Shown here one piece after another: positions 1 to 64,000 of a stretch of DNA of 64,000 bases. Where the stretch lies: positions 16,306,001 to 16,370,000 of the forward strand of contig OZ004613.1 of NCBI GenBank assembly GCA_963924565.1, in the 5' to 3' direction. Position numbers and translations under genes: made by a program. Source of the stretch: Ascidiella aspersa. Its lineage: Eukaryota. Under the pieces are notes generated by a model that saw nothing but the letters and a program-made list of their open reading frames with translations, did not search any database and was not told the DNA's origin. Numbering within the stretch: position 1 is the first letter of the stretch; each line of letters begins with the position of its first letter.

Positions 1-134
1 ATTTGTTCTAATCTTTGCACATAAAACAATTTGCTTGCTATATGTTGCGTTTATGTTATTTCTTATTTGAGTTATTGCTCATAATCGAAGGAGTTTGCCA
101 GTTTTCATAATTTAAAGTTTTATTTTTGTGATAA

Positions 135-285
135 GGGCTTGACTTGAAGTTGACTTGCTCTCACTTTGACTTGACTGGGACTTGACTTGTTATTTATTCA
201 AAAAGACTTGACTTGGACTTGAGTTATTTTACGAATGACTCGACTGGGACTTAAGTCATTTTGAAATGACTTGTTTACAACACTG
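135..285. repeat. GACTT-motif repeat, probably the right end of a non-autonomous DNA element
   Basis: Many gacttgactt/ggacttga units ending in acttgtttacaacactg (hAT-like CAGTG terminus on the minus strand). Confidence 0.55.
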
Positions 286-675
286 ATATTACGTCACAAT
301 GGCCTAAAATCGATGTGATCTTTAGTGCGATAAAGCAGGGCAATGGCCATTCTATATTACAAGTAAGCACGTGTGTTTATGTGCGACTGAGAAACCAAGC
401 TAAAAACGAAACTTATGGTTAACACTTCTAGGTATCGGCTGAAACGCGTCCAAGTATATTCCAAAACAGAGAACACAGTTTTGTGTGTTCGTGGCAGTTC
501 ATTTTTTACAGAGGGTTATTTCGAAACTGATAACTGTAAATTGGTAAGGTGGAATACAGGTTGTAGAGTCTGAGCCGGACTCGCGACTCAATGAAATTGC
601 ACACTTTTACCGGAGTCGGGTTGCTTTTATCCGACTCCGGAGGTTGCCAGTGCAAAACCAAACATAGAAAAATGT

Positions 676-750
676 TTGGCACGCGAGTTGTTGATATTTT
701 GACATTAGTCATAAACTGGCACACTGCATACGAAAGGTTGCCGACCCCTG
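676..750. mobile_element. Solo right end of a hAT MITE
   Basis: Ends in AGGTTGCCGACCCCTG, the same TIR as the elements at 1323 and 3958; no partner end seen. Confidence 0.6.
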
Positions 751-1322
751 ATTTACATGTTACTGAAAAAAATATATATATAAACCCGCCTTACCAAATT
801 TATTTTGTACGTCACGATTGAGTCTGTATGTTATTTATTTTTTGTAAATAGTAGTCTTGATTTGTTGTAAACGGATTAGTAAATCAGTATGTCAACAAGA
901 AACCGCTAGTATAGTCCAGCTGAGCACAACCTGCGACCGTGCACTTGTTTCAGAAAACAAAAAGTGTTAAGAGCCGATTGTTAATACAAACTTTTTGTTC
1001 ACTTTACGCGAAAATTTGTCCTCTGAAACTTGTCTGAAACGACGCAGGGTTTTTATGTTATAGGGCGCTTTAGTATTCAGTAGCTGATCTAGATTGGCTA
1101 ACATCAGCGTCGTCCAAATTGTCACTCTTTCTGTAACCGCAATCTAGCACTGCCCCTGTGTGAATTTGAACTGCCTAAAAAACCCAACTTATGCCAAATT
1201 ATCTATAGTTTAGGCATTATTTGTGTTTGTGCAAATCTATAACGACTTAGCAAAAGACCATTAAACGTGAGTAACAACTATCCCACCTTAAAAACAATAC
1301 AAGCAATTTCATTGCTTTACAG

Positions 1323-1901
1323 AAGGTGTCGGCAACCTTTTTCTAGTCGCGGGCCAAAACCAAAGTCAGAAAGGTCTCTGCGGGCCGCACAAAAATTATT
1401 GAAATGTTAGAACAACTGTAAATCAGGCTGGTCTCGGATTTTTGCACTTAAAGACGTGTTTAATTACATTTCAGGAGGCCGTAAAGTCTTGGCACAAAGC
1501 GCGAAAAACATCGTTTGTTAGGTCTAAAATTGGAGTCCACACATCGTCATTCATATACTAATGAAATGGATAATAAAACTACTTTAAAGAAACGCGATAA
1601 CTTGAATGGGTAAACTAGTTCAGTATTTGCTAAGTTTTACGTCTGGGCGTACCTGGCGAGCGAAGCGAGCGCGATTTTTTTTGGTATACGAGCGTAATTT
1701 TTTTTTTAATTTTTAATTTTTAATTTTTTTTCAATTTTTTTTTGTTACACTGCTGAAAATAATAGAATGTTCAAAAATCTATGTCAAAAAATGTTGAGTA
1801 CGTTTTCTGTTTGTCCGCGACGCACTTGTCAGCCTTCCACGCCACAACGGCAAAGAAGCATTAATCTATTTGAAAAGACAGCATTAGGTTGCCGACCCCT
1901 G
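1323..1901. mobile_element. Non-autonomous hAT (Buster-type) MITE
   Basis: TIRs aaggtgtcggcaacc / ggttgccgacccctg; perfect 8-bp TSD CTTTACAG (1315-1322, 1902-1909). Confidence 0.88.
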
Positions 1902-2934
1902 CTTTACAGCATAAGCACAATATTTCGCGAAACAACAACGCGCATTTTAAAATTGAACCGTGTAAAGGCAACTTTACAGGTTTTTAGGCAAAAATCGCTT
2001 TTGAGTTGACAAATTTAGTTACCTAGAGCCGTAAATCATGACTAAAATGCTGTATCAACATGGTATTGGATCGGCGCCGAAATTACCACGATAACCGATA
2101 ATATAAATTGGCATCGGGCATCGCATAAGATATTAGTGGTCAACCATACTGCCGACCGTGAGAAAAAAACAGGACTGTTTTATGCGGCTGTCAATATCTA
2201 AAAGGTTGAACACTCCTGGCAGAGTCACTTGAAAGTTAAAGTGAGTAGATTGCAAATTTATTTTGTTTTAAAGCAACCTAGATACATAAAGATGCAAACT
2301 ATAAAACCTTTGCGCAGAAGTGCAAAAAAGTTTTTTGTTTGTTTTCGACCAACGTGCTCTCCTACTTGCCTGTTTTACCTTAAGAGGGGCAAGTGACTTG
2401 GATGCACCGTACGCTCTAATGACCTTAAACTTATTCCTGGCAACTTTTCTACTTGGATTTAATGAAATGAAACACTGTGTGCTTTTAGAATTCATGAAAT
2501 AACTACAATTTTTCGTAACACGGGCCTACCAAGTTCGATTCTTCAAAAAAAAATCTGGGCAAAGTTACCGCCATACGATATTCTACCATTCAAGACTTAT
2601 AAAAGGCCATACATGGGTGAGGGTGGATCTATAGGTTCTAGGCCCCTAGAATCTAAGGGTTTTTTGTTATCTCGTCTATTACACATTTTATTTGTGATAC
2701 CGCGCGTAATAAAAACTGTACAGCTACAGTAAACGAATCTATTTTATGCAACTTCCTCGCTTCGCACGAACGCCTTGCCTTCTTGAATGAATTTAGACTC
2801 AATTCAATTTGTACAGTGCGCCGCAAGCAAAAGGAAAAACTAATTTAATCAATAAAACATATATTTTTTACATTCTCATATATTTTGTACTTTAAGCTTA
2901 GCTCGTTAAATTCACAATACTTTCAAGGTGAACA

Positions 2935-3490
2935 CAGAATAAGATCTAAAAAGCAACAATATTTAAATTGGAAATATCTATAATGCCATGTAAGACCACC
3001 GACATAAAAAAGCCAAATTCGCAGTAATAAGCACGACGGAATAAGATCTAAAATCGTCTAGTTATGACCTAAATATTTCGAAATAAGTTCTAAATTAATT
3101 TTATTAAGGCCCAAATGAACAAAATAACTGTAAGGAGAGATTATCGGACGATTAGAGGACACCTGGCTGGCATGTTGGCCATTTTCTGTCAACGTTTGGG
3201 CGCCGCTGTTTTTGCACCGGTTTGGAGGCGGTAATGGTTGGGGTTACCAAATGGGTTAGGGTTAAAAATGTTAGGGGAGTTAGTCATTGTTATCAGTGAG
3301 GTTCGGGGTTAGATAAAAGGTTATAGCCGTTAGGCTTTATTGTGGCCATCTAGCTCTTATTCTGACGACTTTATAGGTCTTATTTCGTTATAGTCGTTTT
3401 TACGACTATTATGTATTAGTCCTATTTACCCATTAGTACTAACTGACTTTTATTCCGAAGTTTATTTTTACTGATTTCTGTAAGGCTGAA
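2935..3490. repeat. Degenerate fold-back/MITE-like repeat with AATAAGA motifs and a TTAGGG-like core
   Basis: aataagatctaaa/taagacc units on the left, ggtcttatt-like inverted units on the right, gggttagggtta in the middle; motif resembles 62790-63040. Confidence 0.45.
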
Positions 3491-3741
3491 GTCCCTTTCA
3501 AGATGTGCAGCTATGAAGCCAATGTAGTAAAAAATTACAAGCAATTTAATAGAAATGCCAGTATACCCCCAAATTTTCGACCTATTGATTTTTTATCGCC
3601 TTGTATCGATAACGTTATGCTTCGCTAATTGATAATTTTTTTAGTTTTTTGGCAATATCCTTATCTCTCAGTTACTTTATTAATATGTCATTTACTGTTT
3701 GAATAAATCAGGTTCTTCGGCAGTCACGGCATAGATTAAGG

Positions 3742-4812
3742 CAGTGGTCTCCAACCTGTGGGTCGCGACCCAAAGTGAGGTCGCCTAAAATTGTTGTTGG
3801 GTCGCCATAACTCACCATATTCCTAATGTTTTAATACGATTTATGTATTTAGTTTTCTTTACAATGAGGTCCCATTAATAAACGTGACTGAGTGCATCTT
3901 CTACATAAAAATTGCTGTTTTTAGCTCCTAAGAGCTGCGTGGCTATATCAGTTAACGCAGGGGTCGGCAACCTTTTTGGCCCTGCGGACCGGTTTGAAAC
4001 TAAAATTTTTTCGCGGACCGGCCTTAAAAAACAACAAATGTTTAAATTTTTTTTTCAATGAATCAATTAAAATGTATACGTTGTTTCGAAAACTTTCCCG
4101 CCTGCATATCAAAATAATGAATCATTTTCCAATGCAACTCATATGGCCACAGCACACTGGTTTGTTTTGAACCTCACGAGTGCTTAATACTAATAGAGAT
4201 TTTTTTATCATACCAGCAATCAACCATGGATCCTGTTTAAACGAAAGTTAATGTGTTTTGAACAGAAAACTGCAATTAATTATTTTTGACTTTATTCTGT
4301 TTTTTTTCCGCTATTTACATACGGTTTGCGTTTAAATCAATTTTTTTATCTGGCAACCCTGCTACGGACCGGTAACGAACTCCTCGCGGACCGGCACCGG
4401 TCCGCGGACCGGCGGTTGCCGACCACTGAGTTAACGTATACATTTGACAAAATTTGTGTTTTTTGATTTAGCGCAGCAAATGTCGCACTTTTTCTAAAAC
4501 CACACCAGGTTACATGTACAAGTGTGTCAAACGTAGACAGTAGACGGAGATGTTTAAAATCGTCCCTCATTTGTAGAATCATAACAAATGCTGTTGATTT
4601 CTAGTAAAACATCCGCGTTTTCTGAGGTTGCATTTCACAGGCCAAATTAGAAAGCATATCCACTTGGAAACACAAACAGGCGAAGAGGCTTATCGCTAAA
4701 AACATTTTTTACTTGTCATTATAAATACATTCCCCTGCGAAGTAGATGCCCGTTCTGCTGCATTCTAGCACTTGTTTTAACATTGCCTATAATTGTCTCT
4801 TGGAGACCACTG
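3742..4812. mobile_element. hAT MITE (outer element of a nested pair)
   Basis: TIRs CAGTGGTCTCCAA / TTGGAGACCACTG; perfect TSD GATTAAGG (3734-3741, 4813-4820). Confidence 0.9.
3958..4428. mobile_element. hAT MITE nested inside 3742-4812
   Basis: TIRs CAGGGGTCGGCAACC / GGTTGCCGACCACTG; perfect TSD AGTTAACG (3950-3957, 4429-4436); gcggaccgg subterminal repeats. Confidence 0.92.
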
Positions 4813-5320
4813 GATTAAGGTAACGTGTCTGCGAGCAGTTTTGAAAGTTCCGATAAACTTTTTGAAATTTCAGTGCTAGTTATACATTTGATTGCCTAAT
4901 TTTGTCACTGGGTACGGCTTAACTGGCCAAGTTAGTTTATGTTGATCTTTTTAGTCCAATGATTAAGGCTTTAAAGAACTCATTGACTGATTATTATAGA
5001 CTGTAAAAGTAACAAAAAATGTAATCTTAAAAATGGCATGTCCCAAAAGAAGAGAAAGTACCAGATAAATTATTTTAATTTTGTATTTACATATCTTATT
5101 GAGAATGGTCTTTGTCTTGACTGATTTATGTGGACCACAAAAATGCAAATAATATTGTGGCACAATATGCTGAAAATCATGGATCACCCTGGCCTAAAAC
5201 TATTATACAACAAAACTATATTAGAGAGTTACATTTCCGTTACTTTGCTTTTCATTGGTTGCAATGAGAAACAACAGACACAATATGTTATGTAATTTAT
5301 CGCTGTTTGTTCATTACCAG

Positions 5321-5443
5321 TGGTCGTCATCACGTGCTCCAATTGCCATAAAAATCACTCGTAGCGACGACATTGAGCATTCACAGGAAGAGGTAGTGAT
5401 TCAAAAACCTGCAGTAAAAGGAATCTTAAAGAAGTCAAAGTAA
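5321..5443 (+). CDS. Possible terminal exon of an unidentified upstream gene
   Basis: ccag acceptor, WSSSRAPIAIKITRSDDIEHSQEEVVIQKPAVKGILKKSK*, AATAAA at 5519-5524; no recognisable homology. Confidence 0.3.
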   Translation, partial: WSSSRAPIAIKITRSDDIEHSQEEVVIQKPAVKGILKKSK

Positions 5444-5774
5444 ATAGGAGCACAACAACCAGCGCCGTAAGGATTGTCGTTGAATGCAATACATCCAATT
5501 TGAAAGCATTTTTTTAGAAATAAAAGAAAACTTTAATCTACACGTGCAACATATTTTTCGCTTTCTAACATTTTGCAAGATAACGTCGGGTTTGGAGAAC
5601 TAAAAATACACCGCATGAATATATGGCTATCGGGTGGCCTAATAAAAATCACTAAAAAGCCCACATTTCGACCGCGATCCACTGTTTGCCATCACTACCT
5701 TCAAGGGAATTTGTCAAATGGACTAGGTTTCGTTCGACTAGTTAGATAGCGTCATAGGTTTACAGTGTATAGTT

Positions 5775-6206
5775 CAGGGGTGTCCAACTCAAACATGCCG
5801 GCGCGCCAATTTTTATCTTATAACTTCTTCCCGTGCCAAAGTTTAGTAATATAATTCGTTTTTTTACAAATAATAAAAACGTGTAGCAGTGCGCATTACT
5901 GCATCTAAATGTCCGTCGGTGAGCTGACTTTTGCTTTTTGTTTCTTCACACCAAACATTATAGTCATGTGAATGCTAGCCTCCACTACAATATAATGTTA
6001 TAGTATTAGAAGTAATTGTTAGTTGTCGTGATTGCAGCGATTGTTATATATTGTGAATAAGCAATGGCAATTTACTGTATAAAAAATTAGGTATTTTTTT
6101 ACAATTGGCTGAATTGCAAATTAAGTAATTTAGGGGGGCTTGCGTGCCATTTTTTATTTGGTCCCGTGCCACATTTGGCACGCGTGCCGCTTGTTGGACA
6201 CCCCTA
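5775..6206. mobile_element. hAT MITE
   Basis: TIRs CAGGGGTGTCCAAC / GTTGGACACCCCTA; perfect TSD GTATAGTT (5767-5774, 6207-6214); cgtgcc subterminal repeats. Confidence 0.9.
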
Positions 6207-6566
6207 GTATAGTTGGTTGACAAATTACAGACAGACAAAATCCTTCAGCTATTTTAACGCCGATCCCTTAAATGATTGAGTATCCGAGTTAGGCGGCAAA
6301 CGCTTGTCTGTTGTCTCCGCATCATCGATCAAAACCTTCCATCAGTTTAGCGGTTTAACCTATGGTGTTTCACAATCAATTGTTCACATTTTTCAAGTTA
6401 AAGAACCAACATGTACATAATCATCCCACCAATGGATTTCTAAGTCTAACATATTTAATGTAAACAAAACTTAAGCAATACTCTCCTTTTCCAGCGGAAT
6501 CTTAGAAGTTGGTTAACAAAATTGCAGTTAGCCGCCGATAACGTCGGCACAAAGTTTTTACTTTAT

Positions 6567-6873
6567 TAAAACCACACCAAGCTACATGTACAAGTGTGTC
6601 AAACGTAGACAGTAGACGAAGATGTTTAAAATCGTCCCTCATTTGTAACATCATAACAAATGCTGTTGATTTCTAGTAAAACATCCGCGTTTTCTGAGGT
6701 TGCATTCCACAGGCCAAATTAGAAAGCATATCCACTTAGAAACACAAACAGGCGAAGGGGCTTATCGCTAAAAACATTTTTCACTTGTCATTGTGAATAC
6801 ATTCCCCGGCGAAGTAGGTGCCCGTTCTGCTGCATTCTAGCACTTTTGTTTTAACATTGCCTATAACTGTCTC
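6567..6873 (+). repeat. ~305-bp direct duplicate of 4495-4799
   Basis: Near-identical sequence from taaaaccacacc to tgtctc with scattered substitutions and one small indel. Confidence 0.92.
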
Positions 6874-9536
6874 CAAAGTTCGGTTATAGGTGAGGAGCAT
6901 ACAACACCCTACATAAATTATTATCTATGTCAACTATATCTATACAGCAAGTTTTTTTTTTATTGTGTTTTTCTGGCGTTTAGTCAAAGCGAACACATCG
7001 CCTTTCTGTTTTTGGACGTACGATCGCGTAGCAATAAGAAAAATCAGTTAATTTTCTGATAAATTTATGTATTTAAATTCTCATATACCCAAAGAAACTC
7101 GCCCGGTGAATACTTTATAGTTGATAAGGGTACAAATTTTCAACCTTTTGGCGTAACCACCTCAGTTGGGTTCGGGCACATAAAACGAAAGCAAACAAAA
7201 ACATAGCCTAAGTTTCTCAACTCTTTTTATTGTTTTGCATTCCACTCGTCGCACAATGAGTTATGCAATATAAAAATGATTCTTGTTTGTTTTCGTCGAA
7301 CAGTTAACTGTTTAACAACGAGGTTTTCGGTTTCCAAACGAACATACTAAACTAGATCAACTATTTTCCACACTGGGGCTATAATTAAAAGCGCAAAAGT
7401 TAAAAGTAAAATATATTTGTAAAATATACAGTAGATACTAGGTGTATCGGATAAAACTGCCTACTAGGCACTTGGTAATACAACACAGATGTCACAAGCA
7501 ATTACATTTTAAGTGAGTCATATTAGTTTTGTGGCATCGCGCGCCAGCCAGACAGAATTGTTCAGCACTTATGAAAACACCTTCATTAAAATTCTTTCTG
7601 GAGAAATCACGCGGTAATCACGTGAATATGCAAGCCACATACATATTGTTAACGAGAATTTGTTTGAATCTTTCCCTGTTTAGCAGACTTAAAAGTCACC
7701 AACATGACTGGAATGTGATATATATCTTCTAAACACCTCCTACAGGATATTGCTGCAGTCGGCAGCGTTATACTGTACATATTTGTTCGGAGACGCGCTC
7801 GATATAAAAGGTGCTAAAACACTTACCTGTTGTTCCATTGGCACCCGTCGAGAATTTTTGCCGTCGGGAATTTTTGATCAAAGGCAAAAAAGATTACAGT
7901 AGGCCGCCGATCTTTTTTTTGTTTTGCAGTTAGGAAGAGTTTTAAGATAAGTTTTAGTTGCCAACTAAGCCTTAAGACGTAACAGGCAGTGACGGGTTCT
8001 TTAATTATGTTATCATGGTTTTAAGGCAGAGATAGAATTGTATGTTTCCCAAAAGTAGGATGTATTGGGGCTACAGAAAGACATTTGTTTTACGAAATCG
8101 ATATTGATGCGCAACATTTAAAATAATTTATACGGACTGTAAATGGTGTGGTTTTCAAGTGATCCAGGTTTACAAACATTTGTTTGTTAAGCGATATCGA
8201 AGTGTTTGTAGTATTATAAAAACTGATGTAAGACGGACTGGTCGAACAGATGGATGATCATGAAAAAACTTGTTTTCGATGAATGCGGCCAGGGCTAGTG
8301 TGTACGATTTATGTTACTAGAAGTACCCAATAACAGTTAGCAGGCAACATTAAATTTAGCCTACTTGCCAAATTCCATGGTTAGCTTTGTCATCTTCAAA
8401 TTTAGGCATAGCGATTACAATTGGATTTTAGCTTTGAGGTGCTTTGCCTTCAGAGACGTCGTAAATTTATAGCTGAAAAGTTTTTTTACAAAAGACAAAA
8501 GCATTTAGCCTTACAAAAGCATTGACCTTATGATTGACTTAGGCCATGAATTTGTGCATTTCTAAGCAGCCTGTTTAAAGGGTCGTTCGAAAATAGCAGT
8601 TTACCCTAAAATTAACTAAACCATGTGAACTCAAGGATTGCTAAGTAGTCTCCTATCCGCCAAGAGTTTTAGAGCAGACCGCATTCTATTTATAGATAAT
8701 TATAATGTGCAATTGTTTACTTGTAATGCGAACAAAGTGGATTTACCTTGTTCAAAAGAAAAGTCACACGCGGTGCGTAGTTATGCTTCCCTAGAGTTTA
8801 ATGGAAAATGAATTATATTTGCCTTGTTGGAAATTCGTATTAGGATACAGTGTTTATAAAAAAAAACTTGGCATGCTGATAAATTTTGTGTAATGCACTG
8901 GTGTACTGCTGACGCTATTTGTTTGTGTGTAGCGCTTAATTTGACTGTTGTTTAAATTCATTCAAGACATAAATGTAATTAGCGTTGAACTATCGATTTG
9001 TCTGTTTGTAGAAGCCCGTAAGTAGAGCTGGTGCCCATATTTGCATTTGCCCTGCTCGCGTGTCTGACTACTTGACTTCAGGGGGACTCACGCGCGTTCC
9101 GAGAAGAAAGCCACATTTTTTTACAAGCCGCAACTACCGGCGCGCCGAGACAAGTATAGTGCGGCAGCCAACGAGGAGAAAACAGCTCATAGCGTAACTA
9201 AAGCTGTTCGACAATTACAATACTTAGAAAAACTGCTCACTGGTGGAAGCTTCTTTGTGAAAAGGAAAACGACAGCAGCTTGAACCAATGGGATACTTTA
9301 CGAGAAAGTTCAATTAATTGCAACTTAGAATGAAATCAACTTTCAACACCAGTTGCTGTCCGGCCAACGTTATTGTTGGTGTAAGAAGTTCTGCGTGCAA
9401 TAAACAGAGTATTTATTGCAAAAACGGACTAATATTGCAAAATTTATTCAATCATTTTCGAATGCAAAGACAGCATAGCAAGGAACTAATGGTAATGCAC
9501 TATGCGAGCATAGGAAAAAAAACTCCATTAGTCAAA

Positions 9537-29061
<19,525 letters not shown>

Positions 29062-29841
29062 CATAGAAATGCTGTTTTTTTTTGCAAAAAAGTACAATGG
29101 GACAACAAATATTACTTCGGCTAAGTGGTGCAAACACTGAAATGTCCAAGTGTATTTTGCTTCACCAAGACTGGAAAATATATGTATTTCATTCCAGACT
29201 GTTTTACTTGCGGCTTGGGAACGGTGAAATAAACCTTAAGGTAGCTTTTTAAAGTTGAATATACCTTTGAAATTTGTTTGTGTGTCACTGCAGTGACTGC
29301 ACATGTGGAACAGCATTGAACACGACAATGTTAAGTTGAATGGTTGTAAATTCTCCCAAATTGGGAGCACATAATTTGTCAACGTGCTGGCGCGTGTTTT
29401 TCGATTGGTGCGCATATGGCAAAGGTTTTTTGTTTCTTGTGGGAATCTTTTATAAATCACCAATTCACGTTTCATTGTACTGCACATTATAGATGTATCT
29501 TAATTCTGCATCCTGCACTACTGAATTTTATCGTGAACCAAAAGTCTTCCGTCTATTACGGTCGTTTACTACTAAATGCACTTGTTGTATATTAGCACGG
29601 CATCATCTGTGATTTACTAATACATTGGTTTTATTCGACCAATTTAGAAGAGTACCTAAAATATCATTATGTCACATTTTGCGTAAATATTCTGTACCTG
29701 TTTTTCCTGCTTACATATCTCCGCTAACCAAGCTTTGCTTCCGCGGTTACTTGATTGATTTAGTAATTTAAATAATATCTGTGTGCACTTTTATTTTGCT
29801 TAACGACACACAATGCCATCTCGCACGCCTGTTATAAGCGC

Positions 29842-29847
29842 AATAAA
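29842..29847 (+). terminator. Candidate polyadenylation signal of Tolloid
   Basis: AATAAA about 780 nt after the stop and just before the downstream repeat cluster; an earlier AATAAA near 29228 is an alternative. Confidence 0.45.
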
Positions 29848-30117
29848 ACTATTATTGAACAAAAATTATTTGGTAGGCAGAGTTTTAAAGCTGCAAACAT
29901 TGGTTAGGTTTCGATGCCAGAGGTTGTGTTTCGATGCCTGAGCTAGTCATTACTATTTGGCGCTTTAATAAGACAATGTTTCCGAAAGCAGTAGAAAATT
30001 GCACCCAAAGCCAGCCGAACGATTTGGGGGGCAAATTGTTTTAACTTGAACTAGTTAAGAGTATTTTGTTTGGGATACCGCCTATTGATGCAAAAAAAAA
30101 GACATGACACGCTATAC

Positions 30118-30190
30118 CAGGGGTCGGCAACCTTTTGCTAGTTGCGGGCCAAACCAAACTGAGCAAGTGCTCGGCGGGCCGTAATAAATT
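30118..30190. mobile_element. Left end of a hAT MITE related to 1323-1901
   Basis: CAGGGGTCGGCAACCTTTTGCTAGTTGCGGGCCAAA..GCGGGCCG matches the left end of the 1323 element; right end not found. Confidence 0.65.
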
Positions 30191-30321
30191 TTCACTGACA
30201 ATTATGTTATAAAAACGTGTGGCTTTCCAGCACTCAGAATTATGGTCGGAACTAAATGTTTTATGCAATTAAATACAAATGTTCATTTTATACTAAAAAA
30301 GTAGCAACGCGCGAAGCGCCA

Positions 30322-30667
30322 ACAGGGGACGTGGTGTTATTTTGCACAATGTGCGCAAAAATGTGCACGCCAAAATGTGCAAAAAATGTGCACACGTTTT
30401 GAACTGCCTTCAAAAATGTGCGCACTTTTTTGAACAATGTTCGCACATTTTGAACTGCCTTCCAAAATGTGCGCACTTTTTTGAACAATGTGCGCACATT
30501 TAGAAGAGACTTCAAAACTTAGAGTTAGGGTTAGAGTGCTGTACTCTAAACTCTAATTCTAAAGTCTAACCCTAACTAACTCTAACCTAAAAATGTGCGC
30601 ACATTTTTTGCACTTTTTTGCGTGCACATTTTTGCGCACATTGTGCAAAAAATGTTCGCATCCCCGT
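30322..30667. mobile_element. Fold-back MITE with long TIRs and telomere-like core
   Basis: ~60-70-bp inverted arms built from aaaatgtgcgcac units, an internal 51-bp tandem duplication, and central TTAGAG/TTAGGG units facing CTCTAA/CCCTAA units. Confidence 0.8.
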
Positions 30668-31219
30668 CTCCTTCAGAGGGCTAACCGAAACCAGTTGGTT
30701 CATCAAGGATTTTAATGCACAAAGCCAGGCTAGAAAAACAACCACAAGCACGCGTCTTTGATTCGTTATTTCAGGTTTTTCTATATTACTTACGTCTAGC
30801 GATGGCTAGTGCACTTTAATTAACAAAAGTTTTCTAATGTAAAAGTGTTTGTCAGCCGTTGATAATTATAATTAGGCTACTTAAGTTTACATGGCGTCAC
30901 CCATTATCATAAGAAAAAGGTGTAATAAAAATACTTTTGTGAAACGAGAAAATATGAGTTGGCCATTTTTTCTTTGTTGATAAGCAAGCATGGCACCTTT
31001 ATTCGGAAGAGTTTCGTATAAGCGCAAATTATATGTAAAAACAAGATTCGCGCGACGTGCGAAAATTGTTGCCCTTGCGTAGTTCAAAAATAGCCAAACA
31101 ATATGGAAAGGGCCTCATGCAGCGGCGCCCGCAGAAAATTTTCCAGGGAAGGGCAATCAGGGGCGTATCCAGAAAATAAAAAGGGGGTCCTAAATTTCCA
31201 ACTTAGGGAATTCCCATAT

Positions 31220-31445
31220 TTTCCGTCTGACGTCACTGAATGGTGATTGCAAGACGTCATAAAAAAACTAATCAGAAACAGCCAAATAACGTCCACCAAA
31301 AGCGAACACTTAGACGCAACGCGAACACATGCGTCGTCGACAATCCTGTCAGGCGCCAGCTGCGAAACCACAGTGTGCAGTCGTTAACTTCAGACGAAAA
31401 AATAAACCAAGACCGTGAAATATGTGTGATTAATTGACGTAGAAT
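31220..31445 (+). promoter_or_regulatory. Candidate CpG-rich promoter with CRE motifs (possibly the Tet distal promoter)
   Basis: Full CRE TGACGTCA at 31228-31235, GACGTCAT at 31253-31260, TGACGT near 31435; CpG-dense; candidate donor GTAAGT at 32142. Confidence 0.35.
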
Positions 31446-32225
31446 CATACATAATTCGACTATTAGCAGCGCAGTTTCCTAAGTTCGCCGAAAAATGTGA
31501 TCATTTTTTTATTGACTTTATTCCATTGGTAAAACGAAGCAGGACTATCCAGTATCCACAAGGCTTTTTGGTAAAATAATTATTCTCCAATGAGTTTTTA
31601 CGTCTGGCCTTCTGGGTGATTTTTGTTGCCGTGTTAAACTTTAGACTAATTAGACTAAGAATTTGGGCACAATATCGAACGATAAACGAGTGTTTTTTTG
31701 TTCTACTTGTCGTATTGCGTAACTTTTGTGACATTCTGTATAAAATTTACCTGTTTTTTGTTTAGAAAAATCTCACCGTTTTGGTAAAAAATGATTCTAC
31801 GATTACCCAATGACGACATATAAAGATGTGTGTGGGTGGCCTATTCTGGTAAAAAGGGTTCACGTGACTGAAGTTTCCATTCATTTGTTTCTATGTCGTT
31901 GGTTTACCCCTGCTGTATGCGAATCCTCGCGGTGGCGCCAAAGATCCTAACAAGATTGATTTGCTGTTTCAATATTTGTTTCTCAAACGCGCGAACGAGT
32001 TGAATTCCAAAACCTTTAACTTTGTTGCGTGGAGTTTCGGATAACCGAGAATTGTGTCAACTGATGCTATTTTCAATTTTGCCGTTTAGAGAAAAAGAGA
32101 ATGCTAAGTGATTGTGAACTGACAAACGTGGGTGTATTTAAGTAAGTAGGAAAATAAAACAGCTTTTAAGATTGTAATTCATAATGTTATTCAACCAAAC
32201 CTACTCTGGATGTCTGGACACTAAT

Positions 32226-32453
32226 AAATATTTGGCGCTGGTTTAGAATCCTACGACATTCATTTTAACACTAACGAACCGAGTTGTCGAAGTTAAAATA
32301 GCATGAAAGGCATAAATATGTACCGTAGGAATAAATATAATAATAATACTTGACTCACCAAAACCGAAACGCTAACTCTCACCCTAACAACAAAGTATTG
32401 TAAGCAATATAAACCCCCGGACGAAAATATGTTAGGACCAGCGCCAAATATTT
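32226..32453. mobile_element. MITE with 17-bp perfect TIRs
   Basis: AAATATTTGGCGCTGGT / ACCAGCGCCAAATATTT; internal ctaactctcaccctaac. Confidence 0.75.
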
Positions 32454-35400
32454 TGTTAGTTGGTGCAGATTTTAATCAAAATATCGACTTTTAAAGCGAA
32501 CTTTAGGGAGTGTATTTTCTTTAGCTTTTGTAGTATGTGATTTCAACTTTAGGAATGATTTTAATCAATTAGTTCAGTACTAAATTAAGGTATAGAAAAT
32601 ATGTTTATATTGGTTGTAAAAGCGATATATGCATATTAACTATGGTTTTATTTTATGAATTGAGCTGTTATAGATATCTCACTGCTTGGCTTGTTAGTTT
32701 TTGTAATCAGTTTAAACCACAGGTTGAACATCAAAAAACTTCAATTTTTATAGTTAAACCATAATGATTTTAATTTTTAAATTAATTTAAATTACAATGT
32801 ATAATTGAAAATGACATAGCATTATGCTGTTTTGCCATGGTACTTGTTTAACTGGTTTATTGTCATTGTTTGCCTCGGTTATTTCTATTTTTTTTAGATA
32901 CTATTCTTAAAATCCTATTGTATTGGTATAAATCATAACAATTAGACCGAGGATGTTGTGAAGTTTTTCTGCTGTGATTAGGAAAGATAATAGTAGATGT
33001 ATCCATATATATATATGTTTAGTATTAAGCGGATTTTATTATTTGACATAATTTATATAAAATTGTATTTGTTTACAGCCAATTGCTACATGTGCAGAAG
33101 TTGTCCAGATCAAATCACATTGGTAGTTTGTTCTTATGTTGTGATCGATGTTTGTGAGCCACACAGGAAATATTGGGTGATTTATTCCATTCAGTATAAG
33201 TTTTATTGTTTGTTTTGATTAATTGATATCGAATGATGTAATGACTAATATGTGGTTGAACATCTTTTTATGTTAAAGAAGTGTTAATGACATTACAATG
33301 ATTGCAAAAAGATATTAAACTTTTTGATGTTTAGTTATTACAAGTTTAAAAAAAGTTATTTTATGTAAAAGTTATAACTATCAAATCATTCAAAAGACAA
33401 CCAAAATAGTTTGTCACTTTGTTGAAGCAATTATTATTAATTAAAGGCATGTTTATATATCAATGTTATTCAATATATCCACATATTGTGTTTCAGGTTG
33501 CAAATATGATTGTGAAACAAGGAACTTACAGTTGTTGCCTAACTGGCCTAGTAGTATGATATAGTCTGCCTATAGCTAGTGCTATGTTAAGTTCTCTTTC
33601 AAATACCGTTATTACAGTTTGTATAAATTTACTGATGCTTGCAAGGTATTTCATTAAGTTTTATCAGGCGTGACAGGACCTCAGTGGTGAATTTCTCCAA
33701 ATTTATGCTAAAATAACAAAGGGTAGTATTGGCTTGTCAGTTTGAATATTTACTAATGACCCTTTTTAGGATGAACTTTGGTACTTTTAGCCTGTATGAT
33801 GTTAAATTAAAATTAGGGTCGATTCAGCTTTATCCAGGTTATTGCTAATATGTCTATGGATGCTTTAATTTTGAAATTAAAGTCTTTAGAAGTTACACCA
33901 ATACAGATAATTAGTTAGATAGTTTGCATGTTATAGTGTGAAACAGATATCCTGTACTATTTTCGTCCTGTTTAAAGTTAATCCTATTTTATTATCTTCG
34001 CCTGTTTGACTGCAACACATTAAGCAAGTATAAAAATATCATTTTTGTAAAATAGTCAAGTGAGATGTCTTGATAGATACATGGCAATAGTGTCTTACAT
34101 CATACATGTTGTTGTGTTAAAAAAAACGTTCGGACAAGTCTAATTATGATTGATATAAGCTACTTGGCAACCAGCCACATTGCAATTGTGTTGACAAGCC
34201 ACAAACTCTAACTCAGTGACATGGCTTTTACATCGATTTTTAATTTTGGTGCTTTAGGTTGTATCCAAGTAAATGATGCGTTTGTTTTGGAAAATAGGTT
34301 AAGTCGATTTTCTCCCTGTGTCAACTGAAATATGTTATTAATCCAATTGCCTATAGTCTTTCCATGCACTTTACTGGGCCCATTTCGTTGATTTTCCTTG
34401 ATTGGCTAAATTGGCGCAATTGCTATCTGGTGGTCTCTAACTAGAAGCAAACCTGCTCTGTGTAAATGAAAATTAGAAATACGGCAAAACGATTTTTAGT
34501 TATTGAAATATAATAAGTTCGTTATAACTGGCAATTCATTTCAAAGGAGTTGAGACAGACAAAGCGTCAGTGGCTAGTTTGATAATTTTTTTAATTCAAG
34601 TTATCTATATAACGCTTGCTATTTGCATAATAAAGTGACTTATTTGTAAAAGTATTTGTTTACTGCAATGCCTCGTTAATGACGAAACTTTTGCTGAAAT
34701 ATTTTTGATCAGTTAATTTTTTTTTTGAAGTACTAATGTACGACCTTAAAAGATAATTAATTAGTAAGGTGTCCGTGCGATGGCAGATCTATAAAGTGGC
34801 TTTCAATGGACTACTGCTTGTTATCCCTGTAGGCAAGCAATTGAAAATGACTCCTACAACATTTTATCATCATAATAATTTTAAGTAAAAGTATAAGTTT
34901 ACAGGAATATATTTACTGCATTCTGTTAATAAGGATAATGTGAACATTGCGTCTCATAAAGAACTTATTTCGAAGCTGGTGACAATTTTTTTTTGTTTTG
35001 TTAATTCTTTTTTATTAATCACTGGTACCTATTTTTCATATTTGATGTATGAAAGACTTCGTCGGTATGACATTCCTTAACGTGTTAGACCGCAACCTAA
35101 CTTGTTGTTTTCTCTTCGGTTGTTAATCTAAATCTGAAAAAAAAATTTACTAGAGGCAGATCGCGTTAGCTTATGACTAACCTGATGTTTTTATTGACAC
35201 TCAGAACACCTAATGATTAGGTTGTTTCAGTTTACATAAAGTCTAATTGTCTTGAAACAAATTGCTTTTATTTGGGTTAAATTGACAGAAACTTGCAAAT
35301 TTAAGTAAAAAATTAAAGTAAAAGTTAGCAAAAAATACAGTTATGGCGGCCATGGCCTAATGATCCCCACGTGTTTGTGATTGACGGAAGCGCAATAGTT

Positions 35401-38400
35401 CACATGATGCGTATACTAGAATCTCGTCATTTTTTTTCTAGTCTACAATTTGCGTAAGTGCATTGTGTTTGAGATATTGTAGGATGTAAGAACCAACGAT
35501 GATTTCACTCTTTGGTCAGTTGTTTTCTATTCAATTTTTTTTTATTATAATTTATTTAGTGTTTTTACAGTATTCCATAAGACAAATATGTTTTGCACCA
35601 CGTAGTTGGATTATATCACTGCAAAAATCCTATTTTCTACAATTTCGGGGGAGAAACATGAAGCTCGACAAGGTTTTACATAAGATTTGATCAATTTCGT
35701 CAAAGTTTAAGAAAGTGTCAAACTATTTTGTGATGACACATTATGATAAAGCGGCAACACAATCAAATCTTAAAAGTCACATCAGTTAGTATATGTCCCC
35801 AGGATAGAGTGTGTTGCGCAATCGCGTGTAATGTATATAGCGTTTTGTGGAATTTTTTTATGAAAATAAGGCTAACTATTTATATGGTGAGTCATTAATT
35901 TCAATGAAAAAAACTTGTTAATGTCAATGAGTCACGAAACTTATTACACAGCACATGTTAAAAGTGAATCTTTTACTTTCTGCCAAAGATTAAATGTTTT
36001 AATGTAATTAGTGGCTGCGTTGTAGTATGAAGTAAACTTTTGACATTACGGTAAATATTATTTTTTAAATTGGAAGTGGACGGACACTTTTATATAAATC
36101 ACTTCGCGACACCAATATTTTATATATATCCTATTTATTCTGTATCCCGATAAAGTAAGAAATAACAATTATGTTTATTCGGATTGTTATCCATAGAAAT
36201 ATTATACGTAACTGATTAACTTAACATGTTAAATATCTAATCGGTAAATGACGGTTCCAAAGCTTGAACGTAGTGTTTATTTCGTACAATGTCACACGTA
36301 CCCACCAATAGGCCTACATAAATAAAAATTGTGTATTTTTTACTAAGGTTTTGAAATTTTTGATTTATAACTATGGTTTGACCTAATTAGTTTACATAAT
36401 GAAATATGTTGTTATTTTTGTGTAAATGTGTAACTTGATTATTGAAACAGTTATTACTCATCGTTTTAAAAGGTCAATGTAATTTCCAATATCACATATT
36501 CAGTGAAACATTGTTTAAAAGGTTAAATATTAAACATGCTGTTTATTAATAATTATTACTACTTTTGATTTCCTGAATATTTTATTTACAAGTTGATTAG
36601 TCAAAGGAACTTTAAAGGAACAATATAGCCTGGAGGCGTTAAATTTTGAAACGTACCGTTTTACTTATTTCGTTTTGTATAAACTGCATATGTTCCTGAT
36701 TAAAATCTTGTGTAAACAGATCGTTAACAACTTCGTTTTAAACATATATTTTTGTTGAAAGTAAGATGCATAAACTCCTTAACTTTTTTAAAGATATCTA
36801 AATGTATTTGAAAAGCGTCATAATCCGCAAGTTGTAATAGACGGCAATTTTACTCCCTACATTGTTGACTTAAATATACTGTAGTTTGTCCAACCTTCTA
36901 ACTAAGGGTACCACTTACAAGTTTGTTTTCTTAATAAACAACCAATATCGCCATGCAAATATTTAATGCAAACTGTGGTAAATACAGAGTAAAGTATTGC
37001 TTACTGTTTCTTAATTCTGATGTAGCCTTCGGGCTTATAAAAGCAACTTTATTTGCGAACTTTAACATCTTTTTAACGAAAAAATGTTTTTTAACATTAT
37101 TTTTTGTGTGAAATACCAAGGACAATTAAAGCAAATTCCCTACGGCTAAGTTAAAGGTCGTAAGGTTAGAAACATATATCAAATGATTAAGTTAAGCATT
37201 CAAAAGCTTTTAATCAAAACAATGTTTTTTGACAGTTAACTGGCAAGCTGTGAGAAAGAACGGCCTGGTCTATTGATTTAATGACAAAGCAACAGTCTCC
37301 TTTTGATCATTATCTGTAATGCCTTCAGTGGCGCTTACTAATTATAGTCGATGGCAATTTTCATTACATTTTCAATTGCATTTGGCCTCAGGGCGGCATT
37401 CCAGTATAATGAATATCTCGATATCTCAAAATAGTTTTTAACTAAAACAGTGTGGTACCGTTGTACGAACTTTGCAATTGTGAGATATAGAAAAACAAAA
37501 ATAACAGAATCTTAGTTTGTATTTTTACATACAGGCTTTAAGAAAATTGAACTGCAATAACAAGCAATGCCTTTATTCAATACAACATCGTGTTAGGATT
37601 ACTTTGCAATCCAAGAAAAGCGTCCAATAAAACTATATTTCATTCTTATAACCTCTAAATATAACCAAAATTATTATAATTTTGCACAGGTATCGTCTTC
37701 ATTCAAGATTTGATAGTTGTCAGAGGTACTTAAACCTGCTACATTTATTTGTCTTGTTTAGGAAAATAAACAATAACTGGTCACAGTCCTGCCCTTTCCC
37801 ACGCGTATGCTACATAATTTAATTGGCAATTGGAACTTATGATTGCAAGGAGCTACGTTACAAAAAACACCAAAATGCTACATTGTTCTGTCCAAGTATC
37901 CTTCTCATCATAACGCGCAGTGCGCAACGAAACAGCTTGTTAATTGCCGCAATATTTTCCTGTGATGCGTTTCCTGAATTGTGACCCAGAAGTATAGTGT
38001 AGCGACCGATTGCACAAAGCTGGGCGAATTAACAACCTGTTTGGGCGTTTTGCTGTGGATATGGCGGCATTGTGTCATGTTTACGTTGTTTAGTGTCACT
38101 CGCGGCTGTATGGTAAACTAAGCCACAAGCTGCTGTGAATGGAAATCCAGTAGTAACTTTAATGCAGGTTTATAAAATGTTGTCAAGTTTCATTTGTATT
38201 TTTATATTAATTTTTATTCAATAATGTTTTTGATAATTTAGGCTTTCTTTTATCGATTTGCGAAAATATGTTGGGGTATTGTTATTTATTTGTAGATAAA
38301 AGGATGATTCAGACAATCCCTTAGTTGCGAGTATATAAGGAAAGTAATTGCAGTACGCGCAGGATTTGCAGAACTCAATATTTGACTCACCACGTATCTG

Positions 38401-41400
38401 AAATGCACCTTGTGCGATCTTCTATGTACACACTCGTGCGCGCGCACACACAACACGCAAATCATAAGCTTCAGCCCTATTGTTGTATTTGTGCTGTTAC
38501 TGTTAGTGTAACTAGATCGCGAGTGAACGTGTTGTTGTTAAGTAAACTTTGTGGTTGAATCGCCTGGGCCGCAAATGTCAAAAGATGCCTGCCATTTTTC
38601 TGTTTTAGGCTTTAACTGGACAGTCGAAAAAGTAGCGGGTTTGTACAGGTGGTCATTTAATTGGAGTTTGGTTGTATGTACTGCAGGAAATATTTTGTTA
38701 CTTTTTGGGTTACACGAGTCGACTGTTAAACACCGCACAATTGCAAAAATGACTATAACTGAAAATTATTGGCAACTCGGATGGCCAGTCTGGCCAGAAA
38801 GAAAAAGATATGACACGTATGTTTGCAAGTACTTTGTCGTTTGTCTTCGCATTTCGGAAATTGCCTGCTACTAGTGCAATTAAGCTAAAGGCTTATTGTC
38901 GTTTGGACGATCGCCACGTTTCAATAATGCCTTTGCCTAAATTTGCATTCATCAGCTAATTTGGTCCAACTCTTTGCTATAGTTGGAAATGTCAATAAGA
39001 TACAACTGCAGGGAGTATGTAACATTTCTTTAACAAACTAATATCGATCATTTTGCAATAATCATAGAAGTATCGATTTGTTGTATTGCCTCTTACTTGG
39101 CATTAAACAGCGATATTGATTTTTGTTGTGGCACTACAATTGCAACTTGGCGCACTCCACTAACTGTTTTGACCGTTTAACTGTAATTGTCTCCAAGGAT
39201 GGTATTTTGCATACAAATATAGCTTGAAATGTGTCTGTGCAAACTAACCTCATATTTGTAAGCGATGTTGTCATTTATATGGAAGTAAAATCATCCTGTA
39301 ACAATAATTTTATTATCCATTTTGTTATCTTTGCATATCCATTATAGTTTCCGCTTTTCAAAAGGGTCACAACACGACTGTCCAAGACTGCCCCTAGCTA
39401 GCCAGGAAACATTCTCTGTCGCATCATAACACGAGACCGCTCAGCACTTGTTTACGTTGAAAAGTACCCGTCCGATGTACAGAACGAACATAAGTAACAA
39501 TGGTATCCATCTTTTTCTTTAAGCATGTATTAAAATAGATAAAACACTATGCATAGAAACGTATATAAACCACATAAGATGCGTATTGTTCCAGGTTGAC
39601 TTTAGCGTTACATTTTTTAAATCTATATTTTCAAATAAGTTGTGCTAATTTTTGTTCTTCATAGGGTGTGAATTCTTTCGTAGGTACTCAAAATACATCG
39701 TGTATATGCTTAAGCAGCTTAAGTGTTTAGCTGTATTTACATATAAATCTCTTTCAGCTGGTTGTAACTTGTTTTGATACGTTAGGTATCTAGCACAAAC
39801 ATTAGAGAATGTTGTTTCCCATAATTTACCTTTTTCCTTGTAGCCTTGCGCTGGAGCATGTATTGTTTTGATTTAAAGACTGTATAGTACTTCCCACCGT
39901 TGATAGAATTCTCTATTGTTTTTATTGTCTTTCCAGTGGCGATGAAAAAGTTGCATGCCATTGTGAGGGCGATTGTAAACTAGGTCATTCAACCACAGCA
40001 CAATAGTGATTTGAAAAGGCCAACGGCGCCCGGGGCTGGTCTTGTAGAGTAGTGATTTTTGCCCCCAGCGGGCATTGGTTATGGAGTCTTGATTTCACGC
40101 TGACCCTATTGTACTGGCTAGTTGAAGAAAGGTCTAGTGTTGAGCAGATGGCATTTACTTTCTTGATTTTTAATTTTCGCGCATTAGTTCTTGTTTTATA
40201 TCAGAATTTCATGTCAAAAGTAAGAGCAGCGAGATGTAATACACTCCAGAGCTTAACAGTCAGTAGTTGTATATTCGCAAAGTTGCAAATAGATTACTAT
40301 TTTGCACAGAAACCATGCAGTTTGCGATATTTCAAATATTGATCTAATGACGTCAAAGACGAAAGTGTCTTTATCATATTTTATAGAGATGGGTAAAGTT
40401 GAATAATAAAAGAGTCGCTTGCGAAATACTGACACACAAGCAGGCCACACAATCTGTGGTGTCAATACAAATACGTTGAACGATACCATTACTCTTCAGT
40501 TAAGATAAAATCAAAAGCTTGTTGCAGTTTAATCACCTCTGGTATTGGCTAGCACTCTAGTCGACATACATATTTTGTTTTATTTTATGTTGCCGGTACG
40601 TGTTAATGATTATGGGAAATATTACTCAAAAATTATAATAATTATCAACTTCGTATGGTTTCGTACAGCCTATTAATTTCGCACATGCTAATTTTTGTCG
40701 TTTTTCGGAAAGTGCCAATGACGTTCTTAGTTTGCGTAATTCCAAGATATACATGACGTAATGCACGAATAACTTGCTCATCAATGTAGGCATCTGTAAG
40801 CGTTCGCTTGCGTAACTGCCAACGCTTCTCATGTGCTTTGAGATTTTAGGCTTGCATGATGTCACGCAAAACGTAAAAGGAATGAATTTTCTAAAAACAC
40901 CCTCAATGCACGACTTGTATTGGGTAACTTTAATAGATTGCTATTATTTAATGACTTAGTAAATGTACCGAAAATAGTAAATGTACCGAAATAGTTGCGC
41001 AGTTGTACTATTTGCGTGGAGTAGTTAAAATAATATATTTACCCATACTGTTGCGTCGACTCAGGAAAGTTGTTAGTTTACTTTTTATCAAAGAATAGTA
41101 TCGTTAGTTGCTCCAGTAGAGCAGAGTTGTAATCGATTGTACGTGGGAAAAAGTGTAAGTATCTAATACGGCTAGTTGCAAACAAAACATATGGTGGACT
41201 TGATTTTGCTGGCGATTAACGGCAAACCAGCAGTGAGTACTTCCACAGTACAGTACTTTAGATGTTTTCGTATTCACAGCCCAAATATGATAGCAGCGAT
41301 GGCAGAAAGTCGCCAATGAGATCGTTAGCTAACAAAGCTCTTCTGAACTTTTAACGATAAACTAGTTTTTTGCTACTTGTACAGGTTAAACAGAAATAAA

Positions 41401-42020
41401 GGAAATGTTTTTTGGTGCTCGTTAGTACACATTTATACGCATTGTATCATATCTTCATTACATTTTAAGGTTAAATTTACGATCGACCTTTTAACGGAAT
41501 GTTTGTTGTTGCATTATCGATCCGTATAAACCTTATTGGTTTGTAGATGCGCTCGTGACAAAATCAACAGGCATTTAGGAATCGCGAGAGTAATGTTTGA
41601 ATATGGCAGTGGTTAAAAATTAACAAAAGGATCAAAATTGTCTGTTTGTTTTCTGTTTGGCGTCTATTATTGTGATTATGTGACTTAAATCACATCTTAT
41701 TTCATATCTTTCTTCTATAATTATGGTTATTACACATGAACAGCTGGTATTTGTTGCTTTTTTTTATTCAAATGAAAGTAATCACAGCATAATTTTAGTT
41801 TCTGTGGAGGTAAGCTTTTTGGTAAAATGAACTTTATTTTTAGGTTGTCTAGGATTGTATTTTAATTGTTACACAATACTCTTCTGAATATGGCATTTGA
41901 CTGACAATGGATTACTTTTTTGACCACAATAACTTGTGTAGCCCTTTGTCACTACTAAACTTTATCTGATTATAACCGAAAAAAACAAAGAAGTTAAGCC
42001 AAGCATCAAGGAATGGGCAT

Positions 42021-43493
42021 ATGATCGCTAACAATAATGTTTCAGTAATGAATGACGTCAGTCACAATGTCTCTCGAGAACTAACTTCAGCAATGCAAAG
42101 TGTCCCACATGTGCCCCCAGTTGGTTTCTCACCTTCAACACATGGTGATCCAAGTTCTGCAGCTGCACAATCAATATACCCACAGTCCTATGTGTCTCCA
42201 TATGAGGGTGGTTCTGCATTAACTACGCCATACAATCGAGAAAGCATGTTTCCAAATCAATCTGGAAGTTCTGCACCACCATTGCCATTTGGTGGAATAA
42301 ACGACATAGCACCCTCGCTTTTCGGCTCAGGGATGCTTGGGTCTCACCATTATCACCACCCTGCGACTCACCCCTTGCATATAACACCCCGTACTAATCC
42401 AGGCTTGTTGAATTATGGGCAGTCACCCATCCAACCACCATCACAGCACTTGTTTCCTTCTCCATCCTACCCAGGTTACCCCAATCCTCTTCATTTGCCA
42501 CCAAGTCAACCAATGACAGATCGAAACCTTCTTTTTAACCCAATGATTTCAAGGTAATAAGAACAATTAAAAAACATGAAAATGATTTTTTTAAATATAT
42601 TTTTGACAAAAAGTTTTAAAAATATTTTTCATTGTTGTCTATTGCTGTTTAAAGGATGCTCTCATATACATGCAATATAACTGGATTTTCAGTCGAATTT
42701 CAAAACCTCACAACTGACAATCTTATCAATTATTCAAAACCAACTGGACTAAAAGTATTCTATAAAATGTTAAATGTTACCTCCTATCTTTTTTCCAGAC
42801 AAGTTGGTTTGATTGTTCTTTTAAAATAGTGCATTTAGCTTAAATCCCCTTTTGTAATTAATGAAACAATATTAGATTAAAAGTGCAAGATTTGAATGAA
42901 ACAAATCTATTTACCTAGGCCCTCAGAGACTTTTTTAATCGAACACCTTGTTTGTATTGTGTGACCTGTCATTGTCCTAAATGGGTTCGAGAATATGCCA
43001 AATTTATATATTCGGGCAACATGGTATGCAGTTATGTCATTGTATTGGCAATCTTACTTATAACACAATTCCGAAATCACATATATATTTTTTAGATTTC
43101 CAAGTCTACATCACAGAGGCAGCTCTCCATTGTCTGCATATGGAATGGGTGCAGAAAACTCTTTACGACAACCATTTTCTTCTCTTTTGCATGGACCTAA
43201 TGGTATTTATGCAATTTAATTTCAATGTGATTTTACTATTAAATTGTCAAACAAGTTCTCTTAAGTGCAATAGGTTTTGCCCCACATTGTATTACTTAGC
43301 AAAGTTATCTTATATACTACTTCTTAGTGTACAGTAAAAATATTATACACATGCTTTGGTTATATTAGTTAATTTATTGCACACTATAATTTATTTTTTA
43401 AACACAAATTTTGCAGACCGCAAGTGCTTACCATCTTCTCCATCAACAAACATTACCAACAATTCTGATTTGGATCCACGTGGTGATATGAAT
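42021..43493 (+). CDS. Tet: Tet exons 1-3 (42021-42553, 43096-43202, 43417-43493): Pro/Ser/His-rich N-terminus
   Basis: Open frames, canonical splice sites and phases 2/1/0 leading in frame into the CXXC exon. Confidence 0.78.
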
Positions 43494-46400
43494 GTAAGAT
43501 TATGCAAAAATATTATATAAATAAATATCTTGTAATACACTCCATATGGCATAGTGCTTGTACACAATACTTTTTTAAAGTGCATATATTAAAATAAATG
43601 TATTCTTCTTATGTCAGATTTTGATAAATATACAATGTTGTAGAAGAAGTGGCTGCTTTGTGAAAATTTAACAGCAGAAAGCTTATGAATATTTTATGTG
43701 TTTGTAACAAGGCAAAATGTTCATCTCGGGGCCTCTCACAATGTAAACTAAATTATTATCTCATTTTTTAATTTGAAATTCTTCATAATAAATTTCTGAT
43801 AGAATTCTCGAAAGAAAAGAAAAGCATGTGGCCATTGTGGGCCATGTCAGAGGAAGGAGAACTGTGGGTCATGTATGAATTGTATCAATAGAGCCAAAGG
43901 AAAACAAATTTGCATTCACAGAAAATGTGAAATCTTGAAAAAAAAGGTAAGTAATGCAATATAACCACTTATAGCAAATATATACCTCTTTTCAACAACT
44001 TGTTTTTTCCTAAACCCGTATATTAATTTGCTTAAATAACTTTAAAAATAATCATCATAGTACACACAAGAAAGTTTAACATGTTAATTTTTGTTGTCAT
44101 TATATCACATAAGTAATAGGCAATTAATAAATGTTATATTCAGTTTGTGATAAGTATTTCTGGGAAACCTTATTCTTTGTAATGTTGTGAACCTTTTATT
44201 ATTTTCGAGTGTTTGCTTTTTCAATATAGTTTTGCCCTAATCCTAATTTATTTGCTCATTGTTCCTATCAACGTCGTGATTAACCCAACACCTGAGCTAT
44301 ATCATCTGACAATGCCCAGTCCGTTATACTTTGTTTGCCGAACCAATTTTGTGACAAAAGGACAATCCCGCTTGACTGTTGAGGTTTCTTTGTTTACCAC
44401 AGGAAGTGAAATAATAACGGCTTAGGAGTTGCTTTAAACGGGGCAGTTATTAGGCCCTTTTGCCTCATTTCATTTTCACTGGTCGTTTTTGCTGACAGAT
44501 ATAAATCTTTCGGAATAAGTTGTTTTTTCTGTTCCATTCTTGAGGATAACAAAAAAAACGAACGCTGCCTTCGCCCGCGCAATAATATATTTCTCCTTTT
44601 TTGTTTTGTTAGTCCTCCTTTCAGCTTTTTATCTGTGGACAATATCTCCATGTGTAGCATCAAAGTCGATGAACGGTGAAACGTCGGGATTAAATTTTAC
44701 CTAGCTCTAGCTTGTATAACATTCTGAACTTTATCAAAACGAGATGACATTTGTTTGGCATTAAAGCTTAAATCTGAATATTAAATCACTGTAGTAATTC
44801 GGGCTACGAAACTGCTTTGCTTAAAACATGCAAATGATGAACGACATTCAACTTTTTCTCTTTATTCGAGTTTGTGAACAAGTAAAATTATAAAGTGGGG
44901 TTAGATAGAGATTAATGGTATTTGATGTACCGGAAAATTTCTGGTTTTCCTCACACAGACATTGCTACACTGACTCAGTGTTGGTATTTCCTGTTATTAC
45001 ATTTCGCTTTTCCGCAAGCTCGGATAGCTTTATGGTTGATTAATGTTCAAAAGAGAAAGACCAAAACAATAGTGGATTTACGCTTACAGGCCATTTACTG
45101 AAACATACTGTATTGCACTGTAACAGAGTTCGATCAGATTATATTTCCTTGAAATCGTTCGTACATTGTAACAATCAAACTAAGAGTGTTGATGTACGTA
45201 AAGTGTAGCTAGCGCAAAAATGCACGTATATAAACATTTAAATTATTGTAAAGAAAGGATTAACTATTAACATTTCGAAACAAACGTTAAAGATAGTACT
45301 TCGTAATTGTAACACCGTTTATAAATGTAATCTTCGTCTAACATGACAATGGTGATTCTCTTACTTGGGTTTGTGGAAAGATGTTCTAATTAATGTTAAT
45401 GACGATTTTATTGATTCGTCTAAAACTACCTGTTCTAGCCACGTGGTAAGGGTATAGTATAGCACTACGTTTAATAGCAGGGCACACTTTACTTCAGTTA
45501 GCCAAATAAACCATTTCTGTGTCACGCACACTAATACACTTGGAAGCAAAAGGGCGCATCTGTTGAAGTAGCCAATTCAAAACGAGTGCCCTGTTTGACC
45601 CCATTAGCTTTTATAGGGAAACACTGTTGTTTCACTCCACAGTTAGATCGGCCTCTTTTCTCACGGCCACTTAAAACATGTTGTTTTGTTTGCTTTGTCT
45701 CCTTTGCCAGTCTTTGCACTCGCTCACCCAACAATATTAAGTTTCACTAGATCTGCTGTACAAGTAACCTGTATGTAGCACTTCTAAACCAGCTTCTACG
45801 TTTGATGGCCCATTTACTCCACAAACATTTATAATACTGGCTTTTATACAGACCGTATGATGTAGCTACTATGATAACAGCGTAGTACGTTTTGCGTGTT
45901 TTCTTTACATTTGCCAAGTAAATAATGTCCATTACATGGAGAATTTAAGAACGGTTGATATCATTCAGTTTTAACAATGTTAACGACAATTCACACCTTT
46001 GCAACGTTTTTATTATTTGCTTGGTATAACCAAGAGGAAAGAAAAATTGATCATGTCAAGACTGATGTACGTGGTCTTACTCCTGCTTCAGTTTTTTTCA
46101 AATATCTAGCCATTATTTTAAACCGTAGCTAAAAGCTTTTTCTTCTTTTTATTTTGCATTTTTGTCTGAAACGTGTTCATAACGTGGGATTCCATCTGTG
46201 CCCGGTTGGAATATACGAGATCCAACAATTATGAGCAACATTAATTACTACTGTGCCAAGCGTAGTTATTAATCCGTGCAGGTCGACTTTTCATGTGGCC
46301 ACTTTGAAGGCGGCGAGGTCAAGCTGGTGATCTGGTTTGGTTGCGGTCAACGCAACTTTGTGATTTTGACTCTAATTGCTCGTTGTACCACTCTGCCAAT

Positions 46401-49400
46401 GACAATTAATGGCGACTGCTTTCCCTCTGCCACACGCGTCAAACAAATTGTTACCGTTTTTTAAGAATTATTTTCCAAGTGACTCGTGCCGAGACTGCTA
46501 AGATCGATTTTATTACATTCCCTCAGTTCGATTGACATGCGTCCGAACAATGTTATTACATTTTTCAAAATGTTATTACGGTCCAGCACCCTTAAAGATG
46601 TGTGTTGAATTCGTGTTCGTGCAATAACAGTTTCCACTTTATTAAAGTGGCATATTCAGCGACGGAATCTTTTTGTGGCGTCATAGCTGATGTGTGGGTG
46701 TTGTCATAAAGAGTAATTCCTTTTGAAAATAATACAGTGCAGTGATAAATGGTTATGGAATGCCCGCGTTTCTCTACTCGTGATACGTAGCAGTTGAAGA
46801 GAATATCTAGGAGGGAGCTGAGAGGAGCGGAGAAGAGCAAACACACACTCGCCAAGACCAATTGAAATTTGTGTCACCAAACAACAGGAAATTTATTTTG
46901 TGTAAATAGAGCCTTTTTCGATGGTTCTCCTCCAGCACTTTGACCAGCTCTTAGCTTGCTCTTCATGATTAATTTATCTCCACAATAAATGTGTGTGCGC
47001 TACGGAACGTGCACGTGTATGTGCGTGTATCACTTCTCCAGTGACAGAGTAATATTGTTTTGCGTAAGATTGTCGGGGGCGACCAACTTTCTTCATACAC
47101 TAAAGCTGCCGGACGATAGTACTCGTTGCTGTAATCTTACCCAGGATATTTAAATCAAGTAATTAGATGTTAGAAAGAGCTAAGTAGTTATGAAATGAAA
47201 ACATTTACAAAAAATGACTGATATATTGAAAGCTTGGGTCACTACCACCTGTTGAAATGTAGCGACGTTTAATTGTCCTAATCACATCCCCACCCACTCC
47301 AAAACGCATGTGGTGGTAAACCGCAATTACTTCTCTTATATGTTTGTTAGTTGTTTCGAAACATGATTTAATTTATCTATAAGTCATCCCATGCAACCGC
47401 TCTTAACTTTGTTTTACCGTTTTAGTTTGTTTTAGGAAACCGCTATCCTTGCATCGAAAATAATACAAAACCAGTATAATCTGTATGCGGTTTTATCTGT
47501 AGCCTATCATTCCGTCGTCCTTCATACCATATGATAAACGCTCTGCAATATACGATAGATTTCTTTATCACAGCTTGTTGGTTTCTTTAAACAAAATCGT
47601 CTTGTTTACTCTTTAAGAAACATCTTCTAAACTCACTCGTGTTCGTTAGACCAAACTAAGTTTATTATTTTCATTTATACTTGCGTAAAATTGATGCAGT
47701 GTGCTGTGTGTAAAAAGGTTGAAAGGTTGAATGTCGGTGTAATTTCGCTTAACATGAAGCTTAGGAGTTTAAATGTTACGTAATCGGTAACGTTATAAGT
47801 CGCATTATTATGCGATATATTTTTTAACAGATTTTAGAACTGGCCAATTTAAAGCTACCATCTCGGCCACGCTATTTATTTTCATTAGGTTAAAACCTGT
47901 CCCGAAAACAGCTTGGGATAAAACTTTTTTAAAAGTAGTAATGTGTTGATCGACCAGCAAAGCTTTGGTGCACAGATGTGACTCAGGCGGATTAGAAATA
48001 CAATAGCAAGCAAGCGAAAATTCGCTATGTTTATTACATTGACGCGCATAAATTATTCAACTGGACATTTTGTATTTTACCAGCCGTTTTTAACCTTTAT
48101 AAAAAGGTTGAAATGCAGACAGTAGTAAATGGTTCGACTTGCTAAGGATAAAAAGTGCTTTGAAATGGGTTAATGGCATCTTGAATGGGCTCTGTCGCTT
48201 TTTGTGAAACGGAACCCAACCTGTACAACATGTTGATCGCCTTTCTTTACCCAACCGACTATGGCGCGCACCTAAATCCATCCAATTGCTCACAAAACAT
48301 GGCCAGGAAGTACAAACACGACACACCTAGGTATACACCGTGTTGTTACAATAGTTTTAATTATCGCCCGATTGCAAAGATTTTATTCTGATTTCGGCGC
48401 TCGATTCATCAAAATCTTAATCAACAACTAATTAATAGACCGAAAAACTATTTTAAGGCCAGCAAATGATTTTAGGCCTGAATACAAAAAAGTAGTTTTT
48501 TTGTTTTGTTTGTGGAAAAAAAGGACTTGTTCTATTGTAAACAATGAACGTTCTAGAAAAATATAAAACTGAACTAAAATTGCATAATCTCCCTAGAAAA
48601 TTAGTCAGTCGGCTTGGTAGATTTTAAGGCAACCCCGATGCCTTTAATTACGTACAACAAGCGCAAACCAGTCTAGTCAAGCTTGGTTTTGATTGACAGT
48701 CGGGCGCAATAATGCTTGTTGTGCCCGCGGCAGTATTATTTATGTTAATCCGCATTATGTCAAAGAGTCAGTTAAGTGTTAAAAGTTTGTGTTTGTCCAT
48801 AAATACGAAAAAAATATGTATAGATGTATTTTTGCTAGGAGTTTCGTCAATTATTTTCCGTAAATCGTTATAACAAAGACTGACCAGTGTAGGCGTTGGG
48901 AAAAAAATAAAAAATAAAAAAAGGTTTCTTTGCTTAAGTTTAAACAAGTTTTTGCTGATGTATTGTACATGCCTTTATCACATATGTTTTTGTTATCAAT
49001 ATTTCATTTTCTGTAATATCATGACAGTTAATAAAACTCACGTGCCAATTGGTTATTTTCCTAAATTAAACAGCCTTCAAAAGTCTAAAATGACGAAGGA
49101 TCGGTATTAAATTTTTGGTTACAACAAACAAGAAAAACAAGATTATGGCATTAATATTTTTATTGAAGTTACTAAAAAAAAAACGTGTATTGTATTCCAA
49201 GATAATGTTTTTCTGTAATACAGAATTAACTCTGTGGTTAACTCCGAAAAGGAAAACAGTAGTTTTATGGTTTACCCTTCACCAAATGGTTGGCCATCGG
49301 TCCTGAGCCTCTGTAAACAATGTTGTATGTGGTTGGTCATGAAAGTTTTAGAGTATTGTTATTCATTGGAAGATCTTAAACACTTTATAGAAAAAAACCT

Positions 49401-52400
49401 TGCAGTCTGCTTTTTCATTTTGCTAATTCACACAGAATAGTTACCCTATTGAAAGCATTTCATTCCAGCACATCTAATACAAAGCGAAAGTTAATAACCA
49501 ACACAAAGTTTTCTCTTTTACTTTTAAATTCTAAGTATGTATAACCATTAAATATTTTTTTAGCCTGGATCAAGCTCCTACATCCCGACTCCAGAATCAA
49601 TGCCTAAGCAAGAAAAACGAAAGGTAAATGAAGTATTTCAACTATTTTTTGCAAACCAATAAATATTTACTTGCAATTCGCGCCTAAAAATTTTTATTTT
49701 TTACAACTATATAGTTTAATTTATTTGTATTAAAATAGCTAGGCGCGACAAATTTAATTTATAGAACTTGCGCAATCATAATTTTTAGGGATGTCGTGCT
49801 TATCAAGATAGTTTAAAAATATGATCGTTTTTTAAATACGTTTTTTTGGTATAAAACAGAAAACGTAATGAAACAAAAAGAAAGACATCTCTTTTTCGGC
49901 CTAATCGTAATTATTCGTTCACAAACTTTGGGTCGATCATAATTCATAATTGCCAGCAGCAACAGAACAAGACAAAAGCGTTATCTGGACATCTTCGGCT
50001 TGAAGCCTCTGTCTCTCACGCTCTGTTTACCACTTGCCTCTAATTTCGGAGATCAGCAACCAAACATGTACACACATCTGGTTGTAGGTGCAAACAATTT
50101 AACTCGACAGAGCCCGGAATGCCAGGCACCAGTTTGTGTTCGGATTACAATGTTCATGTCTAAGAAGAATCTTGCTGTCAATTAGGCAAATACCAGCGTT
50201 AAACAAATCCTCACATTTCTTAATGAGAACCATTTAGCTGCAGTTTGGTTGCCACCGCAGATTTTTGTTAGATAGTTTGCGTAGTTTTGTCTAATATCGG
50301 TTTAAATCTCAACAAACTCAGAAGTAACGAATTTACTGGCGTATAATATCAAAGTAAGTCCTTTTATTACAAGCAAAATGTGATATTTTTAGCAAAAAAG
50401 AGAGTGTTATAAAGAAGGTTACCTCTAACAGTGTGACCGTGCGAAAAACGAAACTGATAATACGTTCGACGTTCGTTATGTGGCACTATTGCAGCAAAAT
50501 CTCCATTTTAACGTTTTTTTTTGTTAATCCTGTTTGAATATTTTAGTGGAATAAAAACTATATAAAGAAAACGAACCATTCTACGATGTTAAAAAGTGCG
50601 ATTTACGAGACAAGTACCAGAGGGATTTTTGCATACTAATCAAATATAGTATAAACATTAAAACTGCTCTTTTTCAGTATATGGTGATCAACTGCTCTTC
50701 TGACAATAGCTATTTTTAATTAAAACGTAAATTTGCTCGTTAATTTCCAGTGGCTATTTTGGATTGTAAAATTACCCAGTGCTTATGCCATAGTGGATTA
50801 CGATAAATATTATTGTTGCCAGCAGCTTTGCTAGAGTACAACATTTTTCCACAAAAAATCATAAAAACCACGAGGAGTAAATAACTTTTAAGTAAACCAT
50901 ATGCTTAAATTACATACCCTGTAAAAAGCTGTTGTTTATCGGCGAATAATTTTAAAATACAACATTTCTCGGATAAGCTCTTGACTGCTCTATAGTGGCT
51001 GGTAAATAATAATCTGTCGGCCACTTGAAGCAACAGTAAGCTAGCCAAGATTGGCATTTCTTAACGTGCGTTATATGATTATGGCTCGTTAAAATGTCAT
51101 TTTATTACGTTATACTATGCTACATCGAGTTACTGGTAAAAATACATTTATGAAGATTTTTTTCGCCGCTTGTATATTCAGTTACCATACACGTTATATA
51201 CTCTTTGATGTTCATTTTATTTCATGTTAAACTAAGTTATCACTAGCAATTTTCTTTCAATGGAATCAATTAAAAACCTATTATCGTGAGTTACCGGCCG
51301 AATATTTTTAAATGTAATTTGTCTAGCATGTTTCAAACTTGTTCAAACAAGATCGTGACGCAACACGAACACTGCCTTTTGTTGTCGCTGCTCCAGTTTG
51401 TCGCCTGTTTAAACGCACCCTTCATTCCCACAAGTCGTTATTACCTTGCGACGAGGCGAAAGAAAGAGAAAGAGGTAAACCGTACCTTGCTACTACGGCC
51501 CGGTATAGTGCGCGTACGTGCGGAACGAACGGTTGCCCGCTTTCTTCTCTTTACTCTCTTTCTTCGGTCGTTTGACCTCTTGTTTCCTGACGCTTTTGCC
51601 TTTGCGTATATCGACCCGGCTTCGTTGTCAGGCAGATGTGGTTTAAGCATATGCGGTTTCTTACCCACAGCGCCGCTGTATAGCGTGTTGAGAAGGCAGA
51701 TGCTTATGTGTGTAGACCGAAACTCTTTGCAAGCTGATTTAGTCCTGCTGAAATTGTGTACGGTCGACTGGTCGTAACATGCCTAGCAAAATATAAGAAT
51801 AGCTCGAGGCAGGTTAGAGATTGGGTTCACAGTAACTACTGTACTGTCCTGTCAAACGGCACATTCTTATTTTCAGATGTTGTTTTTTCTGCCTATCAAA
51901 GCACAAAAAATATTTTTTCGACTTTAGTGTAATTAGAGATCTGTATTTGGATCTGGCAAAGATATACCGAAACGCAGTAATGGTTAATCGATCGACTAAA
52001 TAAATACCGTTTGGTAGTGAGCTGTACCAGAGTAACGCCTTGTGAACGATAAAAGCACTCGCTAGCGCGCGTTTTGTTGCGCATATTGCATGTGCCTGCC
52101 AGAAGGATATCCTGCATTCTGCCTGTTCGTTGCATCCAGTCAACAACAGGCGCCTGGGTCGCGAATTAGCTGCTGTGTGAATTGAGTGTTCGTTTAAACT
52201 TTAGTCTATAGCAGTGGTTGTGATCGAAGTAACGTATAGTTCACTCTAACTGAGAATATTACTTGTTCTTTGTATAACTGACTTTTAATTGTCTGCAGTA
52301 TTTTGTACAACTCAGTGTTTGAGTTTGTTTATATTATATGGTATGTTGTGTTTTTGCTATCAGGAATGGTTTCCGTAAGAGTTCTCAAACACGGGATGTG

Positions 52401-55400
52401 TTATTAAACCGTAGCCAAATGATATCAAGTGAATATTACTGATTTACACTGTTCATATTTTCTAAGAAAGTTTAAATTAAAATATCGCATTTATCTATTC
52501 TGCCAAATGTTAAACGACCTTTTGCGCATCGTGTATCACGTTTGCTCTTGAAATAATTATAATGTTGAAAAAATAAGTGTTTAGTTGACTTTAAAGACTA
52601 GGTATTTATAGAAATGTTTTAAGTTAGGTTATATGGATGTTTTAGGTTTAGGAGGCGATCAAACGTTTGGTTACATACTTTGTTTTTGTGCCTCGCCACG
52701 AGCCAATTTGTTGCAGTCACGTGACAGTCATCACACGAAACTGCTGAGCTTGGACTGGCGACAGTTGTGTTTTTTTATTTATTAGTTCGGCTACGCTTCA
52801 CTGTATTGTACAAGCATTTTACGTCGGTTTTGTTGAGGTCATTTCGAAGCGTTTTGTGAAACTTACAATTTTGCCCTATTTTTTCGCGAAATCGGATTAG
52901 CATTTAACAGGCCATTCAGCAGACGGGCTTAAATTGTGTATTTAAATCAACCTTATATAGAACTAAAACACTTATTTTGCCTTCTTTCGATTGTGACGAG
53001 TTTTTAAAAACGCATATTTTTGTTCAGGATATAGATGATTTTGTGCCTAATGAACCGAAACGAACTAAAACCGAAGAACCTTCTGATCTACCTCAAGTAA
53101 GTGGATTAAACTTGTACCCACGTTTTATGTGGCATCCATATTAATATCATCACGTTTTTCATCTAGGGACTCGTCCACCCAACCTTGCACCCTAACTTTG
53201 CTGAGTTCGGCGATTTAAGCCACGGTCCGTCGCTCACGCACCAAACAAATCAGCAACAAGTGATTGAAAGCCAACACGAAAGTGTCAACCCTCCACATAC
53301 GCAGACCGGTAAACATTCGTTGACATACTAACTGTTTGTTGTAAAAGTTCGTATGTTTAAAGGTATAAAACTTCAACGGTAATCACCAGTTTCTGAATGC
53401 TCTACTTGAGAGTTGGCGTTACTGTTGTTTATGTTGTAACTTATAAATGTCCTGACGAATACTTAAAATGTGCATTATCGACAGGAAATCCTTCGTTTTA
53501 TCAAGGAGAGCAATCATTTCACACCGGGGGATTTCCAGCATCAGAACAAGCGTCAAGAACGGAAACAAACGTGCAAAGTAATCCCGGCGTTGAAGATTCC
53601 GACTTTATCAATCAAGCGTTGCAGGAGATCGAGAGCAACATCAGCGCAAACCAGACTCCACAAGCTGCGACTGGTGCAGGGCCCAGCTCTAACAACTCAC
53701 TAAATGACACTACCAACTCCGGTGGCATCGGAACCTCCATACAAGGGCAAGGTACGCCCTGCTCGCAACTTCAACAGCAACTACAGAGCCCACAACAGCA
53801 ACAACAACGGCGGGTTTCTCAGCATGAGAACGAATTCAATTGGAACCCCAGCATTCACGACAAGACCACTCCTCTAGCCACTGACCATTCGCAATTACCT
53901 GGCCGACCACCTCCGCCTACTGGTCCAGGTCCCGGATCAGGAACACATGAGAGTGATAAGTTGTTGAATAATTTGCGCAAATTCAATTCCCCAAACTCCT
54001 TTCATGGCCAGAGTAGTCCTGTAAAAGACCCTTCTGAAGCTGTAACAGCTCAGTACGCAAACACCGTGCTGACCAGGACGCAACAGAAAAGTTATGTTGC
54101 TGACCAAAGTATGCTCAGTGCAACTCCAAGTGACGGTTTAGAATCTACACTACCGCCATCGTTTGACAATCTCGACAACAGGCAATTTCCGTCTAATCCT
54201 GCATCGAGCAATATCCCACTACAGCAACCTTCCGGCGATTCGAACCGGTCTACCATGTTCCAGCCCGAAACTCCGCAGTATCACAGTCAGCAAGTCGGTC
54301 ATGTAAGACCAGACCAGGACCAAAGAATGCTTAGCGGTTCGTACAATCCAGTCGGTTATCCGCAGCCTAACAACCAATCGTACCAATCGCACGTCAATCC
54401 TGGCGCCCCTAGACCTTTCTCAAGGCCTCCTTTTTCAGGCAGCGTTGATTACAATAACGACAATCGATTTCCTTCTTTCCCGTCCAATGTACCGCAAAAC
54501 AACTTTGACACCAAGCTTGGTGGTCCCAATACCGAGTCGCACCCGCGATTTCAGTATCCACAGCAGCCAGCAAATAAACCATTTCAGCACCAGACACCAC
54601 CTCAATATGACTCAAATTTTAACCAACGCTCTGGTATGCAACTTTCCGAGCAAAGATTTCCCGCACCTCGACCCAACGTTATTGGTGAGCCGTCAATAGA
54701 TTCACCGATCCAAAACGGTAGCAGTTGGAACTTCAAAATGCCTTCGTCACAGTTACAAGGGCAAACTCAACACTCTCCCCACACGTCACCCCATGACGTA
54801 AATCACAAAGAAGGGTTAGTTCGTCCAAGCTTACATCCAGCTCAACCTTCGTATCCCAACTTACATCGACGAGCGAGCAGAAACCCTTCAGCTGAGTGTT
54901 TTCCAGCAACTCGACACTTGCCCGAACAACCGTTAAGCAACGGGAGTTCAAACCGCAGTCCTATGGTGCAGAACTCACCTGCTGGACCCGTCGTAACGCA
55001 CAGTCCATTCGCCAGTTCGGCGGCCAGCAGTCTTAGGAGTCCCGTGTCCACCCTAATGACAGGCTCTCCTGTTTCACAATACCAGGGTGCCACATCAAGT
55101 CCGTCTGTAGTCACTATGCCGCATTTATCGACTTCACCAAATGTAACCAATCACCACCAAGGTGAGGCCCCATCGATGTCTGCTAATCCACAAACATACA
55201 GACCGTGGCACGAACCCCAAGGCACCGCTCACCGTACACTTCCTCGTGACATGCATTCCGGTCACTACAGGAGTGAGGGTGCTAAACCGGAATCAATGTC
55301 ATCTGCTTCTAATCATTTTTTAGCCCAACCTGGCAGCAGTCTTAATATGCCACCTCATCAACGCGACGCCCTGTCTTTTTGTGCGAACGTTGACCGACAT

Positions 55401-58400
55401 CGTCCTTCAGTTGAAGGTGCTTACGTTGGCAACGGTTCGTTTGCTGCTGCCAGGTTATCTGTCCCAGACAATCAAGAGGGAACGGACAAGATAGGGCCCA
55501 ACCAACGCAGTTCTCAGGGTTACACGAGCTCGGACAAGGCGTTCGCCAACACTATGAATTCAATACTTTACGGCAAATCGTCCAAAGAACCACATGGCTA
55601 CAAGGCTGAAGCGACAGGGCAAAATAAAGCTTTGCCTGCTTCGTCACCTACTGACGCCCACTCCACCATATCACCTGGGGAGAGCGGGTACGATTCTGCC
55701 GAACTCTCGTCGGTGGTAAGCGATAATGCGTTACACCATAACGTGTTAAACGTGCCACCAAGAGGCAACGAATCACTCTCCATCGAAGGTGTGCTTTTGG
55801 AAAATGTCATTACCAGCGACCTTTCAAAAAACGCCTATGCGGCCTCGGTGGGATCGGAAAATCAGCAGGTGCGAGAGTCTAGCTCTGATGTCATGTCGAA
55901 GGCGTGGATATCTCAGGAATCCTCGACTGAGACAGGTAAGGTTAGTGGCGATGAATATTTATAAATGTCAAACTCGTTTATTAACTTTATCTAAATAAAA
56001 AAGGATTTTTTAGAAAGTATTTACGATTAGCTAAAACGTATATTAATCGTTTTCTGGTATGTTTCTTTGGTTTACCTTTGAGTTCTATACAATTAAATTG
56101 AAATATTTTTTTCAAGGCCATGTGAGCTGCACTCGAAACCTGCTGCCTGCCGAGGCCGCTTCAACTGTGGGCCATAAACCCACAGTAGCGTCCCCACAAA
56201 TACAGCCTGTGTCCACTACAAGTGTCGAAATTGACAATAAACTACCTCACCATTGCAAACCTGCAAGAAAGAACGCTAGTCTTCCTTTCGTATCGTCATC
56301 CATTTGTCAGTCTGTTAAAGGACGAAGCGTTTCTTTGGATTGCGAAGGGGAACCCCCAAAACAGATTGTCTCTCTTCGACGTTATAGCTACCAAGGCCCG
56401 AGTAATGCGACGCATTCCAATCGTGTTTATCCTGAACGTTTGCAGACTTTTTTTCAAACGAACAAACCGACCGTAAGCGTTCCTTTTTATTCAAGAACCA
56501 CCCCTACAACTTCGTTGTATTCCCCTAACTTTTGCACTCCACCTGAACGCTTTCCAACGTTTAGGGAATACCCCCTTGACACCCCTCCACAAACTCCTGT
56601 CGGGTCACTTCAACGAAATCAAAGTACGGAAAGCACACATTGCCAATTGCAACAACATTATGCACTCCCCACCCCTCCACACAGCGCTGATGAGCGTAAA
56701 ATAACTTACAATCCGCAGCGAGGGCTAACATCTGATGAACTGCGTGGCTATGTAGAGACTAGTAAAGGTCCCAACAACACATTGGTTAAAAAGTCCGTAT
56801 TTCCAGGATGCTCTTGCCTGCAAGGTACGCAAAAATATGAACGTTTAACAGCAAAAACTTGAGTGAAATATACCGACTACCAAAATTAATATGAACAAAC
56901 TGTTAATAGCAAAAACTTGAGTAAAATATACCGAATACAAAAGATAATATGAACAAACTGTTAATAGCAAAAACTTGAGTAAAATATACCGAATACCAAA
57001 ATTTGTATGATTTTTTTTTATATTATATATGTTTTTAAGATACTTTTGAGGACGATGCCCCTTATTATACCCACTTGGGGGCAGCTGCTGATTTTGTCGG
57101 GCTTCGAAAGTTGTTTGAACAAAGATGCGGGGTAACTGGAAAAGAACTGCGAATAGAAAAGGTGAAAAAATCTCAATATTGTTGTTCAAATGGAAACCAG
57201 TATTGCTTTTAGGTAACGCGAGGAATGTTTTTTTTTTAACTGATATTTTTTCTTTAGGTTCAGTATACCGGTAGAGAAGGAAAGACCTCGCACGGCTGTC
57301 CCATCGCCAAATGGGTAAGTTGTCAAACTTTCTCAAGTGTTTTAACATTGGTAAAAATCAAATAAGTTATTATTTTTGGCATGCTCAGGTGCTGAGGAGA
57401 TCAGGAGCCCATGAGAAGGTTATGGTGGTTGGCAGGAAGCGACCTGGTCACATGTGCCCTACCGCCGTTGTTGCCGTAGTGATTATGCTTTGGGATGGCC
57501 TCGAGAGGCCAATGGCCGACTTTGTGTACAGCAAGTTTGTTGACAACGTTCCCACGAACGGCGAGGCCACTGAGCGACGCTGTGGAACCAATGAAGAGTA
57601 AGTTTACTGTTAATTGGCTAGGTTGCCACTGAAACATAAAATTACATTAAATTTTATTTAAAGGTCGACTTAATATTATTTATAGCCTAAGCTTGAAGAC
57701 TTCGAGAGTTTTTTATGACCTAACAATTCAAAAAAATTATTAAACAAAGTTATTTTCTATTTTTTCACATTCCCGAAGGTCAGCTAGTGATATCTGTAGA
57801 TGTCATGACATAAAGTTTGTAAAAAAATGACTTTGGTAAAAGGCACCCTACTTATCACTAAATTATGTTTAAAAGAAACTTACAATAAGGTTTGCCAAAC
57901 TAATGTTGTTTGGGCATTTTTAGCCATATTTTAGTGCCAAAAATGCTGACATCCGTCTTCTTTGCAGGCGCACTTGTGCATGCCAAGGGTTCGATGACGT
58001 CACTGGTGGCGCGTCTTTCTCATTCGGATGCTCGTGGTCGATGTTTTACAACGGATGCAAATATGCAAGATCTGTCAACCCCAACAAGTTTAAGCTCAAC
58101 GGGACAAAAAATGGCGAAGCCGAAAAGCTGGTGGAAAACATTTGCGAGCGTTTATCGTCCGACATGGGCTCTCTATACAAGATGGCGGCACCAGACGCGC
58201 ATAAGAACCAGGTAATCCTTGTCTTTACAATAGGTTCATAAGAGTTTAAATAGTTTGATTTAAAGTTTTATTATAACGTAACCAATTTTTGTGCAAAATA
58301 TTCTTAAGACAATTAAACCATGGAATTCTTAGTCAATACTCAATACTCACTATCACTTTTACAGACTGAACACGAAGAGAAAGGAAGCGAATGTAGACTG

Positions 58401-61381
58401 GGACACAAACCCACAGAAGAAGGTCGGCCTTTTAGTGGTGTCACACTTTGCATGGACTTTTGCGCTCATGCTCACAAGGATCAAAATAATATGGACAATG
58501 GGTCTACTATTGTAAGTGTAGTGGCAAAAGTGTACAATTTGATCGTTCTTTAGTGAATATATGATTTTTTTTTGATTAGGTCTTGACATTAACCAAACCC
58601 GAGCTTAGAGATTTGAGCACCAAGAAGCGACCAGACGAACAGTTGCACGTTCTCCCCTTATACAAGTTAGATCTTTCCAACGAAGACGGAACTTATGAAG
58701 GGGTCATCGACAAAATCAACAGCGGGGCGACCGAGGTAAACACAGACACAAAACTTCAATAGCGCGTTGGTTTACACTGAATGATTATTGGCTATACTTA
58801 TAATAGGCCTTTCCATCTTTATCAAGTAAAAAAACAAATATATTAAGGTGGTATTTAATAGTGTTTATTTTTTCTATTTTACGTTATCGCTGATAACTAC
58901 TAAAACACGGCACGTTCACTATGGCCGTCAAAATCAATAAGTCCGTCCTAATCATTGGTTTATCAGGCGCATCGAAACTTGACAATGTTACCTTGCTTAA
59001 CAGTAACGCTAAATACTCGTCGTTAGGCGTCTTTGCCCAAAACGATATTTTGAATTGTAAAACTGAGACAAAATATGCGTAGATTTTGACAAGTTTTCCC
59101 CGCCGCGTTCGACTTCGCGCCAAACCTGCAGGAACTGCAAAGCAGCGCAAAGACAAGAAACGAAAGGGAGAAATGTACATCAGTCCCGCCAAGAAAAAGA
59201 GAGGTAGAACGCCCAAAAGATCACATTCAATGGAGGACCTTACGTCGATTCCACCAACCGCTCATCAACAAACTTATCAGGAGAAACAAAATACGTAAGT
59301 GTACCTAAAAAAATCTATTGAAACTTTGCCTTCACAAGAAACCTTATTAGATGTATTTGTCTAAGCAGGTATGGCGATCGACCTCAACAAATGTTCCAAC
59401 AATACAACCCTCATACGCCCATCCATACAGCACCCCCACTTGATGTCATATGTTCTCCCCCGCCCCGGTGGCCGTATCGGCGTCACCCTTCCTCTTCACC
59501 GTCGATCGCTGACAGCAACCTTCCCTCAATCGGCAGCATCTTCAGTCCTGGAGGAAGCAATGTGTACAGTCTAAGAAGTCCTTTAACCCCATGTGGCGCC
59601 ACCCCACCTCTTACCCCAAGACCCGCCACACCTTCTTCTATGCTTCCAGCGTTCCAGTTTGGGCGGCGGTTATCAACTACCTCTTCGACTTCTGACGAGC
59701 ATGTTCGCTTGCCTACAGTGGCACAAATTGTACCCGCTCTTCCGCGACCTCACCCAAACATACCCCCTACCCACAACACGGACACACCCCTGTCTTGCCC
59801 TTCCGTTCAACAGATCAAATGGGAACCCAAAGCTGAATATCCTTTCCCGATTCCGCAACACGATCACAAGATAAATCTGAAAACTTACGCATCAAACCAA
59901 CTGCATCACAATCAGCAAACCTGTTTTAACACTGAAGCGGCTCAGAAGCCACCCGTCGAAAGTCAACCAAAGGCTCGTGAATACTACAGCTCGGATGCGA
60001 AGGAAAGCTTCGATGATTCCGAAGTTGGCGGAGTAGCAATTGCCCCTACCCATGGCTCGGTATACAACAGTTCCTTTTTGTCAACTTATTTATTTTATTT
60101 AAAAGAGTCGGCATACATTGCTATCTTGTTTATCTTCAACCAGCGATGTATTGAATCCAGCTTTTCGTACTATTATTAAGACATTTCGTAGCCGTTTAAA
60201 GTATTAACTTACCATTGAAATTTAAAAGAAAACGCTTTAAAAAACACAAGTAAAGCCAAGGATATAAATTTAGGTTTTGATTGAATGCGCCAAGAGAGAG
60301 TTGCATGCCACGACCCCGCTCCTCGCTCCCAACCGCTTTCAGCCCTCCCGTATTTCGATGGTATTTTATCAGCACAAGAACATGAACTATCGCAATCACG
60401 GAGCCTCGGAATACGAAGAAAAAGAGATCCTAAGAAACCAAAAAAAGGTAAAACGACACACTCGAGTATGTTACACACTGCTGTGCACTATCCCATCGAA
60501 ATTCATTAAATTATTTTACCACTCTAGTTAGTTCGTTGAGTGGAGTTACTTACAGTTTTACCTATTCCGCTACTAATATAGATAGTGTAGTTTTTTCACT
60601 TTGGAACATTTCATTTTATATGAGTTTATGATGTTATTCATAAATTAAAAATCCGTTAACTGCATTACAGGCGAAAGCGGCAGAGGAAAAACGTTTGGAA
60701 GAAGTTCGGCAACAGCAACAAGCACAAAACGAAAAAAAACAAGAGCAATTTCGACTGGACGCACGTCTGCCACAGCAAGCAAGTTTTGCTTTTCCGCATC
60801 AACCACATTTAGCACAAATGCAACAACAATTCACAACACCCAATCAAACCCAAAGGACGGCACCATGGAATAGGCATCATTATCCTGACCTTAGCAGCCA
60901 GCCAAACCCACCAATTCTACGAGAGGCCTACTTGAACCCGAGGCTTCCGCATACGATGTATCGTCAGCAGCAAGCGGGCAATCAAAGCGGCACTAGCGAC
61001 GGTTTTTTAATTACGCCACCAATCAGACAACCCATCACTGTGCAAGGTCCGAACCCTAATTGTCAGCCTAACAGTGACATCCTGCGACAACCACCGGAAA
61101 ATCAACGGCGTGTGACTCAATACCCGCAACAATTAATCCCCGCTTACCAACCAAGTCCAATACAGTACTCACCTTTCTACGCGCCAGGTTCGTACCCACA
61201 ACTTTCTGGGAGCATGCATTCCACATCACACCCACACGGAGTTTTGGGGAATTACCCAGTAACCCCGTACCCGCCTTTCACGGATAACACCTCCCCAGCT
61301 CAAAAAAGTGCTGCGCAATCGGGTTCGGGGCAGTCTTACCCGCAGCAGCAATGGAACAATGTTTCTTCACTATCCAGATAA
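42021..61381 (+). CDS. Tet: TET family 5-methylcytosine dioxygenase with N-terminal CXXC domain, 19 coding exons, ~2337 aa
   Basis: Exons joined in frame: 42021-42553, 43096-43202, 43417-43493, 43803-43946, 49564-49623, 53028-53096, 53167-53308, 53485-55935, 56117-56824, 57040-57161, 57258-57314, 57389-57597, 57968-58211, 58365-58511, 58580-58735, 59083-59294, 59369-60059, 60274-60447, 60671-61381 (7014 nt). TET motifs: [76 protein letters not shown] (HxD), [46 protein letters not shown]. Joining the CXXC half to the catalytic half is inferred from phase compatibility. Confidence 0.93.
43803..43946 (+). CDS. Tet: Tet exon 4: CXXC zinc finger
   Basis: [48 protein letters not shown]: 8 Cys in TET/IDAX-type spacing; AG acceptor at 43801-2, GTAAGT donor at 43947. 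Confidence 0.95.
49564..49623 (+). CDS. Tet: Tet exon 5 (60-nt exon)
   Basis: T-rich acceptor, [23 protein letters not shown]|GTAAAT donor, phase 0/0. Confidence 0.7.
51340..51812 (+). promoter_or_regulatory. CpG-dense segment in Tet intron 5, candidate internal promoter/alternative first exon
   Basis: About 35 CpG in ~430 bp by manual count, followed by a candidate donor CAG|GTTAGA at 51812/51813. Confidence 0.35.
53028..56824 (+). CDS. Tet: Tet exons 6-9 (53028-53096, 53167-53308, 53485-55935, 56117-56824): large disordered region up to the Cys-rich start
   Basis: 2451-nt open exon rich in P/S/Q/N; exon 9 ends in FPGCSCLQ, matching TET FPxCxC Zn ligands. Confidence 0.9.
56834..57010. repeat. 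Three tandem copies of a ~58-bp unit filling Tet intron 9
   Basis: aatatgaacaaactgttaatagcaaaaacttgagtaaaatataccgaatac starting at 56834, 56888 and 56946. Confidence 0.9.
57040..58735 (+). CDS. Tet: Tet exons 10-15: Cys-rich region and first half of the DSBH domain
   Basis: [60 protein letters not shown]. Confidence 0.97.
59083..61381 (+). CDS. Tet: Tet exons 16-19: low-complexity insert, second DSBH half, Q/P-rich tail
   Basis: FPRRVR, basic NLS-like tract, [11 protein letters not shown]|[15 protein letters not shown] (third Fe ligand), [10 protein letters not shown] (2OG-binding Arg/Ser), NHG; TAA at 61379-61381. Confidence 0.95.
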
Positions 61382-62789
61382 CAATCAACGACCATGTTTT
61401 TGTTTTAACAACAACTTGATATGTTACACAAAACGTAAGATCGTTTTAATAGAGCTATCTTTATGCGAGAAAACGCGGTACCTATGTTCATATCATACAC
61501 TTGGTGGGCAGCAACGATTTCTATTTAAATTGGAAAACACTTCATATATATTTTGGTCATTGCAAAAATGTCGATGCGACAATTTGCATTTTGGTTGATC
61601 GTTGCAGTGCAATACGTCAAGCACAAATGATGCTTTAAGCAAATCACGGCCGATTAAACGAGTCGAAATCATGGATGTTTTGCACATTGGTCGAATCTGT
61701 CACCAAGTGACTTCCGATGCAATTACAACTTGCTCCTCGCGTCTGCTTTCACCTCAACCGGAAATGCGTTTATCTGTGGTAAAAATGGCCTATTATTTTG
61801 CGAATTCTTATTTATTGATTTTTTTTCAACCCTGCGTACTGTCGTCTGCACAGCGACCCTTCGTTTCGTTTGAATGAATTTGCACTGCGCGCATTTACTC
61901 ATCTTCGCGCACCATTAATATGTACATGTAATTATCCGATGGTGAGTTTATTATTTTTTCGTTTCTTTCCATTTTCGTCGAATATGCGCGTTTATTTCCC
62001 AACTATTTATTTTGACCTTTTTTAGTCCGGGAGGTCTGTCGTTTCACTAATCGTAGGTGGCATCTGTTACCAAAAGCTGTCGCATTTGTTGGTTATTAAT
62101 CAATGTGACGCTACTAAAATTCGCAAAATACTTTTCCGGAAATCATTAACTTGTTGCAATAATTGTGTTTAAACAAGGATGGCGATGCGTCTTGGTACAT
62201 TTTTCTCAATGGCGTCTATTTATATTTTATAGTTTGCCAACTATCATGATTTCCTAGCGCTAAGTCTGTTCTACCAAAAATAGAATGTGTATTTTTAAAT
62301 CGACATTTAGGTATTGGCGTTAACATATTTCTTTCTACGCTTCGTTTTATATTTGTGATCATTCCCTGGATGTGTACGTGCTATATTTCGCCAGTCACCA
62401 AATGTCGAGGCACAACTTACTTTTTGTGTCAAGTGATGATTATCAAGGACATTTAAACACACGTCTATTGGTCTCTGTACTTTTAATAGGATGTAAGAGA
62501 AATCACGATTAACCGAGCAAATTTATATATCCTCCTATACCTATTTGACCGCCCATAATTTTTGATGTAACTCGGTTCTTTTTATATTTTAACGGAACAA
62601 AGTATGATTGACACATCAAACAGGTTAACGCTTTATTTATCTGTACTAGCACAATATTTTAGCTAAAGGCGGAATTATTTCTTAAATCTGAAATAGCGCA
62701 ACATCTTCATATGTGCGAAAAAGTTTTAAACCCTTCTTAAAATAATACATATTTTTTGCATTAAAAACTACGATGCAATCAAACCGAAA

Positions 62790-63040
62790 CACAGCGGAAT
62801 TCGGAATAAGGCCAAAACCATCAATCAAAACCTTAAGCCATTACAATAAGATATAGTGCCCGTAAAAATAAGACCGAATCTTGTTGAAGAAATACCAAAA
62901 CCCTTTGCAAAAAAGCCCAACGCTGTCGGAATGCGGCCAAAATGCAAAAGAATAAGACCTGAAGCCGATGGATTAAGACCGAAGCTATCGGAAGAATAAC
63001 GAAGCACTTGGGAAATTAAACTGATACCTGTCGGAATAAA
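62790..63040. repeat. Degenerate ATAAGACCGAA-motif repeat
   Basis: Recurring aataagacc/taagaccgaa/cggaat units at roughly 20-bp spacing. Confidence 0.55.
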
Positions 63041-63639
63041 TCGCAAACACGTCTGAATTTGATCTAAGTCGCCTACAAACTGTGAGAAAGGGTATGGGAC
63101 AACTGAAGGTCACCGGTCTGACGTATCGACATTTTTGCACCGGACTGTTTGCCTTAATTGGGATGTTTAGACGACTTTGGGCTTTCATCTGACGCGAGCT
63201 CTACAACAAATATTTCGGCTATGTTGAGTCAGAACGATTTCGTACGCATGTTAGATGGGCCTATCTAAATTGTGCAAAGAAGTTCGACACCAGGTCACGC
63301 CTCCTGGACAACACGCCAAGATGATAATATAACGATCAAGCAATGTGAAATGTTTTGTGTGTCAAATTGAGCATGTCGGCTAAGTTTAGCCAATTTAAAC
63401 CAAATATACCCAAACATTTTCGCACCTTGTGTCATTAAAAATATAGAATATCTTAATTATGTCTTTCTGATTTTTAATCGAAAAAAAAACGAATTCGATT
63501 AGGTATGCTACAAATTTTATAAACTATGTAGCGCAAGGCGCAATTACAAAAGGGGGAAGCGCAATAGGAAAAAATTAACAATGCTATTATGTGTAACTTA
63601 TTTCAAATTATGCCGCACAGCACCTATAATACCCGAGCC

Positions 63640-64000
63640 CAGTGATTCTCAACCGCGGCTCTCAACTGAACATTTTGCGGCTCTCTAACCGAGTGAAAAA
63701 TTAGTTAGAAGTAACAGAATTGCAACAAAGTAAGTAAGAGAAATCAAGAATTAATGAGTTGTATCAGTAAGGATCCCGAGTACGAAGTACTAATGTTACC
63801 GGGTACTTCCATCCGGCTCTTTAAAATAATTTTGTGGTTTGTTACGTCACAAAATATTTAGTCCTGATCAACAAGCTATGGCAAACACTGTTTATTAGTT
63901 CGCCTAGGCTAGCGTAATGTATGTTTGTTGTTTTCTTGTTGCTTTCTTAATATTTTTTAATTATATGCCTACTGTTGTTTTTTATGCGGCTCCTTGCAAA
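63640..64000. mobile_element. Left part of a hAT-like MITE running out of the window
   Basis: Begins CAGTGATTCTCAAC with recurring gcggctc subterminal motifs. Confidence 0.5.

What the first reader, a model, noticed from the sequence alone, without database searches (positions are those of the whole stretch)
43803..43946. Tet CXXC finger is a hybrid: TET/IDAX scaffold but KQ instead of HQ
Seen: [16 protein letters not shown], with K at 43902-43904 and Q at 43905-43907. Established: TET1, TET3, CXXC4/IDAX, CXXC5 and Drosophila Tet lack the KFGG motif and carry HQ at this position (e.g. NRKTGHQIC in CXXC4/5). That His reads the cytosine and goes with relaxed CpG/CpH specificity. KQ/RQ is typical of KFGG-type fingers (CFP1, MLL1, KDM2, DNMT1), which bind strictly unmethylated CpG. 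This finger has no KFGG yet has KQ. Inference: altered DNA targeting of TET, possibly stricter unmethylated-CpG recognition or reduced binding, in a genome with mosaic methylation.
Basis: partly seen in the sequence, partly recalled or inferred. Interest (0 to 1): 0.72.

Follow-up and report, generated by a model that had tools for sequence, protein, structure and literature searches.

The report
Tunicate-wide lysine in Tet zinc finger
The DNA-binding zinc finger of this sea squirt's Tet demethylation enzyme has lysine where vertebrate textbooks show histidine, but other sea squirts share it and some fish show the same swap, so it is an old variant that likely leaves DNA recognition much the same.

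Summary
Observation confirmed; interpretation only partly. 43803-43946 is a spliced exon (5 RNA reads across its 5' joint) of a 19-exon, 2328-aa ascidian Tet model with intact catalytic residues. The finger has a short linker, no KFGG, and K-Q (AAA CAA, 43902-43907). KQ is not peculiar to this genome: it is in Ciona, Phallusia and Styela TET and unnamed tunicate-type proteins, whereas amphioxus, shark, paddlefish and a jellyfish have HQ. The same H-to-K swap occurs in teleost tet3-like fingers, and a mollusc-type non-TET family is also short-linker KQ (43 of 145 scorable fingers among 150 listed representatives). Reviews of the TET3 structures say the His contacts cytosine through its backbone, guanine through its side chain, and that relaxed specificity comes from the short flexible linker, which this finger keeps. 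Best reading: a tolerated, tunicate-fixed substitution; type-3 binding likely retained (0.6). Not found in print in my searches; binding untested. Side lead: short plankton proteins with the same finger but no catalytic domain.

The parts
43803..43946 (+). Tet exon 4: whole CXXC zinc finger (8 Cys, 9-residue linker INRAKGKQI, no KFGG), phase 0/0
   Evidence: RNA joint 43493->43803 in 5 reads, 4 starts
43899..43907 (+). Major-groove tripeptide G-K-Q (GGA AAA CAA); equals S/G-H-Q of TET3/CXXC4
   Evidence: role of the tripeptide from PMC3685328 section 5
42021..43493 (+). Coding exons 1-3 (42021-42553, 43096-43202, 43417-43493), low-complexity N-terminus
   Evidence: tblastn to Phallusia TET residues 1-242; RNA joint 43201/2->43416/7 in 3 reads; model
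49564..49623 (+). 60-nt micro-exon linking the finger to the rest of Tet ([20 protein letters not shown])
   Evidence: AG/GT bounded, in frame; weak match to Phallusia 291-315 (E 0.059); its joints were not seen in RNA at the 3-read threshold, so inferred
53028..56824 (+). Exons 6-9, long disordered region with two tunicate-conserved motifs ([14 protein letters not shown] helix; [10 protein letters not shown] at about 55675)
   Evidence: RNA joint 53096->53167 in 5 reads
57040..60447 (+). Cys-rich and DSBH catalytic exons: HxD (HAHKD, exon 58365-58511), distal His (LHAT) and Arg (RISMVFYQH) in exon 60274-60447
   Evidence: Pfam Tet_JBP on 3 of 6 exon pieces scanned, 2 over the cut-off; model; RNA joints 59294->59369 and 60058/9->60273/4
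60671..61381 (+). Last coding exon with stop
   Evidence: RNA depth 8.5 in the last bin

Best explanation
This is the N-terminal CXXC finger of the single ascidian Tet gene, carrying a His-to-Lys change shared by all tunicate-type fingers seen, and it likely still binds unmodified cytosine with a preference for unmethylated CpG, as type-3 fingers do. Shown: eight Cys, 9-residue linker without KFGG, G-K-Q tripeptide, collinearity with full-length CXXC+Tet_JBP proteins, KQ in Ciona, Phallusia and Styela, HQ in amphioxus, shark, paddlefish and jellyfish, KQ again in teleost tet3-like fingers. From published structures (via reviews): the residue at this site gives a backbone carbonyl to the cytosine and a side-chain donor to the paired guanine; flexibility of the short linker lets the loop tolerate non-CpG and neighbouring 5mC. 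Inferred: Lys supplies the same carbonyl and an amine donor to the guanine; Gly before it keeps the loop flexible; the Lys gained in the loop is offset by a Lys lost just after the seventh Cys (CI/CV instead of CK), so net charge is unchanged (13.1 vs 13.5). The finger would anchor Tet at unmethylated CpG-rich domains of the mosaic methylome, perhaps with modest changes in affinity or flanking preference.
For: Same linker length and Gly as CXXC4/5. His90 backbone to cytosine, side chain to guanine. Flexibility credited to shortened linker and lost stabilising H-bonds. KFGG needed for CpG preference in Dnmt1. H and K both occur in otherwise homologous ray-finned-fish fingers: 8 KQ proteins (2 named, Spinachia and Dallia) share an N-terminal flank with 3 unnamed HQ proteins at E 2e-15 to 2e-8. 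KQ is 43 of 145 scorable short-linker fingers. Net charge of finger: tunicate-type 13.1 (n=12), HQ 13.5 (n=94).
Against: No binding assay or DNA-bound model; the single-sequence AlphaFold model was poor (pLDDT 66, pTM 0.35) and unusable. RAKGKQIC is invariant in all 8 aligned tunicate-type proteins and in loci L006, L008-L015, i.e. K is under strong constraint, not drifting. Three neighbouring positions changed too (KT->AK, CK->CI/V), so the surface is remodelled, not one swap. HQ is kept in 23 of 26 complete TETs, so His matters in most lineages; His90-to-Ala abolishing binding is recalled, not from a call. Primary structure papers could not be read.
Confidence: 0.6

Rival explanations
1. One reading: Lys makes the finger a strict unmethylated-CpG reader like MLL1/KDM2, restricting Tet to unmethylated domains.
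For: KQ is the type-1 motif that H-bonds both cytosines and a guanine. K is fixed in tunicate-type fingers. Ciona has sharply bounded methylated and unmethylated domains (PMC3827831 passages).
Against: Strictness is credited to rigidity from the long KFGG linker, absent here. Teleosts, with vertebrate-type global methylation (established knowledge), show the same swap, so it does not track mosaic methylation; amphioxus keeps HQ.
Confidence: 0.15
2. The remodelled loop weakens DNA binding or changes a protein contact: the Dishevelled-binding KTxxxI motif of IDAX overlaps this loop and is AKxxxI here, so the tunicate finger would have dropped the Wnt link.
For: KTxxxI is reported as minimally required for Cxxc4-Dvl binding (PMC3653909 passage); present in 58 of 95 nine-residue HQ linkers, 5 of 43 KQ linkers, and absent from every RAKGKQI finger. 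An isolated Tet1 finger showed no specific DNA binding in one study.
Against: The motif is also poorly conserved in vertebrate Tet3, so its absence is not special. All Cys, Q and basic arms are kept; charge unchanged.
Confidence: 0.15
3. The Lys changes reading of oxidised bases (for example stronger binding to 5-carboxylcytosine, which TET3's finger prefers) without changing CpG/CpH selectivity.
For: TET3's finger binds 5caC-CpG most strongly (PMC5844914 passage); an extra amine in the groove could favour a carboxylate (inference).
Against: The residue recalled as the carboxylate contact (the K of RKC) is unchanged; the primary paper was not readable; no 5caC data for tunicates were found.
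Confidence: 0.1

Closest known systems
Type-3 ZF-CxxC fingers: TET3 (PDB 5EXH, 4HP1, 4Z3C), TET1 (6ASD), CXXC4/IDAX (5VC9), CXXC5 (5W9S)
   Same: Eight Cys, short linker without KFGG, xxQIC and RKCE.LKKK; best PDB matches E 3e-13 to 4e-10; fused to a TET dioxygenase.
   Different: K instead of H before Q; loop RAKG for RKTG/RSTS; I/V instead of K after the seventh Cys; no KTxxxI.
Ascidian TET: Phallusia mammillata A0A6F9DHL1, Styela clava LOC120347720, Ciona intestinalis F6U6E1 (146-aa entry)
   Same: Finger 48/48, 40/48 and 47/48 identical, all KQ; window model 55.6% identical to Phallusia TET over 2213 columns.
   Different: Nothing of note in the finger; these are orthologues, so the feature is already in public databases though unremarked.
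Type-1 ZF-CxxC fingers (MLL1/2, CFP1, KDM2, DNMT1)
   Same: KQ/RQ dipeptide.
   Different: No KFGG, linker 9 rather than about 15 residues; weaker matches (E 1.8e-6 to 0.14). The genome's own MLL-like and DNMT1-like fingers have the long K(Y/F)GG linker.
Teleost tet3-like CXXC exon products (Spinachia KAM8886807.1, Dallia KAJ8005831.1)
   Same: Short linker plus KQ.
   Different: RKTGKQI, keeps K after the seventh Cys; most likely an independent change (inferred from flanks and species relationships; the finger-only tree cannot reject one origin, p-AU 0.435).

Membership tests
ZF-CxxC domain (PF02008) | Eight Zn-binding Cys in two clusters; Pfam score over cut-off | tested here: met
   35.4 bits vs 26.5; sequence
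Type-3 ZF-CxxC (TET/IDAX) | Shortened linker lacking KFGG | tested here: met
   9 residues, as in CXXC4/5 and Xenopus Tet3; definition PMC3685328
Type-3 ZF-CxxC (TET/IDAX) | HQ dipeptide | tested here: not met
   KQ. The definition came from mouse sequences; teleost tet3-like fingers also break it. Filed as a variant of the type, not a canonical member.
Type-3 ZF-CxxC (TET/IDAX) | Binds unmodified C in CpG and CpH | not testable with these tools
   Needs ITC/EMSA/SELEX
Type-1 ZF-CxxC (KFGG) | KFGG motif in a long linker | tested here: not met
Type-1 ZF-CxxC (KFGG) | KQ or RQ dipeptide | tested here: met
Type-1 ZF-CxxC (KFGG) | Strict unmethylated-CpG binding | not testable with these tools
   No assay available
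Metazoan TET dioxygenase | Cys-rich + DSBH (Tet_JBP) with HxD...H and 2OG-binding Arg | tested here: met
Metazoan TET dioxygenase | CXXC exon spliced into the same mRNA as the catalytic exons | tested here: inconclusive
   Open in-frame AG/GT model collinear with Phallusia TET, but joints 43946->49564->53028 were not listed in about 6% of one RNA run
IDAX/CXXC5 (finger without catalytic domain) | Separate gene lacking a dioxygenase domain | tested here: not met
   Only 1 type-3 finger among 5 zf-CXXC matches in the genome, and it is this one; a short isoform is not excluded

The most novel reading that the evidence does not exclude
The tunicate ancestor rebuilt the Tet finger's DNA-reading loop (RKTGHQIC-K to [10 protein letters not shown]), giving it a new specificity and dropping the Dishevelled motif; the rebuilt finger is so important that a planktonic tunicate lineage (appendicularians suspected) kept it unchanged in a 370-440-aa Tet remnant that lost the catalytic domain, an independent IDAX-like protein. 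With teleost HQ/KQ pairs this gives natural variants that separate the H/K residue from linker length as the determinant of CpG strictness.
Probability: 0.2. Interest if true: 0.62.

Novelty: new variant of a known kind. Interest (0 to 1): 0.3.

Why it matters
The HQ versus KQ rule that separates relaxed from strict CXXC readers was drawn from mouse and human proteins, where the dipeptide and the linker length always change together. Tunicate TET, teleost tet3-like fingers and a mollusc-type family uncouple them, so one small binding experiment can say which feature sets specificity. If Lys is neutral, the rule is just too narrow; if it tightens CpG reading, it would bear on how Tet is targeted in the mosaic methylomes of the vertebrates' closest relatives.

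Tried and rejected
Sequencing error: rejected (two-base change; contigs X1, X2; identical orthologue). Species-specific novelty: rejected. Separate IDAX-like gene in this genome: not supported. AlphaFold on the 48-aa exon alone: low confidence, no zinc or DNA, not used; no fold search run. Finger-only tree (121 rows, 46 columns, H/K column removed): KQ groups fall apart as separate clusters, 5 H/K changes, but 69 of 118 branches are open and the AU test does not reject tunicate+teleost as one clade; not counted as proof of independent origins. RNA for the two joints downstream of the finger: not listed in either lay; no RNA holder was listed among indexed runs. Naming the short catalytic-less proteins: cluster look-ups, ESM Atlas (best 0.84, lead only), a third homologue search and a metagenome scan gave no taxon. 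CpG depletion over the 5' exons as a conserved trait: not seen in L010 or L012. Literature: 10 full-text searches listed no paper that remarks on KQ in tunicate or fish TET fingers; the library lacks most subscription papers, the three primary structure papers were not held, and I opened no supplements (alignments in those of PMC6976628, PMC10936051 or PMC3032784 may show the residue). Earlier scan findings: none. Drosophila Tet HQ was not checked by name (recalled only).

Full report
Observation. Window 43803-43946 is an AG/GT-bounded 144-nt exon encoding a complete CXXC finger; K is AAA at 43902-43904 and Q is CAA at 43905-43907. It passes Pfam zf-CXXC (35.4 bits, cut-off 26.5). The closest solved structures by sequence are TET3, CXXC4, CXXC5 and TET1 fingers (E 3e-13 to 4e-10); the five alignments printed all show H opposite this K, and KFGG-type fingers score far lower. 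His to Lys needs two base changes. Contigs of runs X1 and X2 cover the exon with no differing letter and raw reads list no variant there; five RNA reads from four starts splice 43493 to 43803, on the + strand as judged by mate orientation. RNA depth at the codon is about 0.5-1, so the RNA does not confirm it alone.

The gene. tblastn with Phallusia mammillata TET (2373 aa, CXXC + Tet_JBP) hits the window collinearly from 42021 to 60748, 100% over this exon. A 19-exon model with AG/GT at every junction gives an open 2328-aa protein, 55.6% identical to Phallusia TET, with HxD, the distal His and the 2OG Arg; Tet_JBP was found on 3 of 6 exon pieces scanned. Five joints are seen in RNA, but not the two that link the finger to the rest (43946-49564, 49623-53028), which rest on homology and frame. 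The genome has five zf-CXXC matches: MLL-like, DNMT1-like, one divergent long-linker finger, one interrupted match and this one, so no separate IDAX/CXXC5 was found. The organism is an ascidian close to Phallusia by protein similarity; Ciona has one tet gene (PMC6976628 passages).

How widespread KQ is. Ciona intestinalis (47/48), Phallusia (48/48), Styela clava and an unnamed Styela-like protein all have RAKGKQIC, as do unnamed proteins P0002-P0009 and loci L006-L015. Branchiostoma, sharks, paddlefish/sturgeon, salamander and the jellyfish Sanderia have HQ. Among the best 150 of 176 representatives, 145 have a scorable short-linker finger: 99 HQ, 43 KQ, 2 NA, 1 RQ; five were left out (one KFGG-type, four truncated or lacking a Cys). 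The 43 are 5 tunicate-type, 8 teleost-type, 25 of an (L/F)KQ family and 5 others. The KQ query and clustering on flanks bias these counts; they are not species frequencies. Three LKQ proteins are named from Octopus, Lottia and a chiton, and none of the 9 LKQ proteins scanned has Tet_JBP, so they are not TET. Two teleost-type proteins are named from Spinachia and Dallia; their N-terminal flank is homologous to three unnamed HQ proteins and resembles the Tet3 N-terminus (inference). Of 26 proteins with both finger and catalytic motif, 23 are HQ (many vertebrate and redundant) and 3 KQ, all ascidian-type. So KQ is tunicate-fixed within TET, not general among invertebrates, and has most likely arisen again in teleosts. 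A finger-only tree is too weak to prove separate origins (p-AU 0.435).

Mechanism. I read section 5 of PMC3685328 and passages of PMC4224472, PMC3032784, PMC7136269, PMC3653909, PMC5844914; the primary papers (Xu 2012, Xu 2018, Jin 2016) were not held. [quoted passage not shown] The backbone contact does not depend on the side chain, and Lys reads guanine in type-1 fingers. The ascidian finger keeps the 9-residue linker and the Gly of CXXC4/5. It loses the Lys after the seventh Cys, so net charge is the same (13.1 vs 13.5); K pairs with I/V at that place in tunicate and LKQ fingers but not teleost ones. I therefore infer retained type-3 behaviour (0.6). Against this, the loop is invariant across tunicate-type proteins, several neighbouring residues changed with it, and the overlapping Dishevelled motif KTxxxI is gone. 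The link to mosaic methylation is weak: amphioxus keeps HQ and teleosts have KQ. Ciona's methylome is mosaic (PMC3827831, PMC8286816 passages); PMC10936051 (passages) notes CXXC in sea urchin and lancelet TET without discussing this residue. PMC13109025 and PMC12392533 (passages) added nothing.

Side lead. P0008 (= L008), five full-length members of the P0009 cluster, L009 and L013 are 370-440-aa ORFs with the same finger that stop shortly after an SGYD motif also found at about residue 1110 of ascidian TET; L009 also has the [14 protein letters not shown] helix; no Tet_JBP in the two scanned. They look like Tet N-halves without enzyme. Their taxon is unnamed; appendicularian is my guess, and loss of DNA methylation in Oikopleura is recalled, not checked. 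Truncated isoforms are not excluded.

Verdict. Real, a new variant of a known kind, present in public databases but not remarked in the papers my ten searches reached. The surprise is small once the distribution and the backbone contact are known, but it offers a clean test of the HQ/KQ rule. Interest 0.3.

Noticed in passing
L008:470-1777 (P0008), L009:226-1644, L013:2-1225, P0009 cluster; L006 probably (frameshifted): Short plankton ORFs with the tunicate-type RAKGKQIC finger and the Tet N-half SGYD motif that end before any catalytic domain: possible IDAX-like Tet remnant; taxon unnamed.
   Followed up: partly
window about 55665-55700: [10 protein letters not shown] motif conserved in tunicate-type Tet N-halves and in no other fetched protein; resembles a beta-TrCP phosphodegron (recalled consensus), untested.
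   Followed up: partly
window 42001-44000: CpG observed/expected 0.37 (21 vs 57.5 expected) over the four 5' exons including the finger, lowest 2-kb value in the window, while the rest of the gene is about 1.0: suggests germline methylation of this block only, or an internal promoter near 51-52 kb (o/e 1.34). Not seen in L010 or L012.
   Followed up: partly
P0012-P0014, P0016, P0021, P0022, P0031, P0033: Teleost tet3-like CXXC exon products with KQ, one annotated as 'CXXC5-like'; related flanks with HQ exist, giving natural H/K pairs.
   Followed up: partly
P0010, P0048, P0056 and 22 related proteins: Mollusc-type family of long proteins with a short-linker LKQ finger and no other Pfam domain; appears uncharacterised.
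   Followed up: no
P0143, P0154: Short-linker fingers with NA in place of HQ, lacking both reading residues.
   Followed up: no
window 9318-28547 (+): Upstream gene with signal-peptide-like and propeptide-like exons and a CUB domain; looks like a BMP1/tolloid metalloprotease (recalled family).
   Followed up: no
window 49140-49210: Short high-copy repeat in the large intron, very high contig depth and many loose ends.
   Followed up: no
P0001 (Ciona F6U6E1): Annotated as a 146-aa CXXC-only protein ending just after the micro-exon; either a split gene model or a short isoform.
   Followed up: no
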